Origin: Candidatus Latescibacterota bacterium
GTDB taxonomy: Bacteria > Latescibacterota > UBA2968 > UBA8231
Direction: 5' to 3'
Assembly (NCBI GenBank): GCA_963422735.1
Contig: OY730476.1
Location: 2,144,001 to 2,208,000, forward strand
Length of the DNA: 64,000 bases
In this document: positions 1 to 64,000 of the stretch, piece after piece
Layout: each line of letters starts with the position of its first letter
How positions within the stretch are numbered: the stretch's first letter is position 1
Notes under the pieces: model-generated
The model's input: the letters and a program-made list of their open reading frames with translations, nothing else
Told to the model about the DNA's origin: nothing
Databases searched by the model: none
Made by a program: the position numbers and the translations under genes

Positions 1-2
1 TC

Positions 3-521
3 GGCAGTGTGCTCTTTGCCGATGTGCGCGACCCGGACGATGCGCGGGCCTGTGTGCGCTGTGTGCGCGCCGACGCGCCCGGGGACGAAGGTACCTATGG
101 AGTCGCCATGCGGCGCGGTGCCTATATGTCCTATGGCGGCACCCCGGAGTACGTCCAATCTCTGCGCGATGTGGTCGTGGTTTTGATGGTTGAAAAGAAA
201 AGTGCCGTTGCCGACCTAGAGGCCATGCTCTCGGTAGAAGGAGTCGAGATGGTCCAATGGGGAGGGGCCGATTACTCCATGAGCGTCGGCAAGGCTGGCC
301 AGCGCGGCGCACCGGAGATTGCCGCAGCCAAAGAAAAGGTCTTTAAGACGGCCTTGGAAATGGGCGTACATCCGCGCGCCGAGATCAACACAGCCAACGA
401 CGCCAGACGCTATCTCGACATGGGGGTACGGCACTTCAGCCTCGGCACGGATATATCGGTTCTATACGGATATTGGCGCGACCAAGGCGAGGCGATGCGG
501 CGGGCGCTGGAGGGCGAGTAA
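3..521 (+). CDS. HpcH/HpaI aldolase/citrate lyase family protein, 5'-truncated by window edge
   Basis: Motifs VLMVEKKSAV..LEAMLSVEGVEMVQWGGADYSMS and GVRHFSLGTD; frame open to window start. Confidence 0.85.
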   Translation, partial: GSVLFADVRDPDDARACVRCVRADAPGDEGTYGVAMRRGAYMSYGGTPEYVQSLRDVVVVLMVEKKSAVADLEAMLSVEGVEMVQWGGADYSMSVGKAGQRGAPEIAAAKEKVFKTALEMGVHPRAEINTANDARRYLDMGVRHFSLGTDISVLYGYWRDQGEAMRRALEGE

Positions 522-692
522 GTGGATCGCACTGCTCGCCCCAAGTAGCAACGCAACTAATTGTGCAGCAGATAGCTTGCCCGCTCTTAAGATGTTGTAA
601 AAATCTTGGCTGAGAATGCCGTATTTTTCTTCGCAGAGCGCGAGTCGCCGTTCAAGCTGCTCCATCTCAAGGACGAGTTCGTGAAGCTCCAT
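462..692 (-). pseudogene. Small antitoxin-like hypothetical protein, probably C-terminally degraded
   Basis: AAGGAG SD then MELHELVLEMEQLERRLALCEEKYGILSQDFYNILRAGKL, resembling small TA antitoxins; the 3' part runs into the convergent aldolase gene. Confidence 0.4.
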
Positions 693-753
693 TGCAGTTC
701 TCCTTTTTTGGATGGGGACCGCGCTATAAAATTGGTGCGCCTTCCCCCCCGGC

Positions 754-1878
754 CTACCAGTCCACGACCGACCCGTCGTCGGAGTCAAGCCTAACTCGAT
801 AGGGACTCGGTTCGCCGACTTGGTCCATGAGCTTGTCTTCGTTGATGGTGATGCCGAGACCGGAATCGGTGGGCAGGGGTCGGTGGCCGTTGGTGACCGG
901 TGGCAAGGGCTTGGCGAGCAGGTCCGCGTATTCGTTGTCGCCGCGCTCTTGGATGAGAAAGTTGGGGATGGCAGCGGCGATTTGCAGACTCGCTGCGAGC
1001 GAACAGGGACCTTGGGGGTTGTGCGGGGCCAGCGGCGAGTAGTAGGCCTCGGCCATGCCAGCGATGATCTTCAATTCGGTGATGCCGCCGGCATAGCAGA
1101 TATCCGGCTGGAGGATGTGGGCGGCGCGCTTTTCGAGAATTTCCTTGAACCCCCACTTGGTAAAGATGCGCTCGCCGGTGGCAATGGGGATGTGGGTCTT
1201 TTCGGCGAGCTCGGCCATGACATCGACGTTGAGGGCCTGCACAATTTCCTCGTAGAACCAAGGGTGATACGGTTCGAGAGCTTTGATGAGCAGCAGGGCA
1301 GTAGGGGGCTGCACCGCGCCGTGGAAGTCAACGGCGATATCGACGCCGGAGCCGTGTTGTTCACGGAGTGCCTTGAAACGCTCGACGACCTCATCGACGA
1401 ATTTCTGGCCCTCGATGTATTTGAAGGGGGAACGCGAAGTGCCTGGACCCACCTTTATGGCGTTGACGCCGGTCTTCTCACTTACTTCGCCATAAACCCG
1501 CACCCGATCGCGAGTGGGGCCGCCGAGTAGTTTATACACGGGCACACCATAGCATTTTCCGGTAATATCCCAAAGGGCCTGATCAATGCCGGAGGAAATA
1601 GCGGTTTTGATCGGGCCGCCGCGATAGAAGGCTCCTCGGTGAATGGCCTGCCAGTGGTGGGTGACTGGGCGGGGATCCTTTCCCACTAGGTAGTCGGCGA
1701 CTTCGAGCGCACCCGCAGCACAGGCCTTGGCGTCGTCCTTGAGCATTTCGCCCCAACCGGTGATGCCCGCGTCCGTCGAGATCTTGACGAAGACCCAAGA
1801 GTTTCTGAGAACGAATGTCTCGATCTTGGTTATCTTAATCGCATCGTTGGGTCCGATAGGGGCTTCCGTACTCGACAT
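754..1878 (-). CDS. dgoD: Galactonate dehydratase-like enolase-superfamily (MR/MLE) enzyme
   Basis: SWVFVKISTDAGITGWGE, AISSGIDQALWDITGK, DFHG, PIATGER, APHNPQGP motifs. Confidence 0.8.
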   Translation of the reverse strand: MSSTEAPIGPNDAIKITKIETFVLRNSWVFVKISTDAGITGWGEMLKDDAKACAAGALEVADYLVGKDPRPVTHHWQAIHRGAFYRGGPIKTAISSGIDQALWDITGKCYGVPVYKLLGGPTRDRVRVYGEVSEKTGVNAIKVGPGTSRSPFKYIEGQKFVDEVVERFKALREQHGSGVDIAVDFHGAVQPPTALLLIKALEPYHPWFYEEIVQALNVDVMAELAEKTHIPIATGERIFTKWGFKEILEKRAAHILQPDICYAGGITELKIIAGMAEAYYSPLAPHNPQGPCSLAASLQIAAAIPNFLIQERGDNEYADLLAKPLPPVTNGHRPLPTDSGLGITINEDKLMDQVGEPSPYRVRLDSDDGSVVDW

Positions 1879-1986
1879 GATGGTAATCCTTTGGTTACAG
1901 GGCGATCAGTTGCTGTATGGACGGTCCTTCGCGGGAAGGACGAACGGAGTTATCAGCTATTGGGCCAAGGGCTGTGGATGAGCTCG

Positions 1987-2999
1987 TTATAGCTGAGTAG
2001 ATGCAACAGAAGTCGCGCTGGCAATGCGCCAGCGGCCGTCGAGATCACAGGCTTCGTAGAACATGCGGAAGCGGCCGTCGGCAAGGTCAATCACACACGG
2101 CTCTGAGGCCTTGGCTGCGTCCCATGGTCCCCCATGGTCAATGCAGATTCCCGGATCCTTGACCCACTGAAGACCATCCTTGGAAAATGCGCTGAAGATT
2201 CTGCCGTGATACTTTGATCCACGGGGCACCTCCGGAGCCGACGTCCAGCCTGCGTAGTACATCCGGAAGCCGCCCTCGCCTAGGCGCAGGACCTCCGGAG
2301 CATAGACGGCGTAGCTTTCGAAAGCTCGGTCTTGGGATATGCGAACGCCGGGCTCCAAATCAAACTCTAGACCATCTTCTGACACTGCGCTGACGATGTT
2401 TTTATGGTTGCAAGCGCTTGGCAGCGAAACATCCGGATAGGGATAGGCACTAGCGTAGAGGCGCAAGCGGGGGCCACCCTGCTCTGCGGCCGGGTCGAGG
2501 TGGAGACATCGAGGTGCCAAGTAGGAGACGCTTTCTCCGGCTAGGCGCAGGCCCGGCTCTCGTTCCCAGACCAGACCGTCGTTGGAAACAGAACTGACAA
2601 TTGCGGCCTTAACTTGGCCGTCCTCCTTCTCTGTCTTTCCCTCGTAATACATGCGGTAGCGGCCGTCCGCTAGAGGAATGACGTCTGGGCTCCAGATGTA
2701 GTGCTCGGCACCGTCCCCGCCCGCATCCATTCTGACCCCCAGCTCCTTCTCCCAGTGCTCGGCATCGGTGGAGAAGGCACTCAGGATGTAACCCTTTGAA
2801 GCTACATTTGACGCTCCGGCCCAAGGCCGTGATAGTACATGCGGTATCCGTCTTCCATTCTGACCACGTTCGGAGTGAGGGTTCGGTCCGAATCGAGAGG
2901 TCCGTCGGAATCGATGGCGACGTCGGCGTCCTTGATCCACTGAGTTCCGGGATCTACATCCTGATAGTGGACAGATCTCAGCATATTTGCAAATGTCAT
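1987..2999 (-). pseudogene. Beta-propeller glycoside hydrolase-like protein (GH32/43/130 clan) split by a 1-nt frameshift near 2808
   Basis: ORF 2802..2999 (..GYRMYYHGLGPERQ) continues in another frame as ASKGYILSAFSTDAEHW..; repeated 'PxV..GxYRMYY..SxDGLxW' blades. Confidence 0.7.
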
Positions 3000-3107
3000 T
3001 TCGGTCTCTTAGCGTCGGTCCACTAGGCAGCACCTTTGCTACCACAAAGCTTTGCTCGTAGGCACCTCGCATTGAGGTCGTCGGCCTAAAAGTCGCTAGG
3101 CACTGAC

Positions 3108-3902
3108 CTACTGCTTGCGCCGAGCACCTTGGCGACCGACCCGATAGCTACTCGCCGTATAGGTCAGCGTCTGCCCAGGCTGCATCTGTACCACCTGCGT
3201 ATTCGGCGAGAGGAATTTTACCGCTTCGCTCAATGCGCCGATGTCAGCCGGCTGATGCATAATCGGCCCGTAGTGACAGGGAATGACGATATCGGGGCGG
3301 ATCAGGCTCGCCGCTCGTGCGGCTTCGCGGATCCCCATTGTGTACTGACCACCCACCGGCAAAATCGCGATCTGCGGTCCGTACATCTGGCCAATGAGCT
3401 GCATATCGCTGAACAGGCAGGTATCGGCCGTATCGTATATGGAGATGCCGTTGTTGTAAGCCACGACGAAGCCATTGACTGCGCTGTCGGGGTGGAACAG
3501 CAGCCCCGCCGGCAGCTCGGCACCGATCACGTGTGTCGATAGCGACTGCGAGTGGTGGCCCTGCACCATGGTGATCGCGGCATCTTTGACCTTGACCGCG
3601 CCGCCGGGGTTAATCGACAGTGCTCGCGAGCCCACCTTGAGCCCATGCACCGTCTCAGCAACCAAGCAAAGCTCGTAGTTGCCGACAAATTTGGCCTTAG
3701 TGCGCTTGCAGATCTCGTAGGAGTCGCCGATGTGGTCGCTGTGGCCGTGGCTGGCGATGACGATATCGGCTTCTTTAACTTGGCTGAGCTTCATCTTGGC
3801 GGTGGGATTGTCGTCGAGCCAAGCGTCGAAGTAGGTGACCGACTTGTCGGACTCGAAGCGGAAAGAAGCGTGGCCGATAAAGGTGATTTTCACGGATGCC
3901 AT
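3108..3902 (-). CDS. Metal-dependent hydrolase, metallo-beta-lactamase fold (UPF0173-like)
   Basis: GHASF, SHGHSDHIGD, ILPVGGQYTMG, IPCHY motifs. Confidence 0.9.
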   Translation of the reverse strand: MASVKITFIGHASFRFESDKSVTYFDAWLDDNPTAKMKLSQVKEADIVIASHGHSDHIGDSYEICKRTKAKFVGNYELCLVAETVHGLKVGSRALSINPGGAVKVKDAAITMVQGHHSQSLSTHVIGAELPAGLLFHPDSAVNGFVVAYNNGISIYDTADTCLFSDMQLIGQMYGPQIAILPVGGQYTMGIREAARAASLIRPDIVIPCHYGPIMHQPADIGALSEAVKFLSPNTQVVQMQPGQTLTYTASSYRVGRQGARRKQ

Positions 3903-3919
3903 AGGAATGGTCCTTTCTG

Positions 3920-4738
3920 TTAGCGTTGGCTTAGATCGTCGCCAAGGTCTGTTGAGTCGAACTGCCCCTTCTCGGCGCAGACGGCGACGACCAACAATTC
4001 GAGATTTTCTCGTGTGTGGTTATAGAGGCCGTGGCTGCCTCCCAACCGGCTGGGAATCGCGTCCCACTGCGCGACCTCCCGCGTCTCATCGTCCACCGTC
4101 ATTCGCCCACTTCCCCTGATGATGATATAGACCTCCTCGACGCCTTCGTGGCGGTGGTAGCCGAGCGAGGTGTCCGGCGGCAACAGACAGTGGGCCAAAC
4201 AGTAGAAATTGCTGCGGAAATCCTCCGGCCCCCAGATGCGCCGGCCGCCGACTTCGCCCTTGCCGCCGTGCGCTTGTCCATATTTTAGCGCAGCACGGTC
4301 CAGCCGCCCCACCGGCAGGCGGTCGGTGGGCTCCAATTCAGCACCGACCCGGTCGTCGCCCAGATCGGTCGATTTGGGATCGCCTCCGGGCACCACGCAG
4401 TGGACGTTGAACCAGCGCGTCTCGCAGTCGGTGTGGTTGTAGATGGCGTGGGTCTCGCCCGAGCGCAACGGCACCGCAGCCCCGCCCTCGACTATGGCCG
4501 TGCGCCCGTTGTGGGTGAACTGCGAGGCGTTGTCGATGGCGATGAAAATCTCCTCGCTGTCGTCGTGGCGGTGGTAGCCAATCCCGCCGCCTGGTAGGAG
4601 GATCGCGCAGTGGACGAAGGCGAAGGGCGTCTCAAAATCGGCGCGGTCCCATAGGCTGTTGAAGAGGATCGTCCCGGCACCGCCGTGGACATCGCTCAGC
4701 TCCTTCATGCTCGCACGCTCGGCTCTTGCTATGCGCAT
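3920..4738 (-). CDS. Bicupin (two cupin domains)
   Basis: Duplicated GYHRH..EE..I motif and H(A/G)xYNHT; both halves end STDLGDD. Confidence 0.9.
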   Translation of the reverse strand: MRIARAERASMKELSDVHGGAGTILFNSLWDRADFETPFAFVHCAILLPGGGIGYHRHDDSEEIFIAIDNASQFTHNGRTAIVEGGAAVPLRSGETHAIYNHTDCETRWFNVHCVVPGGDPKSTDLGDDRVGAELEPTDRLPVGRLDRAALKYGQAHGGKGEVGGRRIWGPEDFRSNFYCLAHCLLPPDTSLGYHRHEGVEEVYIIIRGSGRMTVDDETREVAQWDAIPSRLGGSHGLYNHTRENLELLVVAVCAEKGQFDSTDLGDDLSQR

Positions 4739-4745
4739 GACGGCC

Positions 4746-5117
4746 TCATTTCTCGCGGTGGAAGAGCTGAAGGTTCAGTTGGTTTGGCCCCTCGAAAAAA
4801 CCCAAGGTGATGCCGGTCCCTCCGCCGACGTCAAAAGGCTCTTTGGTGATGGTGACTCCCTTGTCCTTCAACTCCTGCGCGCTGTCTTCCGCGCTATCGA
4901 CCTCGAAGGAGATGTGGTGGAAGCCAGGGTCCTGTCCCATGCTCTTTTGTGGCATGAGCTCTAGCAGGATACCGCCCGCGTCGAGGAATACATAGTCCTC
5001 GTCGTCGTCGTTGGCAAAGCGCTCCACCACGGTCAGCCCTAGTTTTTGCGTGTAGAATTCTACTGCTCCTTCGATATCATCGGTTATGACCGCGATTTTG
5101 TGGATTTTGTGTACCAT
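4746..5117 (-). CDS. VOC/glyoxalase family protein
   Basis: DDIEGAVEFYTQKLGL, LELM, GFHHISFEVD. Confidence 0.9.
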   Translation of the reverse strand: MVHKIHKIAVITDDIEGAVEFYTQKLGLTVVERFANDDDEDYVFLDAGGILLELMPQKSMGQDPGFHHISFEVDSAEDSAQELKDKGVTITKEPFDVGGGTGITLGFFEGPNQLNLQLFHREK

Positions 5118-5134
5118 CGAATCTCTCCTCGTCG

Positions 5135-5932
5135 TTAGCTAACCTGTTCGCGATCGAGGTGCTTGCGCAGCCGCCGCCCAACCACGCCGATCTGGTGTTT
5201 GAAGTCTTGGAAAGTATAGCTCTGGTGCGATTTCCAGTAGGAGTTCCATAGCGCGTCGTCCTTGTCCTTGACCTCGGCTAGCCGCGTCAGCGAGCGGCCC
5301 AACTCGGTGCGGCGGAAGTTGCGATGGGCTTGCTTAGTCAGGTAGTAGCCGTATTGAGAATCGGCCGTCTCGTAGCCGTATTTGATCATGGAGCGCGGCT
5401 TGGCGGACCAATGCGCGGCGCGGGCGTGGAGAATCGAGGCAAAGGTCACGGCGAGGGCACCGGCCTTGACGATCACTTTCTGCTGCCCGCGGATCCAGCC
5501 CAGCTTAGCGGTCTGCGGCGGCGTGTAGAGCCGCCGGTGGCTACCGGGCAACAGCATGGTCGGCCCCATGTCCTCCTCCACATCCTGTGGGTAGTACATG
5601 CACAAGATCTCGGTCAGCGGCCGGTCGGCCATATAGGTGTCGTCCACGTGCCAGCCGCCGCCGTCGCTTTGGCCCCCTTGCGTAAGGTGGTTCCAGAAGC
5701 GGAAGGGGCTGATGGCGACCTCGGGCGTCTCCAGCAGGAAGGCGATGAATTCGACGACCTTGGGATGGCAGAGCAAATCGCCGATGCTCTCGCGCTCGAA
5801 GATGTCGATGGACCCGAACTGGTGGGCGTCCTGCTTGGTCCGCTCTACTAGTTCGGGCTCGAGCCAGCCGTCGAGTACGACGTAGCCGGCGTCGAAGAAT
5901 TCTTTTTTTAGCTCTTTCCAGTTGGCTTCCAT
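5135..5932 (-). CDS. Phytanoyl-CoA dioxygenase (PhyH) family protein
   Basis: FFDAGYVVL, WHVD, YYPQDV..MGPT.LLPGSH, ILH. Confidence 0.9.
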   Translation of the reverse strand: MEANWKELKKEFFDAGYVVLDGWLEPELVERTKQDAHQFGSIDIFERESIGDLLCHPKVVEFIAFLLETPEVAISPFRFWNHLTQGGQSDGGGWHVDDTYMADRPLTEILCMYYPQDVEEDMGPTMLLPGSHRRLYTPPQTAKLGWIRGQQKVIVKAGALAVTFASILHARAAHWSAKPRSMIKYGYETADSQYGYYLTKQAHRNFRRTELGRSLTRLAEVKDKDDALWNSYWKSHQSYTFQDFKHQIGVVGRRLRKHLDREQVS

Positions 5933-5943
5933 AGTCCCTCCGT

Positions 5944-6345
5944 TTATTGGCGCTGGCCGTGCGGCGTGTAATCCAGCCCCTCGCCGGGCTGGAAATAACG
6001 CTCTAGGATAAACTCAAAACCGAGTTGGTTGTGGGCGTTTTCCAGCGGGTATTCCACGCCCGGAAAAGACACCACCCGCCACCCGTCGGCCATGGCCGCG
6101 GCCGCGTTGGCATACGGACATTCGTTTTTGGGGTCGAAGCGGAACTCGCTATCGAAGGGGCCGAAGTAGTTCCACGCGATGACGCCCGCGTCGATGCGGT
6201 CTTGGTCGGCCCAGATGTAGAGGAGGTGCTGCTGCTCGCCGCCCTGTAGGTCGCGCAGCGCGTCTAAGTCCTGCAAGGTGACGCCCGCGCCGCTTAAAAT
6301 TTTCTCTTGCGACTGGCGTATCCAGCCGTCTATGGCAGTGGTCAT
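5944..6345 (-). CDS. Conserved-looking hypothetical protein
   Basis: ATG at 6345; packed in the operon just upstream of PhyH; motif PY..A.AAMADGWRVVSFP..LGFEFILE. Confidence 0.7.
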   Translation of the reverse strand: MTTAIDGWIRQSQEKILSGAGVTLQDLDALRDLQGGEQQHLLYIWADQDRIDAGVIAWNYFGPFDSEFRFDPKNECPYANAAAAMADGWRVVSFPGVEYPLENAHNQLGFEFILERYFQPGEGLDYTPHGQRQ

Positions 6346-6475
6346 ATTGGCTCCGGTAGGTTCAAATTTCGGCAGCAAATATAGAGCGTACGAACGAATC
6401 GCCGCAAGCGCGGCAGGGCTTGGCCGCTGCTAGTGGTGCCCCTATGTTCTGAGCCAAACAAATCAGGAGGCTGTC

Positions 6476-7306
6476 ATGTCTCATCCGCTTTTCGATCTAT
6501 CCAACCGCGTCGCCTTGGTCTCTGGTGCGGCCAGCGGCCTCGGCAAAGCCATGGCCACCGGCTTTGCCGAAGCAGGGGCCGACCTTGTCTTGGCCGACAT
6601 CAACGCCGATGGTTTGGCCACGACGGCTCGCGAAATGGGTACCTTGGGTCGCCGCGTTCTTCCGGTGGCGTGCGACACGTCCCAACCCGATCAGATCCGC
6701 ACCATGTTTGAATTAGTAGATGCAGAATACGGCCGCATTGACATTGTGGGCAACGTCGCTGGCAATGCGCGGCGCAATACCCCGCTCGACCTGACGCCCG
6801 AGGAGGTCGAGTTTACCCTGCAAAATCTCGTCGTGGGTCGCTTGGTCTGTTGCCAAGAGGCCGGTCGGCGCATGATGGCCTCGAGTAGCGGCGGCAGCAT
6901 CATCAACCTCGTGTCGATCGCCGGCATTAACGCCCTCGGTCGCAGTCATCTCTCGTACAGCATGGGCATGGGTGCCGCCGCGCAGATGACCCGCGAGCTG
7001 AGCACGGAGTGGGCCGCCAAGGGCGTGCGCGTCAACGCCATTGTCTGCGCCCAGCTAATGAACGCCGACCTAAAGGAGCGCATCGCCGCAGATTCCACGC
7101 TAGGCGAAACCTATTTGCGCGGCCTTCCCATAGGCCGCCTCGGCGACTCCAACGACATCAAAGGCGCGGCGATTTTCCTCGCCTCGGACGCCTCGGCTTG
7201 GATCACCGGCGCGATGATACCCCTAGATGGCGGCAACCTCTCCAAGAACGCTGGCGGCTCGCATCCGGGAATGCCCAACGCGCCCGCAGAGCAAATCGGC
7301 CTCTAA
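6476..7306 (+). CDS. SDR family oxidoreductase
   Basis: SGAASGLGKA, GSIINLVS, GVRVNAI; AGGAGG SD. The catalytic YxxxK is atypical (YSMGM). Confidence 0.92.
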   Translation: MSHPLFDLSNRVALVSGAASGLGKAMATGFAEAGADLVLADINADGLATTAREMGTLGRRVLPVACDTSQPDQIRTMFELVDAEYGRIDIVGNVAGNARRNTPLDLTPEEVEFTLQNLVVGRLVCCQEAGRRMMASSSGGSIINLVSIAGINALGRSHLSYSMGMGAAAQMTRELSTEWAAKGVRVNAIVCAQLMNADLKERIAADSTLGETYLRGLPIGRLGDSNDIKGAAIFLASDASAWITGAMIPLDGGNLSKNAGGSHPGMPNAPAEQIGL

Positions 7307-7309
7307 GCC

Positions 7310-8047
7310 ATGGATGTAGGCATCTGGCAGACCATTCCCCAACCCGCGATTTCCCGCTACTTAGGGCTAATGGGCTGGGATTGGATCGTCCTCGACCTCC
7401 AACACGGCCCGATGACTTGGGAAACCGCCTATGAGTGCATCCACGCCGCCCGACCGACCGGTGCCCGCCCCCTGATCCGCACCACCATTGGCAACCCCGG
7501 CGAAGTGGAAAAGGCCCTCGACCTAGGAGCGGGCGGAGTCGTCGTGCCCATGGTCAACTCGCTCGCCGCGGCCCAAGCCGTCGCCCTCGCCGCCAAATAC
7601 CCGCCCACAGGGACGCGCTCGCTGGGCGGCGACCACTATCTCCACTACGGCGACAACTACTTTGAAAAGGCCAACGACGAGACCCTGCTACTGGTGCAAA
7701 TGGAACACATTGACGCCGTTGAGCAAGCCGAAGAAATCATGGCCCTGCCCGGCGTCGATGGCTGCTTTGTCGGGCCGGTTGACTTGGCGCTTTCGCTGGG
7801 CCTGTCGCGCCATCGCACCATCTACGAACAGCACCCGGCCTATCAGGCGGCGATAGAGCGGATTGTCGCCACAACCCTCGCAGCCGGCAAGAACTCCTGC
7901 TGCAACACGTATTCCCCCGAGGACTTCGCGGCCAAAAAAGCCGCAGGATTCCAAGCCCTCACCTTCAAGTCGGACCTCGATCTGCTAATGGACAGGGGCA
8001 CTCAACTAATGAGCTGTCTCAAGGGAAGAACCGGGGATTCAGTATAG
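7310..8047 (+). CDS. HpcH/HpaI aldolase family protein
   Basis: DWIVLDLQHG, LDLGAGGVVVPMV, KYPPTGTRS, VDGCFVGPVDL. Confidence 0.92.
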   Translation: MDVGIWQTIPQPAISRYLGLMGWDWIVLDLQHGPMTWETAYECIHAARPTGARPLIRTTIGNPGEVEKALDLGAGGVVVPMVNSLAAAQAVALAAKYPPTGTRSLGGDHYLHYGDNYFEKANDETLLLVQMEHIDAVEQAEEIMALPGVDGCFVGPVDLALSLGLSRHRTIYEQHPAYQAAIERIVATTLAAGKNSCCNTYSPEDFAAKKAAGFQALTFKSDLDLLMDRGTQLMSCLKGRTGDSV

Positions 8048-8075
8048 CACAAAGGCCAAACGAACGGAGATTGTC

Positions 8076-8200
8076 ATGACCCTCACCTGCGCCGATGTAG
8101 ATTTCGACCTCGAGCTCGCCGAATTCAAAATCAACGGCTACGCCGTCTTTGAGGACACGATCCCCGAGAAAAAGGAGGCATTCCCGCCGCTGCTATCTCC
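8076..8200 (+). pseudogene. N-terminal remnant of a PhyH-family dioxygenase
   Basis: GGAG SD, then MTLTCADVDFDLELAEFKINGYAVFEDTIP (PhyH N-terminal F..NGY.V.E motif), cut off by the convergent gene. Confidence 0.6.
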
Positions 8201-9429
8201 TACTCTCCCAGCACCTCCCGGGCAACTCTGAGGATGTTGCCGCCGAGGATTTTGCGGATGTCGTCATCGGCATAACCGCGTTGTACCATGCCGACCGTAA
8301 ACAGCGGGAAGTTTGTCCATGCCGTGCTCTGGAACATGCGCTCTTGGCGCCACTCTGAGCGTTGCACGGGGTCGTTGGCCTCCCACAGTGCTTCCCAGCG
8401 CTGGCGGCTTCCTAGCCGCGCCGGCACCTTGGCACTCTCCTCCTTGGCGCGGCAGCTAATGTAGGCTCGATCCGTGCCAATCGTCACGTGATCGACGCCG
8501 ACGACTTGCACCGCGTGGTCGATGTGGTCAAGCATGGCGTCGATGCAGCCGCTGCCGCCGACAAAGGCCGGCACGTTGGTGATGCCTACAGTTCCGCCCT
8601 TGTCGGCGATTGCCCGCATCACGTCGTCCGGCTTGCAGCGATGGTGGTGGTTCAGGGCCGCGCAAGCCGAATGGCTGGAGACGATCGGCTTTTGCGACAC
8701 CTCGGCCGCCTCTAGGCAGGTCTGCCAGCCGGAGTGGGCCACGTCGGCAATCACGCCGACCTCGTTCATCTCGGCGATCACGGCACGGCCAAAGTCGCTC
8801 AAACCGGCGTTGGCCGGCTCGGCACAGCCGTCGCCGATCGGATTGCGGCGGTTGTAGGTCAGGTGCATCATGCGGCAGCCGAGCTCGAAGAACTGGCTGA
8901 TGAAACGCAGCTCCTGTTCGACCGTGGCCTGCTCTCCTGGGAGGGGCACGCCGTTACACGTCTGGTAGATGCAGTGCCGTCCAGCGGCTTTTGCAGCGAC
9001 AATGTCATCGGGGAAAGCGGCGCGCGCCACGTGGTCGCGCAGGCGATCCGTCAGATGCGTATAGTGCGCCAGCCGTCCCAACATGCGCATGGGGTCGTTG
9101 CCCTCCTCACCGGCGTTTTGCAAGGCGCAAGTCACCCCGGACGCCTCCCAAGCCCCCAAGTACTCGGTCTTTAGCTCGTCGTCATCGGCCCAGCGCGTCA
9201 TTCGCATCTGCTCCGATAGGTACTGCAACTCGACCTCCGAGGCTCGCGCCTCCACGGCCCGCGCCATGGCGTCGCCGTCGATCGGTGCCAGCAGCCCGAG
9301 ACTGTACGACTCGCACACAATCGCGTCGCGATGCAAGGCCAACCCGTGCTCCAACTGCCATGCGGACGGTTGCAGGATTTCAAGCGCCACGGCCCGCGCC
9401 TGCTCGATGTTCTCTTCCCAAGAAGTCAT
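8200..9429 (-). CDS. Membrane dipeptidase (peptidase M19) family protein
   Basis: MMHLTYNRRNPIGDGC, GLSDFGRAVIAEMNEVG, DVAHSG, SSHS, DHVTIGTD; probable start MTSWEE at 9429. Confidence 0.9.
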   Translation of the reverse strand: MTSWEENIEQARAVALEILQPSAWQLEHGLALHRDAIVCESYSLGLLAPIDGDAMARAVEARASEVELQYLSEQMRMTRWADDDELKTEYLGAWEASGVTCALQNAGEEGNDPMRMLGRLAHYTHLTDRLRDHVARAAFPDDIVAAKAAGRHCIYQTCNGVPLPGEQATVEQELRFISQFFELGCRMMHLTYNRRNPIGDGCAEPANAGLSDFGRAVIAEMNEVGVIADVAHSGWQTCLEAAEVSQKPIVSSHSACAALNHHHRCKPDDVMRAIADKGGTVGITNVPAFVGGSGCIDAMLDHIDHAVQVVGVDHVTIGTDRAYISCRAKEESAKVPARLGSRQRWEALWEANDPVQRSEWRQERMFQSTAWTNFPLFTVGMVQRGYADDDIRKILGGNILRVAREVLGE

Positions 9430-10060
9430 GTCTTCTTCCCTTTCTCCGGGCTGAGGAACGGATGGGGATGCCCGGTATAGACCCGCTCGCCGCGCACCAA
9501 GATATTCTCTGGATCGTCCTTGGATACATCGTGCGAGTCGTGCGCGCTGTATCCAAGGGTCATGCTGCTCCGAGAACCATTGCCTCGGTTGACATCGGAG
9601 CCGTGGAAGCAACAGTCGTTGAACAGCAGCACACCACCCGCTGGCATGGGCAGCGGGCGCCGGAAGTCGCCGCTGGGACGGAGCGGCTTTGCAAAGGGCC
9701 GCAAGTGACTGCCTATAACCAGATGCACACAGCCGTTGTCGATGGTCAATTCCTCCAGATAGATGAGCGCCGTGATTAAGGTCGGCTCGTACAACTCCTC
9801 GCCGGAATGCCACGGCACCAGGGCTGAGCCCGGCGGGCGCACCATGATGTGGTTGTGCTTGTTGGTCAGCAGTTCGATGTTGTCGCCGAGTATGCCCGTG
9901 AGTTAGTGGTTAGTGATCAGTGATCAGTGATCACTGATCAGTGATCAGTGACAGCAGTTCGATGTTGTCGCCGAGTATGCCCGTGAGGGCAACGAGCGCG
10001 ATCGGGTAGGTCGCTGCTTCGAGATACACTGGATCCCGCAGGCGACGCACGTCTTGAGAT
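9426..10060 (-). pseudogene. PhyH-family dioxygenase disrupted by heptamer-array insertion and 5' loss
   Basis: VRRLRDPVYLEAATYPIALVALTGILGDNIELL | insertion | LTGILGDNIELLTNKHNHIMVRPPGSALVPWHSGE..NGCVHLVIGSH..FHGSDVN. Confidence 0.8.
9867..9987. repeat. Exact 36-bp direct repeats (9867-9902, 9952-9987) enclosing seven heptamers (9903-9951)
   Basis: cagcagttcgatgttgtcgccgagtatgcccgtgag twice; insert ttagtgg ttagtga tcagtga tcagtga tcactga tcagtga tcagtga. Confidence 0.97.
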
Positions 10061-10171
10061 GTGCGCGAATTGGTGCCGGTCGCCCCGGTTGACCAGCCTA
10101 TGATAATCCGCTTTTATCCATATCAATAAAATTATACGGCTATACGGCAGACTACGGATTTTTATTCATAC

Positions 10172-10585
10172 ATGCAATCGGAGGAACAAGACATGACAGA
10201 AAAACTATACGAAGCCGCTTTTCCGTATGCCGAGGACATTCTCGCCTTGCCAGTGGAAGATCTCGACCAAACCGCAACGTGGTATAGAGCGGCGTTTGGA
10301 CTCGCCGAGGTCGAAAGACGCGACGACCCCGTGCCGACGGTCATTCTCGAACGCGATGGTGTGCAGATCGGGTTTGCGGTCAACGGCGGCGATGCCAGCC
10401 AAGAGGGCGCGGCTATTCTGGTGAACGACATCTACAAAGCCCGCGACGAGCTGGAAGCAAATGGTGTCGAGACGGGCAATTGGCGCATGGACGAGCGCGA
10501 TGGAAAGAAATACCAGGTTTTCTTCGTAGTCGCCCCCGACGGGCTTTGTTACTACTTCCACCAGCCAATTGAAAACGCCGGATAG
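10172..10585 (+). CDS. VOC/glyoxalase family protein
   Basis: LPVEDLDQTATWY..FGL, FFVVAPDGLCYYF; start may be 10193 (GGAGG SD). Confidence 0.85.
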   Translation: MQSEEQDMTEKLYEAAFPYAEDILALPVEDLDQTATWYRAAFGLAEVERRDDPVPTVILERDGVQIGFAVNGGDASQEGAAILVNDIYKARDELEANGVETGNWRMDERDGKKYQVFFVVAPDGLCYYFHQPIENAG

Positions 10586-10820
10586 CGACCCCGGTCGGCT
10601 TATGTCAATCGCGCAGACCGAGTTTTGCGCGCTTCCACTCGCTCTTATAGCTCTTTGGCGTCAGTCGGGCGGGTGCCGGAGGGCGGTCTTTGCCGAACCA
10701 GAATAGTAACTGATGTTCGCAGTGCTTTGTCGCTGACGAACCAGTCCGTGCCGGCGGTCCCCCCGGGGGCCTCCGCAGGAATGACCCCTGCCCGTCGGCC
10801 CGAAGTTCGGACCAAAGGCT

Positions 10821-10895
10821 CGTCGTTCCCGCGCTTCACCCTGCCTTTAGGTAGGACAAGCAGGCTTCACCGCGCCTTTAGGCGTGGCATCCAGC
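10821..10895. repeat. Two TTTAGG-loop hairpin units nested in a GTCRTTCCCGCG REP-like palindrome
   Basis: cgtcgttcccgcg-cttcaccctgcctttaggtaggac-aagcagg-cttcaccgcgcctttaggcgtggc-atccag. Confidence 0.8.
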
Positions 10896-10959
10896 GGGGG
10901 AGGCAGGGCGAAACCACGCGTTGGGCGGCAAACTGCGTAACGTCAGCGTCAGACAGTGA

Positions 10960-11170
10960 GTAGATGCCGTATCCGTCTGTGTCTGGGGTGCTCGTGTAAT
11001 GAGGGATCAACTGGTTTCTCAGTGCGCTCCATAAACCTCGGTGCATGTTCCTTTTGACTTCCACTGGCACCTGAAAATTCCCATATAAAACTCGTAGTCG
11101 TTGGCGTCCGAATTGCAGCCCAGAGCAGCTGATCCAACTCTTTGATCTGCTTCAGCTTGCAGCGAGTTGG
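10960..11170 (-). pseudogene. C-terminal remnant of a large ATP-binding/nuclease-like accessory protein
   Basis: FQVPVEVKRNMHRGLWSALRNQLIPHYTSTPDTDGYGIY (ExK and QL..Y pattern of PD-(D/E)XK-like tails); frames broken upstream. Confidence 0.5.
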
Positions 11171-11515
11171 AAAGGCGCACAGCAGGGGCAGGCTCGCGCA
11201 CTAGGCGACTTGAGCGTGGTCTTCGTCTTGTCTGCCCCAGGATCGCCGAGCAACACAGCCCCCAATTGTTCCGCCTCGCACCGGGCTTTTTCCCAATGAC
11301 GCACCAACCATTCCGTATCTCGATCTCGCATCTGTGGCGCAAAGAAAGTCGCCTCCGTCGCAGCGGACGGGACGCGAAATTTTGATCAAAAATCGCCACT
11401 CAGAGCGTCCGCTGAATTCTGGCGTTCGCCGGGATGACGTTTTGAAAGTATTAGGGAATCAGCCCATACTTAATCATTTGTAAATGACTGCGGATTGCTA
11501 TACAAAGGATCGGCC

Positions 11516-14029
11516 GTGAGTAAAACCTCCTTGGCCCTGCTGATCCTGTTCTTTTTTTCCGGGGCCTGCTCCCTCGTCTATCAAGTCGTCTGGGTGCGCA
11601 TGTTGATGCCCGTGTTCGGTGTCAGCACCTTTGCCGTCAGCATTGTTTTGGCTGCCTTTATGGCCGGTCTCGCCCTAGGCAGCTATTGGTGCGGACGAGT
11701 GGCCGACCGCCGAGGCAACGGCCTGCGGCTCTACGCGCTGTTGGAACTGGGCATAGGCGTCTTCGCTTTGATATTCCCGCTTTTGCTCGCGGGCTTAGAC
11801 GAGGTGTACACGGCGCTATACAGCTCTTTGCAGGATATAGACGGGGCCTTCGTGCTCGTCCGCTTGGTGCTCGCCTTCGCGCTGCTGCTGGTGCCGACCA
11901 CCCTCATGGGGGCTACCCTGCCGACGCTGAGCAAGGCCGTGGCGCATCGCTTGGAGCGGGTCGGCGGGGATATGGGACGCCTGTATGCGGCCAATACCCT
12001 AGGCGCGGCCACAGGATGCGCGGTGGCGGCCTTTTTCGCGCTCGAACACTTGGGAGTCAGCGGCACCACCTATGCGGCGGCGGTCGGCAACCTGCTCATC
12101 GCCTTGGTCGCTTATTGGTGGAGCTGCGATGGCCAGCAGGAGCAGACGGATGTAGGACGAGATGCAGCACCCACCACCTTGGAGGGCCGCTTGGTCTTGG
12201 GGGGATTTGCGCTTTCGGGGTTTGTGGCCCTCGGCTACGAGGTGCTGTGGACGCGGCTTTTGGCGATGCTCCTGCAAAGTGCCACCGCCCAAAGCCTGAG
12301 CACGATCCTCGTCGCCTTCCTGCTGGGGTTGGCTGGCGGGGCCGCGCTCGGAGCACACTTGATCGATCGCTGGCGCGCGCCGCTGGCCGTTTTTGGCGTG
12401 GTGGAACTGCTCATCGGGCTGTGTGGCCTAAGCTCGATTGCCGCCTTTGGCAGCATACCCTATATCGTCGAGGTGTGGGGCGGCGCGCTCTCGTGGGAAG
12501 GTCATCTGTCCAAGCTGTTCGTCGCCGCCTTCGTCGTAATGCTCCCGGCGACCCTGCTGATGGGGTTGCTCTTTCCCATTGCGGCCAAGGTGTGCATCCC
12601 GCGCATTGAACAGCTAGGCCGCGGCGTCGGCACCGTGTACGCCACCAATACGCTGGGGGCCATTGCCGGCGCACTGGTCGCTGGGTTTGTGCTGCTACCT
12701 CTGCTGGGCACCTATCGGAGCATTCAGGTGTTGGCGTGGGTCAATATCGCCATCGGTGCGGTGATCTTGGTGCTAGACCCGGCGGCTCAGCCGCGCAGAA
12801 AGGCCGTGCGCACGCTTGGCAGCTTGGCGCTGGGGCTGGCTCTGACGCTACTCTTGCCGGCTGGCCTCTTCGTCGAGTTGTTCCACTGGTCCGAGCCAAA
12901 CAGCCGCTTGCTCTACTGGGACGAGGGTGCTGGTGCCACGGTCTCGGTCCACCAGAAGCAGGACGGTGTGCGGATTCTCAAGGTCAATGGCGGCGGCGAG
13001 GTCCCTACCGACTACGCCTCGCTGCAGACCTTCCGCCTGCTGGGGCACTTGCCGCTGGTCTTGCACCCCGATTCAGCCGAAGTGCTGGTCATTGCTTTTG
13101 GCGGCGGCATCACCCTGTCCGCAGCCGAATTGCATCAGCCGGCGCGCCTCGACTGTGCCGAGTTGGTGCCGGGCGTCCCGCGAGCTGCGCCCTATTTTGC
13201 CCGCTACAACCGCCAGATCGCCACCCGCCTCAACCAAGCACCCATTGAGCTGGTCGCCGAAGACGGCCGCAACCACGTGCTGCACACACAGCGGCAATAC
13301 GACGCCATTATCTGCGACGCCACGCATCCGGGCACGGCCGATAGCTGGGTGCTCTATACGGAGGAGTTCTACCGGCTCTGCCGCAGCCGCGTCGGCACGG
13401 ATGGGCTGGTAGCGCAGTGGCTGCCGCTACACGGGCTGTCGGTGGAGGACTATAGGATGATCCTGCGGACCTTCCGGGTCGTGTATCCGCACGCTTCGCT
13501 GTGGCTGACCCACCAGTATTCGATCCTACTGGGCACGCCGGGTGCGCTGCACATAGACTACGCTGCGCTTGAACGCAAACTAGGACAGTCGGCGGTGCGG
13601 GCGAATTTGCGCTCGGTGGATATGGGCGATCCCCCCTCTTTTTTGAGCGCCTTAATCTTGGGCGAAAAGGAGCTAGCCGCCTACGCGGGCAGCGGGCCGA
13701 TCAATACGGACGACCGCCCTTACATCAGCTTTACCGACCGCCGTCGCCGTGGCACCAGCGGTGGCCTACCCGTGCTCAAGAGCTTGGCCGAGCACCTAGT
13801 CGTCAATCCCCGACCGTACCTATCGGCAGACGTTCCCACAGAGGCTGTCGAAGCACTCGAACAGCGCTTTGCCGCTCGGCGGCACACCGTGCTCGGGACG
13901 ATTGCCCTGCTCGAAAAGGATGGAGAGCGAGCGGCGGCGGCCTTTGCGCGGGCGCGGGAAATTGACCCCGGAGAGCGCGGTGCGCTACGCGGACTCAAAC
14001 AACGGAGCGGACGCGCTACGGCTCCCTGA
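11516..14029 (+). CDS. Fused membrane (MFS-like)/spermidine synthase-like SAM-binding protein with C-terminal TPR-like helix
   Basis: FFSGACSLVYQVVW, PTTLMGATLP, LYAANTLGA (duplicated membrane halves), VLVIAFGGGIT, EDGRNH, YDAIICD, NTDDRP. Confidence 0.9.
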   Translation: MSKTSLALLILFFFSGACSLVYQVVWVRMLMPVFGVSTFAVSIVLAAFMAGLALGSYWCGRVADRRGNGLRLYALLELGIGVFALIFPLLLAGLDEVYTALYSSLQDIDGAFVLVRLVLAFALLLVPTTLMGATLPTLSKAVAHRLERVGGDMGRLYAANTLGAATGCAVAAFFALEHLGVSGTTYAAAVGNLLIALVAYWWSCDGQQEQTDVGRDAAPTTLEGRLVLGGFALSGFVALGYEVLWTRLLAMLLQSATAQSLSTILVAFLLGLAGGAALGAHLIDRWRAPLAVFGVVELLIGLCGLSSIAAFGSIPYIVEVWGGALSWEGHLSKLFVAAFVVMLPATLLMGLLFPIAAKVCIPRIEQLGRGVGTVYATNTLGAIAGALVAGFVLLPLLGTYRSIQVLAWVNIAIGAVILVLDPAAQPRRKAVRTLGSLALGLALTLLLPAGLFVELFHWSEPNSRLLYWDEGAGATVSVHQKQDGVRILKVNGGGEVPTDYASLQTFRLLGHLPLVLHPDSAEVLVIAFGGGITLSAAELHQPARLDCAELVPGVPRAAPYFARYNRQIATRLNQAPIELVAEDGRNHVLHTQRQYDAIICDATHPGTADSWVLYTEEFYRLCRSRVGTDGLVAQWLPLHGLSVEDYRMILRTFRVVYPHASLWLTHQYSILLGTPGALHIDYAALERKLGQSAVRANLRSVDMGDPPSFLSALILGEKELAAYAGSGPINTDDRPYISFTDRRRRGTSGGLPVLKSLAEHLVVNPRPYLSADVPTEAVEALEQRFAARRHTVLGTIALLEKDGERAAAAFARAREIDPGERGALRGLKQRSGRATAP

Positions 14030-15935
14030 TTTCGACGAGTTGGTTGCTTGCTATGGGGCCGGAGACGGTCTGCGCGGTGCCAGAGGGCCACTGCACTTCG
14101 ATGCGCTCGACGGTGCTGGTTTGGCCCAAGCCTAAGTAGAGCGGCAAGAGGCTCTGCGAAAGATACCCCGACTTGCCATCGCGTACTCGGGTGTAGGTGT
14201 GGACGCGAGTGTGGACGCTGACTATCGCACCGAGGCCATCGCGGTTGGAGCGGGTGCCCACGAGGCGAACCTTGAGAAAATTGAGATCCGCTTTTTGGTC
14301 GCTCAGATCGCTGATTAACAGCATTGGCGGCGCATTGAACTCATTGGTGACAATATCTAAGTCGCCATCCTCATCTATGTCCGCCAGCGCCGACGCGCGC
14401 GATCCTAGCGCACCCCAGAAGACGTGGGGGCCACTGCGATCCTCGCAGTTGGGATGGGCTGCGTAATCCCCAGCGCAATCTAAGGCAAACCACTGCATGG
14501 CCGTGCGGCCCTTGCGCCGAGGCTCAACCCCAAGGGCAAATTCAGCATCGAGGAAGCCCTTGCCGCGATCGTTGAGCAATAAGGAGTTGACCGCGTAGCG
14601 GAAGGCGTAGTTCATGCTAGCGGTGATAAAGATATCTTCGTACCCGTCGGCGTTGAGGTCGCCCGCGCTCAGCCCCCAAGGCCAGTAGTTTTCCGCGCCG
14701 ATGGAGTCGGAAATCTCGGCGTAAGTGCCGTCGGCTTGGCGGTGGTAAAAGGCATTGCCGTAGATGCTGCGCCCGCCCGAGCGGAGAAAGCTCTCGGTCC
14801 ACTGCATGCGCGATTTGAGCTTTTCGCGCTCCGGCCCAATGTCCTCGCTCATGTCCGAGTGCATGTCGGTGATGTAGAGGTCTTGATGGCCGTCGTTGTC
14901 AAAGTCGAGGATCTGGGCCGACATAGCCCCCCACGGCGTGCGCGGGAAGACCGCTAGGCTCTTGTCGATAAAGCGCCGGCCTTGATCGTTTTCGTAGTAT
15001 TGGTCGTGCCCCTGCATGTTGAGCACGTACAGGTCTGGCCAGCCGTCTTCGTTGGCATCTAGCGCCACCGCGTCGCCGGACCAGCCATCGGCCTTGATCC
15101 CAACCTCCTCGGTCACATCGACAAAGCGGTTTTCCCCTGCATTGCGGAAGAGCAAGCTCGGCTCGGTGCGCTCGGGCTTGAGGTGCCCGGCAAAGGCGTC
15201 TTTGAAGCCGACGTAATAGTGGTACTGCTCAGCTTGCACCTCGGGTGCAAAGCCAATAACCGCGATTGGATCGCCGCGCTCGGTGTACTGCCCAACATTG
15301 GTCAAAAAGAGGTCGAGCTGCCCGTCGCGGTCGTAGTCGAAGAAGAGGGCCGCCGAAGAATGCCCCTCGTGGTCGAGGCCAGATTCTTGCGAAATATTGG
15401 CAAAGCACCCGTCGCCTTGGTTGCGAAAGAGAACATTACCCACGCGCACGTTGGTGACGTACAGATCGGGTGCTCCGTCGTTGTCTAGGTCGGCAAAGGA
15501 AGCACTCACGCCGATGCGCTCTGCGAGCGCCACGCCGCCTCGCTTGGTGATGTCGGCGAAGTGGCCACCGCCCACGTTGCGCCACAGCCCGTTCGGCCCG
15601 GCTTGGTTGACAAAGTAGAGGTCCGTGCGTCCGTCGCCATCGGCGTCCGCCAAGGCAATCCCATTGCCGTGGTCGTAGTGATTGGGCCGGTAGTGCCGCC
15701 CCGAGTCATCAACTATGCGGTGGTGGAAGGCGATGCCGCTTGCGGGCTTGCGGTCGGTGAAGCTGAAATCGCAAAAGACCGCATAGCCTGCGGCCGCGGC
15801 CACTTGGGCTTGGCGACGGCTCTCCAGCCAAGGGGGATCCAGTACTTCTGGGGGGACGCCAACAGCAGCGGGCGAATCGGCTGCGCTTATTTGGGTAGCC
15901 GCCGACAAAGACAAGAGAATTAGAATTAAAGGCAT
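14016..15935 (-). CDS. CRTAC1-family protein (FG-GAP/VCBS repeats + ASPIC/UnbV), secreted
   Basis: Signal peptide, many DxDxDGxxDL repeats, C-terminal SNRDGLGA..SGYLSQS..LGLG..VQWPSG. Confidence 0.9.
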   Translation of the reverse strand: MPLILILLSLSAATQISAADSPAAVGVPPEVLDPPWLESRRQAQVAAAAGYAVFCDFSFTDRKPASGIAFHHRIVDDSGRHYRPNHYDHGNGIALADADGDGRTDLYFVNQAGPNGLWRNVGGGHFADITKRGGVALAERIGVSASFADLDNDGAPDLYVTNVRVGNVLFRNQGDGCFANISQESGLDHEGHSSAALFFDYDRDGQLDLFLTNVGQYTERGDPIAVIGFAPEVQAEQYHYYVGFKDAFAGHLKPERTEPSLLFRNAGENRFVDVTEEVGIKADGWSGDAVALDANEDGWPDLYVLNMQGHDQYYENDQGRRFIDKSLAVFPRTPWGAMSAQILDFDNDGHQDLYITDMHSDMSEDIGPEREKLKSRMQWTESFLRSGGRSIYGNAFYHRQADGTYAEISDSIGAENYWPWGLSAGDLNADGYEDIFITASMNYAFRYAVNSLLLNDRGKGFLDAEFALGVEPRRKGRTAMQWFALDCAGDYAAHPNCEDRSGPHVFWGALGSRASALADIDEDGDLDIVTNEFNAPPMLLISDLSDQKADLNFLKVRLVGTRSNRDGLGAIVSVHTRVHTYTRVRDGKSGYLSQSLLPLYLGLGQTSTVERIEVQWPSGTAQTVSGPIASNQLVEIREP

Positions 15936-15938
15936 GTT

Positions 15939-17822
15939 CTACCTAACTGTAAGTTCGATGACTCCACCGACTTCCACCGCGAAGTCTAGGATGACGGCGC
16001 GGTCTTCCACCGGCAATTCGAAGGTAGCGGATTTTTCCAAGCCCCGATCGTAAACCAAGGCTTGGAGGCAGTCGCCTTCGACACCTTCTAGACGGGTATA
16101 GAGGCGCTTTTGAGCACCACCGTTGAGAATCCACATCCGGCAAATATTCGTCGAGGGCACTGCGAGTACGCCGGGAAAGGTGGGGGTGAAGGCACCCCAA
16201 AGTGCTTCGTCGCCCAAGTGCAGGGAAAAGAGCGAGTGGTGCGAATCGGCACTGAGGATCTGATGGCGGCCGAAGAGCAACAGGTCGCGGTGCTGGCGAT
16301 AAAAGGCGAGCCAAGCGCGGACGATGCGCTGGTGCTCTGTGGGCAAAGCGCGCAGGTCCATCGAAAGCATGGGGACGGCACTCGCGACGAGGCTGGCCAT
16401 AAAGCGGCCGACGTTTTCTGGTCTTTCCTCGGGCAACCAGTAGGCCGGGTCGGTGTGTACGGCCACGTTGCCTGCACGGCCGGCTTCCGGGTTGAGGATA
16501 TAGCTTTTGAGCCGAGTACACATGCGGCGGATGTGGTCGGGGTCGAAGGGCGCATCTTGGGCGCGGTGGCTGGTGGCAAAGGGCCGGGTGGCGAGGGTTG
16601 AGTAGTTCATGCGGTATTCGAGCAAGGCGTCGGCGCGCACTTGCGTGGCGGCCTGGTAGATGCCACGAAGCAGGTCGTACACGGCTTCGCCGTAGTCGGC
16701 AATATCGTGCTCGTAGTCGGTGGTGCAGGGCAGGCTGGCGCGGTCTCGCAGCGGGTCAATGAAGTCGATCTTGAGGCCGTTGCAGCCGTAGGTCTGCATC
16801 AGGTGTTTGACCGTGCGATAGGCGTATTGGCGCACCGCAGGGCAACGGGGACAGAGGAAGTTGTCCGCTTCGTTGGAGTCTGCGGCCCGGAAGCGGTGCT
16901 TTTGTATGAAGGGAACGTCGGCCAGACCGCTGATATTGAACAGCGGTGCGCACCACAGCAGGATGGTCAAGCCTTTGGACTGAACCTCTTCGACGAGGCC
17001 CTTGAGGTCGGGGAATTTGCTTTCGTCGGGAATGTAGTGGCCGGTGTCGGAATCGAAGCCATCGCCTTTGAACCAGCCTGCATCGACGATGATATTGCCA
17101 ATGCCCCATTCTTTGAGCAGGGGCACCATAGAGCGGATATAGTCGGTATCGACATCGTTTTTGATGCCGTACCAAGAGCACCAGACCGGCTCCCATACCG
17201 AGGGCGGTGCTGGCGGCAGAGCGACTCTGTGCAGCTCGTCGTAGGCGCGCGAGAAGGCGCGCACCTCGTCGAAGATGGGACGGTCCTCGCAGGACAGATA
17301 GAGCGTCTCTTCCCAGACGCTAGTCTCGCGGGGAGCGGGATCGAAGAGGCGCTGCAAGGACATGTTGGCGTCTTCGTCGTAGCAGCTATGACGGGTCTCG
17401 GCCGCGTGGACGTGGTCCATAAAGCCCATGCAGAAGCGGTTCTGGTCAAAGCGGTTTAGCGCGGCGACTAAGGGGAAAGACCAAGAGGTGAAGGTGTGCT
17501 CCTCGACGCCCCAAGGCAGGCTGATCAGGTCGCGCTTGCCAATGGCCTCGTGTAGAACGGGCACGAAGACGCGGTGCAGGTCCAGGCTGGGTACTGCGGC
17601 TTCCGCTTTGAATGCGGAGACCTTGAATGGGCTGCCATCCACTCGGCGCAATTGCCATGTCAGCAGCAGGCTTTTGGGGCCGAGCGGCGTTTCGATGCAG
17701 GAGTACTCGTAGCGGTCATTTGCATAGATACCGGGAGCGTCGATTGGCCGATCATCCAACGCGGGGTCCGCCGCGAGGGTGACGGACAAAGGGATGCCGT
17801 TGAAGCGGGTAGTGTAGCGCAT
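15939..17822 (-). CDS. Glycoside hydrolase family 36-like (alpha-galactosidase)
   Basis: WCSWY, IIVDAGWF, KFPDLKGLV, LLWCAP, GLKIDF; start MRYTTRF at 17822. Confidence 0.8.
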   Translation of the reverse strand: MRYTTRFNGIPLSVTLAADPALDDRPIDAPGIYANDRYEYSCIETPLGPKSLLLTWQLRRVDGSPFKVSAFKAEAAVPSLDLHRVFVPVLHEAIGKRDLISLPWGVEEHTFTSWSFPLVAALNRFDQNRFCMGFMDHVHAAETRHSCYDEDANMSLQRLFDPAPRETSVWEETLYLSCEDRPIFDEVRAFSRAYDELHRVALPPAPPSVWEPVWCSWYGIKNDVDTDYIRSMVPLLKEWGIGNIIVDAGWFKGDGFDSDTGHYIPDESKFPDLKGLVEEVQSKGLTILLWCAPLFNISGLADVPFIQKHRFRAADSNEADNFLCPRCPAVRQYAYRTVKHLMQTYGCNGLKIDFIDPLRDRASLPCTTDYEHDIADYGEAVYDLLRGIYQAATQVRADALLEYRMNYSTLATRPFATSHRAQDAPFDPDHIRRMCTRLKSYILNPEAGRAGNVAVHTDPAYWLPEERPENVGRFMASLVASAVPMLSMDLRALPTEHQRIVRAWLAFYRQHRDLLLFGRHQILSADSHHSLFSLHLGDEALWGAFTPTFPGVLAVPSTNICRMWILNGGAQKRLYTRLEGVEGDCLQALVYDRGLEKSATFELPVEDRAVILDFAVEVGGVIELTVR

Positions 17823-17857
17823 AGAGGCCGCGATTTTGAGCGGAGTAGCGCGTACCT

Positions 17858-20065
17858 TCAGGGCGTCAGTTTGTAGTAGCGGTTGATCTGCGGAGCGGAT
17901 AGAGTGGTGACCTGCCCGCCGGGCCATTGCACTTCAACCGCTTCGACCCGCTCGCTGCGGCCCAAGCCAAAATGGCGGGTAGGCGAGCGCTGGGCGTCGA
18001 AGGATTCGCCGGTATAGACCCACTGCGTCTTCGTGCCTTGGGACGAGCGCAGAGCAATGCGGGCCCCGAGCGGGGAGACGCCGGTCGCGCCTTGGAGCCG
18101 CACGCCGAGCCAGTTGTTGTCACCAGGCCAGACATTGCGCAAGACGTGGACCTGCTCGCGGCGCGGAGTACCGGACCACTCGCTGACCAATAGGTCCACG
18201 CGACCGTCGGCGTCGATGTCCATGTCGAGCACGGTGCGTGCATCGAATTCAAAAGCCACGTCCATCAGATAGCCGATCTCGACAAAGGAACGGCCCCCTC
18301 CACTCAGGTAGAGCTTGTTGTGCTCGAAGCCATTCCACGAGATACCCGCACGGTGCCAGCCCGCAATCATCTCATCGAAAAATTCGGCTATCTGCGGGTC
18401 GGGTTCCGAGCCGCCGGTGTAGATGTCGTGCGTCCAGAAGGTGGTGCAGTAGTCTTGGGCGGTCTCGCCGCTGAGATGGCCGTTGGCCACGTAGATTTCG
18501 TCATCGCCATCGTTGTCAAAGTCCGCGGAGGCCACGCCCCAAGACCACCCGGTGCGCGCCACTTGCTCCATGCCCGGTGCGATGCTGAACTCGGCGTCCT
18601 TTTGCCCTAAGTAAAGTCGGTTGCCAAATCCCATGGCTCGGCGCTGCTCATGGTGCTCGGGATACTCCTCGCGTCCGAGACCAAGGTAGTCGAGGCGGCG
18701 CGCCGTGGTCGAACTCATGCCCACCACGTACATGTCGAGGCGACCGTCGGCGTTGTAGTCGCCAAAGACGTGGGACATGCCAAAGGTCGATGGCTCGCTG
18801 ACGGTGCGGGAGGTGACATCGGCAAAGGTGCCGGTGCCGTCGTTGTAGTACAGATCGATGCCAGCAAAGTCGCTGACGACCAAGAGGTCGAGATCGTCGT
18901 CGCCGTCGAGATCGGCCAAGGAGCCGCTATACGTGCGCCGCTTGCGCTTGGTTTCGAGGCCCGCTTGGGCGGTGATGTCGGTGAAGCGTCCGTTGCCGTC
19001 GTTGCTCAGCAGGTACGCGGGATAGCCGTCGTTGGCGTCGTAGTACGGCGTGGGCATCTGGCCCTCGCGATAGGGCAGCCGGTACTGGCCAACCCACAGA
19101 TCGAGGTCGCCGTCGCCGTCTATGTCGCCCGCGCTCATGGCTTCGGGGTATTGCAGGGGGCGAGTCGCAATGGCCAAGCCGGGTTGGTCGAAGCCATTGC
19201 CGCCCTCGTAGAGGCCCAGCAATTGCCCGGGCCCACCGACTATTAAGTCGGGCGCACCATCGCCGGTGAAGTCGGCCAAGAGCGCCACTTCGACGCGTCC
19301 GCCCGGAGGTGGATGCGCCAAAAGCGGCTCAGGCGCAAAGCGTCCGCCCTGGTTGCGGTAGAGCAGGTTGGTGCCCAGCGCGAGCAAGTCGTCGAGACCG
19401 TCGCCGTCGAGGTCGGCGGCGATGAGGGGCGAAAGCGCGGTATCATCCGCCAAGACGGCCGAAGAGACAAAAGCAGGCGCGCCGCGGCGTTCGGTCAGCG
19501 TCAGATTCGAGGCGTCGATGGTGGCGGGGATATGGCGCCCGGCCTCGTCTTGCTGCTCGCTCCAAGTGACGGATAGGTCGCCGCTGACGATTAGACGCCT
19601 AGCGCGGTTTTTGACGTGCAGTTTCAATTCTATTAAAGAGCGGGCCGGCCCGTCCTCTGCCGGAGTGAATTGCTTGTGGTGCCATTCGGATTGTTCGAGA
19701 ACGAGGCCCTCATCTTCCCATTGTTCGAGCAAGGCCGACCACTGTCCATGATCGAGCGTGCGCGGCGGGCCGCCATAGTGCGTTTCGACGATGTCCCAGT
19801 CGTGCTCGACGCTATCCTGCGGGGTGCCGAGCAGCAGTTGGTCAAAGGAAAAAGCAGCCAGCACCAGCCGCGCATCTTGGGCGGCGCGCAGTTGGTCCCA
19901 TAAGGCGACAAAGACGGCTTCGTACTGCTGGGCACGACGCTCGTCGGACCAGACCGTGCGGTCCAGTTCGAGCCGCTGTTGGCGGATGGCAGCAGCACCC
20001 TGTGCCCCGGTGTGGTGCGGTGCCGCCAGCGAGAGGAAGGCGAGTGTCGAGAGCAGTTTCAGCAT
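17858..20065 (-). CDS. CRTAC1-family protein (FG-GAP/VCBS repeats + ASPIC/UnbV), secreted
   Basis: Signal peptide, DxDGDGDLD repeats, GWSWG..DFDNDG..DEIYVANG, HFGLG..VQWPGG. Confidence 0.9.
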   Translation of the reverse strand: MLKLLSTLAFLSLAAPHHTGAQGAAAIRQQRLELDRTVWSDERRAQQYEAVFVALWDQLRAAQDARLVLAAFSFDQLLLGTPQDSVEHDWDIVETHYGGPPRTLDHGQWSALLEQWEDEGLVLEQSEWHHKQFTPAEDGPARSLIELKLHVKNRARRLIVSGDLSVTWSEQQDEAGRHIPATIDASNLTLTERRGAPAFVSSAVLADDTALSPLIAADLDGDGLDDLLALGTNLLYRNQGGRFAPEPLLAHPPPGGRVEVALLADFTGDGAPDLIVGGPGQLLGLYEGGNGFDQPGLAIATRPLQYPEAMSAGDIDGDGDLDLWVGQYRLPYREGQMPTPYYDANDGYPAYLLSNDGNGRFTDITAQAGLETKRKRRTYSGSLADLDGDDDLDLLVVSDFAGIDLYYNDGTGTFADVTSRTVSEPSTFGMSHVFGDYNADGRLDMYVVGMSSTTARRLDYLGLGREEYPEHHEQRRAMGFGNRLYLGQKDAEFSIAPGMEQVARTGWSWGVASADFDNDGDDEIYVANGHLSGETAQDYCTTFWTHDIYTGGSEPDPQIAEFFDEMIAGWHRAGISWNGFEHNKLYLSGGGRSFVEIGYLMDVAFEFDARTVLDMDIDADGRVDLLVSEWSGTPRREQVHVLRNVWPGDNNWLGVRLQGATGVSPLGARIALRSSQGTKTQWVYTGESFDAQRSPTRHFGLGRSERVEAVEVQWPGGQVTTLSAPQINRYYKLTP

Positions 20066-20172
20066 AATGTGGAACGATCACAGAGGATATGGTGAGGATA
20101 GGCAGACAGTATAGGCAACGCCGTTTTTTTTATCAAAGCGAGCGCTTGTCGCCCGAGGAAGCAGTTATAGTC

Positions 20173-21408
20173 CTATTCCTCCGGCGGCCGATAGCCCACC
20201 CCGGCATAAGCGGGGGCCTGGGGTCGGTAGTGCTCGTCGAATTGCGGGTCGGGGGCTTGGAGCACATTGCGCTCCGGATCTAGGGTGCCGCGCAGGTCGT
20301 CTATTTGGCCGTGGACAAAGCAGCCGCTGAAGTGGCGGCTGTCGAGTAAATCGACTTCGTAGCGGCTGCCGGGGGCGATGCCGCCACCGCGCACGTTCAT
20401 CCAGAAAATGGTATTGCGGTACGCGCTGCCCCTGCCCTTGTCGTCAACGCCGTTCCAGTTGTCCGTGAAGGTGCAGTCTCGCACTTCGACGCGCCCCCCG
20501 GGAAAGACCGTCAACGCACCAGAACCGTGCGTTTTGTTGTATTCGCCGCCGCCACCGCGGCCTACGTAGTCGGGACCGAGATTAGCGACATTGCCGACGA
20601 AGAGGCAGTTGCCGATCACAGCCGCGCTGCCGGGCAGCACATCGACAGCCGCGCCGGTGATTTGGCAGCTATTGTTGCGAAAGACGGAGTTTTTGATCAG
20701 CACGGCCTCGGCGTCGAACCCCCGATGCTCAATGGAGATGCCGCCGCCGCAAGGGCTGGCGTAGTTGTCGTGGATTGCTAGCTCTTCGAGGGTTGGATAA
20801 GAACGGCCAAATACCTTGACGCCGCCGCCGTCGGAGTAGAAGAACAGCCCCTTTTCCCAGCGCACACCGTTGGAGGAATCCGGTTGAATTGGCTCAGGGC
20901 CTTCGCTGCGGCTGGCAAAGTTGTTGGCACCGGTGATGGTGAAACCGCGCAGGACGGTGCGCCGGGAGATGCCATCGCCAAAAAAGACCACGTGGTTGAC
21001 AATGGCCGGGTAACTCGTCGCGTTGGGGTCGGCTCGCTCGGCATGGGCGGCCGTCAATACCACGCGCCCCACCGCTTCGAGCACGATGCCATCGTGGCGG
21101 GCCGCGAAGAAGAGCATCGCTTGGCCAGCCTGCTGCGGCCGATAGGTCCCCGCGTGTACCTTGACGGTCTTGTGGATTGAGTCGCGGGCGGCCGCTTCGA
21201 GGACCGCTTGGATGCTGTCGCCCGGATAGACGTGGTACGCAGCGTCCGCTTGGGGTTGTGGGGGCGGGGGATCGCAGCCTATAGCAAAGAGAAAAGACGC
21301 GAAAAAACGGGCGGCCGAGCGGCCAAAAAACGCCAAGTACCGGTCTCTCGGCCCCTTCGGGACATAAGTCAATAGGAGTACAGCGGGCATTTCGATAATC
21401 ATAACCAC
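20173..21408 (-). CDS. Right-handed parallel beta-helix repeat protein, probable lipoprotein (true start probably downstream of 21408)
   Basis: VYPGDSIQA, VHAGTY, GFTITGA, GGGISI, NCLFVGN, DCTFTDN, NTIFWMN; lipobox-like AIGC. Confidence 0.8.
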   Translation of the reverse strand: MVMIIEMPAVLLLTYVPKGPRDRYLAFFGRSAARFFASFLFAIGCDPPPPQPQADAAYHVYPGDSIQAVLEAAARDSIHKTVKVHAGTYRPQQAGQAMLFFAARHDGIVLEAVGRVVLTAAHAERADPNATSYPAIVNHVVFFGDGISRRTVLRGFTITGANNFASRSEGPEPIQPDSSNGVRWEKGLFFYSDGGGVKVFGRSYPTLEELAIHDNYASPCGGGISIEHRGFDAEAVLIKNSVFRNNSCQITGAAVDVLPGSAAVIGNCLFVGNVANLGPDYVGRGGGGEYNKTHGSGALTVFPGGRVEVRDCTFTDNWNGVDDKGRGSAYRNTIFWMNVRGGGIAPGSRYEVDLLDSRHFSGCFVHGQIDDLRGTLDPERNVLQAPDPQFDEHYRPQAPAYAGVGYRPPEE

Positions 21409-21542
21409 AATTATATTAAATTTTTTACAGATATTACTTTATTATAAAACGTGAGTTCGGTTTAAGCGGCCTCTCCATCGATTTTTTCGGTTGGTGGCCA
21501 TAGGCAATTAATCCGCCGATGAGATGGACCATAGATGGGCGC

Positions 21543-21586
21543 GTCTGCTTCACCCGGCCTTTAGGCAGGACCGTCGCGGTGAAGCC
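21543..21586. repeat. 44-bp palindromic mini-element, copy 1
   Basis: gtctgcttcacccggcctttaggcaggaccgtcgcggtgaagcc; 42/44 identical to 29633-29676; cttcacc..ggtgaag inverted ends. Confidence 0.9.
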
Positions 21587-21599
21587 TTGTGGGTTCAAT

Positions 21600-21922
21600 C
21601 TGGGCGATATTGCGGACTAACCGAGGAATCCTTTGCCGACCAGTTGAAGAAAAACACTGCGGTCAAGGGGTACGCCAAGCTGCCGAGATGGTTCACGGTG
21701 CCGACGCCGCTTGGAAGCTATAACCCGGACTGGGCCGTGGATGGCGAACGGCTGTACTTTGTGGTCGAAACGAAGTCCAGTCTATTCTCCAGCGATCTCC
21801 GCAATGCCGAAAGCGCTCAGATTGAATGCGGCAAGGCGCACTTCGCCGCGCTCAAAGTGAGCAAATCACCGGCGGAGTACCGAACTGCTCGTTCCATAGA
21901 CGACGTATTGACTAGTAGTTAA
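21600..21922 (+). pseudogene. C-terminal remnant of type III restriction endonuclease Res subunit
   Basis: YAKLPRWFTVPTPLGSYNPDWA..LYFVVETK..E..IECGKAHF; no N-terminal helicase part and no mod gene. Confidence 0.85.
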
Positions 21923-21957
21923 GTCTGTTGTCCCTTCCCATTCACAAGGAACCCACC

Positions 21958-23448
21958 ATGACCGACCACCCCAACATCCTCGTAATAATGACCGACCAAC
22001 AGCGCGCCACTGCTAGCCACCTCTACGGCAACACCTTTTGCCAAACCCCTTCAATGGAACGCCTAGCCGCCGACGGGGTGCTTTTTGAAAACGCAATCAG
22101 CCCTCACCCGCTCTGCGTACCGGCGCGCATCTCGTTTTGGACCTCGCAGTTTCCCCACTCGCACGGGGGCCGGCGCAATCAGACCTTGATGCCGGTCGGT
22201 GCCACGCACGCCTGGCCGATCTGGAAGGAGGCTGGTTACGCTACGGGACTGATCGGCAAAAACCACTGCTTCCAGCGGGAGGAAGATTTGGCACTCTTCG
22301 ACGTGTGGAACGCCTTTACCCACGGCGGGCGAGACGAGGGACCACAGACGCGAGGCATGGACTGGTTCCGGCCGGAAGAAGGTCGCCGCAAGGTCGCCGC
22401 CGAGCATCGCCAACTCGCCCACCAGAATCCCCGCTTTAGCTACAGCACCTCCGAGCTGCCGTTAGAGGACCACTCCACCGGGCTGATTGCCGGGCAGGCA
22501 ACGCGCTTTCTCGAAAAGTACCAAGACCAGCCCTTTGCCCTGTGGGTTTCCTTTCCCGATCCACACGAGCCGTGGCTGTGCCCGGCCGAGTACGCGACCC
22601 TGTTTCCACCCACGGCCATTGACCTGCCCACCTGGCGCGACGACGAATTCGACGACGAGCGCGCTCCCGAGCGCAATCGGGTGCTTTACCAAATGCTGGG
22701 GGTGCGCCGCGATCCGCCCGAGGATCTCTACGGCGTCATGGCCTCGTACTTTGGTATGGTGCGCTTTATCGACGACGCGCTCGGCCAGATACTCGACAAA
22801 CTCGACGAACTGGGGCTGCGGGAGCAGACGATTGTGGTCTTTTGTTCGGATCACGGCGACTTCATGGGCGAACACGCCATGCAGTGCAAGGGCGGGGTCT
22901 TCTACGACAGCCTGACGCGGGTGCCGCTGATCGTCTCTTGGCCCGGGCAGGTCGCCGCTGGAGTGCGCGACCAGAGCATGGCCAATCTGATCGACGTGGT
23001 GCCGACGCTGCTGCACTTGCAGGGGCTGGAGCCGCCGCGCTCAATGCAAGGAGCACCGCTGCCCACTGTGACCGAAACTGCGCCCCGGGACGAGACCTTT
23101 TCCGAATACGGCAGCGGAGGGCCACTTTTTACCATGGCCGACTTGAAAAAGTTGCCTCAGCCCTATGGCCGCAAGACCCTGATCGACACCTTGCAGTGGC
23201 GCGAGGCAGCCGGCCGGTGCAAGATGGTCCGCACCCGCCAGTGGAAGTACGTCCACGACCCTATGGGAGACCGCGACGAACTCTACGACCTCGTCGCCGA
23301 TCCAGGCGAGTTGGTCAATGTGGTTGACGAAGAGCAACACCGCGACGCCCTCGCAGACATGCGCCTGCGGCTAGCCGATTGGAGCATCAATACCGAGGAC
23401 GGCCGGCCAGTGCCCCTGCCCGATCGCACCCACTACGAGCTGGCCTAA
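21958..23448 (+). CDS. Formylglycine-dependent sulfatase (choline-sulfatase-like)
   Basis: PNILVIMTDQQR, CVPAR (CxPxR), GKNH, PDPHEP, SDHGD, ELYDL..DP.E. Confidence 0.95.
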   Translation: MTDHPNILVIMTDQQRATASHLYGNTFCQTPSMERLAADGVLFENAISPHPLCVPARISFWTSQFPHSHGGRRNQTLMPVGATHAWPIWKEAGYATGLIGKNHCFQREEDLALFDVWNAFTHGGRDEGPQTRGMDWFRPEEGRRKVAAEHRQLAHQNPRFSYSTSELPLEDHSTGLIAGQATRFLEKYQDQPFALWVSFPDPHEPWLCPAEYATLFPPTAIDLPTWRDDEFDDERAPERNRVLYQMLGVRRDPPEDLYGVMASYFGMVRFIDDALGQILDKLDELGLREQTIVVFCSDHGDFMGEHAMQCKGGVFYDSLTRVPLIVSWPGQVAAGVRDQSMANLIDVVPTLLHLQGLEPPRSMQGAPLPTVTETAPRDETFSEYGSGGPLFTMADLKKLPQPYGRKTLIDTLQWREAAGRCKMVRTRQWKYVHDPMGDRDELYDLVADPGELVNVVDEEQHRDALADMRLRLADWSINTEDGRPVPLPDRTHYELA

Positions 23449-23454
23449 CGGCTC

Positions 23455-23483
23455 TTGCACAATCGACGCTCGGCCGATATTTT
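23455..23483 (+). promoter_or_regulatory. Putative sigma70 promoter of thrS leader (TTGCAC-17-TATTTT)
   Basis: The -10 ends 7 nt before the leader ATG (23491), which suggests a leaderless start. Confidence 0.55.
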
Positions 23484-23490
23484 ATAAAGC

Positions 23491-23598
23491 ATGATTCCTG
23501 CTATGCTTACAGTCGCATCCGCACAGTGCCTCAGCGGTTTTCCGTCGGGGCCGACCCCTACCACTGCTACTACTACTACGACCCTGTGCGACGGATAG
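23491..23598 (+). CDS. Thr-rich attenuator leader peptide (35 aa) of thrS
   Basis: MIPAMLTVASAQCLSGFPSGPTPTTATTTTTLCDG*; 8 Thr in 10 consecutive codons, directly upstream of a terminator and thrS. Confidence 0.85.
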   Translation: MIPAMLTVASAQCLSGFPSGPTPTTATTTTTLCDG

Positions 23599-23628
23599 CG
23601 ACGGACTAAAATTTATTTTGCAATCACT

Positions 23629-23662
23629 CCCCGCTGTCGGCTACGATGACAGCGGGGTTTTT
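23629..23662 (+). terminator. Attenuator intrinsic terminator
   Basis: ccccgctgtc-ggctacgat-gacagcgggg-ttttt; perfect 10-bp stem ending 18 nt before the thrS ATG. Confidence 0.9.
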
Positions 23663-23680
23663 CATGCCAAGGAGCACGTC

Positions 23681-25591
23681 ATGCTGATCAAGATCCCCCA
23701 AAGACAAGCCATCGAATACCCCGACGAGGGTTCGCTCAAAGAGATCCTCATCCAAGAGGACAAAGCGCTATTAAAGCAATACATTGCCGCCCGCGCCGGC
23801 GACGAGCGCATCGACTTCCACACCCGGCTCGGCAGCGAGGCGGAAGTTGAGCTTATTCCCTGGGATGCGGACGAGGCCGCTTGGATCTACCGCCACAGCA
23901 TGTCGCACGTGTTGGCGCAGGCCGTGCTGCGCCTCTTCCCGGCCGCGCAGCTAGCGATCGGCCCAGCCATTGACGACGGCTTTTACTACGACTTCGACGT
24001 CGCCGAGCCTTTTACGCCCGAAGACTTGCAGAAGATCGAGCGGGAGATGAAGCGGGTCATCAAGCAAAACCACAAGTTTGAGCGGATCGATGTTGCGCGC
24101 CAAGAAGCGGAAGAGATGGTCGCCAACGCCCCTTACAAACAGGAGATCCTCGCCGACTTGGAAGAGAGCCAGACCTTGTCCTTTTACAAAGACGGCGAGT
24201 TCATCGACTTGTGCCGGGGGCCGCACATGCTCGGCACCGGGCAAATCAGGCACTTCAAGCTCTTGAGCGTAGCTGGGGCCTACTGGCGCGGCGACGAGAG
24301 CCGCAAGATGTTGCAGCGGATATACGGTACGGCCTTTGCCACCCGCGAGGGGCTCGACCACCATCTGGCCATGCTGGAGGAGGCTAAAAAGCGCGACCAC
24401 CGCGCGCTGGGCAAGCAACTAGAGTTGTTCACCTTTGACGACGAAGTGGGGCCGGGGTTGCCCCTGTGGCTTCCCAAGGGGGCGGTACTCATCGACGAGT
24501 TGGAGGACTTGGCCCGCAAGACCGAGCGCGAGGCCGGCTATCGGCGGGTGCGCACACCGCATATCTGCAAGGAGTCCATGTATCTGCGCAGCGGCCACTT
24601 GCCGTACTATGCCGAGTCCATGTTCCCGCCCATGGAGTTGGAGGGGGTCAAGTACTATCTCAAGCCTATGAACTGCCCCCACCACCACAAAATTTTCGCC
24701 GCCGCCTCGCGCTCGTACCGCGACCTGCCCCTGCGTCTGGCCGAGTATGGCACGTGCTATCGCTACGAGCAGTCGGGCGAGTTATTTGGCTTGATGCGGG
24801 TGCGCTCATTGCAGATGAACGACGCGCATATCTACTGTACCCTCGACCAGTTTGAGGGCGAATTCCTCGCCGTCTGCCAGATGTATCTGCGCTATTTCGA
24901 ACTGTTCGGCTTGGAGAATTACCTGATGCGCTTGAGCACCCACGCGCCATCGGGCTTGGGGGCAAAATACGTTGATGACCGCGAGAGGTGGCTCCGCACC
25001 GAGGACATGGTGCGCGGCGCGATGGCAAAGGGGGGAATCAACTACGAGGAGGTACCCGACGAGGCGGCCTTCTACGGCCCCAAGATCGACGTCGAGGTTT
25101 GGAGTGCCATCGGGCGGCAGTTTACGATCGCCACCAATCAAGTCGATTTCGCCCAGCCCGGCCGCTTCGGCTTGTCGTACACCAACGCGGCGGGTGAAGA
25201 GGAGACGCCTATCTGCATCCACCGCGCACCACTGGGCACGCACGAGCGCTTTATCGGCTTCTTGATCGAACACTACGCCGGCGCGTTCCCAGTGTGGTTG
25301 GCACCGGTGCAAGCGGTAGTGCTGCCCATTGCCGAGCGCCACGCCGAGTATGGGGGGCAGCTCCATCAGCAGTTTCTCGCCGCTGGAATCCGGGCCGAAC
25401 TCGACGCGGCCAGCGAGACCCTCAACAAGCGCATCCGCCAAGCGCAGACTCAGAAGGTGCCCTATATGCTGATCGCCGGGGACCGCGAAGTTGAAGAGGG
25501 CAAGGTGGCGATCCGGCAGCGATCCGGCAAACAGATCGACCCGCTCCCGGTAGCCGAGGCCGTCGCGCTGATCGACGCTGAGATTCGATAG
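23681..25591 (+). CDS. thrS: Threonine--tRNA ligase
   Basis: RHSMSHVLAQAV, DLCRGPH, GAYWRG, RDHR, KPMNCP, AFYGPKID, IHRAPLG.HER; GGAG SD before ATG 23681. Confidence 0.99.
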   Translation: MLIKIPQRQAIEYPDEGSLKEILIQEDKALLKQYIAARAGDERIDFHTRLGSEAEVELIPWDADEAAWIYRHSMSHVLAQAVLRLFPAAQLAIGPAIDDGFYYDFDVAEPFTPEDLQKIEREMKRVIKQNHKFERIDVARQEAEEMVANAPYKQEILADLEESQTLSFYKDGEFIDLCRGPHMLGTGQIRHFKLLSVAGAYWRGDESRKMLQRIYGTAFATREGLDHHLAMLEEAKKRDHRALGKQLELFTFDDEVGPGLPLWLPKGAVLIDELEDLARKTEREAGYRRVRTPHICKESMYLRSGHLPYYAESMFPPMELEGVKYYLKPMNCPHHHKIFAAASRSYRDLPLRLAEYGTCYRYEQSGELFGLMRVRSLQMNDAHIYCTLDQFEGEFLAVCQMYLRYFELFGLENYLMRLSTHAPSGLGAKYVDDRERWLRTEDMVRGAMAKGGINYEEVPDEAAFYGPKIDVEVWSAIGRQFTIATNQVDFAQPGRFGLSYTNAAGEEETPICIHRAPLGTHERFIGFLIEHYAGAFPVWLAPVQAVVLPIAERHAEYGGQLHQQFLAAGIRAELDAASETLNKRIRQAQTQKVPYMLIAGDREVEEGKVAIRQRSGKQIDPLPVAEAVALIDAEIR

Positions 25592-25594
25592 GCT

Positions 25595-26302
25595 ATGTTC
25601 CGCCGCATCCGCTACATCGCCGGGGTTTTCTGGCAATTTCGCTACTATCTCCTTTGCACGGGGCTGGCGCTAGCCTTTTGGGACACCGCGCTGATCAAGC
25701 CGTTCCGCTTCTTTGTGGTGCTGGTCCACGAGGTCAATCACGCGGCAGCAGCCCTGCTCACTGGCGGCGAGGTCCTCGAAATCCGCACCCATTGGGACGA
25801 GTCCGGGCACACCCTGACGAAGGGGGGCTTTTTCCCGCTGATTAGCGCGGCAGGCTACGTAGGGTCGGCACTGTGGGGGGCGTTGCTGATGTACACCTCG
25901 CTTTATCCGCAAGCGCAGCGTTTGGTGTTGCTCTGCATCGGCGCGGCCTGCGCGGGGATGACCCTGATCTACACGCCGCTGGAGGCGGGGGGGATTGATT
26001 TCGCTTTGGGGATCGGCGGCGGGCTGGTCTTGTGCATCATGGCCTGCAAGTCGAAGCGGATGGCGAGCATCGGCGCGGTGTGGATGGGGGTGATGCTCTG
26101 CCTGTACAGCCTCTACGACTTCCGCACCGACCTGTGGTACTATCCAGAGCGGACGGACGCCGGGATATTGTCGGCCCATTGGGGGCTGAATCCGTTGCAG
26201 GTGCCCTATCTGGCGTATCTGATTGCCTTGATTTGGGTGCTGGTGTCGCTGTCGTGCATGTATCGAGCGATGCGCGCTGTGGCCCTCAATCGGGGGCTTT
26301 AA
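25595..26302 (+). CDS. M50B-like membrane metallopeptidase
   Basis: HEVNH (HExxH), AAGYVGS, TDA..L, multiple TM segments. Confidence 0.85.
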   Translation: MFRRIRYIAGVFWQFRYYLLCTGLALAFWDTALIKPFRFFVVLVHEVNHAAAALLTGGEVLEIRTHWDESGHTLTKGGFFPLISAAGYVGSALWGALLMYTSLYPQAQRLVLLCIGAACAGMTLIYTPLEAGGIDFALGIGGGLVLCIMACKSKRMASIGAVWMGVMLCLYSLYDFRTDLWYYPERTDAGILSAHWGLNPLQVPYLAYLIALIWVLVSLSCMYRAMRAVALNRGL

Positions 26303-26407
26303 CAATCGAAACGCCTCCCGGCGGGTTTTCCTATAGCAATTGAGTGCAATGCCCGATGCGCTGCGTTACCAAATAGCGCACGGAATCGACAGAAAGGGAT
26401 TAAAACC

Positions 26408-28177
26408 ATGCGAATGAGTCGGCTTTTCAGCCAGACCTTGCGCGAAGTTCCTACCGACGTGGAGGTAGCCAGCCACCAACTTTTGCTGCGAGCGGGCTTT
26501 ATCCGCCCACTGGCCAGCGGCATCTTCAGCTATTTGCCCCTAGCGCAGCGGTCGATGCACAAGATCGAGGACATTATTCGCCGCGAGATGGACGCCATCG
26601 GCGGCCAAGAGATCACCATGCCGGTGGTGCATCCGGCCGAACTCTGGCAGCGGACGGGGCGTTGGTACGCGGTTGGCACGGAGATGGGCCGTTTCCAAGA
26701 CAAAAACGACCGCGACATGGTGCTGGCCATGACCCATGAGGAAGTCGTAGCCGACTTAGTCAGCCGCGAGATCAAATCCTACAAGCAACTACCTCAGCTA
26801 GTCTATCATATCCAGACCAAGTGGCGCGACGATCCCCGCCCTCGCTCGGGCCTCATCCGGGTGCGCGAGTTCACCATGAAGGACTCCTATAGCCTCGACG
26901 CCGACTGGAAGGGCCTCGAAAAGCAATACCGCGCCCATTACCAGCAGTATTTCAACATCTTTCATCGCTGCGGTCTCGACGTACTCGCGGTCCGCTCGGA
27001 CACCGGGATGATGGGCGGCGAGCTGGCCCACGAATACATGTACCTAACGCCGATCGGCGAAGACACCCTGCTCTTGTGCGACGGCTGCGGGTACTCTGCC
27101 AACCGCCAGATCGCCACCTTCGCCAAACAGGCCAACCCGGCCGAAGCACCCGCCGCGCCCGAGAAAATCGCCACGCCCAATACCACCACCATCGAGGAGC
27201 TGACCGCGCTGCTCGACATCCCCGCGCACAAGACCGCTAAGGCGCTCTTTGTGATGGCCACTGTCGGCGACGGTCGGGACAAGAAAGACGCGTTTGTGCT
27301 GGCGGTTGTGCGCGGCGACATGGAAGTCAACGAGACCAAGCTGGCCAACGCGGTTGGTGCACTCGAAATGTGGCCAGCGCGGGACGAGGAAATACGCGCC
27401 GTCGGCGCAGAGGCAGGTTATGGATCGCCCATCGGCGTCGAGGGAGCACTGGTCGTCGTCGATGACTCAGTGGCATCCTCGCCCAACCTAGTGGCCGGTG
27501 CCAACGAGCCGGGCTACCACTTCGCCAATGTAAACCACGGCCGCGACTATAAGGCCGACGTGGTCGCCGATATCGCCACCGCCCGGCAAGGCGACGGCTG
27601 CCCTAACTGCGGCGCGGCACTGCGCGAATCGCGAGGGGTGGAAGTGGGCAACATCTTCCAGCTAGGCACCAAGTTCACCGAGGCACTCGGCGGTGATTTC
27701 CTCGACGCCGAGGGCAAGGCGCAGCCAGTCGTCATGGGGTCTTACGGGATCGGTGTGGGGCGGCTTTTGGCCTGTATCGCCGAAGAGCACCACGACGAAA
27801 ACGGCTTGGTGTGGCCCATCGCCGTCGCACCCTACCAAGTACACATCGTCCTCCTCGCCAAGGGAGAAGGCGCAGCGCAAGACGCGGCCGAGCAACTCTA
27901 CGCCGACCTCGCGGAGCGCGGTGTTGAAGTTCTTCTCGACGACCGCCGCGAAAACCCAGGGGTCAAGTTCAACGACGCCGACCTGATTGGGATACCGGTG
28001 CGGGTGACGGTGGGGGCTCGCGGTTTGCAGCGAGGGATTGTCGAGGTCAAGCTGCGGCGCGCAAAGGAGCGGCAAGAAACGCCGGTGGAGCAAGCGGTAG
28101 AGTGCGTGGTCGAGCAAGTAGAGAAGTTGCAACGCGAGTTGGAGGAGCGGGTGGTGGAAGTGGAGTACTTAGGATAA
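26408..28177 (+). CDS. proS: Proline--tRNA ligase (bacterial type with INS editing domain)
   Basis: SHQLLLRAGFIR, THEE, WRDDPRPRSGLIRVREFTMKDSYS, GVEVGNIFQLGTK, MGSYGIGVGR. Confidence 0.99.
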   Translation: MRMSRLFSQTLREVPTDVEVASHQLLLRAGFIRPLASGIFSYLPLAQRSMHKIEDIIRREMDAIGGQEITMPVVHPAELWQRTGRWYAVGTEMGRFQDKNDRDMVLAMTHEEVVADLVSREIKSYKQLPQLVYHIQTKWRDDPRPRSGLIRVREFTMKDSYSLDADWKGLEKQYRAHYQQYFNIFHRCGLDVLAVRSDTGMMGGELAHEYMYLTPIGEDTLLLCDGCGYSANRQIATFAKQANPAEAPAAPEKIATPNTTTIEELTALLDIPAHKTAKALFVMATVGDGRDKKDAFVLAVVRGDMEVNETKLANAVGALEMWPARDEEIRAVGAEAGYGSPIGVEGALVVVDDSVASSPNLVAGANEPGYHFANVNHGRDYKADVVADIATARQGDGCPNCGAALRESRGVEVGNIFQLGTKFTEALGGDFLDAEGKAQPVVMGSYGIGVGRLLACIAEEHHDENGLVWPIAVAPYQVHIVLLAKGEGAAQDAAEQLYADLAERGVEVLLDDRRENPGVKFNDADLIGIPVRVTVGARGLQRGIVEVKLRRAKERQETPVEQAVECVVEQVEKLQRELEERVVEVEYLG

Positions 28178-29505
28178 TGTTCGTCGAAGGCCACACCGAT
28201 CAACTCAGCTACCAGGCCGGTGAACAAGTGCGCTTTCACGTGGCCACCAGCGCGGACGAATACGCGCTGGAAGTGGCGCGGATAGGTGCCGAGCGCGAAG
28301 TGGTATGGCGGCAGGACCAACTGCCTGGAGCAGCCCATCCGGTGCCAGAAGACGCTTCGTCCAATGGCTGCGGCTGGCCGATTTCCTGCGAGTTGGAGGT
28401 GCCGGACGATTGGCGCAGCGGGTACTACGAGTTCGCGCTGCGCGTCGAGGACCAAGGCGGCAAGTTCGTGCGGCGGGGGCGGCGCACGGCCGAGAGCCGG
28501 GGCTTTTTCATCGTCCGCCCCGCAGGCCCCACGGACGCCCAAATCCTCTTGCAGTTAGCGACTAATACTTACAACGCCTACAACAACTGGGGGGGCTACA
28601 GCTTCTACGGCTATCACGGCCGCGGCGGCTTGCAGGGGCATCGCGTCTCCTTCGACCGTCCGCTGGCCGGGCTGTTCGACCGCTGGGAGCGCGACTTTGT
28701 CGAGTGGGCGGAGGGCGCTGGATACGCGCTTTCCTACTGCGCCAATTCCGACCTCGAATGGCATCCCGAACTGTTGGACAACTACCGGCTCGTGCTCAGC
28801 GTGGGGCACGATGAATACTGGTCGGCTCCCATGCGCGACCACCTCGAAGCCTATGTCGCCGCCGGGGGTAACGCCGCGTTTTTCAGCGGCAACTCGGTGT
28901 GCTGGCAGGTCCGCAGCGAAGACGATGGCCGGGCACTAGTGTGCTGGAAGCAACAGTTCAACATGGACCCAGCCTACGCCGCCGGAGACTACGCGAACCT
29001 TTCGACCTTGTGGAGTCACCACCTCGTGGGCCGGCCGGAAAACGAGTTGACCGGCGTCGGTTTCCTCTACGGGGGCTATCACCTCAGCCACGGGCAATAC
29101 TTGGACGGGCCCGGGGCGTTTGCAGTCCATCGTCCGGAGCACTGGGTTTTTGCGGGGACGGGCTTGCAGCGAGGCGATAGCTTCGGAGGCGAGCACACCA
29201 TCGTCGGCTATGAGTGCGACGGCTGCGAGTACGCGCTGGAAAATGGGCTGCCGGTACCCAAGGGTAGTTACGGCACCCCGGCGGACTTTACTATCCTGTG
29301 TACCGCCCCGGCGCGGTGGCACCCAGACGACAGCGAGTGGTATGAGCGCTGGGAAAAAGGCAGAGAGGGTACGGCGATCATGGGCGTCTATACTCGCGGC
29401 GGCACGGTATTCACCGCCGGGACAACCGACTGGTCGCACGGGCTTAAAGGAGACGCGACCGTTGCCCAGATTACCCGCAATGTTCTCGACCGGCTGAGCC
29501 AGTAG
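28177..29505 (+). CDS. N,N-dimethylformamidase large(beta)-subunit-like protein (DUF6605-like)
   Basis: TYNAYNNWGG, VSFDRP, SVGHDEYWS, FFSGN..WQVR, GYECD, TVFTAGTTDW; TAATG overlap with proS. Confidence 0.8.
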   Translation: MFVEGHTDQLSYQAGEQVRFHVATSADEYALEVARIGAEREVVWRQDQLPGAAHPVPEDASSNGCGWPISCELEVPDDWRSGYYEFALRVEDQGGKFVRRGRRTAESRGFFIVRPAGPTDAQILLQLATNTYNAYNNWGGYSFYGYHGRGGLQGHRVSFDRPLAGLFDRWERDFVEWAEGAGYALSYCANSDLEWHPELLDNYRLVLSVGHDEYWSAPMRDHLEAYVAAGGNAAFFSGNSVCWQVRSEDDGRALVCWKQQFNMDPAYAAGDYANLSTLWSHHLVGRPENELTGVGFLYGGYHLSHGQYLDGPGAFAVHRPEHWVFAGTGLQRGDSFGGEHTIVGYECDGCEYALENGLPVPKGSYGTPADFTILCTAPARWHPDDSEWYERWEKGREGTAIMGVYTRGGTVFTAGTTDWSHGLKGDATVAQITRNVLDRLSQ

Positions 29506-29632
29506 TGCTGGCATACCACTCCGTCCACGCGAAATGGAAAACGCCGCGGCCCCTGTTCAGCATGGAGGGCGGATAGAATGATGATTCCCGAGCTTGCAAC
29601 TTCCGCAGCCTACATGAAAAGCTTTAGAAGCT

Positions 29633-29676
29633 GTCTGCTTCACCCGGCCTTTGGGCAGGACCGGCGCGGTGAAGCC
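29633..29676. repeat. 44-bp palindromic mini-element, copy 2
   Basis: gtctgcttcacccggcctttgggcaggaccggcgcggtgaagcc. Confidence 0.9.
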
Positions 29677-30216
29677 CGCGGCGCACCCGGAATGTTCAGA
29701 CCGCTTCTTACATCGAAGCCACCCCTCTGCGCCACCCCCAACGGCTGTTGCGCTTGTGGAGCATACCCGCCATCGGGTGTCTGCGATGGCGAGCCGTGTT
29801 GCATACACACAAACCGAACCCGATCAAAAAGCATAGATACCCCGCACAAAGCAGCTTTCGACGAGTACTTGACCACCTACAACAACTCATCGCAGAGCCA
29901 ACCAAAATACAACATCAAATACCACACGTTATCAATATGTTGGTGTCATGTAGTTAGGGATGGATGTCTCGTATCTCGTTTCATCAATTTGAAATTTTCA
30001 TCTGCCAGTTTCTAAATATTTCGCGGGAGTTTTCGATAACACTCCCAAAAGGAGGGGTTTGCAAAGTGATTCACAATTCTTTGCACTTCCCTGTCCGGAA
30101 ATCCACAATTGCTTGATTAGCAAGTTGATTTCGCATCTTGCCAAACTTGCGGCATCGCCATCCAAAGCAGACGACCCCACAACGACGGCCACCCCACAAA
30201 GGCCCACTGAAAACCA

Positions 30217-30906
30217 ATGAGCCATTCCGTTCGACGCCATCTGCGCGTTGAAATCGAGGCATACGACCAGACCATCCGCGCTTTCATTCCCGCCTACGAG
30301 GAAATGCTAGCGCGAGCAGCAGATGCCGTGGCCGCAACCAAGCCAGAAAAAGTAATTGACCTCGGCGCTGGCACGGGCGCGTTGGCGCAAGCCGTATTGC
30401 AGCGATGCGAGGGAGCCAAAGTCGAGCTGATCGACGCCGATGCCGAAATGCTCGATCAGGCCCGCGAACGACTCGCGCCCTTTGCTGCACGAGCGCAGTA
30501 CACCGTGCGAGCGTTTCAAGGTACGCTACCTGCCTGCGACGCAGTAGTCGCCTCCCTCGCACTACACCACGTTCCCACCCTGGCCGAAAAACGGACGATC
30601 TTCAGCGCGATTCACGCTGCGTTGCGCCCGGGCGGCGCGTTCATCAACGCGGATGCGACCATGCCCGCCGATCCGTTCGCTCGCCAAGCCGAATACGAGA
30701 CTTGGGCGGCCCACCTCATCTCCTGCGGCATCGCCGAGGAGCGCGCTTGGACCCATTTCGAGGAATGGGCCGATGAAGACACCTACTTTCCAGTGGAAGA
30801 CGAACTCGCCGCGTTGACGGACGCCGGTTTTGACGCGGCCTGCCTATGGCGCGTCGTACCCGTCGCGGTTATAAAAGCAGCTAAATCCACTGAACAGGGT
30901 GAATGA
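30217..30906 (+). CDS. Class I SAM-dependent methyltransferase
   Basis: VIDLGAGTG, ASLALHH, LRPGG.FINAD. Confidence 0.92.
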   Translation: MSHSVRRHLRVEIEAYDQTIRAFIPAYEEMLARAADAVAATKPEKVIDLGAGTGALAQAVLQRCEGAKVELIDADAEMLDQARERLAPFAARAQYTVRAFQGTLPACDAVVASLALHHVPTLAEKRTIFSAIHAALRPGGAFINADATMPADPFARQAEYETWAAHLISCGIAEERAWTHFEEWADEDTYFPVEDELAALTDAGFDAACLWRVVPVAVIKAAKSTEQGE

Positions 30907-31009
30907 CGAGTTGTAATGATGCTCTAGTGCGCCACCCCTCGCCTGCGGAACCCGCAAGCAGGAGATACCCGTGCGGCTTGGTATAGTCTCCGCCGATGAT
31001 TGACCGGAA

Positions 31010-31270
31010 CCGATCAGGGTTGCATACCCCAGCAACGATTTGAGCAGCATGCTCGACAGTGCCTTCGGCTCGAAAAGCGTCAGGGTCAGGAAGGTGGTGC
31101 TGACCGGGATACCCCAGCGGGTCAGCAAGAGCAGGACGAAGGGCGGGACGCAGTAAATCCAGCTAAAGTGCTCAGGCACTTAGATCGCCTGAATCCTGTC
31201 ATAAGAAACATCCCCGTTATGTGCCACCCACCCATACACGAGGACCACCGCTTTGCTGTGCTCGGCAAAG
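31010..31270 (-). pseudogene. Remnant of a hypothetical membrane protein (permease-like) with in-frame stop
   Basis: ..NGDVSYDRIQAI*VPEHFSWIYCVPPFVLLLLTRWGIPVSTTFLTLTLF..SMLLKSLLGY. Confidence 0.6.
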
Positions 31271-31338
31271 AAATTTGGCCTCGGCCCGTTGCACCATTAT
31301 TTTTTCAGGTCACCATTCACCGCAGCCCCGAGCCATTT

Positions 31339-33156
31339 ATGATAGCTAAAATCCTCGCCGTCCTCGTCCTATTCGCCCTACCTATTCAAGCCAAAACTCG
31401 GATCGAAGCAGCCTATGCAGCCGGCGAACTCGACTTGGAGACGGCCTTGATCTACCAAGTCCTCAGCGTGCGCGCTCCCGACCAACTGCCGGCCATCTAT
31501 CGAGAGTCTGGTGGGCCGGCGGTTTGCGGGACCCCGCACCTAGTCCAAGCCATAAGCGCGGCCCCAGACCTGAGTCCCGACTACCGCGTGCGCTTGGGCA
31601 AGCTGGTGCAGCGCCGGACGGACGCCCAGCACAATCGCCTCTCGCCATCGGGGCGCTTTCGCGTCCACTACGATACTGAGGGGCGCAACGCGGTTTCGCC
31701 TAGGGACGACGACGCCAACGACATCCCGGACTACATCGACCTCGCTCTCGCCATCCTCGACAGCACTTGGGTGCTCGAAATCGAGCAACTCGGCTACAAT
31801 CCGCCTCCTTCGGACAACGGCTTGGGCGGTGGCGACGAATACGACGTTTATGTTGTCGAGCTAGGAGTCGGCAAGAGTTATTATGGGTTTGCCTATCCTG
31901 GCACGTCCGGCGCGACCACCTACAGCTACATCGAAATTGACAACAACTTCACCGACCCAAACTACAAGCAGACTCGCGAGTTGGACGCCCTGCGCGTGAC
32001 CATCGCCCATGAGTTCCACCACGCCATTCAGTTTGGCTACTACGCGAGGGCCGACGGCAGTTGGTGGCAGGAATCGACTTCGACATGGATGGAAGAAGTG
32101 GCTTATCCGCACATCGACGATTATCTCCAGTACTTGACCTCCTTCCTCGGCTTTCCCCGCCGCGCCCTCAACTCCGGCCGTCGTGGCAGCAACCACACCT
32201 ACGGCAGTGCGATCTTTTCTCACTTCCTCGATCAGCACTACGGCCCCGATCTCGAACCCCTGATCCGGGAAGACCTGAAACAGCACCCGCCGGACCTCAT
32301 CGCGCTACGGGCGCGGTCGCATCTCAACCGCCTGATTTGGGAAGAAGTGGGTCGGCGCAAAAGCGTCCATCTCGATCATTTCGACCGCGTCCTCCGCCAA
32401 GTCGAGCCGGGCGGCCTGGGCGTCGCTATGGGCGAATTTGCCGTGTGGAACTATTTCACCAACCACCGACACCAAGACCCATACTATGCCGAAGGGGACA
32501 AATACCCGACCGTCCTCACCCGCGACATCGCCCTCGCTGCCGAAGCGGTCGTCCGCGACACCAGCCTGATAGATGCCACCGGCAGCGTCTATCTGCGCCT
32601 TGAACCGCAACTGCGCTCGGGCGGGGTCGATCTGTTCTTTGACGCCAACCAAGGGGCATGGCGTCGCCACTTGCTCTTAGTCGGCCCGGACAGCGTCTCG
32701 GTGCAGCTAGTCTCCGAGCCGACGATCCGCATCAGCGGCTGGGACCAGTTCGACGAGATCGTCCTCGTCGCCACCTCAGCCGAGCGCACCGGCTTGGCCT
32801 ACCAACACCTATTCACCGCGCAATTCGATCCCGACCTAACCGACCAGCCGGCCGCCCTCGCCACCCGACTCAAGCCCAACTACCCCAACCCGTTCCACCC
32901 CGCCCACCACCCACACACCCGGTTGGCGTTCGACCTAGCCGTCCCCAGCCGGGAAACCCGCCTCGCGCTCTTTACCGCCAACGGCACGCTCGTCTGGGAG
33001 CAAGACTTAGGCGAGCGCAGGGCGAGCGCAAACCACGCCGTGCTGTGGGATGGACGCAACGACGCCGGCAAGCTCGTGGCCAGCGGCATCTACCACCTGC
33101 TTCTCGAAGCCGACGGCACAGCCGCCAAGCGCACAATAGCCGTGCTGCGCGATTGA
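31339..33156 (+). CDS. Secreted zinc metalloprotease (MXAN_6640-like) with C-terminal FlgD-Ig/T9SS-like domain
   Basis: Signal peptide from MIAKIL, FRVHY, TIAHEFHHAIQFGY, WWQES.STWME, PNYPNPF..WDGRN..G..VASGIY. Confidence 0.85.
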   Translation: MIAKILAVLVLFALPIQAKTRIEAAYAAGELDLETALIYQVLSVRAPDQLPAIYRESGGPAVCGTPHLVQAISAAPDLSPDYRVRLGKLVQRRTDAQHNRLSPSGRFRVHYDTEGRNAVSPRDDDANDIPDYIDLALAILDSTWVLEIEQLGYNPPPSDNGLGGGDEYDVYVVELGVGKSYYGFAYPGTSGATTYSYIEIDNNFTDPNYKQTRELDALRVTIAHEFHHAIQFGYYARADGSWWQESTSTWMEEVAYPHIDDYLQYLTSFLGFPRRALNSGRRGSNHTYGSAIFSHFLDQHYGPDLEPLIREDLKQHPPDLIALRARSHLNRLIWEEVGRRKSVHLDHFDRVLRQVEPGGLGVAMGEFAVWNYFTNHRHQDPYYAEGDKYPTVLTRDIALAAEAVVRDTSLIDATGSVYLRLEPQLRSGGVDLFFDANQGAWRRHLLLVGPDSVSVQLVSEPTIRISGWDQFDEIVLVATSAERTGLAYQHLFTAQFDPDLTDQPAALATRLKPNYPNPFHPAHHPHTRLAFDLAVPSRETRLALFTANGTLVWEQDLGERRASANHAVLWDGRNDAGKLVASGIYHLLLEADGTAAKRTIAVLRD

Positions 33157-33306
33157 GAAGCTGTCTGACAACCCTCTCGTCCAGCAAACAACCGCGGCGC
33201 GAAGGTATCTCGACCACCGATCAAACGAAGCCCGTCGGCAGTTGCAACCGGCTTCTTGCGAAGGAGCTGCAGGCAAGTGCCATTGGGCACGACAGCGGGG
33301 ATCGCA

Positions 33307-33357
33307 TTGACAGTCGCGCTTTGATGACGTATGATAAAAATTAAATTATACGTCATC
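33307..33357 (+). promoter_or_regulatory. Sigma70 promoter (TTGACA-17-TATGAT) with overlapping inverted-repeat operator for the TA operon
   Basis: -35 at 33307-33312, -10 at 33330-33335; IR gatgacgtat (33323-33332) / atacgtcatc (33348-33357). Confidence 0.8.
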
Positions 33358-33372
33358 TATGAGATAAGACTC

Positions 33373-33609
33373 ATGCAAACCAAGCTTACTCTACGCTTAG
33401 AGGAGCAATTGATCGAACGCGCTAAGGCTCATGCCAAAAAGCGGGGCAAGTCCGTATCGCAGATGGTGGCTGACTATTTCGCGCTGCTGGACCGGGGCGA
33501 TCTACCAGAGACCCTAGCACCGCTCACCCGTTCTTTATATGGCATCTTAGGGGGCACTTCGGTCGATGAGGATACACACCGCGAACATCTCGAGGAAAAA
33601 TACCTGTGA
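33373..33609 (+). CDS. Antitoxin, ribbon-helix-helix (DUF6364-like)
   Basis: MQTKLTLRLEEQLIERAK.HAK..GKSVSQMVADYF..HLEEKY; overlaps the PIN gene. Confidence 0.88.
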   Translation: MQTKLTLRLEEQLIERAKAHAKKRGKSVSQMVADYFALLDRGDLPETLAPLTRSLYGILGGTSVDEDTHREHLEEKYL

Positions 33610-34046
33610 AAGTGATGGTCGATACTAATGTCGTACTCGACTTGCTGCTAGACCGGACGCCACATGCAATGAACGCAGCGCAGATTTTCTCTTTGATAGA
33701 GCGCAATGTCCTCGCTGGCTATCTCGGTGCTACCACTTTAACCGCAATACACTGCTTGGCCACAAAAGCCGTCGGTGCACAAAAATCACGGCAGGAAATT
33801 CGCAAATTACTTCGTCTCTTTGAAGTAGCCCCCGTCAATCGGGCGGTGCTAGAAGCGGCACTGGCGGCGGAAGGCTTCCGCAACTTCGAAGATGCTATTC
33901 TCCACGAGGCGGCATGCCAAGCTGACGCTGATGCCTTGGTGACGCGCAACGAAAGCGATTTCAGAAAGGCAATATTGGCGGTTTACGAACCGCGCGAATT
34001 GCTCAATATCGTCCAAGCCCGCCTTGCGGCCCCACTGGATGGGTGA
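33606..34046 (+). CDS. PIN-domain toxin (VapC-like)
   Basis: DTNVVLD, FEDAI, LVTRN..DF. Confidence 0.92.
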   Translation: MKVMVDTNVVLDLLLDRTPHAMNAAQIFSLIERNVLAGYLGATTLTAIHCLATKAVGAQKSRQEIRKLLRLFEVAPVNRAVLEAALAAEGFRNFEDAILHEAACQADADALVTRNESDFRKAILAVYEPRELLNIVQARLAAPLDG

Positions 34047-34105
34047 CCTTGCCGATAAATTCCGTTTCGGGGCATAGTCCCCTCGTCAACATAGAGTTCT
34101 GAGTC

Positions 34106-36037
34106 TTGTCAGCACCCCCGCGCCGCGTCTCCCTCCGCGCCATTGCCATCGGGGCCATCGGCTGCCTCGCTATCGCCGTGGGCGAACCTTTTGGCGTCTT
34201 AGTGATGCGAAGCTCGCCCATGGCCGCCGACTACTCGACCGGCGCGGCCCTGTTCTTGTTTTTCCTTTTTACCTTGCTCATCAACCCGCTCGCCCGATTG
34301 CTCACCGGCACCAGCCTGCACACCGGCGAGCTAGCCACCGTGTACATAATGATGGTCGTGGGGGCCGCCATTCCCTCATGGGGCCTGACCATGAACCTGA
34401 TTCCGCTCCTCGGCGGGTTCTTTTACTACGCTACCCCGGAAAACGACTGGGCCAATACCATCCAGCCCTATATATCGCAGCTCCTCGTGCCGGAAGACAG
34501 CGCAGCCATCCAAAAGTTATTCGAAGGCAACGCCCAAGGTGAACGCATCCCTTGGGGAGCTTGGGCGATACCGCTTATGGCGTGGAGCCTGTTTGTCGTC
34601 AATATGTACTTCACCACGCTGTGCGTGCTCGTCGTGCTGCGCAAGCAGTGGGTCGAGCGCGAGCGGCTCAACTTCCCGCTGGCCACCTTGCCCATAGAAA
34701 TGAGCGCCCGCGCCAAGGATCAAGTCGTCGCGCCTTTTTACCGCAATTACTTGACTTGGATCGGCTTTGCCATTCCCGCGCTTATCGGCTCTATTAACGC
34801 CCTACACCGCTATTTCAACTTCATCCCACAGATCGACCTCAACCTCTGGGTGCCTTTTTTGCGCCGCTCTATATGGGTCAACTTTCGCCCGCACTTCGAG
34901 GTCGTCGGGCTCTCCTACTTGCTCAATCTCGACATCTCCATGGGCGTGTGGTTGTTCGCCCTGCTCAACATGCTGGCCATCGGCTTGTGCCGCATGACCG
35001 GGTGGAACATCGGCCCGGAGCAGCCCTATTCCTCGCCCTCCCCGCCCAGCCTCGCCCACATCGCCCTCGGCGCACTGTTCTTTCTCGTACTGTCCAGCTT
35101 GTGGAGCGGGCGTCAGCATTTGCGTCAGGTCTGGCGCAAGGCCCTGCGCGGCGACGACTCCATCGACGACAGCGGAGAATTGCTCCCGTACCGCGTCGCA
35201 GTCTTTGGATTTATAGCCAGCTTTTTCCTCGGCCTGTTCGCGCTCTACGCCACTAACATGAACCTGCCAACCGCCTTTGTCTTTCAGCTTTCGGCTCTCG
35301 TGATCTTCGTCGGCTTGGCCCGCATCATCTCGCAGGCCGGGCTGGCCTATTGTCGCGCTCCAGTGGCTCCGGCCGTGTTTACCGTCAACACCCTCGGATC
35401 GTCGTCGGTGGGCGCCCCGGGCCTGACCGCGTTGGCACTCAACTTCCCGTGGTCTGCCGACATCCGCACCTTCGTCATGGCCTCGGCCGCTACGGGCCTC
35501 AAGCTGGCAGAAGTGACGCGCCTAGAGTATCGGCGCGTGTTCTGGGCCATTGCCGCGGCCATTGTCGTCACCCTCGTCGGCTCAATTACTGCGGTCATCC
35601 ACCTCGCGTACACCTACGGCGGCATCAACCTGAGCAGTTGGCAATTCGGCTACATGACGACCTATACCGGAAACTGGATCATCAACAACATCAACAACCT
35701 CCAACCCACCCACGTTTGGCACCTATCCTTTGCCGGCCTTGGCGCACTGTTGATGGGCCTGTTGACGTTTGTGAAAAACCGCTTCGTCGGCTTTCCCATT
35801 CACCCCATCGGCTTGGCCATCGGGCTGCCGCATCCAGTGCAGCTAATCTGGCCGTCGGTCTTTATGGCTTGGCTGCTCAAGGCACTCATTCTCAAATACG
35901 GCGGCCCCCGGCTCTACACCCGCCTGCGCCCGTTCTTTTTGGGACTAGTGCTGGGCGCGTTTGGCACAGCCGGGTTGTGGCTCATCATCGACTCCTTCAC
36001 CGGCCTGACGGGCAACCGACTGATTAACATCGGCTAG
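34106..36037 (+). CDS. Polytopic membrane protein (DUF6785/DUF6784-like, putative peptide transporter)
   Basis: RKQWVERERLNFPL, FPIHPIG, LILKYGG..LY..LRPFFLGLVLG. Confidence 0.75.
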   Translation: MSAPPRRVSLRAIAIGAIGCLAIAVGEPFGVLVMRSSPMAADYSTGAALFLFFLFTLLINPLARLLTGTSLHTGELATVYIMMVVGAAIPSWGLTMNLIPLLGGFFYYATPENDWANTIQPYISQLLVPEDSAAIQKLFEGNAQGERIPWGAWAIPLMAWSLFVVNMYFTTLCVLVVLRKQWVERERLNFPLATLPIEMSARAKDQVVAPFYRNYLTWIGFAIPALIGSINALHRYFNFIPQIDLNLWVPFLRRSIWVNFRPHFEVVGLSYLLNLDISMGVWLFALLNMLAIGLCRMTGWNIGPEQPYSSPSPPSLAHIALGALFFLVLSSLWSGRQHLRQVWRKALRGDDSIDDSGELLPYRVAVFGFIASFFLGLFALYATNMNLPTAFVFQLSALVIFVGLARIISQAGLAYCRAPVAPAVFTVNTLGSSSVGAPGLTALALNFPWSADIRTFVMASAATGLKLAEVTRLEYRRVFWAIAAAIVVTLVGSITAVIHLAYTYGGINLSSWQFGYMTTYTGNWIINNINNLQPTHVWHLSFAGLGALLMGLLTFVKNRFVGFPIHPIGLAIGLPHPVQLIWPSVFMAWLLKALILKYGGPRLYTRLRPFFLGLVLGAFGTAGLWLIIDSFTGLTGNRLINIG

Positions 36038-36039
36038 AC

Positions 36040-36101
36040 AGCAGTGGCCTGTGGCCTGTCCCAGCCCCTGACCACTAACCACTAACCACTAACCACTAAC
36101 C
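36040..36101. repeat. Short heptamer array (ACCACTA)x4 with inverted degenerate units, between convergent genes
   Basis: gcagtgg cctgtgg .. cccctg accacta accacta accacta accacta acc. Confidence 0.85.
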
Positions 36102-37124
36102 GTGGTCAATGCCGAGCTTGATCGAACGCTCGGGATGCTGGTCAATCTCTTGATAAGCGTCGGCGGCTGCAGCAAAGGGCACGATCGGGTCAATGAGGTC
36201 GTCGGCTTGCAAACGGCCTGCGGCCAACAGGGCCAGCGACTCCTCGCGGATGCGGGCGAAATTCCAACTCGCCTGCGGCAAAGGCTCGCTGCAAGCGCGG
36301 CTGGAGATAACCTGAATGCGGTTGCGGTGCCACTCGCCAGCCAAGCGCAAACCCTGCTCCCCGTGGTAATACGCGGTCGAGACCAAGGTGCCCGCGTAGC
36401 AGGTGGCGCGCATAGCGTCTTCAAACGCACGATAGGAACCGCTCGTTTCAAAGGCGATGTCCGCGCCGATTTTGTCGGTGCGCTGCTTGATCTCCAAGCC
36501 GGCGTCCATTGCCACCGGGTCCAGCGCTAAGTCGGCGTCGTGGCGCAGGGCGGCGTTGCGTCGCCGCTCGATGGGATCGACGACTCCCACCCAGCGCGCC
36601 CCGCACAGACGCGCTGCCTGCGCGACCATCAGCCCGATGGCACCGAGTCCAAAGACAGCGACGCGGTCCCCCAAGCGCACCGCGCCATCGCGCACTGCGC
36701 CGACGGCAAAGTCGGCCGGATCCCAATACATGATGGCTTGCGGCGAGATTCCGTCTGGGGCCTTTTGCACGCGCGCCGCCGCTAAGGTGTGCGTTTCGCG
36801 GATGGGCAAATGCGCGAAGATCCGGTCGCCTTCGCGCAGCGTGGTAACTTCGGCACCTTTTTGGACGACCTTGCCCAAGCACATGTTGCCGAGGCGGCGG
36901 GGGAAGCCGCCGGCCGCGGATTCACCGCGGCGGTGCAGGCCCAACTCGCCATCCCAGCGGTCGGATGCGTCGGGCGTGTCGGCGCGAAAGCCGCGCAGTT
37001 CGGTGCCGTGCTTGACCGAACTGAAGAGGCTTTGGACGCGGATTCCGTCCGGGGCTAAGGGCGGTTCTTGGTATGAGCTAAAGACAGCGTGGCCGGGGCG
37101 GTCGGCAATCAATTCGAGCGGCAT
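36096..37124 (-). CDS. Zinc-binding (MDR) alcohol dehydrogenase-like protein
   Basis: GTE, GDRVAVFGLGAIGL, VDPIERRR, GADIAFETSG. Confidence 0.88.
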   Translation of the reverse strand: MPLELIADRPGHAVFSSYQEPPLAPDGIRVQSLFSSVKHGTELRGFRADTPDASDRWDGELGLHRRGESAAGGFPRRLGNMCLGKVVQKGAEVTTLREGDRIFAHLPIRETHTLAAARVQKAPDGISPQAIMYWDPADFAVGAVRDGAVRLGDRVAVFGLGAIGLMVAQAARLCGARWVGVVDPIERRRNAALRHDADLALDPVAMDAGLEIKQRTDKIGADIAFETSGSYRAFEDAMRATCYAGTLVSTAYYHGEQGLRLAGEWHRNRIQVISSRACSEPLPQASWNFARIREESLALLAAGRLQADDLIDPIVPFAAAADAYQEIDQHPERSIKLGIDHG

Positions 37125-37243
37125 GAGGCAAACTCCTATGAGGGAGGTTAAGTCGCGTTGACATGAACGGGCGAAAGCGTCTGGACAATGTAGGGACTGC
37201 CCGCACCCTTAGTAGTCTTTCAAATACGTTTTGCCTTAATCCA

Positions 37244-37270
37244 CTGGATTCCCGCCTTCGCGGGAATGAC
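37244..37270. repeat. REP-like palindrome
   Basis: ctggattcccgccttcgcgggaatgac; an inverted relative lies at 37646. Confidence 0.85.
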
Positions 37271-37424
37271 TTACGGAATTTCCTAGTGTACGGTTGGGAA
37301 TTCAGGTTTCATTTAGGCGGTTTCACTCGGCCTGCCCGTAGCCCTCGTCCCGGCCAGCGCGGCCCCCCACGTCAATGTTCCGTGGCCAGTCGCCGGGTAC
37401 CCGCCGCCAAGGAGGCGGATGGAA

Positions 37425-37618
37425 CTGACCCCTAACCCCTGACCCCTGACCCCTAACCCCTGACCCCTGACCCCTGACCCCTAACCCCTGACCCCTGACC
37501 CCTGACCCCTGACCCCTGACCCCTGACCCCTGACCCCTGACCCCTGACCCCTGACCCCTGACCACTGACCCCTGACCCCTGACCCCTGACCACTGACCAC
37601 TGACCACTGACCACTGAC
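37425..37618. repeat. Long heptamer tandem array (CTGACCC/CTAACCC/CTGACCA), about 27-28 units
   Basis: 194 nt of near-perfect 7-mer periodicity; reads GGGGTCA/GGGGTTA on the minus strand. Confidence 0.98.
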
Positions 37619-37645
37619 TTATTTCGTTCTCCTGCACAAGCAGGA

Positions 37646-37696
37646 CGTCATTCCCGCGCAAGCGAGCTTCATCGCGCCTTTAGGCGCGACATCCAG
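37646..37696. repeat. REP palindrome interrupted by a TTTAGG hairpin unit
   Basis: cgtcattcccgcgcaagcgag-cttcatcgcgcctttaggcgcgac-atccag. Confidence 0.8.
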
Positions 37697-37826
37697 CCTA
37701 TGCAACCCGCCCCTACAAATGCATATTTGTCAACGCAACGTCTGCCTCGGAGCGCGGGTGTCTCCGCCCGCATTCGCGTAGAGGCCGCTCTTGTGGCGGC
37801 CCTCGGACACCCATCAACGATAAAGA

Positions 37827-38936
37827 ATGAACGCATACCAACGCTTCGTCCGACCCCTCCTGTTCCGCTGTGATCCAGAGCGCATCCACGAGCAGACCCT
37901 CGCGCTTGGCGAGCGGGTCGGGGCCTCTGCGGCGGGCCGCCTTCTGCTTTCCAGCCTCTTTGCCTTTGCGGACGTGCGGCTTTCTATCCAAGTGGGCGGC
38001 TTGCGCTTTGCCAATCCGCTGGGCATGGCCGCCGGGTTCGACAAAAACGGCCGGGTGATCCAAGCGCTTGCGGCCATGGGCTTTGGGTTCGTGGAGGTGG
38101 GGTCTGTATCGGCGCATCCTTCGGCTGGGAATCCGCGACCCCGCTTGTTCCGCCTGCCATTAGACGAGGCCATTGTGGTCAATTATGGGGTGCCCAACGA
38201 TGGGGCTGCGGTCGTGGCCGAGCGCATGTCCCAGCAGCCGACGCCCGGGCCCTTGGGGATCAACCTAGTCGAAACCAATACCGGGCGGGCCGTTGCGCCC
38301 GATGCGGTCGTGGCCGAGCTAGCCACGGCCCTAGTGCCCTTTGTGGGGCGGGCCGACTACATCGCATTCAACCTCAATTGTCCGAACACCGCAGGCGGCG
38401 TCAGCCCATTCACCGGCGGGGATCACTTGCGCGACTTGCTGCGGGAATGCGCTTCCATCGACGACCTGCCCCCGGTCTTTCTCAAGCTCACGGCACACAC
38501 CGATCCGGCGCGGCTGAACTGGATGCTGGAGACGGTCGATCCGTTTGCTTTCGTCAAGGGCTTCATCTTCAACCTGCCGCCGGGAACGAACTATCCGCTC
38601 AAGTCGTCGGCTCACCTCTTAGCCTCCCTGCCCGGAACCTTGTGCGGCCGGCCCGTTCAGGCCCTGATCGACGAAACCGTGCGCTTCTGGTACGGGCGGA
38701 TCGACCGCCAGCGGCACGCGATCATCGGCGCGGGGGGGATTTCATCGGCCCGAGACGCCTACCGCAAAATTCGCCTTGGGGCTTCGCTGGTGCAGTTATA
38801 CTCTGCGCTGATTTTCAGGGGGCCGGGAGTTGTGCGGCAAATTAACGCGGGATTAGCGTGCCTGTTGGAGCGCGATGGGTTTGCCCGGGTGGCAGACGCA
38901 GTTGGAATTGACAATCGGCCCAAAGCCTTGGCGTGA
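37827..38936 (+). CDS. pyrD: Dihydroorotate dehydrogenase (quinone), class 2-like
   Basis: NPLGMAAGFDKNG, GNPRPRLFRL, NLNCPNT, IGAGGI, GASLVQLYSAL.F.GP. Confidence 0.9.
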   Translation: MNAYQRFVRPLLFRCDPERIHEQTLALGERVGASAAGRLLLSSLFAFADVRLSIQVGGLRFANPLGMAAGFDKNGRVIQALAAMGFGFVEVGSVSAHPSAGNPRPRLFRLPLDEAIVVNYGVPNDGAAVVAERMSQQPTPGPLGINLVETNTGRAVAPDAVVAELATALVPFVGRADYIAFNLNCPNTAGGVSPFTGGDHLRDLLRECASIDDLPPVFLKLTAHTDPARLNWMLETVDPFAFVKGFIFNLPPGTNYPLKSSAHLLASLPGTLCGRPVQALIDETVRFWYGRIDRQRHAIIGAGGISSARDAYRKIRLGASLVQLYSALIFRGPGVVRQINAGLACLLERDGFARVADAVGIDNRPKALA

Positions 38937-39036
38937 TTGGAGTGCGCTAATGGGACTCGCTTCAAGACTTTTCCTGAGTCGAACTGAGAATGCAATGGGC
39001 TTTGTCAAGATCGCCGTCGCCAGCAACCTATAGCAG

Positions 39037-39804
39037 ATGGAGGAAGACATGTGGCATTTACTGACCCTTCTCATGGCTCTTTCCGCGACATCGGCAAACG
39101 CGATGGAAGGCCTCGAGTTGTTGAACGTCGAAGAAACAATCGACTCAGCGCGCTTGGTCCGCTTTACCGGAACGGTCCAGAACACGAGAAATCAGTCGAT
39201 TCTCTTGCCCAAAATTGTCGTCTCGCTCAAGAAAGAGGGGAAGGTCATGGGAATTTTCATAGGGACAATCTCGGGTCCGACGGATGGCTACTATCAGCTA
39301 CACCCCGGAGAAATCGGGATATTCGACGTCCATACGGGCGTGACGCGCGATCAATATGACGAGTTTAGCGTTCGATCAGATGGTGGCTTGAACGGCCTAG
39401 ACAATGGATCGAACGACTTTGACCGTTCCCTTCTCACTGGCGATCTAACCCTCGTCGAGGATAGCTTCAACCTCACCGCCGACTGGGGGGAAAACGCGCT
39501 TTTTTTTGGCGAACTGCTCAACGGTACCAACGCAATCCTCCAAGCTATAAATGTCAGGATTAGCCTGTTCGACGCAAAGGATGCCTTTATCGGCGCAGCG
39601 ACAATCCCCAGACTGTATCTTCCCAATGAATTGTCTCCCGGCGAGGTGCTTTCGTTTCAAGCCACAAGCGACGTGCCTCTGTCGAACGTGGTCCGTTGGG
39701 AAATCAGCATCGAGTACGCGCCGGCGAGATTGGGACACGGCGATGCGACGGCAGTTGGCGACGCTACTTGGGGAGAGGTGAAGCACTCGCAGAGACTCCG
39801 ATAG
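39037..39804 (+). CDS. Secreted hypothetical protein with two FxLYD-like Ig domains and C-terminal TWGEVK motif
   Basis: Signal peptide, GTVQNT..LHPGE and GELLN.T..LFD..G..LSPGE..F repeats, TAVGDATWGEVKH tail. Confidence 0.75.
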   Translation: MEEDMWHLLTLLMALSATSANAMEGLELLNVEETIDSARLVRFTGTVQNTRNQSILLPKIVVSLKKEGKVMGIFIGTISGPTDGYYQLHPGEIGIFDVHTGVTRDQYDEFSVRSDGGLNGLDNGSNDFDRSLLTGDLTLVEDSFNLTADWGENALFFGELLNGTNAILQAINVRISLFDAKDAFIGAATIPRLYLPNELSPGEVLSFQATSDVPLSNVVRWEISIEYAPARLGHGDATAVGDATWGEVKHSQRLR

Positions 39805-39885
39805 CTGGACGCTCTCGCCCATCAGGGGAGCTTTGGCTTAGCCTGCCTTTATATAACAAGCCTCAAAGACCGGTGTTTTACGGCC

Positions 39886-40015
39886 GCAGCTATACTCAGC
39901 GCTGGTTTTCAGGGCCGGGAGTCGTGCGGCAAATCAATGCGGGGTGGAGCGCGATGGGTTTGCCCGGGTGGAAGACGCGGTCGGCATCGACAATCAATCA
40001 AAAGCTGCAGTGTAG
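39886..40015 (+). pseudogene. Displaced degenerate duplicate of the pyrD 3' end
   Basis: Aligns with 38792-38936, with mostly synonymous changes, two small deletions and a stop in the same register. Confidence 0.9.
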
Positions 40016-40020
40016 CGTCC

Positions 40021-40908
40021 CTACCGAATGCGAGCGTTGATCTGCAAATCCCACGCTCGCCAGTAGTACTTGAGCGGATCGTCCGCGTCCCACTTGGCGT
40101 AAAGGTCCTCCCAATCCGCAAAGTGCATGTGCGGCTCTAGCGAGTCTTCGCGCACCGGGTGGCTCATGGGCTGATAGCGATAGTCGAGTGAGATGCGCAG
40201 GCGATCGCCGCTTTCGTTGTCTTGGCCCTGATGAGCGGTGAGACTGTGGCATATAAGCACGTCGCCAGCGCAAAAGTCGCCGCCCGTCCACAGCGTGTCC
40301 TCGGGCAGCGCGACGGCGTGGCCGCCAGCGCCGGTCGCCTTTGTAACGCTTAGCTTGCCGAGCTTGTGGCTGCCCGGCGCCACCGCCAAGCTGCCCAGCG
40401 CAGCCGGACAGTCGCCGCCCGGGATCCAAGCGGTCCACGTCTCGTCGGTGCCGCCGATGTAGAAATTGTCCTGATGCGGCGGCGTGGTATGGGCCAAAGC
40501 ATTGGGAAAAATTACCCGGCAGATATTGCGGCTGTGGGGCAGGGCCTCCTCGCCGAAAAGCGTTGCGAACATCGCCAAGATCGCCGGGTGCAAAGCCAAG
40601 GCATTGAAGGCGCGTAACCGCTGGACATCAATGTAAAAGGCAATCCACTCGGGCGAATCGCCTTCGATGAAAAGCTGCCCGTCGCGCACGACTCCATCCA
40701 TCAAGGGCGCGTCGTCGTCGAGCCAGCCGTGCTTTTGGCAGACTTCGAGGATCTGGCGGCGCAGGTCGAGCACCGACTCTGTATCCAGCAGTGAGCGGAA
40801 GAACAAATAGCCCTGCTCGGCCGCGCGCTCGCGCAAGGCGTCAGGCGCGTCGAGCAGGGAGGTGGAATCGACAAAAGGTTCGAGGTTGATCATGGTTTGC
40901 TGGGCCAT
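40021..40908 (-). CDS. PhyH-family dioxygenase
   Basis: QGYLFFR, TPPHQD, TAWIP, LAVAPGSH, GDVLI.HSLTAH, RISLDYRYQ; start MAQQ at 40908. Confidence 0.92.
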   Translation of the reverse strand: MAQQTMINLEPFVDSTSLLDAPDALRERAAEQGYLFFRSLLDTESVLDLRRQILEVCQKHGWLDDDAPLMDGVVRDGQLFIEGDSPEWIAFYIDVQRLRAFNALALHPAILAMFATLFGEEALPHSRNICRVIFPNALAHTTPPHQDNFYIGGTDETWTAWIPGGDCPAALGSLAVAPGSHKLGKLSVTKATGAGGHAVALPEDTLWTGGDFCAGDVLICHSLTAHQGQDNESGDRLRISLDYRYQPMSHPVREDSLEPHMHFADWEDLYAKWDADDPLKYYWRAWDLQINARIR

Positions 40909-40912
40909 TGAA

Positions 40913-41365
40913 TCACTCCTGTTCTTTGTCCCAAAAGGCTTGTAAAATGTCGATGTACTCGGCGGAAAGTCCGTGTTTAATAGCCCCCCGGATGACGGCG
41001 TTGAGATATTCCTCCGAGGGCGGATAGTGGTGTCCAGCATCGAGGCGGGAGAGATACGTCCAAACTTCGCCAAACTTAGGGATGGTTATCTCGTCCCGCC
41101 GGTATTTAGTGCCCTCGCTTTCGTAGTGGTCGAGGCGGCGAAGGTCTTCCGGCGTCACTGCATAGATGACGCCTTCGACGAATGCTTCCTCGTTGGGCCG
41201 GATACTGGCCACGCCCATGCCGCTGCGCGTGAAGGAGATCATCGGGAAACACAACTCGTAGCCTTCTAGGCGCACCACAGAGTGGAGACGGGCACCCGGG
41301 CAACGAGCCTGCATCTGGCTCCAAAGCAAATTGGACCCGTAGGCAAAGTAGAGCAATTCGGCCAT
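40913..41365 (-). CDS. Gamma-glutamylcyclotransferase family protein
   Basis: YFAYGSNL, VEGVIY, LDHYE, PSEEYL..I..GA..HGL. Confidence 0.9.
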   Translation of the reverse strand: MAELLYFAYGSNLLWSQMQARCPGARLHSVVRLEGYELCFPMISFTRSGMGVASIRPNEEAFVEGVIYAVTPEDLRRLDHYESEGTKYRRDEITIPKFGEVWTYLSRLDAGHHYPPSEEYLNAVIRGAIKHGLSAEYIDILQAFWDKEQE

Positions 41366-41562
41366 TACCCGAACTCCTTCTGTTGGGGGAGAGCCATACC
41401 GCGCAAGCTACCACCTCTAGACCACTCGACCCAGCCGCTGAGACCAACATCCGTCTCGATTTTGCAGAAGAGCCACGTCTTGGAAGAATTGGAAGTCAGC
41501 TCGCCGGCATCGTGGCCCGTGGGGACGCTGAATTTGTAGGTTTTGGTTGCGGTGATTTTCAC
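41365..41562 (-). pseudogene. Internally deleted enolase-superfamily (MR/MLE) gene remnant
   Basis: MKITATKTY..KTWLFCKIETDVGLSGW then abrupt end; still TAATG-coupled to the next gene. Confidence 0.7.
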
Positions 41563-41677
41563 GGCCGCATCCTTTGGATTTTGACAAGGAATGCGGATAT
41601 AGTACCATTCAGGCTCGCCACACGCAAACCCTCATTTCCTCAGAGGAATCATGGCCCGGCAACGCTTTCAGGGACCC

Positions 41678-43148
41678 ATGACCAAACGCTTACTACCCAT
41701 CGGCATTCAAACCTTCCACAAAATTCGGGAGCAGAACTGCTACTATGTCGATAAGACCGCCTACATTCGGCGGCTGCTCGACGGAGGCACGCACTACTTC
41801 CTGTCGCGTCCACGGCGCTTTGGCAAGAGCCACGCTCAAGGAGGTGTTTGAGGGCAACGAGCCGCTGTTCGAGGGGCTTCACATCCACGACCGATGGAAT
41901 TGGTCGGTTCGCCATCCCGTCCTGCGGCTCAGCTTTGGCAGCGGCAACCTCAAGGAGCCCGGCTACGTGGAGACGAACCTGATGGCGCAATTGGACGCCG
42001 TCGAACGTCGGACCGGTGTGGCGTCGGACTACGCCACCGGGCCGGAGCGATTCGCTCACCTGCTGGAGGCGCTCGGTGGTGGTGCTGATCGACGAATACG
42101 ACAAGCCGATGCTCGATGCGCTAGAGGTGCCGGAGATCGCCCGCGCCAACCGCGACTTTTTGCGCGGCCTCTACGCGGTCATCAAGGACAGCGACGCGCA
42201 CGTCCGCTTCACGTTCATTACCGGGGTGAGCAAGTTTTCTAAGGTGAGGCTGTTTTCCGGCCTCAACAATCTCACCGACATCACCTTAGACCCGCGCTAC
42301 TCGGCCCTCTGCGGCTACACCGAGGCGGACTTGGATACCATGTTCGCCCCGGAACTCCCCGGCTTGGACCGGGACCAGATCCGCGACTGGTACAACGGCT
42401 ATAGTTGGCTCGGCGACGAGACGGGGTACAACCCTTTTGACCTCCTCCTGCTCTTTCGCCGTCGCCGATTCGCCGCCTATTGGTTTGAGACCGGCACCCC
42501 CACGTTCCTAGTCGAAACGCTGTTCAAGCGCCTCGTCCGTTCCCTAGCACTGGGCGAGATGGAGGGCAGCGACTAACTGCTATCGACCTTTGATGTCGAT
42601 CACATTGCAACGGAAGCACTGCTGCTCCAGACCGGCTACCTCACGATAACGGACGAGGAAGACTTTGGCGGAGAGCCCGTCTATCGCTTCGGGAGGTGCG
42701 CCAGAGCCTGAACCGCAGCTTGCTGCGCTACCTCGTGCGGCTGTATCGGCTGTTGGAGGCCAATGATTTCGCCGGGCTGGAGACGCTCTTCCACGCTTTC
42801 TTCGCCCGCATTCCCTACGAGTGGTACACCAACAACGACATCGCCGATTACGAGGGTTACTACGCGAGCGTGTTCTACTCCTATTTCGCCGGGCTGGGGC
42901 TGGACATCACAGTAGAGGATAGCAGCAGCCACGGCCGGCTGGACATGGCGGTTCTGTTCAACGGCCGCGTCTATCTGTTCGAGTTCAAGGGGGTCGAGAT
43001 GGCGTCTGCGGGTGCAGCTATGAAGCAGTTGCAGGAGCGGCGATATGCAGATAAGTACCGCGCTTTGGACCAGCCGATGTACCTGATCGCCGTGGAGTTC
43101 AGCAAGGATGAGCGCAATGTCGCGGCGTTTGACGTGGAGCGCGCCTGA
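41678..43148 (+). pseudogene. AAA-ATPase-like + PD-(D/E)XK (PDDEXK_9-type) protein, frameshifted with internal stop
   Basis: [23 protein letters not shown]; VVLIDEYDKP; TGVSKFSK; YWFETGTP; stop at 42574-42576; EGYYAS..GRLDM..FEFK. Confidence 0.92.
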
Positions 43149-43179
43149 CAGACGAGGTGGATGTGCTGGCAAAATTCGC

Positions 43180-43216
43180 GTTTGGAACTATGATCCGATT
43201 TCTAGGGGATCGGAAC
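43180..43216 (+). CRISPR. Isolated 37-nt CRISPR-like repeat (degenerate), copy 1
   Basis: gtttggaactatgatccgatttctaggggatcggaac; 28/37 identical to 43666-43702. Confidence 0.55.
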
Positions 43217-43345
43217 GCCTATGACGCCTTCTACGACAAGCGGACAGGCTGGAGCGGTTCGGGCGGCGTGTTGTGCGCCCGCTCATGTTTATCGGCTTGC
43301 TTATTTGGATTCTAATCTAACAACCTAATCCATAAGAGGTTGATT

Positions 43346-43657
43346 ATGTCTTTTGGCGAATTCTTGTTTGGTCTTGCAGCGGAGCTGACGGAGGAACAGG
43401 AGAAACGTCGGCGATACCTATCCCTACAAAGTCATATTCTAGACGGCCGTAGGAATAGGTATCACCCGGTTCTGGCCGGGCGTAAATGCCGTACACCCTC
43501 CTTGGCTAATAATAGGTCTGCCCGTTTTTTAATTCGGTCTTGCCGAAATTCTTCAGACGGGGTGGCTAACAGCCATGTTCTGGGCGATCGTAGGAATAGG
43601 TATCACCCAACTATTCTTGGCCGAGCCACATCAAGGAGGCCGTTTTGGGGCTTTTAG
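43346..43657 (+). pseudogene. Small lower-GC gene, probably a degraded membrane protein, between CRISPR-like repeats
   Basis: AGAGG SD + ATG; alternative frame gives TAVGIGITRFW..WLIIGLPVF..WLTAMFWAIVGIGITQLFL; internal duplication cgtaggaataggtatcaccc. Confidence 0.5.
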
Positions 43658-43665
43658 CCTAACCC

Positions 43666-43702
43666 ATTTAGAATGTTGGCCCGATTTCTAGGGGATTGAA
43701 AC
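43666..43702 (+). CRISPR. Isolated 37-nt CRISPR-like repeat, copy 2
   Basis: atttagaatgttggcccgatttctaggggattgaaac; canonical ATTGAAAC 3' end preceded by a ccc..ggg stem. Confidence 0.65.
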
Positions 43703-43749
43703 GTGAGTTCACTTAGTTCGGCAGCAAACCAAAACAAAGGAAAACACCC

Positions 43750-44841
43750 GTGAAAGCTTGGCGTTTTTATGCCTTCGGCGACATGCGGCTCGACGACATT
43801 GAGCTGGCGGCCTGCCCACCCGACCACGTGTTAGTCGAGCCGCTGGTAGTCCAGCCCAGCGCGACCGAAGTCCAGCTCGCCTTTGGGATTCCGACCTTGG
43901 CGTACGACCACGTCAAGAGCCGGCTGGAGACAGATGCGCCGCTCCAGCTATTCGGCCACGAATTTTGTGCCCGGATCGTAGAGGTCGGGTCAGCCGTCGT
44001 AGGCTACGCACCCGGCGACCGCGTAGCGGCCCGCGCCAAGCTGCCCTGCGGCGATTGCGCCATGTGCCACTCCGAGCGCAGCGACGACTGCCGGCGTGGC
44101 CCGATCATCGGCTTCCAACTGCCCGGCTGCTTTGCCGAGCGCGCCCTGCTCCCGGCCATCGCACTGGTCAAGGTCGATGACCGTATCTCCGACAGTGAAG
44201 CCGCCACTCTGCAGTCGCTGAGCGACAGCATCGCCGGGGTCGAGACCGCGCAGATCCGACCGGGTGATTCCGTCGCCGTCTTTGGCCAAGGCAGCATGGG
44301 CATCGAGAGTATGCAGGCCGCACGCGCCTGCGGAGCGGGCCAGCTCATCACCGTGGACGTGCGGCCCGAGGCTTGCGCGATCTCGCTCGCGCTGGGTGCC
44401 GATCACGCAATCAACGCCAGTGAAGACGATCCGGTCGAAGCGATCCGCGACCTGACCGGTGGCGAGGGCGCAGACTTGGCATTCGAATGCGCCGGCGGCA
44501 GCATCAAGCAGGGGCTAGCCGGCGACCGGGCACTCAAACAGGCCATGCATGCGGTGCGCTCCGGCGGCAAGCTGGTGGGTGTCTCCTGGTTTGGGACACC
44601 ACTAGAACTGGATGTGGACCTGCTGCGGGAGCGCAGCCTGCGCTACCTCTTCCCGGACGTCAGCTCGCAGGCCCATCTAGAATACACAGTGCGGCTGGTG
44701 GCCTCTGGGCGCATCAGCATGAAACCCACCATCCGGCACGTGTTAGAAGGAATCGATAAGGTACCGGAGGCATTTGAAATCACGGCGCACAAAGCCCAGT
44801 ACCAAGCCATCAATCCAGCGCAGGTCGTGATCGCCACCTAG
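43750..44841 (+). CDS. Zinc-dependent alcohol/sugar dehydrogenase (MDR)
   Basis: FGHEF, CGDCAMC..C structural Zn site, GDSVAVFGQG.MG. Confidence 0.92.
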   Translation: MKAWRFYAFGDMRLDDIELAACPPDHVLVEPLVVQPSATEVQLAFGIPTLAYDHVKSRLETDAPLQLFGHEFCARIVEVGSAVVGYAPGDRVAARAKLPCGDCAMCHSERSDDCRRGPIIGFQLPGCFAERALLPAIALVKVDDRISDSEAATLQSLSDSIAGVETAQIRPGDSVAVFGQGSMGIESMQAARACGAGQLITVDVRPEACAISLALGADHAINASEDDPVEAIRDLTGGEGADLAFECAGGSIKQGLAGDRALKQAMHAVRSGGKLVGVSWFGTPLELDVDLLRERSLRYLFPDVSSQAHLEYTVRLVASGRISMKPTIRHVLEGIDKVPEAFEITAHKAQYQAINPAQVVIAT

Positions 44842-45692
44842 GAAATATCGGGGTAATTCAACGGCATCCCCGTCTTGCCCAGCTCGTAGTGCGCTATGTG
44901 CCAACGCCCCAAGTTGGCGCTGAGAAAGAGCGACCGATCCGGGCCGCAGAAGGCGATATTGGTCGGGGCCGCCATGGCAGTGCCTTCGTAATCGTCGGCC
45001 AAAATATCGAGTTGGCCGTCGGCATACTGATAGATGCGATCCGGGCGATAGCAGGAGCAGTAGAGGGTGCCCTCGTCGTCAAAGGCGAGGCCATCGGGAA
45101 CGGTCTGCGGCAGGTCGAACGCGGTTTCGGCGGCACCGGCGCGGCCGTCGGCCTCGATTTTGATGCGGGCCACGCGGGGGCAGATGCTCATGGCCACATA
45201 GAGGTGTTCGCCCGTCGCATCTAGTGCCGTGCCGTTGGGGAATTCCGGCAGGGCGCGGCTCCAGACCTCGCCTTGGCCTCCCGGGGCGATCTTGCAGATC
45301 CAACCGTCGTTTTCGTGCCAGCCCCCGGAATTAGATACATAGAGGTTACCGGCCGTGTCAAAGACCGGGTAGTTGGCCGCAGTCAGCGGCACCTCGCCCG
45401 CGCGGTCGCAATACGTACTGACCGCGCCATCTGGCTCGACGCGCTTGACATTGCCGCTACAGACGTACAGGCGGTGCTGGGCATCCTGACAGATGCCGCC
45501 GACAAAACCGCCGACTTGGGCGAACTCTTCGAATGCGCGCCGGGCCAAGTCGATGCGGTAGATCTGGCCCGCTTCGCCGCCGGCATAGGCATAGCCATCA
45601 CAGCCCCAAGCAATGCACTCGGGGTGGTCGAGGCCACCGCCAAAGTCGCCGATAATAGCTGAAATCTGGGTGTGGGTATCGAGAAGAGCCAT
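44838..45692 (-). CDS. SMP-30/gluconolactonase/LRE family protein
   Basis: LDHPEC, GNLYVS, FPNGTA, VPDGLAFD..G.LY, PTNIAF.G. Confidence 0.9.
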   Translation of the reverse strand: MALLDTHTQISAIIGDFGGGLDHPECIAWGCDGYAYAGGEAGQIYRIDLARRAFEEFAQVGGFVGGICQDAQHRLYVCSGNVKRVEPDGAVSTYCDRAGEVPLTAANYPVFDTAGNLYVSNSGGWHENDGWICKIAPGGQGEVWSRALPEFPNGTALDATGEHLYVAMSICPRVARIKIEADGRAGAAETAFDLPQTVPDGLAFDDEGTLYCSCYRPDRIYQYADGQLDILADDYEGTAMAAPTNIAFCGPDRSLFLSANLGRWHIAHYELGKTGMPLNYPDIS

Positions 45693-45827
45693 AACGTTCC
45701 TTTCGCAATGGGGTACAAGGTCGGCACCGACTGTAATTCAAAGTTGCGGCACCGACAAGCCCTTATTGACAGCCGCCTACGGGTGCGCTATGGTCTGCTC
45801 TCTCAACATGTACCCCGAAAGGCCTCG

Positions 45828-46101
45828 TGAAAGCCACGAAAATCGAACGCTTGGAGCCTCTCCTCTGGGACCGCTGTCTCCTCCTGAAGATCCACTGCGA
45901 AGACGGCACTGTCGGCATCGGCGAGGGCGGCGTCCACGGCTGGCAGACCGTGCTCGAGACTGTCTGATGGGCGGCAAGACCCGCACAAGGTCCGCTGCTA
46001 TATGCACATCGTCTCCGATACGCTCGACGAGTCGCCATCCCGTCCAAGACAAGGTCCTCGAAACGCCCATCGGCTGCGACGGGTCGGTGCAAGACCGCTA
46101 A
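45828..46101 (+). pseudogene. Internally deleted enolase-superfamily gene remnant
   Basis: VKATKIERLEPLLWDRCLLLKIHCEDGTVGIGEGGVHGW.. joined to C-terminal ..ETPIGCDGSVQDR*. Confidence 0.7.
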
Positions 46102-46110
46102 GGATACCCC

Positions 46111-46962
46111 ATGGATTTCGCAAAATTAAAAAACGAACAACGCGAGTTTTTCGACGACAACGGCTATCTCATCGTCCCCGATGCGCTCGACCAGGAAACT
46201 ATTGAGCAGGTCACCGCAGCCGCCGATCGCCGGATGGAAGACTTCGCCTACGAGGGCTATTACCAGCACCGCCGCGACGGCATCGTCCAAGATCCTACCC
46301 TCGCCAAGCTAGCCACCGACTCGGCGATCGTCCCGCTCGTCATCCAGCTCCTCGGCACCCATATCCACATCACCAACACGGCCCTGATCTACAAACACCC
46401 CCAACCCGCCGACGACCCCGGCGACTGCACCTGGCACCGCGACGTGGGCGTCCACCTCGATTTGGGGCACACCCGCATTCCGCGCGTTGGCCTCAAGGTT
46501 GGCTACTGCCTCACTGACATGGACGGCCCCCATACCGGTGCCACGCTCTTCGCGCCCGGCAGCAATCGCCTCGCCAAACCCCTCGCCATCTCCAAAGACC
46601 GGATCCACCCCGAAGAGTACCTCGAACCCCCCCTCAAAGCCGGCGATGCCTTTCTCTTTGAAAGCCGCATCTACCACGGCGCGGCCATCAATAGCCAGCA
46701 CTGCGTCGCCAAAGTCGCGATGTTCGGCTATCACTACTGTTGGATCCGCCCCGATTACTATCTGCGCTACTACGACGGAGAGGTCCAGCCGAGCGCGGTT
46801 GTGGTCGCCGACCTCAACGATGTCGGCCGCCAGCTTCTAGGTGCCACCGCCGACGCGCAGGGCCGCCAAGCCCCCAACGGTATCGACTGGCCCATTGCCG
46901 AATGGGCCGCAGAGCACGGCTTGTCTTTGGAAAGAGCACCGCAGCGAATTGACGCGGTGTGA
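46111..46962 (+). CDS. PhyH-family dioxygenase
   Basis: FFDDNGYLIV, WHRD, LKVGYCLTD, PGSN, AGDAFLFE.RIYH. Confidence 0.92.
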   Translation: MDFAKLKNEQREFFDDNGYLIVPDALDQETIEQVTAAADRRMEDFAYEGYYQHRRDGIVQDPTLAKLATDSAIVPLVIQLLGTHIHITNTALIYKHPQPADDPGDCTWHRDVGVHLDLGHTRIPRVGLKVGYCLTDMDGPHTGATLFAPGSNRLAKPLAISKDRIHPEEYLEPPLKAGDAFLFESRIYHGAAINSQHCVAKVAMFGYHYCWIRPDYYLRYYDGEVQPSAVVVADLNDVGRQLLGATADAQGRQAPNGIDWPIAEWAAEHGLSLERAPQRIDAV

Positions 46963-47040
46963 GGTTAGTATGGCACGCTATGCGAGAGGAAAAATCTCTG
47001 CGTCAAAAGTTTCTATCTCAACCGATACGCGATAGAAGAA

Positions 47041-48195
47041 TTAACGCTCGCTCTCGTCCCCGCCAAAATCCAGATTAGCCACCCTAACGCCCCGCTGGTA
47101 TTCATACGCCTCATCTACCGGTGCAATGATCCAAGCATTTTCCGGCTGCAAATCGCCGACCAACTCAAAGAATCCCCGCGACGGTTTAGGGGCTTTTGAG
47201 AATTTGCATTCAAAAACCACCGTCCGGTCCCCTCGTTCCATTACCAAGTCAATCTCCGCTCCGTTACCCGTGCGAATAAACGACGGTCGCCAGCGAGGCC
47301 ACGCAGCAATCAGATGCTCCAGCACCAAACCCTCCCATGAAGCACCGACTATCGGGTGTCCGAGCAATTGGTCGTACCTTTCGATTTCGAGCAACGCATG
47401 CAAGATGCCGCTGTCCCTTACATACACTTTGTGAGAACTGACCAAGCGTTTCTTCAGCTTCACCTCGCAGGGAGGCAATAGGCGAATCATATACGTTTGC
47501 TCGAGAACGGCCAGATACTTCTTTAGAGTTGGCACTGATACATCGACCGCTCCGGCCAGCTTGCTATAGTTGATCGTCTGGCCGTGGTAATGCGCCAGCA
47601 TCTGCCATAGCCGCTGCACCACGGGTACTGGCAGACTCAGGCCGAGCGCGGGAATATCTCGCTCCAAAAAGGTCTGAATAAAATCCTGCCGCCAAACGAA
47701 GCTATCCTCTGCATCCCCAGCGAGCAGGCTATCGGGAAACCCTCCGCGTACCCACAACGTCTGCCAATCGGCGACTTGTCTCGTCTCCGATCGCAAAAAT
47801 GGCGTCAACCGCAGATAGGCGATCCGACCGGCCAGCGATTCGCTCGACTGCTGGATCAACTCCCGCGATGCCGATCCGAGGATCAAAAAGCGCCCCGGAC
47901 GCCGGTCGCGATCAATTTCGGATCGCAACACTGCGAAGAATTCCGGCAGGCGCTGAATCTCATCCAGACACACCAGTTCTTGGCGGTGTTGTTCGAGAAA
48001 GAGTTCGGGTTCGGCGAGTCTGTTGAGATCAATGCGATTCTGCAAATCCAGATAGGCTACTGACTGTCCTTTTAAATATTCGCGGGCCAGTGTTGATTTA
48101 CCGCATTGACGAGGCCCAAGGATTGCAACGGCAGGGGAACGTCCCAAGGCTCGCCTTAACTCAGATTCTGCCTTTCTCGGCAAATATCCATGCAA
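47041..48195 (-). CDS. ATP-binding protein (AAA_14 + DUF4143)
   Basis: GPRQCGKSTL, LDEIQ, GRFLILGSAS, RGGFP, KVYVRDSGILH, GASWEG, EIDLV; probable TTG start with AAGGGAG SD. Confidence 0.9.
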   Translation of the reverse strand: MHGYLPRKAESELRRALGRSPAVAILGPRQCGKSTLAREYLKGQSVAYLDLQNRIDLNRLAEPELFLEQHRQELVCLDEIQRLPEFFAVLRSEIDRDRRPGRFLILGSASRELIQQSSESLAGRIAYLRLTPFLRSETRQVADWQTLWVRGGFPDSLLAGDAEDSFVWRQDFIQTFLERDIPALGLSLPVPVVQRLWQMLAHYHGQTINYSKLAGAVDVSVPTLKKYLAVLEQTYMIRLLPPCEVKLKKRLVSSHKVYVRDSGILHALLEIERYDQLLGHPIVGASWEGLVLEHLIAAWPRWRPSFIRTGNGAEIDLVMERGDRTVVFECKFSKAPKPSRGFFELVGDLQPENAWIIAPVDEAYEYQRGVRVANLDFGGDESER

Positions 48196-48225
48196 TTTGC
48201 TAACTCCCTTTATTATTTTACATGG

Positions 48226-48254
48226 ATTATAGCCAAATTGAGACGAATTTTCAA
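48226..48254 (-). promoter_or_regulatory. Sigma70 promoter TTGAAA-17-TATAAT for the AAA_14 gene
   Basis: Near-consensus hexamers at 17-nt spacing; tccatg..catgga inverted repeat spans the SD and start. Confidence 0.7.
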
Positions 48255-48380
48255 GTAGAGCCGTTGCAGATGCTCTATGTCGCTGTCTTCTTTTGTATTT
48301 TGCCGCATTCACTCCGCACAGTAACTTAATCTCGGCTCGCGTATTAAGTCGCACCCCAGTGGAAAGGCCCAAGTACCACC

Positions 48381-49805
48381 ATGAAAATCTGCTTCTTCAG
48401 CATTAGACACCTCTCGCGCTGCATCCTCGCCACCCTCGCCATCAGCGTAGCCTCCATGACCCAAGCCCAGTCCGACCCCGACCGCATCCAGCCCTATGCC
48501 GCCAATCCGCGCTACTGGCAGTACAAAGGTCAACCCGTGCTCCTGCTGGGCGGAACGATCAAAGACTGCCTCTTCCAAATACCCGATCTCGAAGCCCATC
48601 TCGACCTCCTGCAATCGGTCGGCGGCAACTACGTGCGCAATACTATGAGCGACCGCCGTTTCTACGGCTATGAGGTCCCAGCCTTCCACCAAAATGCCGA
48701 TGGCCAGTACGACCTCAACCGCTGGAACCCGACGTATTGGCAGCGCTTTGCCGATCTTTTGCGCTGGACTGCAGAGCCCGATATCATCGTCCAGATAGAA
48801 ATGTGGGACCGCTTTGACCACAGCCAAGGACCTTGGGCGGAAGACCCCTTCAATCCGGCCAACAATATCAACTATACCGTCGAGGAATCGGGCCTAAAAA
48901 CAGACTATCCCGCCCACCCCGGCGGCAACTGGCAGCCTTTTTTCTATACTGTCCCCACCTTGCGCGACAACCAAGTCGTGCTGCCCTACCAACAGGCTTT
49001 TGTCGATCAAGTCCTCAAGCATTCCCTCGCCTACGACCACGTGCTCTACTGCATGGACAACGAGACCAGCGGCGATCCGAAGTGGGGTGCCTATTGGAAC
49101 GACTATATCAAGGAGCGGGCGCAGCGAGCGGGCAAGACCGTTGAAACCACCGAAATGTGGGACGAATGGGACGTGCGGGGGCAAACGCATCGCGCTACCT
49201 TCGACCACCCGGAGCACTATTCTTTTATCGACATTTCGCAGAATAGCTGGCAGCGCGAGCAAACCAATTGGGATCACGCCCAGTGGGTGTGGCAGTACAT
49301 CGCCGCGCAGCCGCGGCCGATTAATTCGACCAAGATCTACGGTGCCCAGACGCACCGGGACCAAAGCCGGGGCATCGACGCCCGCCACGCCACCGAGTGC
49401 TTTTGGCGCAACCTCATCGGCGGCTTTGCCTCCAGCCGCTTTCACCGGCCGACCTCCGGCCTAGGGCTGAGCATCCAAGCCCAATCTCACATTCGCAGCG
49501 GTCGCATGCTGTCTGAGGTCTTCGACTTTTTCAACGCCGAGCCTGATTCCGACAGCACCCTACTGCGCGACCGCGCCGCCAACGAGGCCTATCTCAGCCG
49601 CGTTTCCGGCCGCCAGTACGCCCTCTACTTTACCGATGGCGGCACTGTGGGCCTCGATCTGACTGAAGAAAAAGGCACCTTCGAGGTCCAATGGCTCGAC
49701 ATTGCCGCCAGCACTTGGGAATCCGCCGCCGACTTGGACGGCGGCGTAGTACAACTGGCCGCTCCCCGAGGCGGCCCCTATGTCGCCCTGCTGACGCGGC
49801 ACTAG
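48381..49805 (+). CDS. Secreted glycoside-hydrolase-like TIM-barrel protein (DUF4038/DUF6298-like) with C-terminal beta domain
   Basis: Signal peptide, NPRYWQYKG.PVLLLG, GGNYVRN, NETSG, QYALYF..GG. Confidence 0.7.
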   Translation: MKICFFSIRHLSRCILATLAISVASMTQAQSDPDRIQPYAANPRYWQYKGQPVLLLGGTIKDCLFQIPDLEAHLDLLQSVGGNYVRNTMSDRRFYGYEVPAFHQNADGQYDLNRWNPTYWQRFADLLRWTAEPDIIVQIEMWDRFDHSQGPWAEDPFNPANNINYTVEESGLKTDYPAHPGGNWQPFFYTVPTLRDNQVVLPYQQAFVDQVLKHSLAYDHVLYCMDNETSGDPKWGAYWNDYIKERAQRAGKTVETTEMWDEWDVRGQTHRATFDHPEHYSFIDISQNSWQREQTNWDHAQWVWQYIAAQPRPINSTKIYGAQTHRDQSRGIDARHATECFWRNLIGGFASSRFHRPTSGLGLSIQAQSHIRSGRMLSEVFDFFNAEPDSDSTLLRDRAANEAYLSRVSGRQYALYFTDGGTVGLDLTEEKGTFEVQWLDIAASTWESAADLDGGVVQLAAPRGGPYVALLTRH

Positions 49806-49844
49806 CATTGTTGCATTCCGCGCAGCAAGCACTTTGGAGCAACG

Positions 49845-50783
49845 ATGAACCTTAGCGACCGCGTCTTCTTCGGGCAGACCGATCTTCAGGTCTCGCGCTT
49901 GTGCCAAGGTACCGCCTTCCGCCATCTGCCCCGCGCCGACAGCCCCCAGTCCCTAGCCGTGCTCCACCACTGCTTGGACCAAGGAGTCAACTTCTTCGAC
50001 ACGGCGCAGGCTTACGGTTGGGGTGGGGCCGAGGAGGTGCTGGGGCGGGCGATCGCCAGTCGCCGCGACGAGGTCGTTCTCTGCACCAAGGTCCCTGCTT
50101 CGCTGGCCCCCACAAGCGACGGTGATCCCGGAGAGCGCGTCCTCTACACCCGCGATCACCTCACCGATCGCCTCGAAGAAAGTCTCCGCCGCCTCCGCAC
50201 CGACTGCGTTGACCTGTACCTTTTGCATCACCGCGACGCGGATACGCCGCCGGAGGCCATCGCCGAAGTCATGGAGGATTTGGTGCAGGCGGGCAAGACT
50301 CGCTACTGGGGAGTCTCCAACCATCGCGCCGCCGAAGTCGAAGCCTTTCTCTCCTTGGCCCCTATAGCTGGTGTCGAGGACTACTACAATATCGCCGGCA
50401 GCCACTGCGACGAAGCAGGGCACTCGCGAGTGGAGATTTACGAGAAAGAAATGCTGCCCCTGCTGCGGCGTACCGGACTAGGGTGCCTAGCCTTTAGCCC
50501 GATGGATACCGGGCTGCTGGCCCGGCCCAACGACCCCGCCCTCTCTGCCTTAGTCGCCGCCATTGACCAAGTTGCCACCGACTTGGGCACCTTTCGCGCT
50601 GCCGTCTGCGTCGCGTGGGTTCTGCATCAGGGCCTTACCTGTGTGCTCGCTGGTGCCGAGAGCGTTGCGCACGTCAGCACCAATCTCCAAGGCACCGGCC
50701 TCCAACTTCCCGCAGACGCTCTCCTTACCCTCGACCAAGCGCGACAGACCTACCGCGCCAGCCAACAGGAGCAGCGCACGTGA
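49845..50783 (+). CDS. Aldo/keto reductase
   Basis: GVNFFDTAQAYG, SLRRL.TD.VDLYLLH, GK.RYWGVSN. Confidence 0.93.
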   Translation: MNLSDRVFFGQTDLQVSRLCQGTAFRHLPRADSPQSLAVLHHCLDQGVNFFDTAQAYGWGGAEEVLGRAIASRRDEVVLCTKVPASLAPTSDGDPGERVLYTRDHLTDRLEESLRRLRTDCVDLYLLHHRDADTPPEAIAEVMEDLVQAGKTRYWGVSNHRAAEVEAFLSLAPIAGVEDYYNIAGSHCDEAGHSRVEIYEKEMLPLLRRTGLGCLAFSPMDTGLLARPNDPALSALVAAIDQVATDLGTFRAAVCVAWVLHQGLTCVLAGAESVAHVSTNLQGTGLQLPADALLTLDQARQTYRASQQEQRT

Positions 50784-51661
50784 ACATCGTCGATGCCCAT
50801 ATCCACGTCTGGTCCTCCGACTTTGACCGATATCCACTGGCCCCGGGCTTTACATCCGCCGACCTGTGGCTGCCCTCTTTTACGCCCGCCGATCACTTTG
50901 CGTATAGCCGCAAGGTCGGCAAGGTCCGCATCAACCTAGTGCAGATGACCTGGTACGGCCTCGACCACCGCTACATCCTCGATTTGATCGCCTCTGATCC
51001 TGAGACTTACACGGGCACCGGCATTGTCCCCGGGGTCTCCGACGTGTCGCTGGCCGATCCGGGTAAGACCATGCTCTCCTTGGCCGAGGGGGGTATTTGC
51101 GCTTTCCGCGTGCGCGGCGGCAAAACCGGTCGTCCGACCGCGTTTGGCCATCTGGACCGCTGGCTCGACTATCCAGGCTATGAATCAATGTTCCGCACCG
51201 GAGCCGAGCACAATCTGGCCCTTAGTTTCCTCATGGGACTCACAGACCTTCCCGGCCTGATCCGCCTCTGCCGCCGCTTCCCGGAGACCCCGGTCATCCT
51301 CGACCATCTCTGCGGGGTGCGCATCCGCGACGGCGTCTGGCCCGAAGGCGATATTCGCACCCTCTGCAACATGGCCCACTACCCGCGCGTCATGGTCAAG
51401 CTCGGTCCGTTCCAAGCCCTCGGCGATGGCGAGGCCCCCTACCTGGACCTCCTACCCCTCATCGAGCGCGTCGTCGATGCCTTTGGACCCGAACGCGTCA
51501 TGTGGGAAAGCGACAGCGGCGGTCCCGTCCGCATGAAAAATCCCGCCAATGACTTCCCCGCGGCGGTCGCCCTGATCCGCGACCACGCCGATTTCCTCAG
51601 CCAACGCGACAAAGAGCAAGTCCTAAGTAAGACGGCCGAGGATTTCTTTTTTAACCGCTAA
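50780..51661 (+). CDS. Amidohydrolase_2 family protein (lactonase-like)
   Basis: IVDAHIHVW, VILDHL, FGPERVMWESD; GTG start overlapping the upstream stop. Confidence 0.9.
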   Translation: MNIVDAHIHVWSSDFDRYPLAPGFTSADLWLPSFTPADHFAYSRKVGKVRINLVQMTWYGLDHRYILDLIASDPETYTGTGIVPGVSDVSLADPGKTMLSLAEGGICAFRVRGGKTGRPTAFGHLDRWLDYPGYESMFRTGAEHNLALSFLMGLTDLPGLIRLCRRFPETPVILDHLCGVRIRDGVWPEGDIRTLCNMAHYPRVMVKLGPFQALGDGEAPYLDLLPLIERVVDAFGPERVMWESDSGGPVRMKNPANDFPAAVALIRDHADFLSQRDKEQVLSKTAEDFFFNR

Positions 51662-51764
51662 GAAGCGCACCGCGATCAGCCGCACGCTCCTGCTTGATGC
51701 ACCCTCCCCCATTCCGTACACTCCCCCCAATAGCCCACCCCATCGCCCCCAAAGGAGCTCAATC

Positions 51765-52571
51765 GTGAAAATTGGCCTCTACGCCTCCATGTTCGGCAAA
51801 GACGATCCACCCACCCTGCAAAGCATCGAAAGTTACATTGACCACGCCTACGACCTCCGTCTCGACTTGATCGACTTTCGCCGCGACCGCGGCTTTAGCT
51901 CCAAAGACGCCGACTACCTCATCAAGACCAAGCTCGCCTGCATCGAAAAGGGGCTTGCCATCGGCTATTTAGCTTCCGGAGGGCACTTTGTCGGCAACGA
52001 CGAGGAACTGCGCGACAAGGTCGCCACCGCCAAGGCCGACATGGACATTGCGCTGATTTTGGGCGCGCCCATGATCCGCTTGTTCTGCGGCCAACCCCTC
52101 ACCGACCCAGAGCAACGCGTACGCGAAATTCGCTGCTTTCAGGAGGTCGCTGACTACGGCCTCGAAATAGGCCTCGCCGTCGGCCTGCAAAACCACCCCT
52201 CCACCGGCGACGATGTCATACGCATCATTGAGGAAACTGATCGGCCCAACTTTAGCTTCCTGCTCGACACCGGCCAGTGGTGCGGCTCGCCAGCCCGCAA
52301 CCGAGGCATTCCCGACCCGGATCACGACATTTACGCCTATATGCAGCAGACCGCCCATCTAGCCACCCACGTCCGCGCCAAGTTCTACAAGATCGACAGC
52401 GGCAAAGAGGAGTGGATCGACTACGAGCGCATCGTACCCATTCTCGCCGAGGCCGGATACAATGGGCCGCTCTCCGTCGTCTTTGAAGGCCAAGGCATCA
52501 ACGATTGCGACGACAAGGAAGTAGTCCGCTTGGCGGCCGCACACCTGCGGGATTTGGCCTCCCGACTCTAA
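51765..52571 (+). CDS. Sugar phosphate isomerase/epimerase (xylose isomerase-like TIM barrel)
   Basis: LGAPMIRLF, LQNH, LDTGQW, HVRAKFY, GYNGPLSVVFEG. Confidence 0.9.
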   Translation: MKIGLYASMFGKDDPPTLQSIESYIDHAYDLRLDLIDFRRDRGFSSKDADYLIKTKLACIEKGLAIGYLASGGHFVGNDEELRDKVATAKADMDIALILGAPMIRLFCGQPLTDPEQRVREIRCFQEVADYGLEIGLAVGLQNHPSTGDDVIRIIEETDRPNFSFLLDTGQWCGSPARNRGIPDPDHDIYAYMQQTAHLATHVRAKFYKIDSGKEEWIDYERIVPILAEAGYNGPLSVVFEGQGINDCDDKEVVRLAAAHLRDLASRL

Positions 52572-52602
52572 CGCCAATCCCTTTCCGAGTGGAGGCTATG
52601 CC

Positions 52603-52990
52603 ATGTCGAGGCGCGTCAACCAAGATCAGTTCTTAGAAGAAGGCTATGTAATCCTGCGCCACGTTATCCCGCCAGAGATGCTGGATGCAGTGTGCACGGC
52701 CTGCGAAAAAATGATCGATCGCCAGCGGCCCCCACTGGCGGCGTCTGGGAAACTCAAACGCCCCGATTTCGCCGCGCTCCCTGCCCACGACCAACGCTAC
52801 GCTACGAGTATGCACCCGATGACCTTGCAAGTGGGGGCAGCCTATTGCCGACCGTTTCTTAGCAGCGGAAGCCGGGCTGTGGATGCGCTTCAAACCCGTG
52901 GACGACGCTCTGCAAGCTCCAGAGCTGCAAGAGGGGCCCGGTTTCCAAGGCGAGGAGACGGAGACCCGCCGACCTCAGCGTCGAACGCTT
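52603..52990 (+). pseudogene. PhyH-family remnant with internal deletions
   Basis: NQDQFLEEGYVILRHVIPP N-terminus fused to C-terminal-like LWMRFKPVDDALQ..PGFQ; catalytic core missing. Confidence 0.65.
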
Positions 52991-53014
52991 TACCGCTGGT
53001 TGGGATGCTTAGGA

Positions 53015-53653
53015 TCAGAAGGCATAGTTCAGTGCCACGCTTGGCGTACCCGTCCGCGCTCCCGCTTGCAGCTTAAGCCGCTTGCCGTACTTAAACCGCA
53101 CTCGATCGCGTTTGTCCTCAATCACTTGGATGCCGTGCAAGAAGTCGTAGATCATACTACCGGCGATAGTGATCACTCCCAATGCAACTAGCGGTCCGCC
53201 CACCCCACCATCGCGATGGAGTTCTCGCAGGCGGTACTTGGGCGTCTCCCCTTCTAGCGAAACGGGGATCTGCTCGTAGCGGCGTTCTTTGTCTTTGTCC
53301 CCAGCGTTGATTACTAGGACGTCAAAATCCGTATCCGCGAATTCCCCTTCGTCCCACAGTGCCGCTCCAGCGATAATCGAGGCGACGCCCGCAAGACTCG
53401 TAGCCAAAAGCCACTTGCCCGTCCTAGGCTCCCCCGCGTAGAAGTGCATCATGCCCGGGACTGGAATCGCGCTCCGCATCAGTCCTGTGGAGATGCGGCG
53501 GTTCATGTCTTGGTACTCCTCGTAGGTCATATCCTGCGGTATGGGTATTAGCGGTGCCTCGTTCAGCACATCGCCTGTTCCCTGCGCCACAGCCGACGAC
53601 GGCAAGACAAATGCCAGCGCAAGCTTCACTATCCCTAGCGCGTATTTTCTCAT
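53015..53653 (-). CDS. Hypothetical exported/membrane protein
   Basis: AGGAG SD, signal peptide, IPVPGMMHFYAGE, TM helices, terminal Phe. Confidence 0.8.
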   Translation of the reverse strand: MRKYALGIVKLALAFVLPSSAVAQGTGDVLNEAPLIPIPQDMTYEEYQDMNRRISTGLMRSAIPVPGMMHFYAGEPRTGKWLLATSLAGVASIIAGAALWDEGEFADTDFDVLVINAGDKDKERRYEQIPVSLEGETPKYRLRELHRDGGVGGPLVALGVITIAGSMIYDFLHGIQVIEDKRDRVRFKYGKRLKLQAGARTGTPSVALNYAF

Positions 53654-53821
53654 GGTTTAATTCTCCTGTTTTGGGTTGGCGGTTTGCGAAGCTCTGGCGG
53701 AGGACGATCCGGCCACTTAGGTCGTCCAGCCAGCGACAGTTGTGACTTATAACACCTGAGTACCACCATAGTGTCACTGCTATTGTCTATTTCAATCGAC
53801 TCTACGAACTCGAGCCATTGT

Positions 53822-54070
53822 TCATGTATCCCACTCCGCGTAAATATCCGCGATAACTTCGTCGACCGGCACCCGATCCGTCTCCGCGTCGAGCACCGAT
53901 GCCTGCACCGAGGCTTCGGCGAGCAGGGCCGGCACCTATCCGTGCCTGCCTGCCTCCGTTTGCAGGAGTTCAGTACGGCTCAAGTCAGGTGCCTCCTCCC
54001 CACTCGTCTGCAAGCGCAACCGCCGTCTGTCTCCAAAGTGATTGCGAAGCTCTTCAAAGGGGCCGTCGCC
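53822..54070 (-). pseudogene. C-terminal remnant of ABC transporter ATP-binding subunit
   Basis: DGPFEELRNHFGDRRRL..*VPALLAEA..DAETDRVPVDEVIADIYAEWDT*. Confidence 0.65.
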
Positions 54071-54082
54071 CCCGGTCTGTCA

Positions 54083-54598
54083 TCACGATCCGACCAGCCA
54101 GAATACCATGCACGCTGCAAAAAACAGATCCAACGCCGTGCCCACCGCCACGCCAAGCACCAAACTGAGCAGGAACCACAGGCCGGCCGTCCATGTCGCC
54201 GGGGAGAAGTCAACTCCCAGCAGCGGCGCGGTGAGCAACAGCGGCAGCGAAAAGAACAGCAGGCCGGGGATCCAGCCGCCGACCATTCCGGCCAGCATCT
54301 GCCCGTAGATTCCCATCGGCCGCACGAAGCGGTTAGCTATATTTCCACTCCACAGATCGCTGTCGATCTGGGTGCGGCCCAATAGCTGGTCGGCAAAAAT
54401 TGCGGCGACCATGGTATAGGTCTGTACCGCCTCCAAGCCCATCCCCGCAACGACGCCCTAGCCCACCATCACCGTGCGCCAGAGCGAGAGCAAGATCGTC
54501 TACGCGAAATCGCCAATCAGGCCCCAAGGCGTGTCGTTGAGCGACTGTGTCGCGACGATGGTGATGGTTTTACCGTATTTGTGCAGCAGTGGTATCAT
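54083..54598 (-). pseudogene. ABC-2 family permease remnant with in-frame stops
   Basis: MIPLLHKYGKT..GDFA*TILLSLWRTVMVG*GVVAGMGLEAVQTYT..GNIANRFVRPM..LSLVLG. Confidence 0.8.
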
Positions 54599-54637
54599 CG
54601 GTTATCTCCTAAATAAGCCCGCGGTCTCTGGAAGCCA

Positions 54638-54667
54638 TAAAAAAGCCGGGAACAAGACTCCCGGCTA
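54638..54667 (-). terminator. Intrinsic terminator upstream of the ABC-2 remnant
   Basis: Minus strand agccggga-gtcttgt-tcccggct followed by a T-run. Confidence 0.85.
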
Positions 54668-54834
54668 AATTATACAACTCATTGTTTATAAGAGCCTTAG
54701 ATTGTCCTCTTCAGGGTATCGTGGGCACAGCTATCCTTTGCGCGGCCCCGGTGGAACCTCTCGTGCGGCTCAATTCGATGCCTACGCGCACGGCAATGGA
54801 TAGAAGGTGGGAATTGATCGCTTGAAGCGGACCG

Positions 54835-56277
54835 CTACGGGCGCAAACCCGTCGGCAAGGGGTGGTACTTCACCTCGACTTCCACATCTGTGACCTTCAG
54901 CGGACTCACCAAATCGTCCGGCCGCCCCACCAGCGCAATCTCCAAGCGGTTCGCCCCCTGCTGTGGTCGTACCCCCTGTAAGTCGAAAATCAGCCACATG
55001 CTCTGGTACGGAGCGACCTTATAGCCGTACTCGCGGCGACATATCTCTTCTTGCAGCGACTGGCCGTTGAGCGCGATCTCCAAGCGATCTTCCGAGACCA
55101 GATCGACGATCTTGATCCGCAAGAGCATCTGACTGACGCGGCCTTCTTGCGCGTCGTCGGCCAAGTAAAAGGGGATGATATGCTGCGCCCGGTCGTCGGC
55201 TGCGATCTCCACCGGCAGTGCCACCGGGTACTGGTTTTCCGTATCTACTGACCGCCGCGCCAACACGTAGTGCTTGTCCTTCTCCTTCATCAGGTTTCGG
55301 CTGCCCAACTCGCTCAGCGCACTGCGCTCCCGGTCTTCTAAGGGCCAGCGCATAAACCATGTGTACAGCCCGTCACAACCCCGGTCCAACAGGCTCGCCG
55401 AGGCCGCTCGCACTTGGGCAGGAGTGGACCAGATCCGCTGTTCGGCCCCGACCGACTCGTCGCATACATAGGGTTGCAAGACCCCATAGACTGAAGCGTC
55501 GACCGCGTGCGCTGCCTCGATCAGCCAATCTATCGGCATGTCCCCGTCGAGGATCATATAGCCGTAGCGCATCGGCACCAAGAAATCCACCAACCCGCGC
55601 TCTAGCCAAGCCCGCACATCCAAGCCCTGCGCCCTGTTCATCTCCTCGGTGGGCAAAACCCGTGCTCCGATTGCGCCCGACCGCTGCCCGCGCACTCGCT
55701 CGGCGAGCCGCTCTACGTAGTCGGTCAAAATAGGCGTCATCGCCTCCACATCCTCCTCTCGCAGGATGCGCGGTGCTCCGCCCGGCAGGGCAAAATCCAG
55801 CTCGATGCCATCGGTTTCGTATTCAGTCGCCAGCTCCTCTACTACTTGCAATATGTGCGCCCGCACCTCGGCGTGCGCCAGTCCGCCACCGCCATCGGCC
55901 AGCCTGTGGGCCGGATCCATATTCCCGTAGGCGGCCATCCGCAAGCTGGCCCAAAAGTCCATGTTTCGGTCGTGTGCCCGGTCGATGAGCACTGTCAGCG
56001 GGTCGAGCCCGCGCTCGATCAGGCTCTGCATGTTGTGCCAAGTGCGCCAATAGGCGGCCTGCTCAAAGGGCTGAATATCCGCTCCGAACATCATCCCGAC
56101 TCGCGATGGGTAAAAAAGCCCATCGCTGCGCTCGACTCCGTAGGCAAAAGTATCCACCCCCGTGCCTGAGACCTCATCTATTGGCACCCAAGCGTCTTCG
56201 AGCGCCATCGGCGGCTCAAAGGCAAAAAGGTAGTAGTGCCGGGCATCATTAAAGTAGATGGTGCGCTGCTGTCGCAT
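54835..56277 (-). CDS. Glycoside-hydrolase-like TIM-barrel protein (GHL10/DUF187-like)
   Basis: IYFNDA, DPL..LIDRAH, WASLRM, YETDGIELDF, GLDVRAW, G.DGLY. Confidence 0.7.
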   Translation of the reverse strand: MRQQRTIYFNDARHYYLFAFEPPMALEDAWVPIDEVSGTGVDTFAYGVERSDGLFYPSRVGMMFGADIQPFEQAAYWRTWHNMQSLIERGLDPLTVLIDRAHDRNMDFWASLRMAAYGNMDPAHRLADGGGGLAHAEVRAHILQVVEELATEYETDGIELDFALPGGAPRILREEDVEAMTPILTDYVERLAERVRGQRSGAIGARVLPTEEMNRAQGLDVRAWLERGLVDFLVPMRYGYMILDGDMPIDWLIEAAHAVDASVYGVLQPYVCDESVGAEQRIWSTPAQVRAASASLLDRGCDGLYTWFMRWPLEDRERSALSELGSRNLMKEKDKHYVLARRSVDTENQYPVALPVEIAADDRAQHIIPFYLADDAQEGRVSQMLLRIKIVDLVSEDRLEIALNGQSLQEEICRREYGYKVAPYQSMWLIFDLQGVRPQQGANRLEIALVGRPDDLVSPLKVTDVEVEVKYHPLPTGLRP

Positions 56278-56363
56278 GGCGTATCCTCCTCGTATCGACG
56301 GGCTGTTGACGCCAACCAAAATGGAAAAGTCTTATGGGCGGTCGAGACAGAAGCGGTTGGAAC

Positions 56364-57245
56364 TCACTCTCCATCTAACCCCTCGTGGGCGTAATGCCAG
56401 TCTTCAAGGTGGTTGAGCAGCACCCCTGAAGTCCACGTCGGGGGACGCTGCAAGGTGGCGTGGATTTCGGCCTGTTTGGCGGCGATGTGATCTCGCTCAA
56501 GCAGGCGCTGGTTGAAGGTCACCACAGCCTCTTCCTCGATAGTACCTTCCCGTAGCACCCAGTCCTCGAATGCGAGATAGGTCGGCATCTCCTCGCGGAG
56601 AAACGCAAGGGCTGTGTCCTGATCCACCTGCAAGGTCTGCAAGCAGCGCTGGTCGAGGCTGCCCTTGGCGCAATCGGGATAGTCGAGATGCAGAAGACCC
56701 TTGGCGCGTAGGCAGGCCTTGAGCCAAGTGCGAGGAAGCTGGCAGATGCCCAACGGGCCTTGGTCGATGCTGCTAAGAGTAGGGGCCACAGGTCCGGACA
56801 GGCCCGGGGCACCGGGAGCGAAGACGCGGCGGTGAAAAAGGTGCCAGTCCTGTAGGCAGTTGAGCAACACAGCCGATACTTCGGTCGTATCTTCCGGCGA
56901 CCAGCCTATGTCCCCATAGGTCTCATCGATTTTGGCTGGAATATAGTGGGTGCGCTGCACCAGCGACTTATTCCAGCGCGCTATGCGAATGGGCTCGTAG
57001 GTGCCTTCAGCAGTCACCCATTTCTCAAATTGTAGGTACGTAGGCCGCTGGTCCCATAAAAAGTGCAGAGCACGGTCCTGGTCGAGACGCAGCACCTCTA
57101 GCACGTATTTGTCGAGACCGCCGCTGCAAAAGGGATAGTCCGCGTCGAGCTGCCCGGCTTGGTGAAGACAGTTTTTCCACCATAGACGCGGTAGCTGGGC
57201 CACGCCCAGCGGGCCTTGACAGAGGGTGCTGACCAATGGAATCAC
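56364..57245 (-). CDS. Tandem DUF5069-like domain protein
   Basis: Two copies of GPLG..QLPR.W.K..L..DYP.C..LD..PTYL.FE.WV and VLLN.L.DWH. Confidence 0.75.
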   Translation of the reverse strand: MIPLVSTLCQGPLGVAQLPRLWWKNCLHQAGQLDADYPFCSGGLDKYVLEVLRLDQDRALHFLWDQRPTYLQFEKWVTAEGTYEPIRIARWNKSLVQRTHYIPAKIDETYGDIGWSPEDTTEVSAVLLNCLQDWHLFHRRVFAPGAPGLSGPVAPTLSSIDQGPLGICQLPRTWLKACLRAKGLLHLDYPDCAKGSLDQRCLQTLQVDQDTALAFLREEMPTYLAFEDWVLREGTIEEEAVVTFNQRLLERDHIAAKQAEIHATLQRPPTWTSGVLLNHLEDWHYAHEGLDGE

Positions 57246-57257
57246 GACTTGCTCCTT

Positions 57258-58118
57258 TCAGGTGGCTGCCAACTCAAACAACGGTGCGTTCCCCTCGGCA
57301 CAGACCCGCAAGTCCTCCACTTCGGCGGCCGTGAGCGGCGCGAGGCGGTCAACTATGTCTAGGGCCATTTCAAAGAGGGGGGCCTCACCGGGCGGCAGGG
57401 CGGCAGTGATGGGCTGCGATAGGGCGAAGCGCAGAGCGAGCTCGGCTAGCTCCGGCTCGTCAATGGGATCGTACCAGCATTTGGCGTAGCGTTTTGTTGC
57501 TCCTTGGGGCAGGCGCGATCGGGCCATGGCTTTGAGGGCTAGACGGGCGGTGCCGCGCTCTTGAGCCTTGGCCACGACTTGGGGGCCGAAGTCGGCTTGG
57601 AAGTAATTGACCCAGTTGACGGGGAAGAGCACCGAGTCAAAGGGGAAATAGTCCAGCAGTTTCAAGGCGATTTCCGCCGAGTGGGCCGAAAAACCTAGAT
57701 AGCGCACCAAGCCTTGGTCGCGGGCCTCCACGAACGCCGCCAAGGCTCCGTCAGGGGCAGTAGCCGCGGCAAAATCCTCCTCCGTGGTCATGGCGTGCAA
57801 TTGGTACAAGTCGAAGTGGTCGGTGCACATAGTTTTGAGGGATTGGCGCAACTCGGCGGCGGCCCCAGCCCGTGTGCGCTGGGTAGTCTTGCAGGCTAGG
57901 AATACATCGCTGCGGTACGGTTCCAAGGCCGGTCCCAGACGCTCTTCGGCATTGCCGTAGCTCGGGGCCACGTCAAAGTAATTGACGCCGCGCTCGACGG
58001 CTCGTCCTACCAAGCGGGCAGCCTCAGCCGCTTCGACTTGGCTGACGACGATGCCGCCGAAGCCGATTACGGAGAGGTGTTCACCAGTGGTGCCGTAGGG
58101 ACGTCGCTGCATGGACAT
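57258..58118 (-). CDS. Aldo/keto reductase
   Basis: LSVIGFGG, GVNYFDVAPSYG, FDLYQLH, YLGFSAH. Confidence 0.93.
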   Translation of the reverse strand: MSMQRRPYGTTGEHLSVIGFGGIVVSQVEAAEAARLVGRAVERGVNYFDVAPSYGNAEERLGPALEPYRSDVFLACKTTQRTRAGAAAELRQSLKTMCTDHFDLYQLHAMTTEEDFAAATAPDGALAAFVEARDQGLVRYLGFSAHSAEIALKLLDYFPFDSVLFPVNWVNYFQADFGPQVVAKAQERGTARLALKAMARSRLPQGATKRYAKCWYDPIDEPELAELALRFALSQPITAALPPGEAPLFEMALDIVDRLAPLTAAEVEDLRVCAEGNAPLFELAAT

Positions 58119-58174
58119 TCTCCTCTTTTCTGGTGGAATTCTACAAGCCGAACAGATGCATTATTGTCGGAAAC

Positions 58175-59323
58175 CTATTCAAACACCGTTTCGCCGCACT
58201 TGTGTCCTTCAATGTAATCCCAATCCATCTCCACGCCCAAACCCGGCCCCTGCGGCACGGGCACGTGGCCTTGGGCATCGACGTTTTCCAGTTCGTCGGT
58301 GAATTCGGGGGGATAGACGGGCGGCTTGGTATTTTTAATTAAGGGATGGAGCAGGCCCAGCTCGTAGTAGTTAGTGTTGCGGATAGCGGCAATGCAGTGG
58401 CGGTGAGCCAAGCCGCCGCCGTGGAACTCACAGTCGAGACCAAAGCCCTCGGCGGCATGGGCGACCTTCATTGCGCCAGTGATGCCGCCGTCCTCGAATG
58501 TGCCAACGCGGACAAAGTCGGTGCCGCCATGAGCAATGAAGTCCACGTGTTGCTCAAGACCAAAGATATGCTCGGTCTGCAAAAGCGGCGTCTTGAGCAA
58601 TTCGCGGAGCTTCTTGTGGGCAAAAATAGAGACGCCGCCGTCCTGATAGGGATCCTCGAGCCAGAAGTAGCCTGCCTCGTCGCAGGCGCGGCCCACGCGC
58701 AGGGCGTCGGCCCACGTTTCGTATTCGCAGGCCGGGTCGATCATCAGATCCATGCGGTCGCCCACGCGCTCGCCGACTGTGAGGACATTGGACACCTCGC
58801 GAGCGATGGGAGCGTTGCCCCAGCCGTGAATCTTGAAGGCTGGATAGCCGATCTCCGCGCACTGCTCAGCGAAGTCGGCAAAGGCTCCTGGCGTACTCAG
58901 ACCGCCGTTTTCGTCGCCGTGGTAGGTCGAGGCATAGGCGGGGATGGTCTTTCTCCAGCCGCCCAAAAGTTGCCAGATAGGCGCATCGTACACTTTGCCG
59001 GCGAAATCCCAGAGCGCCACGTCAACGGCGCAGATGTCCGTGCGGGCGGAGTGGCGCAGACCGCGTTTGATATCGTTGTACATCCGCTCGCGGGCAAATG
59101 GGTCGCGGGCGAGAAGGTAGCGGGCGACGTTTCCGGGCACGGGACGGCCGAGGCACTCGCCGGTGATGCCAATGCTGGTGTGGATGCGTACCACGCAATG
59201 CGTCATCGGGAGCGTCGCGCCCTTTTGGTACACTTGGTTGAAACCGTTGTAGTCGGTGCCCATGTTTTCGATCTGATGGGCAAAGTAAACGTTTTCGATC
59301 TTGGTGATTTTGGGGTCGGCCAT
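58175..59323 (-). CDS. Mandelate racemase/muconate lactonizing enzyme family protein
   Basis: DVALWD..GK, PAYAS, FKIH, LMID, WLEDP, GGITGAMK.AH.AE.FG, P.GPGLG. Confidence 0.92.
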   Translation of the reverse strand: MADPKITKIENVYFAHQIENMGTDYNGFNQVYQKGATLPMTHCVVRIHTSIGITGECLGRPVPGNVARYLLARDPFARERMYNDIKRGLRHSARTDICAVDVALWDFAGKVYDAPIWQLLGGWRKTIPAYASTYHGDENGGLSTPGAFADFAEQCAEIGYPAFKIHGWGNAPIAREVSNVLTVGERVGDRMDLMIDPACEYETWADALRVGRACDEAGYFWLEDPYQDGGVSIFAHKKLRELLKTPLLQTEHIFGLEQHVDFIAHGGTDFVRVGTFEDGGITGAMKVAHAAEGFGLDCEFHGGGLAHRHCIAAIRNTNYYELGLLHPLIKNTKPPVYPPEFTDELENVDAQGHVPVPQGPGLGVEMDWDYIEGHKCGETVFE

Positions 59324-59356
59324 GAGGTTTTGTTCCTTTCGGGAAAAGGTGCTTTG

Positions 59357-59404
59357 TTAGTGGTTAGTGGTCAGTGGTTAGTGGGGACTAATCACTAATC
59401 ACTA
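59357..59404. repeat. Inverted heptamer array (TYAGTGG)x4 / (ATCACTA)x2
   Basis: ttagtgg ttagtgg tcagtgg ttagtgg ggacta atcacta atcacta; can fold back as a hairpin. Confidence 0.9.
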
Positions 59405-59407
59405 AAT

Positions 59408-60124
59408 TCAACAAAAGGGCTTTGGCATTTGATCCCACGTTTCGTTGTCCAGCGTCCGGCCCGTCTTTTTCTTGAATACGCCGCCCCATTGTTTGAAGAA
59501 GAACGGCACATCGCTCCGCAAACAGAGGTCGCGGATGGCTCGCACCCAATCGGCTTCCATTGGCCGGGCACCCGGCCCCGATTCACCACCGACGATAACC
59601 CAGTTAACTCCCGTCAAATCCATATCAGACAAAGGGCCGAGCAGCGGTTCGAGAGACAGAAACTTTATCTTGGCCCCAGTCTCCGTAAGCCGTGCCATCC
59701 GACCCAACCATCTTGAAGATTCAATGCTTGTGCCGAGCCAGATGTTCGGCGTCCAGTTCAGCCTTCCATCGAGTCGCGCAACGCGATCTGGACGTTTGGT
59801 AAGCACTTGGAACGTGTGCTGAGACGCCTCGTTCATGGTTGCAAATACCGATTCGATAAAGGCCGAGGGAACGGACTTATGGAACAGATCGGACATGGAA
59901 TTGACGAATACTATACGAGGCTTCTTCCAACTAATCGGCTCACGTAAGACTTCTGGATGGACCGCAACCACAAATCCGCGCTTGTATTTTTTGGCTCCCA
60001 TCGCTTGCAGTCTTCGCGACATCCTTTCGGCATAGCAATGCTTGCAGCCATGGCTGATCTTCGTGCAACCGGTCACCGGATTCCACGTAGTCTCGGTCCA
60101 TTCGATTTTGGAGCGCGTGGACAT
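59408..60124 (-). CDS. DUF5131 / phage Gp37-Gp68 family radical-SAM-like protein
   Basis: IEWT..TWNPVTGC.KIS.GC..CYA, FVNSMSDLFH, LTKR, S.EPLL, WVIVGGESG, FFKQWGG. Confidence 0.95.
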   Translation of the reverse strand: MSTRSKIEWTETTWNPVTGCTKISHGCKHCYAERMSRRLQAMGAKKYKRGFVVAVHPEVLREPISWKKPRIVFVNSMSDLFHKSVPSAFIESVFATMNEASQHTFQVLTKRPDRVARLDGRLNWTPNIWLGTSIESSRWLGRMARLTETGAKIKFLSLEPLLGPLSDMDLTGVNWVIVGGESGPGARPMEADWVRAIRDLCLRSDVPFFFKQWGGVFKKKTGRTLDNETWDQMPKPFC

Positions 60125-60126
60125 AT

Positions 60127-60928
60127 TTACAAGTCCTTTAGGATATGCTCCGCTATACGTATTGCGGGGTCGATTCCGTTCGGGCTCCCAACGCAGAACA
60201 GAAATTCAAACAACGCTGAATTCTTTGAATTCTTTAGCGTTCGGGATTTCTTAAGGAATCTGTTGTCAAGCAATTGGGTCAGTTTGTTCTTGTATATTTC
60301 AATAAGTCCATTGATCCCTTCTGAGCGCTGCTGTTTTTCATCTCCAAATAATCCGAGTTGAGGATTATTGCTGTACAGGCCTCTCCAACTTTCATCGCCA
60401 TAGATGCGATTCAAACGATTGACCCACTCTGGAGAATCGCCGATGTGGGAAAAAGTATCCAAGTATCCAAGGCTTCGAATGAGGCTATTTTTTTAATTGT
60501 CGCCCACTCTACCTCAGTGGCAAACGGATCGAGAAATAAAACACCCCGATAGCATTGCCAATCTTTTTGTAAGTTCTGCAAGAAATCGTTGGCATCTTCG
60601 TTTTCTATTCGAATATTTTTACATTGATTGGCTTCCCTTAACGAGTTCAGTTCGATGCAACGGTTTTTATCTTTCTCGATAAAAATGTATTCGTCAAATG
60701 GCTTGTCATCGACATCTACAGCTATTTTTGCGGAGCCTTCTATAAATTCTTTTTTATCCTCCTCAACCGAGGTTAATTCTACTTCTCCTGTACCCGCAAA
60801 AGCATCAATGTAAATCAGACTAAACGGCTGATTTTTCAGTGCTGTGGTATAGGCATCCAGATATTTTTAAGAATGGCTAATTTCTCTTCTGTCCATGGAC
60901 CTCCAAAGCCCGTATTGGCACTTCTCAT
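60127..60928 (-). pseudogene. tcmP: Three-Cys-motif partner protein (TcmP-like methyltransferase fold), broken by two frameshifts
   Basis: FGGPWTEEKL.IL/KYLDAY..YIDAFAG.G, GSA.IA, FIEKD, DAN, LFLDPF; breaks near 60865 and 60440. Confidence 0.85.
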
Positions 60929-61061
60929 AGATTTTCTATCCCCACAATTTTCAGGTTCTTGGTTCCACAGTCATCCACGATCTTGACCACTTCTCGTCTG
61001 TGTTCGCAAGCCTCGCTTTTAGCATGGTAATGTCGTCGAGCCGCGTCAATCCCAACTCTGA

Positions 61062-61212
61062 CTAGATAATCGCTATACCGGCGGTAAAATTGGCGGGATT
61101 GACAGCCCACAGATCCGCTGGATCATAAACGCTCACTACCTGCGGGGAGTGCGCTGGTAGCGCCCTCTCTCGGTTGAAGGCTCGCTAGCGCGGCGAGGTT
61201 TTATAGGCGATG
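61062..61212 (-). pseudogene. Displaced degenerate duplicate of the amidohydrolase 3' end
   Basis: FNRERALPAHSPQVVSVYDPADLWAVNPAN vs FNPEWSLPAHPPQAVRVYDPAELWAVNPTN at 61760-61886. Confidence 0.9.
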
Positions 61213-61700
61213 AACACGGCCCCGTTAATAGGAGACGGCCACGGTGTGCAGGACGGTCTTGTTATCGACCTGAACCCTGCTGTATTGGTATGGATGTGCA
61301 GGCGCACGCAGTACAGGCCCGGAGGTACTAGGTCTCCGTATTCGTCCCGTCCATCCCAGCCGACGGCACTCAGGGTGCGCCGTTCGCCGAGGACGCGTAC
61401 CCGTCGGCCATCGAGATGGTAAACCGCGGCCTCCACCGGACTATCGTCTTCCACTCTCACTACTTTGAAAAGAAAAAAATCCAGTCGTCAGAGCCAAGCG
61501 GCCGCTCGAGAATCCATAGTTTTCGGCCACTCAGATCGCACAAGTCAATCATACACAAGCGCCGCGCCAGCCAGAGTAAGCAAGGCGCATTCAAGGCGTA
61601 CCCCGTCATTGACCCCGTCGCTATTGGGCGTACAAATCGACGAGACCAATGCCGCCCAGCAGGAGGAGCAGAGGATACGATCTCGCCATTTTCCCTCATT
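61213..61700 (-). pseudogene. Two remnant FlgD-Ig/gliding-motility-like C-terminal domains
   Basis: CTPNSDGVND..DLSGRKL and VYHLDGRRVRVL..WDGRDEYGDLVPPGLY. Confidence 0.65.
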
Positions 61701-61732
61701 TGGCGATTCGGTGTAGGCCACAGCGTCTCCTC

Positions 61733-62572
61733 TCAAGCAAAAACCGTCAGGCGCGCAGGATTGGTGGGATTGACGGCCCACAGTTCCGCTGGATCATAAA
61801 CGCGCACTGCCTGCGGGGGGTGCGCTGGTAGAGACCATTCTGGGTTGAAGCGCGCGATTAGCGCGGCGAGGTTTTTGTAGGCGATGCGGTCCTTGAGGTC
61901 GTCGTCAATCGGGGCTTCTTCAATGGCCTTCTGCAATATCCTGTAATCGTAATAGGGTAGGTCGGCACCGAAAATCAGCCGCTCGCGTCCCACCTTGTCG
62001 GCCAACCACGCGAAATCCCACTTGGAACCTGGTCCATCCGGGTACTGAACAATCTCGAAAAATACATTGTCGTGCCGGGCCAGATGCTCGGCAGCCCAAG
62101 TGCTAGCGTGGGCGATGAACGTGCAATGAGAGAACATCGCGGCGATGCGGTCCATTAGCGGGCTGTGCAGATGTAGGTTGACCAAGCCCTCGCGAGCGGC
62201 CGCGGCCTCGACGAAGGGGATGCACCACTCGGCAATGGGCGGATGACCGACGATGCCGACCAAGCCCAACTCGCTCATGGCTCTTTCGGCCTCTTCAATG
62301 CCCAGCTTGCCAAAGCGTGCCTCAATCAAGGCCAAGCCGATGGGAAAGACACCGGGAAAATTGCGGCGGGTGCGCGCGATGACCTCGTTCTGGTGGCGGA
62401 TATCCACAATGCCGCGGGCAATCGGGCTGCCGACAGCGGTGGGCATGGAGATGGCGGCGTGGATGTGAGTCTCGGCAAAGCGCGTGAGGCACATGGCGGT
62501 GTTTTGGCCGACCGGCGGCACGCGGTCGATGGTGCGGCCGATGTGGTTGTGGCAGTCGATATAGGGACGCAT
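61733..62572 (-). CDS. Amidohydrolase_2 family protein
   Basis: IDCHNHIG, FIAH, ERLIFGADLPY, IAYKN. Confidence 0.88.
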   Translation of the reverse strand: MRPYIDCHNHIGRTIDRVPPVGQNTAMCLTRFAETHIHAAISMPTAVGSPIARGIVDIRHQNEVIARTRRNFPGVFPIGLALIEARFGKLGIEEAERAMSELGLVGIVGHPPIAEWCIPFVEAAAAREGLVNLHLHSPLMDRIAAMFSHCTFIAHASTWAAEHLARHDNVFFEIVQYPDGPGSKWDFAWLADKVGRERLIFGADLPYYDYRILQKAIEEAPIDDDLKDRIAYKNLAALIARFNPEWSLPAHPPQAVRVYDPAELWAVNPTNPARLTVFA

Positions 62573-63640
62573 TCAAAGCTCCGTCAGGTCGATGGCGCGG
62601 CGCGCTTGGGTGGCACGGCGCGCCGCCTCGATGATGCCGAGGGTGTGATAGGCTCCCGCGCCGGTGATCGGTGGAGAATCCCCTGCGGCGAGGGCGGCAA
62701 ACGTGGCGGTGAGATAGCCAGCGTGGCCGGTGCGGTTGCGCTCCGTGACGTCGAGAGAGATCTCGGACCAAGTGCTCGTCTTCCGCGAGAAGCGATGGAG
62801 CGCCCGGCCGCGACCGACGACGCGCAGGCAGTCGCCGCGCGTGTGTACTTCGCAGAGACCGCTTAACTCGCCGGCCCCCGCGCCGACCATGCCCCACGAC
62901 GTCGAGACCGTGGAGATAGCTCCGTTTTCATGTTCGAGGAGCAAGAGCGCCACATCGTCGACGTCGATGTCGAAAAAGTGCGTCTGCACTCGCGCCTCGA
63001 CATAGCGCACCGGTGAGCACATCAAGGTTTCGAGCGCATAGATTTCGTGGTACGCCGTATCGCCGATGCAGCCGCCACCCGCCGCTTTGGAGGCCCGCCA
63101 GATTCTGGCCGAACTGGCTCGGTGATGAGCCTCGGTCATGGGAAAGAGCGATTTGGCGCGACCGACTCGTGGTCTGGGCAGTTCGCCCTCGCGTAGGAGC
63201 GCGATGGCGCAGAGGGTGCCAGGAGTAAAGATGGCGTTGTGGACGACCGTATAAATGATGTCGTGGCGCGCAACGGCGTCTAGCACGGCCGAGGCTTCCT
63301 CCAGCGAGGTAGCCATCGGCTTTTCGCTGATGACGGCACAGCCAGCCTCGGCCGCGGCAATGACTTGCTCGGCGTGGAGGTGGTGCGGCGTGGCAATGAG
63401 GACGGCGTCTAGGGCGGCTTGGTCCAGCATGTTGCGGTAGTCGGCGTAGCGCTGGGCGGGCGGGACGCCGGTCGTCGCGCCGACGTTGGCTAGGTTGTCG
63501 GCAGCCGGGTCGGCTAGCGCGGCAATGCATGCGGTATCCAGTTCGCACAACGTCGGCAGGTGCTGCTGCTGGACGATGCCGCCGCAGCCGATTAGTCCGA
63601 GGCGAATGGGGGTTTGCACGCGCTTAGTGAGAGGCTTGTT
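62573..63640 (-). CDS. Gfo/Idh/MocA family oxidoreductase (start uncertain)
   Basis: IRLGLIGCGGI, IATPHHLH, SEKPMA, GGGCIGD..YH. Confidence 0.92.
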   Translation of the reverse strand, partial: NKPLTKRVQTPIRLGLIGCGGIVQQQHLPTLCELDTACIAALADPAADNLANVGATTGVPPAQRYADYRNMLDQAALDAVLIATPHHLHAEQVIAAAEAGCAVISEKPMATSLEEASAVLDAVARHDIIYTVVHNAIFTPGTLCAIALLREGELPRPRVGRAKSLFPMTEAHHRASSARIWRASKAAGGGCIGDTAYHEIYALETLMCSPVRYVEARVQTHFFDIDVDDVALLLLEHENGAISTVSTSWGMVGAGAGELSGLCEVHTRGDCLRVVGRGRALHRFSRKTSTWSEISLDVTERNRTGHAGYLTATFAALAAGDSPPITGAGAYHTLGIIEAARRATQARRAIDLTEL

Positions 63641-63691
63641 GAGAGCAAATCGACTCTGCCAACGCCGTGGACATGGCACCTAGGGGATCTA

Positions 63692-64000
63692 TTAATACGG
63701 CGTGTGTTTGGTGGTGATGGGGCACCAACGGGCGGCGAACAAATAGTCGAACAATATCTCCGTCGCCTCTGGGGTACCAACGCGCTCCAAGGTTTTTGCC
63801 GCCTTGGCACTGACGTAGCGGTTTGGATCGTCTAGGGCTGCTACCACGGCTGGCTGCACAGCCGCGGCCGCCGGCCCCAACCGCGCCAAGCCCAAGGCAG
63901 CATTGCGCCGCACCCATTCGTCGTCGTCGCCCAAAACTCCGGCTAGTTCCTCCAGCACCACTGGCGGCAATGCGCCCATGGCACCCAAGGCTTCGGCCGC
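63692..64000 (-). CDS. HEAT-repeat protein C-terminus (partial; possibly a PhyH-HEAT fusion)
   Basis: LGDDDEWVRRNAALGL.., ALDDPNRYV..AA..LER, RWCPITT..TPY end. Confidence 0.8.
   Translation of the reverse strand, partial: AAEALGAMGALPPVVLEELAGVLGDDDEWVRRNAALGLARLGPAAAAVQPAVVAALDDPNRYVSAKAAKTLERVGTPEATEILFDYLFAARWCPITTKHTPY

What the first reader, a model, noticed from the sequence alone, without database searches (positions are those of the whole stretch)
9867..9987. Seven heptamer repeats inserted into a gene with an exact 36-bp target-site duplication
Seen: the PhyH frame (..ALVALTGILGDNIELL-TNKHNHIM..) is interrupted by exactly 49 nt (7x7: ttagtgg ttagtga tcagtga tcagtga tcactga tcagtga tcagtga). 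The insert is flanked by identical 36-bp copies of coding sequence and contains overlapping 20-bp palindromes (9921-9940, 9928-9947). The repeat unit matches arrays elsewhere in the window, not the local sequence, so simple slippage does not explain it. Established: IS target duplications are usually only 2-14 bp, off-target Cas1-Cas2 integration duplicates a repeat-length target, and target-primed RT insertions also leave duplications. Inference: this may be a recent insertion event showing that these heptamer arrays are mobile, via a Cas1-like integrase (37-nt CRISPR-like repeats exist at 43180 and 43666) or a telomerase-like RT. Fold-back template switching is an alternative.
Basis: partly seen in the sequence, partly recalled or inferred. 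Interest (0 to 1): 0.75.

Follow-up and report, generated by a model that had tools for sequence, protein, structure and literature searches.

The report
Stray CRISPR spacer insertion of heptamers
A 49-base block of 7-base repeats flanked by an exact 36-base duplication inside a decayed gene is a real, recent insertion, most likely pasted in at the wrong place by the bacterium's own CRISPR spacer integrase, a reaction known from laboratory E. coli but seldom caught in nature.

Summary
In detail: 36 bp (9867-9902) + 49 bp of seven heptamers (9903-9951) + the same 36 bp (9952-9987), in a PhyH pseudogene. It is a true, recent insertion. Five congeners have the empty site. A 2013 run holds a contig that skips exactly these 85 bp with 0 mismatches in 461 bp, while 2023 runs bridge both junctions.

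The footprint is not specific to heptamers. The genome holds three more insert-plus-duplication events with empty sites in congeners: duplications of 37, 37 and 29 bp (37 with two mismatches), inserts of 35, 42 and 40 (32) bp. The genome's only Cas1-Cas2 (type III-B locus) sits beside a CRISPR array with 37-nt repeats and 36-45-nt spacers. No reverse transcriptase was found.

In congener G004, two events have exactly its type I-E geometry (28/29 + 33/32 = 61). They have repeat-like targets, and one insert is self-derived with an AAG flank.

Best reading (0.68): off-target Cas1-Cas2 spacer integration with a heptamer-array fragment as cargo. This is a known kind of event. Earlier notes of this scan report the same footprint in other genomes.

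The parts
9867..9902 (.). Left copy of the 36-bp target-site duplication (PhyH coding sequence)
   Evidence: Identical to 9952-9987. It is single-copy in 5 congeners and in contigs of runs X1 and X2.
9903..9951 (+). 49-bp insert: seven heptamers of the genome's T[TC]AGTG[GA] family, the presumed mis-integrated spacer
   Evidence: It is absent from congeners and from the 2013 and 2015 contigs, which skip exactly 85 bp. Its first 31 nt equal the start of the array at G000:300831. No full-length exact donor exists in the genome; the best match is 46 of 49. It is hairpin-prone as ssDNA.
9952..9987 (.). Right copy of the 36-bp target-site duplication
9426..10113 (-). PhyH (phytanoyl-CoA dioxygenase family) pseudogene that received the insertion
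   Evidence: Pfam PF05721 on 9426-9902. The frame is restored when the 85 bp are removed. Compared with G001 it is 5'-truncated and has a 15-bp deletion.
37425..37618 (-). Large heptamer array (27.7 units); probable donor of the insert of the sister event D at G000:3918112
   Evidence: TRF. The only 35-nt exact match to the D insert in the genome lies at G000:2181575, which is window 37575-37609.
36071..36101 (.). Small heptamer array of the same family (ACCACTA x 4.4)
   Evidence: TRF. It shows that this repeat family is native to the genome.
59356..59405 (.). Two abutting small heptamer arrays (GTTAGTG x 4.1, ACTAATC x 2.7)
   Evidence: TRF.
43181..43703 (+). Two degenerate 37-nt CRISPR-like repeats (43181-43217, 43667-43703) flanking 449 bp. 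This is a relic or solitary-repeat pair, not the active array.
   Evidence: the repeat finder reports 78% identity. They resemble the 37-nt repeats beside Cas1 in congeners. The active array and cas1-cas2 lie outside the window, at G000:905554-908125.

Best explanation
The 85 extra bases are the footprint of a CRISPR spacer integrated at a non-CRISPR site.

Proposed mechanism: the genome's own Cas1-Cas2 integrase, encoded beside a type III-B effector locus, captured a short double-stranded fragment of one of the genome's heptamer arrays. It joined the fragment's two 3' ends to the two strands of the PhyH pseudogene about one repeat length apart. Repair of the two single-stranded gaps then duplicated the 36 bp between the attack points.

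Shown here: the insertion is real and recent; the duplication length matches the repeat length to within 1 bp; cas1-cas2 are present and intact; sister events exist.

Inferred: that Cas1-Cas2 did it; that the cargo came from a heptamer array because these hairpin-prone arrays shed fragments; and that the 49-bp length, 4 bp beyond the longest canonical spacer, reflects either a loose length ruler or a later gain of one 7-bp unit by slippage.

The new 'repeats' do not resemble the real repeat. The unit is therefore probably inert as immunity and simply a mutation.
For: 1. It is a real and recent insertion.
- The site is empty in 5 of the 5 congeners that carry the orthologous site.
- Run X1 (2013) has a 461-nt contig that skips 9867-9951 exactly, with 0 other differences. 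Run X2 (2015) also skips 85 bp.
- Runs X15 and X19 (2023, two studies) hold error-free unitigs across both junctions.

2. The geometry matches.
- The genome's single Cas1 (345 aa, full-length Pfam match) and Cas2 follow cmr genes and precede an array of 14 repeats of 37 nt.
- A second small array also has 37-nt repeats.
- Canonical spacers are 34-45 nt long.

3. There are sister events in the same genome. All have empty sites in congeners.
- Event A: G000:828788, 37 + 35.
- Event B: G000:4569990, 37 + 42.
- Event D: G000:3918112, 29 + 40. Read alternatively, this is 37 with 2 mismatches plus a clean 32-nt heptamer fragment.

4. B's insert is not a copy of the genome's own DNA. It has 3 mismatches in 42 to the genome's own sulfatase-like gene, but only 1 to congener G018. 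A's insert has no match in the 30 congeners.

5. An independent test in congener G004, using 2.4 of the 4.17 Mb of contig C1, found 4 clean events.
- Two have period 61 (29 + 32 and 28 + 33). This equals G004's I-E-like array: 29-nt repeat, period 61, 116 copies.
- Their targets resemble that repeat: 16 of 28 and 14 of 28 positions, P 0.0009 and 0.014.
- Both inserts start with G when read as 33-mers.
- One insert is 100% identical to G004's own gene, with 5' flank AAG.
- The other two events have 37- and 35-bp duplications, and G004 has a 37-nt-repeat array.
- The empty site was seen for g6 in 5 of 5 relatives and for g5 in G036.

6. Canonical spacers avoid self: 16 of 16 have no match in the genome's own DNA. 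Off-target inserts are often self or near-self. That is expected if off-target units make no crRNA.

7. Literature. Off-target integration by Cas1-Cas2 is established in E. coli and in vitro. I saw passages about Nivala et al. 2018 in citing papers and the abstract on the second-site ruler in PMC6895254.
Against: - The duplication is 36 bp, not 37.
- The insert is 49 bp, whereas the 16 canonical spacers are 34-45 nt.
- The target does not resemble either 37-nt repeat (6-10 of 37 positions, P 0.7-0.99; at a 1-bp shift 14 of 37, P 0.12). The same holds for events A, B, g5 and g7. For the whole 37-nt class, the link to Cas1-Cas2 therefore rests on length alone.
- None of 297 canonical spacers beside Cas1 in 28 arrays of the genus (30 Cas1 loci were scanned; 2 had no array) contains two or more heptamer units, so heptamers are not seen as ordinary spacers.
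- The exact duplication in event D is 29 bp, in a genome with no 29-nt repeat.
- An older event, G (G000:214912), has only a 24-26-bp duplication.
- No full-length exact donor for the 49 bp exists in the genome.
- No experiment links this integrase to the event.
Confidence: 0.68

Rival explanations
1. Replicative template switching, or microhomology-mediated break repair. A nascent strand left the PhyH template, copied seven units from a heptamer array (or folded back on itself), then re-primed 36 bp upstream of where it left. The result is a duplication with a templated filler.
For: - The insert is quasi-palindromic and hairpin-prone.
- Heptamer-like bases lie at both edges of the target: GGTCAG just before the duplication and GTGAG at its end.
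- The D insert is an exact 35-nt copy of the genome's own array.
Against: - There is no true microhomology at either junction; each needs a 1-nt indel.
- Duplication lengths cluster at 35-37, and at 28-29 where an I-E system exists, rather than spreading widely.
- B's insert differs from the genome's own copy at 3 of 42 positions while its 37-bp duplication is perfect.
- A's insert has no template in the 31 genus genomes searched (G000 and 30 congeners).
- The I-E-class events carry an AAG flank and have repeat-like targets.
Confidence: 0.12
2. An undescribed process, unrelated to Cas proteins, that inserts short, often hairpin-forming DNA with a long compensating target duplication.
For: - Note e1-5079327 (unchecked here).
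- Two of the 8 inserts examined fold unusually well: the finding (z -5.9) and A (z -3.8).
- Targets of the 37-nt class do not resemble the repeat.
Against: - The total added length is not constant here: 61, 61, 69, 69, 72, 75, 79 and 85 bp.
- Six of the 8 inserts do not fold better than shuffles.
- The I-E-class events show the hallmarks of Cas1-Cas2.
Confidence: 0.1
3. Heptamer arrays are autonomous mobile DNA, moved by a dedicated integrase or extended by a telomerase-like reverse transcriptase from an RNA template.
For: - Two of the four events in this genome carry heptamers, although arrays make up about 0.1% of the genome.
Against: - No RVT_1 match in the genome.
- Events A and B have the same footprint with unrelated inserts.
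- 93 of the 95 arrays lack flanking duplications.
- None of the four events found in G004 carries heptamers.
Confidence: 0.04
4. Assembly or amplification artefact (chimeric read, collapsed repeat).
For: The genome is a metagenome-assembled single contig. Short-read unitigs break inside the heptamers.
Against: - Unitigs with 0 mismatches cross both junctions in runs of two studies.
- The exact complementary empty allele exists in two other runs.
- Three sister events exist in the same genome, and comparable events in a second genome.
Confidence: 0.01

Closest known systems
Off-target ('non-canonical') spacer integration by Cas1-Cas2, giving neo-CRISPR units (Nivala, Shipman and Church 2018, Nat Microbiol). 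The paper itself was not held. I know it from passages in citing papers.
   Same: A spacer-sized insert sits between two copies of a target stretch about one repeat long, outside any CRISPR array, in a genome with active-looking cas1-cas2. It can disrupt genes.
   Different: - This is a natural event in an uncultivated bacterium without over-expression.
- The integrase is associated with a type III-B locus with 37-nt repeats, not E. coli I-E.
- The cargo is a fragment of a native heptamer microsatellite.
- The duplication is 1 bp short and the insert 4 bp longer than any canonical spacer.
- The target does not resemble the repeat.
Canonical spacer acquisition at the leader-proximal repeat, with a second-site molecular ruler (abstract of PMC6895254; passages of PMC6698737)
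   Same: Two-step transesterification on opposite strands at a fixed distance, so the sequence between the attack points is duplicated.
   Different: There is no leader and no repeat motifs at the target. That may be why the length is 36 and not 37.
Transposon and IS target-site duplications, and casposon integration (duplication sizes recalled, not from a call)
   Same: Staggered joining followed by gap repair duplicates the target.
   Different: As recalled, those duplications are 2-15 bp. They flank elements with terminal inverted repeats and a transposase or casposase gene. Here the insert is 49 bp of simple repeat and the duplication is 36 bp.
Templated insertions with flanking duplications from microhomology-mediated replication or end joining (recalled)
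   Same: A duplication with a filler copied from elsewhere.
   Different: As recalled, such events show junction microhomology and no preferred duplication length. Here the lengths cluster at CRISPR repeat lengths.

Membership tests
Off-target Cas1-Cas2 spacer integration (neo-CRISPR unit) | It is an insertion relative to an ancestral empty site, with a direct duplication of the target abutting both ends of the insert | tested here: met
   5 of 5 congeners with the site are empty. Contigs of X1 and X2 skip exactly 85 bp, with 36 bases fitting either side.
Off-target Cas1-Cas2 spacer integration (neo-CRISPR unit) | Duplication length equals the repeat length of a CRISPR system in the same genome | tested here: met
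   It is met within 1 bp: 36 bp against 37-nt repeats in both arrays. Sister events A and B are exactly 37. In G004, two events match the 61-bp I-E period exactly.
Off-target Cas1-Cas2 spacer integration (neo-CRISPR unit) | Insert length falls within the spacer length range of that system | tested here: not met
   49 bp against 34-45 nt for the 16 canonical spacers. Sister inserts of 35 and 42 bp are in range. A gain of one 7-bp unit by slippage would account for the excess, but this is an inference.
Off-target Cas1-Cas2 spacer integration (neo-CRISPR unit) | Intact cas1 and cas2 in the genome | tested here: met
   Cas1 is 345 aa and covers PF01867 positions 1-282 of 283 (E 3.5e-83). Cas2 matches PF09827 (E 6.4e-18). 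Both lie next to cmr genes and the array.
Off-target Cas1-Cas2 spacer integration (neo-CRISPR unit) | Target resembles the repeat or the leader-repeat junction | tested here: not met
   6-10 of 37 positions match (P 0.7-0.99); at a 1-bp shift the best is 14 of 37 (P 0.12). The feature is met only for the I-E-class events in G004 (P 0.0009 and 0.014) and for event D (P 0.009).
Off-target Cas1-Cas2 spacer integration (neo-CRISPR unit) | Protospacer with the system's PAM | not testable with these tools
   The cargo is a repeat with many possible donors, and the PAM needs of this type III-linked module are unknown. For G004 event g1, the 5' flank is AAG.
Off-target Cas1-Cas2 spacer integration (neo-CRISPR unit) | Catalysis by the integrase shown directly | not testable with these tools
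   This needs biochemistry or genetics.
Functional CRISPR array | Repeats that the system's Cas6 can process, a leader, and at least two spacers | tested here: not met
   The two 36-mers are PhyH coding sequence unlike either repeat. There is one insert only.
Reverse-transcriptase or telomerase-like repeat addition | A reverse transcriptase gene in the genome | tested here: not met
   No PF00078 match at E <= 0.001 in the 4.95-Mb genome, which is 95% complete by marker genes.
IS element or MITE | Terminal inverted repeats, a short (2-14 bp) duplication, and multiple identical copies | tested here: not met
   The duplication is 36 bp. The insert is a simple repeat with no full-length identical copy elsewhere.

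The most novel reading that the evidence does not exclude
The hairpin-prone heptamer microsatellites, which have stop codons in every frame, are a preferred self-source of prespacers for the type III-B-linked Cas1-Cas2. Off-target integration then seeds new microsatellite loci that later grow by slippage. On this reading the CRISPR adaptation machinery acts, in natural symbiont populations, as a disperser of tandem repeats and as an insertional mutagen. Off-target units would record the raw prespacer pool before selection against self-targeting.
Probability: 0.15. Interest if true: 0.75.

Novelty: new member of a known kind. Interest (0 to 1): 0.55.

Why it matters
Off-target spacer integration has been shown mainly with over-expressed E. 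coli Cas1-Cas2. One citing text says it is unclear how often it happens in nature (passages). It has also been proposed as one origin of isolated CRISPR arrays (passage).

This case adds the following:
- A dated-looking polymorphism: the empty allele in a 2013 run and the filled allele in 2023 runs.
- Four events in one genome and four in 2.4 Mb of a relative.
- Two integrase classes whose footprints follow their own repeat lengths.

Such footprints measure a hidden cost of carrying CRISPR adaptation genes, namely gene disruption. They also expose what the integrase samples when selection against self-targeting is absent. Here that is self or near-self DNA, including a simple-repeat array.

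Tried and rejected
- Cyanobacterial STRR/HIP1 context: rejected. HIP1 occurs 191 times against about 144 expected. Relatives carry titles of Ca. Latescibacterota or Gemmatimonadota MAGs.
- Literature searches for the heptamer motif and for heptanucleotide repeats with target-site duplication gave nothing relevant.
- RT hypothesis: no RVT_1.
- Other insert-plus-duplication candidates were dropped:
  - F (G000:4065508, 23 + 35) is present in 30 of 30 congeners, so it is not an insertion.
  - H, g2 and g3 are diverged tandem repeats.
  - E, K and g4 are paired hairpin or terminator-like elements.
  - G004:1638668 is a 78-bp tandem unit with heptamer-like parts.
  - I (G000:1349289, 22 + 32) was not followed up.
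  - Protein-repeat periods (ankyrin-like and others) were ignored.
- G (G000:214912, 24-26 + 36-38) is an old insertion shared by several species and empty in G018, G040 and G042. It is kept as evidence against a strict ruler.
- Flanks of g1 and g7 are not conserved in the 5 relatives searched, so their empty sites could not be checked.
- Heptamer spacers in true arrays: none among 297 spacers (28 arrays at 30 Cas1 loci scanned).
- Source of A's insert: no match in 30 congeners at 3 or fewer mismatches, none exact in IMG/VR, and none for a 31-nt part in JGI metagenome contigs.
- Source of g5's insert: no exact match in IMG/VR.
- The multi-copy loci G000:4183300 and G000:4873087 look like whole-unit tandem duplications, because their 'spacers' are identical. 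They are not successive integrations.
- The papers of Nivala 2018 and Shmakov 2020 are not held. Supplementary files were not consulted.

Full report
**1. The observation**

Window 9867-9902 and 9952-9987 are identical 36-mers. Exactly 49 nt lie between them, read as seven heptamers (TTAGTGG, TTAGTGA, TCAGTGA x2, TCACTGA, TCAGTGA x2). The identity does not extend by one base on either side.

The minus strand encodes a PhyH-family protein (PF05721, E 1.7e-15). Removing the 85 bp rejoins the frame.

The gene was already decayed. Compared with the 249-codon gene of congener G001, it lacks about 45 N-terminal codons and has a 15-bp deletion.

The heptamers belong to a genome-wide family, T[TC]A[GC][TG]G[GA]. 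There are 95 loci of at least 3 units, 4,942 bp in all, and none in the reversed genome. Three of these arrays lie in the window.

**2. It is a real and recent insertion**

The window is G000:C1:2144001-2208000 of a single-contig genome of 4.95 Mb and 59.5% G+C.

Of 31 genomes searched, five congeners (G001, G005, G009, G010, G011) align across the site at 83-86% identity. All five have one copy of the 36-mer and no heptamers.

Contigs of four public runs were laid on 9400-10400.
- X1 (2013) has a 461-nt contig covering 9617-9866 and 9952-10162 with no other difference, so it skips exactly 85 bp.
- X2 (2015) has an 803-nt contig with the same skip and 16 differences.
- X15 and X19 (2023, two studies) have error-free unitigs over 9873-9931/9932 and, in X15, 9904-9981. 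These cross both junctions.

One of these runs may be the source of the assembly, so X15 and X19 are not fully independent of the window. The empty allele already carries the truncated 5' end of the gene. A misassembly is therefore excluded, and the event is younger than any substitution in 461 bp of flank.

**3. Is it specific to heptamers? No**

Flank-to-flank comparison of all heptamer arrays found one other clean case: event D at G000:3918112. It has a 29-bp exact duplication and a 40-bp insert. Read alternatively, it is 37 bp with two mismatches around a clean 32-nt heptamer fragment. The other 93 arrays have no flanking duplication.

A genome-wide scan for two-copy direct repeats with a filler found two more events with non-heptamer inserts.
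- Event A: G000:828788, 37 + 35, in frame in a kinase-like ORF.
- Event B: G000:4569990, 37 + 42, in a HEPN-like ORF.

All three have empty sites in congeners.
- A: all 6 congeners with a match lack the 72 bp (4 are aligned).
- B: 4 of 4 aligned congeners are empty.
- D: 7 genomes show overlapping hits on a single copy, and 3 of 3 aligned are empty.

Candidate F proved to be conserved in 30 of 30 congeners and was dropped. Candidate G is an older shared insertion with only a 24-26-bp duplication.

**4. The integrase candidate**

The genome has one Cas1 and no RVT_1 reverse transcriptase. Cas1 (345 aa) and Cas2 follow Cmr2-, Cmr3-, RAMP-, Cmr5- and Csm6-type genes, which is a type III-B locus. 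They precede an array of 14 identical 37-nt repeats.

A second array of 4 repeats, also 37 nt, lies at G000:3169196. Canonical spacers are 36-45 and 34-35 nt long.

The duplications of A and B (37), of the finding (36) and, on one reading, of D (37) thus equal the repeat length. Inserts of 35 and 42 bp are spacer-sized. The finding's 49 bp exceeds the longest spacer by 4.

**5. Where the inserts came from**

- B's insert matches a sulfatase-like gene. The genome's own copy differs at 3 of 42 positions, congener G018 at 1, and six other congeners at 2-3. The 37-bp duplication is perfect, so the DNA probably came from a related cell and was not copied from this chromosome.
- A's insert has no match in 30 congeners, in IMG/VR or in JGI metagenome contigs.
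- D's insert has its only 35-nt exact match in the window's own large array, at 37575-37609.
- The finding's insert shares its first 31 nt with the start of the array at G000:300831. It has no full-length exact donor; the best match is 46 of 49.

Two of four inserts come from arrays that make up about 0.1% of the genome. That is a strong bias, and I cannot explain it beyond noting that the finding's insert is an unusually stable ssDNA hairpin (z -5.9). D's insert is not.

**6. An independent test in another genome**

I fetched 2.4 of the 4.17 Mb of contig C1 of congener G004 and ran the same scan. Four clean events emerged:
- g1: 29 + 32.
- g6: 28 + 33.
- g5: 37 + 32.
- g7: 35 + 40, or 37 with one mismatch + 38.

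G004 has three CRISPR arrays:
- An I-E-like array with a 29-nt repeat and a constant period of 61 (116 copies).
- A 37-nt-repeat array with periods of 71-77.
- A 32-nt-repeat array.

g1 and g6 both add exactly 61 bp. Their targets match the I-E repeat at 16 and 14 of 28 positions (P 0.0009 and 0.014 against random sites). Read as 33-mers, both inserts begin with G.

g1's insert is 100% identical to G004's own gene at C1:732093 and to G036, with the 5' flank AAG. From memory, AAG is the E. coli I-E PAM, whose G enters the array.

The empty site for g6 was seen in 5 of 5 relatives, and for g5 in G036. The flanks of g1 and g7 are not conserved, so those sites could not be checked.

This shows that off-target integration by Cas1-Cas2 operates in this genus, and that the footprint follows the local repeat length.

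**7. What remains weak for the finding itself**

- The 37-nt class (A, B, the finding, g5, g7) is tied to Cas1-Cas2 by length only. Their targets do not resemble the 37-nt repeats.
- None of 297 canonical spacers beside Cas1 in 28 arrays of the genus (30 Cas1 loci were scanned; 2 had no array) contains heptamers.
- The finding's numbers are 36 and 49, not 37 and at most 45.
- Without repeat-internal motifs the second attack may slip by a base. The abstract of PMC6895254 says second-site choice depends on a repeat element. A tandem heptamer can also gain a unit. Both ideas are inferences.
- That canonical spacers avoid self (16 of 16), while off-target inserts are often self or near-self, fits units that make no crRNA and so escape selection against self-targeting. 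This is also an inference.

**8. Comparison with what is known**

Passages in citing papers describe Nivala et al. 2018 as showing off-target integration and 'neo-CRISPR' arrays in E. coli over-expressing Cas1-Cas2, with circumstantial evidence in two other species. P. furiosus Cas1-Cas2 integrates in vitro at non-CRISPR sites that share features with repeats. Off-target acquisition is listed as one proposed origin of isolated arrays. I could not read Nivala 2018 or Shmakov 2020 themselves.

Earlier notes of this scan report the same footprint in other genomes. They include 36-37-bp duplications with hairpin inserts, and one case judged not CRISPR-like. I did not check those.

**9. Verdict**

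The event is a natural member of a known kind, off-target spacer integration. Its unusual points are a microsatellite fragment as cargo, a type III-B-linked integrase, a population polymorphism, and several sister events.

Confidence is 0.68 and interest 0.55.

Noticed in passing
window 43181-43217 and 43667-43703: Two degenerate 37-nt CRISPR-like repeats, 78% alike and 486 bp apart. They enclose a segment with its own 38-nt direct repeats and 18-nt inverted repeats, and they resemble the 37-nt repeats beside Cas1 in congeners. This could be a relic array or a solitary-repeat cassette.
   Followed up: partly
G000:4183300-4183600 and G000:4872950-4873450 (outside the window): Tandem units of 88 and 100 bp, three copies each. 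Every unit is a unique segment plus a short heptamer block, and the copies are nearly identical, including the heptamers. They look like unequal exchange between flanking heptamer blocks.
   Followed up: no
G000:4096318-4096404 (outside the window): A 27-nt GC-rich hairpin-like element occurs twice, 60 bp apart, next to heptamers. A similar motif lies inside the 88-bp units at G000:4183300.
   Followed up: no
window 9426-10170: The PhyH gene lacks about 45 N-terminal codons and 5 internal codons compared with G001. The region between it and the next gene differs between congeners by deletions of about 2 kb.
   Followed up: partly
G000:907934-908125 (outside the window): The last two spacers of the main CRISPR array are identical, so a repeat-spacer unit has been duplicated.
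   Followed up: no
G000:4569990-4570105 and G000:2238471-2238512 (outside the window): The 42-bp insert of event B is closer to the sulfatase-like gene of congener G018 (1 mismatch) than to this genome's own copy (3 mismatches). This suggests uptake of DNA from a co-resident relative.
   Followed up: yes
G000:214912-214997 (outside the window): An older insert-plus-duplication unit (24-26 + 36-38 bp) is shared by G006, G037, G038 and others, and is empty in G018, G040 and G042. Its duplication length fits no repeat seen in this genome.
   Followed up: partly
genus-wide, Cas1 loci L135-L164: 20 of 31 genus genomes have Cas1, often two to four per genome. Repeat lengths are 28/29, 32 and 36/37 nt. 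Several Cas1 hits lie in open frames of about 575 aa, which suggests fusions. These were not examined.
   Followed up: no
window 37425-37618 and all arrays of the family: Every unit variant carries a stop codon on each strand (TAG or TGA; TAA or TGA). An array of three or more units therefore closes all six frames. I read this from the sequence and did not test it as a function.
   Followed up: no

Follow-up and report, generated by a model that had tools for sequence, protein, structure and literature searches.

A candidate ribosome-mediated threonine attenuator upstream of thrS in Latescibacterota

In the window, by which we mean the whole 64-kb stretch of Latescibacterota DNA analyzed here, a short upstream open reading frame (uORF) with a dense run of threonine codons precedes the gene for the threonine synthetase, with an intrinsic terminator between the two. 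We interpret this arrangement as a classical ribosome-mediated transcription attenuator, in which the supply of charged tRNA-Thr would set thrS transcription, and on the combined evidence of sequence comparison and folding models we give this reading a probability of roughly 0.88. Attenuation of thrS, as put forward in the original prediction for this DNA, is supported because the uORF, its Thr run, the antiterminator strand, the terminator and the spacing of these parts are conserved.

Results

A Thr-rich uORF in the gap before thrS

The intergenic gap runs for 232 nt from the stop codon of a sulfatase gene (23448) to the thrS ATG (23681) and holds both the uORF and the terminator (Table 1). 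Translation of the open reading frame at 23491-23598 on the plus strand yields 35 codons and a 35-aa peptide, with coordinates and sequence exactly as the original prediction had them. The eight Thr residues in ten codons that it described, encoded by ACC, ACT and ACG, were located at codons 22-31. This 8/10 density is unique to the uORF across the six frames of the window, a density of 7/10 being reached at two other places, and the binomial expectation is ~3e-4 such ten-codon stretches for the whole 64 kb. A search of NCBIfam with the uORF peptide returned no family, and the leader DNA found no match in the plasmid collection. The 48-codon open frame of the related locus L003, used as query, retrieved no leader peptide homologues from the protein collection; small ORFs are rarely predicted there, and this null result therefore says little.

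The downstream gene is thrS, as had been claimed, with a TIGR00418 score (678 bits) far above the cut-off of 384, and its AAGGAG Shine-Dalgarno (SD) sequence begins at 23669 as proposed. The M50B-like gene adjoins the 3′ end of thrS in L001-L004 and L006 and lies one gene further away in L005. It is probably co-transcribed with thrS, and would therefore be co-regulated. No tRNA genes were found in the window.

Table 1 Features of the thrS leader region and the adjoining genes, in window coordinates
Feature	Coordinates	Strand	Description
Predicted sigma70-type promoter	23455..23483	+	-35 TTGCAC 23455-60, 17-nt spacer, -10 TATTTT 23478-83
Leader uORF (thrL-like)	23491..23598	+	35 codons, no SD; orthologous uORFs in L001-L004; probably leaderless
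P1 5′ strand (protector/possible pause helix)	23512..23526	+	Pairs with 23584-23602; RNAalifold consensus, -18.2 kcal/mol
Alternative protector strand of the original prediction	23541..23547	+	-9.2 kcal/mol as protector; also local hairpin with 23552-57
Control codons	23554..23583	+	8 Thr in 10 codons (ACC/ACT/ACG)
Switch strand (region 2)	23584..23605	+	Two alternative partners: P1 5′ strand, or terminator 5′ arm (antiterminator); overlaps uORF stop codon
Intrinsic terminator	23629..23662	+	11-bp stem, 7-nt loop, U-tract; -21.6 kcal/mol; predicted 3′ end ~23662-23665
SD AAGGAG (23669-74) and thrS, threonine--tRNA ligase	23669..25591	+	ATG 23681; regulated gene
Peptidase M50B-like membrane protein gene	25595..26302	+	Pfam PF13398; 3 nt past thrS

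The leader is conserved in the nearest relatives

Related loci were collected by a genome scan with the first 240 ThrS residues as query, which gave at least 600 stretches, 576 of them confirmed. The best 80 loci were analyzed, and further Latescibacterota loci may exist beyond these best 80 of 576. About 120 close ThrS relatives exist, and the leader comparison covers the loci of the genome scan. The closest genomes among the best 80 are mostly labelled Latescibacterota. Four of them (L001-L004; three labelled Latescibacterota, one Gemmatimonadetes) share 93-95% full-length ThrS identity with the window, followed by L006 (Latescibacterota) at 74% and L005 at 61%; the last is labelled Planctomycetota, yet has sulfatase and M50B neighbors like those of the window.

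Five of the six nearest loci among the best 80 carry a Thr-rich uORF together with a terminator. The uORFs of L001-L004 are orthologous to that of the window (32-37 codons, 8-11 Thr in the run), and that of L005 is a barely alignable 47-codon frame with six Thr in 11 codons. Alignment of the upstream regions therefore bears out the expected conservation of both uORF and Thr run in L001-L005, with L006 lacking them; the L006 leader keeps promoter and terminator, with four scattered Thr and no clear switch. Three of the best 80 loci had too little upstream sequence to be counted, and among the 77 with at least 250 nt upstream, at least six Thr in 12 codons occurred in six, namely L001-L005 and L072. 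The L072 match was rejected as lying off-frame inside the upstream gene, and no real Thr-rich uORF was found in the other 71 scored loci.

The 45 Thr codons of the five close leaders (window, L001-L004) comprise 16 ACT, 15 ACC and 14 ACG; the AC is fixed and third positions are free. Length differences among these uORFs are multiples of three, and the other two frames of the run encode mixed residues or stops. Degenerate third positions and frame-keeping indels speak against both a simple microsatellite and a sensor read in a different frame.

Mutually exclusive pairings downstream of the Thr run

The claimed terminator just 5′ of the thrS SD was recovered by a scan in which 23629-23662 is the sole plus-strand terminator-like site within 22500-24500. 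Its stem consists of 11 pairs (23629-23657), its loop is closed by one G-U pair, and a T5 tract extends to 23662. A terminator occupies the same place in 7/7 loci (window, L001-L006).

All the short strands originally named for the switch are in place: GATAGCG at 23594, CGCTGTC at 23632, CCGTCG at 23542 and CGACGG at 23589/23599. The antiterminator pairs 23594-600 with 23632-38 and 23603-05 with 23628-30, for -10.6 kcal/mol in the window. Its upstream strand, 23594-605, resembles the terminator 3′ arm, and each of L001-L004 matches it at 12/12 positions, as against identities of 0.73-0.75 at four-fold sites of thrS in the same loci; in the window and these four relatives the strand begins ~13 nt past the first nucleotide of the run's final Thr codon. 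Shuffled sequences gave duplexes as strong in 140 of 2000 cases for the window and in 140-210 of 2000 across the window and L001-L004, so that the antiterminator duplex is individually not beyond chance in these leaders. In L005 the antiterminator strand and the terminator arm are both altered and 9 bp are retained (2 of 2000 shuffles); in L006 the duplex is at chance level (659 of 2000).

The protector first proposed, a CCGTCG:CGACGG pairing, is present and invariant in 5/5 close leaders, but a longer helix, P1 (23512-26 with 23584-602), is stronger and has compensatory changes. With -18.2 vs -9.2 kcal/mol, and with compensatory changes at two base pairs, the first seen in L004 and the second in L002 (equaled in 19 of 500 shuffles), P1 is the best-supported protector in our models, its covariation amounting to two pairs in five leaders that are ~91% identical and not independent. 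Together with the joint change of antiterminator strand and terminator arm in L005, these pairs are the covarying stems found among the relatives. The P1 5′ strand precedes the control codons by 30-45 nt. The first-proposed strand also takes part in a local hairpin, 23541-47/23552-57, with 4 bp in the window and L002 and 6 bp in L001, L003 and L004.

Folding with a modeled ribosome

The ribosome was modeled as a mask of 12 nt from the A site, and the fraction of the terminator 5′ arm paired with upstream RNA was computed. In the window and L001-L004, this fraction stays at 0.77-0.9 up to and including the run's final Thr codon, is ~0.6 for two codons past the run, and then 0.01-0.23 at the last ORF codons. 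The same step is seen after Thr37 in the barely alignable leader of L005, where pairing drops from 0.90 to 0.11. The antiterminator excludes the terminator, and in masked folding of the window and L001-L005 it is free when the ribosome is on the control codons and covered when the ribosome is at the stop. Folding of the alternative structures thus favors the predicted switch and, provided that RNA does not pair across a ribosome, as is usually assumed, supports an on/off step at the Thr run. The step is weaker when such pairing is allowed: in the window, pairing across a single ribosome lowers the antiterminator share along the Thr run to 0.15-0.5, and once the ribosome is at the stop codon, upstream pairing of the 5′ arm is 0.5-0.7 (window, L001-L004).

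At equilibrium, the 5′ arm of a part-made transcript is still sequestered with no ribosome present (0.63-0.98), so folding lends no support to the idea that an untranslated leader is off; nor was P1 seen to win over the antiterminator in equilibrium folding. Because the antiterminator is weaker than the terminator (-10.6 vs -21.6 kcal/mol), the model needs folding kinetics.

A proposed course of events, which takes in the transcription start, uORF translation, pausing and the Thr response, would run as follows. RNA polymerase would start at about the uORF ATG, and a ribosome would load on the leaderless 5′ AUG. P1 would be the first helix to form, and it may keep polymerase paused until a ribosome unfolds it. 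When Thr-tRNA is scarce, the ribosome would stall within codons 22-31 and leave 23594-605 exposed; this strand could then pair with the nascent terminator 5′ arm, so that polymerase would transcribe on into thrS and, probably, further into the M50B gene. With ample Thr-tRNA, translation would proceed to the stop codon and the ribosome would cover 23594-610; the terminator would then fold, and transcription would end near 23662. P1 may serve as both pause and protector, its 5′ strand lying behind the stalled ribosome, where a second ribosome could cover it.

Start of the leader transcript

The promoter of the original prediction, TTGCAC-17-TATTTT, is present where it was placed, but it matches the consensus at only 7/12 positions, and a promoter scan listed 0 sites. 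The case for it therefore rests on conservation. The pattern TTG(C/A)(A/C)(C/A)-17/18-TAnnTT, with GCCGR just 5′ of the -10 box, occurs in 7/7 loci (window, L001-L006). In L002, L005 and L006 the -35 box is TTGACA, and in these same three loci the motif is retained with a different upstream gene. From the position of the boxes, +1 is predicted at, or 1-2 nt from, 23491. The ATG lies 7 nt past the -10 box in 5/5 close leaders (window, L001-L004), with the spacer letters varying; L004 is 12 nt shorter by an indel and has its second ATG in the 7-nt position, and the second ATG (23503 in the window) is lost in L002.

No SD was found at either uORF ATG. With an anti-SD motif taken from general knowledge, the duplex at the uORF reaches only -1.7 kcal/mol, vs -7.2 kcal/mol at thrS, which agrees with the claim that the leader ATG lacks an SD. 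The further claim of a leaderless leader is plausible for the window, given the missing SD and the fixed 7-nt spacing, but does not extend to L005, whose leader is SD-led (-6.6 kcal/mol) and starts 36 nt past the -10 box. We consider a leaderless start fairly likely in the clade of the window; it is not essential to the element, L005 being SD-led. A strict promoter-plus-ATG scan of the window gave only one other candidate and hence no sign that leaderless genes are common there.

Alternative readings

The attenuator could stand without a leaderless start if the leader belonged to a longer transcript, arising by read-through from the sulfatase gene or from a transcription start further upstream, with SD-independent initiation or use of the second ATG at 23503. 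The low consensus match of the promoter and its absence from the scan would fit such a transcript, as would the lack of any terminator-like site from the sulfatase stop (23448) to the uORF, the SD-led leader of L005 with its start 36 nt past the -10 box, and the single further promoter-plus-ATG candidate in the window. Against it stand the 7-nt distance from -10 box to ATG, kept in 5/5 leaders despite spacer changes and a 12-nt indel, the loss of the second ATG in L002, the want of an SD at both ATGs, and a promoter that stays with thrS where the upstream gene changes. We regard the longer transcript as unlikely, though with enough weight to be taken seriously.

Readings that dispense with Thr sensing by a ribosome in the uORF frame fare much worse. 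The hairpin might be a constitutive terminator for upstream transcription, with the thrS promoter inside it and the Thr run a functionless (ACN)n microsatellite; a promoter-like motif, TTGCAA-18-TAC(G/A)AT, does overlap the terminator in the window, L002 and L003, and the run shows the length variation typical of repeats. This motif was not found in L001, L004, L005 and L006 (present in 3/7), however, the degeneracy of the repeat falls precisely on third positions and its length changes are in frame, the terminator is retained with three other upstream genes, and the Thr-rich leader of L005 is a different one whose antiterminator co-varies, all of which makes this account very improbable. We assign as little credence to a non-ribosomal RNA switch, either a T-box or an operator bound by ThrRS as in Escherichia coli, driving the terminator beside an incidental uORF. 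Long conserved pairings are present, the L006 leader is long and structured without a Thr run, and T-boxes (RF00230) were found in 2/16 scanned loci, both with Firmicutes-type thrS under T-box control (L012, L046); these served as positive controls for a search that found none in the window or L001-L006. No Rfam family reached its gathering score in the window, and no T-box or other family came near it: the leader gave four weak unrelated matches at E up to 10, Thr_leader not among them, and the L006 leader gave weak unrelated matches only. The E. coli thrS translational operator is a hairpin beside the ribosome-binding site whose loop mimics the tRNA-Thr anticodon, for which the identity rule is G35-U36. 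By inspection, the only hairpin near the thrS ribosome-binding site is the terminator, whose 7-nt loop would present a varying UAC or UCC at its center and no Thr anticodon; the 45 Thr codons in one frame would also be left unexplained. Least probable of all is sensing in an overlapping frame, be it the Tyr/His/Asp-rich +2 frame, which is open with 4-6 Tyr and a GTG/ATG start in the window, L001 and L002, or a +1 frame fused to thrS, the thrS frame extending upstream across the terminator without a stop in several loci. The former mixes Tyr, His, Asp and Cys non-synonymously and has no shared start, the latter has stops in L001, L002 and L004, and thrS is the cognate gene for Thr codons; on these grounds we rejected sensing in the Tyr/His/Asp frame as well as a frameshift fusion of the leader with thrS.

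Leaders before other synthetase genes

On the L005 contig, two Val-rich uORFs in series precede a valS-like gene. Downstream of each uORF lies a terminator for which a matching antiterminator strand is present, and a long inverted repeat separates the two leaders. The Val antiterminators were equaled in 5 and 235 of 2000 shuffles, and the valS terminators resemble those of thrS, on this one contig only. The recurrence of the design with Val codons before valS was counted in favor of the attenuator reading. Upstream of proS, no Pro-rich leader was found in the window, L001, L002, L004 or L006.

A broader scheme can be sketched in which leader-peptide attenuators on aminoacyl-tRNA synthetase genes would be lineage-wide in Latescibacterota, with one shared terminator/antiterminator scaffold replacing T-boxes. 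The thrS form would alternate between leaderless and SD-led, P1 would be held open by a second queued ribosome, and the tandem Val leaders of valS would give a steeper response. The scheme is tentative, and we would lean modestly against all its parts holding together.

Discussion

If the attenuator reading is right, the element would be the first such RNA regulation that we have found, within the literature searched, for an uncultured phylum of the FCB group. It would suggest that transcription-translation coupling and leaderless initiation operate in Latescibacterota, and it would provide a small sensor of Thr-tRNA amenable to testing in a laboratory host. The mechanism is a textbook one, and nothing is overturned by it. 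The best-known Thr leader, the enterobacterial thrL-thrABC attenuator (Rfam Thr_leader), controls biosynthesis, senses Thr and Ile, and has an SD-led leader. The window element shares with it a Thr codon run read by the ribosome and an intrinsic terminator, but differs in standing before thrS, in sensing Thr only (no Ile in the run), in lacking an SD and in having no Rfam match; it is not a member of the Rfam Thr_leader or T-box families. A 2010 survey by Lopatovskaya, Seliverstov and Lyubetsky reportedly has thrS among its predicted attenuated genes, and would predate Latescibacterota genomes. No report tying attenuators or leader peptides to Latescibacterota was found in the literature searched, most of it openly accessible; as far as that literature reaches, the original description of the element as undocumented in this lineage stands. 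PMC6614838, PMC4833913 and PMC8269248 added nothing on thrS leaders.

A leaderless Thr leader on thrS is a less unusual solution than had been claimed, because one has already been reported in Streptomyces lividans. There thrL (SLIV_19412), a short leaderless ORF that contains Thr codons and immediately precedes thrS, was read as an attenuator leader (PMC8079986), and the window has the same arrangement, its leaderless start being predicted. The S. lividans thrL is 18 aa long with two Thr and no clear intrinsic terminator (PMC8079986), in contrast to the 32-37 aa, the 8-11 Thr in the run and the full predicted terminator/antiterminator/protector set of the window clade; S. lividans belongs to a different phylum, and by eye its peptide bears no likeness to that of the window. 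Measured against the Streptomyces case, the window would provide a well-formed example of thrS attenuation in which the Thr run is far stronger and the terminator clearer. The S. lividans report also mentions leaderless leaders upstream of leuS and trpS (PMC8079986). Mycobacterial polycysteine leaderless sORF attenuators, the 'ribulon', likewise sense through an amino-acid run in a leaderless uORF, and act on translation via RBS sequestration (bioRxiv 10.1101/834739); the window, with its predicted leaderless start, has an intrinsic terminator instead, and transcription attenuation is therefore predicted.

Synthetase-gene attenuators of the classical type are described for pheST in gamma-proteobacteria and leuS and trpS in Streptomyces (PMC1262725), and His leaders for hisS paralogues in bacilli (PMC2965389). 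Like these, the window element has a uORF of cognate codons and competing antiterminator and terminator hairpins ahead of a synthetase gene; unlike them, it concerns Thr and thrS, comes from Latescibacterota (FCB group) and has the long-range helix P1. Since leaderless Thr leaders before thrS and attenuators of synthetase genes were both already known, the novelty is modest. The element of the window would work like the classical attenuators and, on all features testable here, belongs among them.

Tandem attenuator-like Val leaders on the divergent locus L005

In L005, the divergent relative in which an SD-led Thr leader precedes thrS, a valS-like gene (a fragment only, with the PRK13208 type as its best match) is preceded by two attenuator-like Val-leader units in tandem (L005:7664-8135). 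Each unit contains a strand complementary to the 5' arm of its own terminator. Between both units lies a long, imperfect inverted repeat (L005:7813-7935, -60 kcal/mol), which is possibly a REP/MITE-like insert.

Components of the two Val-leader units on L005
Feature	Coordinates	Remark
Unit 1 uORF	L005:7664-7747	4 consecutive Val
Unit 1 terminator	L005:7777-7811	
Unit 2 uORF, SD-led	L005:7965-8069	12 Val
Unit 2 terminator	L005:8099-8135	

The L005 contig is labelled Planctomycetota yet shows synteny with the Latescibacterota loci. Its ThrS (L005:4001-5992) shares 79-88% identity with the window ThrS in residues 81-240 and just 36-64% past them, a drop that is absent from the ThrS of L006, another relative. 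A domain swap in the L005 ThrS is possible.

Promoter motifs and gene neighborhood of thrS

Immediately 5' of the -10 box, GCCGR is kept in all seven thrS promoters (window 23473-23483; L001-L006) and may represent an extended -10 element of the phylum Latescibacterota or a regulator site. A promoter-like TTGCAA-18-TACGAT motif overlaps the terminator (window 23618-23647) only in the window, L002, and L003, and could be a source of basal thrS transcription.

Directly 3' of thrS, a peptidase M50B-like gene (window 25595-26302) is found in 6/7 loci; in L005, one gene intervenes. The neighborhood 5' of the sulfatase gene varies across L001-L004, and in the window a fragment with a restriction-endonuclease domain (PF19778; 21524-21922) immediately precedes the sulfatase gene. 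By eye, a small HicB/HicA-like pair, its second frame carrying an internal stop, lies between the sulfatase gene and the thrS promoter in L002 (L002:3290-3770).

The thrS leader of L006

The L006 thrS leader (L006:3659-3985) is structured, GC-rich, and ~290 nt long. It had no match in Rfam, and its 48-codon uORF contains only four Thr codons. With a promoter and terminator of the same type as at the other thrS loci, it is a putative switch, either degenerate or of a different kind.

Follow-up and report, generated by a model that had tools for sequence, protein, structure and literature searches.

A pair of 37-nt CRISPR repeats separated by 449 bp is probably what remains, as a decaying scar, of a type III-A CRISPR-Cas module that once lay between a PD-(D/E)XK gene and a Zn-dehydrogenase gene, as judged from sequence comparison within the genus. 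The window, that is the whole stretch of 64,000 nt analyzed here, corresponds to G000:C1:2144001-2208000 in a genome of 4.95 Mb that consists of one contig. Both features expected of a deletion scar were found. At this position, congeners have the module intact, collapsed to a remnant or absent with an empty site, and the cas6 stump of 19 nt to which the upstream repeat (R1) is fused identifies the fusion point as a deletion junction. Taken at face value, the finding suggests that CRISPR repeats can package a gene in a new way, but the relatives show the ordinary loss of a CRISPR-Cas locus. The locus therefore looks like a remnant of CRISPR-Cas loss, a kind of ordinary gene-loss debris, and not like a new gene cassette.

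The two direct repeats, R1 (43180-43216, plus strand) and R2 (43666-43702, plus strand), had been proposed in a first-pass annotation of the sequence, and they are present exactly as quoted there, identical at 28 of 37 positions and sharing an exact 16-nt core. The core, CCGATTTCTAGGGGAT, occurs exactly twice in the window. When up to three mismatches are allowed, four matches are found in the window against 0.52 expected, a number reached by none of 100 shuffles. The repeats lie 486 nt apart from start to start, leaving the interior of 449 bp (43217-43665), and they are the sole copies in the genome. A third core match (15/16 at G000:2241280-2241295) was rejected as chance, since its flanks are not repeat-like and a reversed-pattern control also gave one such match. 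R2 ends 47 nt before the dehydrogenase start and retains the canonical 3-bp stem and the intact 8-nt tag ATTGAAAC, the same stem and end that the annotation had pointed out. The tag of R1 is mutated to ATCGGAAC, and R1 folds differently, into a non-canonical 9-bp hairpin. In an Rfam search of 42000-45000, R2 gave sub-threshold matches only (CRISPR-DR2, 24 bits against a gathering score of 37, on the minus strand; CRISPR-DR10, 15.7 against 39), and the interior gave nothing.

The label CRISPR-like turned out to be right, as both sequences are genuine CRISPR repeats by their identity to array or solitary repeats of congeners. R2, an orphan repeat of the terminal type, is identical at 34 of 37 positions to the solitary repeat of G013 and at 32 of 37 to the array repeat of G001 and G022, and is also near the array repeat of G042. 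The orphan R1 matches two terminal repeats of the G001 array at 32 of 37 positions. These identities place R1 and R2 in the type III-A repeat family of the genus, the arrays of which adjoin cas1 in G001, G018, G021 and G022. Because R1 is of the G001 terminal type and R2 of the G013 type, with only 28 of 37 positions in common, they are different repeat variants and do not represent a fresh duplication around an integrated insert.

Counted by the 3' 22-mer of the repeat with at most two mismatches, 17 of 31 genomes of the genus (G000 included) carry the family and 14 do not. Arrays of 14-356 copies are held by 10 of the 31 genomes, and seven have only one to three copies; in six of these seven, a solitary repeat lies no more than about 250 nt downstream of a PD-(D/E)XK gene. 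The repeat-spacer unit in the arrays of congeners measures about 73-80 nt. R1 and R2 do not form a functional array of this kind, as they are separated by 449 bp instead of regular spacers of about 35-45 nt, and the only cas remnant beside them is the 19-nt cas6 stump. Terminal array repeats degenerate elsewhere in the genus, for example in G001 and G006.

The same site was compared in related species. The backbone genes around it, a GGACT-family gene, the PD-(D/E)XK/AAA-ATPase-like gene and the Zn-dehydrogenase gene, share 88-93% DNA identity with those of G001, G002, G009, G011, G013 and G022. On the right-hand side, the gene for the Zn-dependent alcohol dehydrogenase (43750-44841, plus strand; PF08240 and PF00107) has orthologues of 90-93% identity in congeners. 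In G001, the exact gap that holds R1, the interior and R2 in the window is taken up by about 17.7 kb of sequence that form a complete type III-A locus, in the order cas6 (PF10040), a CARF/sigma-54 regulator, cas10/csm1, csm2, csm3, csm4, csm5, a CARF protein, cas1, cas2 and an array of 64 repeats. The cas6 ATG of this locus lies 7 nt after the PD-(D/E)XK stop, and its array ends in a trailer of 107 nt followed by the dehydrogenase leader, which matches the sequence after R2. This leader (43703-43749, plus strand) is 96% identical to G001:320541-320595. In G022, G011 and G013, the site is empty, and the stop of the PD-(D/E)XK gene beside the dehydrogenase abuts the leader directly without a repeat. 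Depending on the species, the gap may contain a full type III-A module, solitary repeats, a GH108-like gene, one or two copies of the PD-(D/E)XK gene or duplicated 5' fragments of the dehydrogenase gene, so varied a content that the gap would appear to be prone to recombination.

Several arrangements in the gap and near related arrays were observed in their own right. Duplicated dehydrogenase 5' fragments flank inserted modules in G022 (L024 1-2046), which also has a second PD-(D/E)XK copy, and in G009 (L029 15262-15430); these duplicated flanks suggest insertion or loss of the module by recombination between them. In G002 (L030 7714-8172, minus strand), an open frame of 152 codons without a Pfam family runs from the base right after the solitary repeat. 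The terminal repeat of the G042 array is truncated and runs, in register, into native sequence that precedes an SDR gene. An element of about 80 nt (…GCAGATGGACGCAGATA…CGAATCGTTC…) recurs in both orientations beside cas6 stumps and mini-arrays (L033 of G011, L030 of G002 and L046 of G011). Its copy at 5.32 Mb of G011 (L046) lies upstream of a two-repeat mini-array with a normal spacer of 40 nt.

The left-hand neighbour of the scar belongs to the context of intact modules. A PD-(D/E)XK gene with AAA-ATPase-like and PDDEXK_9 domains lies immediately upstream of cas6 in the intact type III-A modules of G001 (L022:5317-6864) and G042 (L082:11361-12905), and it may be an accessory part of the module. 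In the window, this gene is a pseudogene (41678-43148, plus strand) with PF09820 and PF08011 on three ORF pieces, and tblastn with the intact 515-aa orthologue of G001 showed at least three frameshifts (frames 3, 1, 2, 1). Four copies or fragments of the PD-(D/E)XK gene are found in G000, and cas6 stumps follow two of them.

The stump at the junction (43161-43179, plus strand), ATGTGCTGGCAAAATTCGC, is a cas6-like 5' remnant of 19 nt. It aligns with the first ~28 nt of cas6 when a small internal deletion is allowed, as seen against the start of the intact PF10040 cas6 of G001 and against the stump of G002, and it is fused directly to the first base of R1. The same junction in G002 reads ATGCTGAACGAACTGCGCAAAATCC, with one extra T, and then continues into an R1-type repeat. 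In G011, a cas6 stump of about 47 nt is fused to a solitary R1-type repeat, while in G004 a stump of about 195 nt is fused to an R2-type repeat. Among 18 cas6 5' ends recorded in the genus (16 and two in G000), nine are full length and nine are stumps, in a census that sees only remnants retaining the 5' end.

A second scar was found in G000 at 490927-491061, in which 44 codons of cas6 stand between an intact PD-(D/E)XK paralogue and a 5'-truncated HAD-hydrolase gene and are joined to the latter. The same HAD gene directly follows an array in G018 and G006. The sequence CTAATTTCTAGGAATTGCACC at about G000:491546 was first taken as a decayed repeat, but it is native intergenic sequence between the HAD and SDR genes, found in at least 12 congeners, and it is the sequence into which the truncated terminal repeat of G042 runs.

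The junction shows that a deletion brought the initial ~25 nt of cas6 up against the first base of a late repeat of the terminal type, now R1, and took out the cas operon and almost the whole array. R2 would be the old terminal repeat abutting the dehydrogenase leader. The 449 bp between R1 and R2 would then be leftover or inserted non-coding DNA at the trailer end, either carried in with the module or inserted into the last spacer, and neither a spacer nor a working gene. The decay is visible in the frameshifts of the PD-(D/E)XK gene, in the mutated 8-nt tag of R1 and in the substitutions that both repeats carry between strains, and the scar at 490927-491061 and the shortened half of the cas6 5' ends support the same reading. 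Counting against it are the interior that matches nothing, the canonical stem and tag of R2 in a genome that still encodes a Cas6, the open frame of 105 codons with a Shine-Dalgarno-like sequence, and the structure kept in a second strain. Most likely, the locus lacks any function; the neighbouring PD-(D/E)XK gene is dying as well. Read as a scar, the locus is a clean, datable example of the loss of a type III-A module; for dating the events, the flanking genes of the nearest species genome have only about 93% DNA identity.

The second strain was met in run X8, where one contig of 665 nt covers 43097-43761 with eight differences (about 98.8% identity) and keeps the whole structure, an agreement of little weight at a divergence of 1.2%. 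Each repeat has one of these differences (at 43205 in R1, at 43670 in R2) and the interior has five; of the four that touch the 105-codon frame, three are non-synonymous. The dehydrogenase stretch has two differences in 469 nt against five in the 449 nt of the interior, which is not significant (Fisher p 0.28). These numbers are small, and they suggest no constraint on the repeats or on the open frame. Another X8 contig joins 43140 to 43732, with 30 letters on the shorter side at a likeness threshold of 85%, and most likely comes from another species with an empty site. No contig of the metatranscriptome run X11 falls on 43142-43711, and those that match the flanks do so at less than 95% and derive from other organisms, so this run is uninformative on expression of the locus.

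The interior (43217-43665) is unique DNA of 449 bp without a credible match in the searches made, and it is probably non-functional. Its GC content is 0.51 (0.48 in 43301-43665), against 0.60 in the window. It had been read as a small, degraded gene for a membrane-like protein with a Shine-Dalgarno sequence and lower GC. The lower GC and an AAGAGG resembling a Shine-Dalgarno sequence stand, but the hydrophobic frame contains two internal stops. No homologue of the interior was found, so that a gene is not demonstrated. The AAGAGG is followed by an ATG (43346) in an open frame of 105 codons (43340-43657, plus strand), the predicted product of which is rich in Arg with an internal duplication; whether the frame is a real gene is doubtful on its sequence. 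A direct repeat of 38 nt with 84% identity (family D1; 43430-43467 and 43571-43608, plus strand) has no further copies in the genome, and its inverted copy forms a hairpin. This hairpin, the inverted repeat I4 (43410-43466), has arms of 18 bp and a folding energy of -29.9 kcal/mol (z -4.4), and it was not called a terminator because no T-run follows from it. A scan for promoters and terminators gave two weak promoter-like sites and no terminator.

Homologues of the interior were sought widely. No second copy is present in its own genome, and the comparison with 30 congeners, array trailers and leaders included, gave nothing better than E 0.048, with all matches about 40 nt or shorter. Three short matches (23-37 nt, E about 0.006 per genome) came from 131 other genomes of the class, which is what chance gives over that number. 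Phages gave no match and plasmids gave one of 39 nt at E 0.4. Neither interior frame matched a Pfam family, and a word-based protein search with the read-through hydrophobic frame found nothing. With the 105-codon frame, phmmer against 1.84 billion representatives returned a single match (E 5.8e-4) to a 330-aa tandem-repeat artefact protein, judged spurious. The likeness of the interior ORF to the 152-aa ORF after the solitary repeat of G002 was rejected too (alignment score 18, shuffle mean 19). A scan of metagenome contigs with the dehydrogenase-leader pattern gave nothing, and one with an interior 20-mer gave four loci sharing only those 20-21 nt by chance. Viral-contig scans with the 23-mer beside R1 and with the interior 20-mer gave nothing.

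The junctions show one further oddity. The three independent cas6'::repeat junctions (G000/G002, G011 and G004) all fall on the first base of the repeat, within 1 nt, a pattern of three cases only that can be ascertained where a repeat is recognizable. By a rough estimate made with no formal test, on the basis of about three qualifying positions per unit of ~77 nt, all three would do so by chance about once in 10,000. Four other cas6 truncations end outside arrays (G041, G045, locus B of G001 and the 490-kb site of G000), and the stump of G046, with its unclear end, is in neither group. CRISPR repeats of the genus could be preferred breakpoints for a specific reaction through which type III-A modules are erased or moved as a whole, an explanation we regard as unlikely on the present alignments. 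The Cas1-Cas2 integrase-type chemistry attacks repeat boundaries and would be one candidate. If such a reaction exists, it could also leave native or foreign DNA bracketed by repeats, of which the 449-bp interior and the G018 HAD gene would be examples. The pattern is a lead and not a result, but the precise junctions make up a small data set for asking whether repeat boundaries are mechanistically preferred deletion end-points.

The relic could have acquired a use. In that case, the scar is real, but R2 and perhaps R1 would still be cut by the resident PF10040 Cas6, which would process the 5' leader of the dehydrogenase mRNA or free a long crRNA-like RNA with a 'spacer' of 449 nt. The proposal draws on the intact tag and 3-bp stem of R2 and on the solitary repeats that stand directly before start codons in G011 (17 nt), G002 (0 nt) and G018 (2 nt). 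It also draws on the type III-B system of G000. This system has a cmr operon, which adjoins the PF10040 Cas6 at 908118-909020, and an array of 14 repeats at 907079-908150, the repeat of which is identical to R2 at 26 of 37 positions and has the 3' half, the 3' stem and the ATTGAAAC tag in common with it. The resident Cas6, missed by PF01881 (Cas6_C) and recovered with the G001 protein and PF10040, is however just 31% identical to the cognate III-A Cas6, in the C-terminal domain only. Furthermore, both repeats have substitutions between the two strains, the tag of R1 is mutated and its fold altered, and neither the position nor the interior is conserved between species. For mini-arrays near type III loci (10-14% of them), Shmakov et al. 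found neither conserved positions nor targets (PMC10120712), and this precedent also speaks against a retained role. An exapted relic is thus quite improbable as far as the sequences indicate. A related proposal of the first-pass annotation, that Cas6 sites regulate a small mRNA, found no support, as the fusion of R1 to a cas6 stump is a deletion junction and the full locus stands at the same site in relatives.

The statement that the window has no normal array and no cas genes holds for arrays and cas1. The arrays of G000 are at 0.907 and 3.169 Mb and its only cas1 is at 0.906 Mb (905554-906444), all outside the window. A 341-aa ORF in the type III-B operon had been suspected as Cas6, but it is a Uma2 nuclease. 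The array at G000:C1:3169196-3169450 is small, with four copies of another repeat that likewise ends in GGATTGAAAC. At G000:C1:3412728-3413880, a 72-nt unit stands 16 times in tandem, each with a tRNA T-arm-like GGGATCGAACCC motif.

The interior might also consist of five or six repeat-spacer units that have mutated beyond recognition. The distance of 486 nt equals about six units of ~77 nt, and the degenerate terminal repeats of G001 and G006 show that such repeats do decay. But the best match of any 37-mer of the interior to six repeat variants is only 19 of 37 positions, and 249 of 300 shuffles score as high, whereas R1 and R2 still agree with their relatives at 28-34 of 37, so no decayed repeats were found within it. 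Its GC of 0.48 is also unlike that of spacers of the genus, and this origin is very unlikely.

A gene-sized spacer in the form of a repeat-delimited, integron-like cassette was one of the readings offered in the annotation. A mobile cassette of this type, or a gene-sized spacer integrated by Cas1-Cas2, would fit the two direct repeats around a lower-GC segment with an open frame, and a whole HAD-hydrolase gene between the last array repeat and a partial repeat in G018 may seem to offer a parallel, but this is largely refuted and hardly credible, since the genome holds two copies only and brackets no further genes with them, the two repeats are different variants and not the identical duplicates that integration would make, the interior has no homologue anywhere searched, ordinary arrays and cas operons stand at the same site in relatives, and the HAD gene is native. 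In G018 (L026, C1:5145770-5146890), the last repeat of an array of 67 copies is followed by this gene and about 300 nt, and then by a partial repeat of 28 nt, which is 2 nt upstream of the ATG of the SDR gene. In at least 12 congeners, the HAD gene natively adjoins the SDR gene, and it is not cargo, which shows that repeat-bracketed genes can arise here through rearrangement. Two of the checks proposed along with the cassette turned out negative: dispersed copies that flank whole genes are absent from the genome, and no relative was seen in which a cassette was lost to leave exactly one repeat.

Integron gene cassettes consist of gene-sized segments bracketed by direct repeats, with a family of dispersed sites and multiple cassettes. 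The locus resembles them in the direct repeats around a gene-sized segment, but its two copies in 4.95 Mb do not make a family of dispersed sites, multiple cassettes are absent, and its repeats are CRISPR repeats of two variants.

Racrs and the solitary repeat units of phages and plasmids are isolated CRISPR repeats outside arrays, as are R1 and R2. They are reported to be carried by mobile elements (PMC10651486), in contrast to this locus in a chromosomal backbone that is syntenic across the genus. The flanks are syntenic chromosomal genes in G001, G002, G009, G011, G013 and G022, and no credible match to a phage or plasmid was found.

Regulatory mini-arrays, crRNA-like RNAs and CreTA share with the locus the pair of lone repeat-like sequences, one of which is degenerate (PMC10120712). 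Systems of this kind combine a normal-length spacer, partly matching the promoter of a cas or toxin gene, with a location within or next to a cas locus and with conservation among related loci (PMC10120712). Here, the 'spacer' has 449 bp, about 1.28 Mb separates it from the nearest cas genes, and none of 30 congeners has the interior. In the 40 nt nearest to R1, the only local match is of chance level; there, 43221-43236 agrees at 15 of 16 positions with 41166-41181 in the GGACT-family gene, in the orientation needed for pairing of a type III crRNA with mRNA, but the similarity does not extend. Neither a spacer of normal length with a target nor a conserved position at a cas locus is therefore found at R1/R2.

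Orphan or degenerate CRISPR remnants after the loss of cas genes are the closest known kind, for which the orphan CRISPR2 of Enterococcus faecalis (PMC4580645) and the cas loss in Escherichia and Salmonella (PMC2886076) are examples. Compared with the available descriptions of these remnants, the locus differs in having only two repeats, in their distance of 449 bp instead of about 40, and in the 19-nt cas6 stump that marks the junction. It agrees with them, as described there, in its genuine repeats without adjacent cas genes, in the complete locus at the same site of relatives and in its degenerate terminal repeats.
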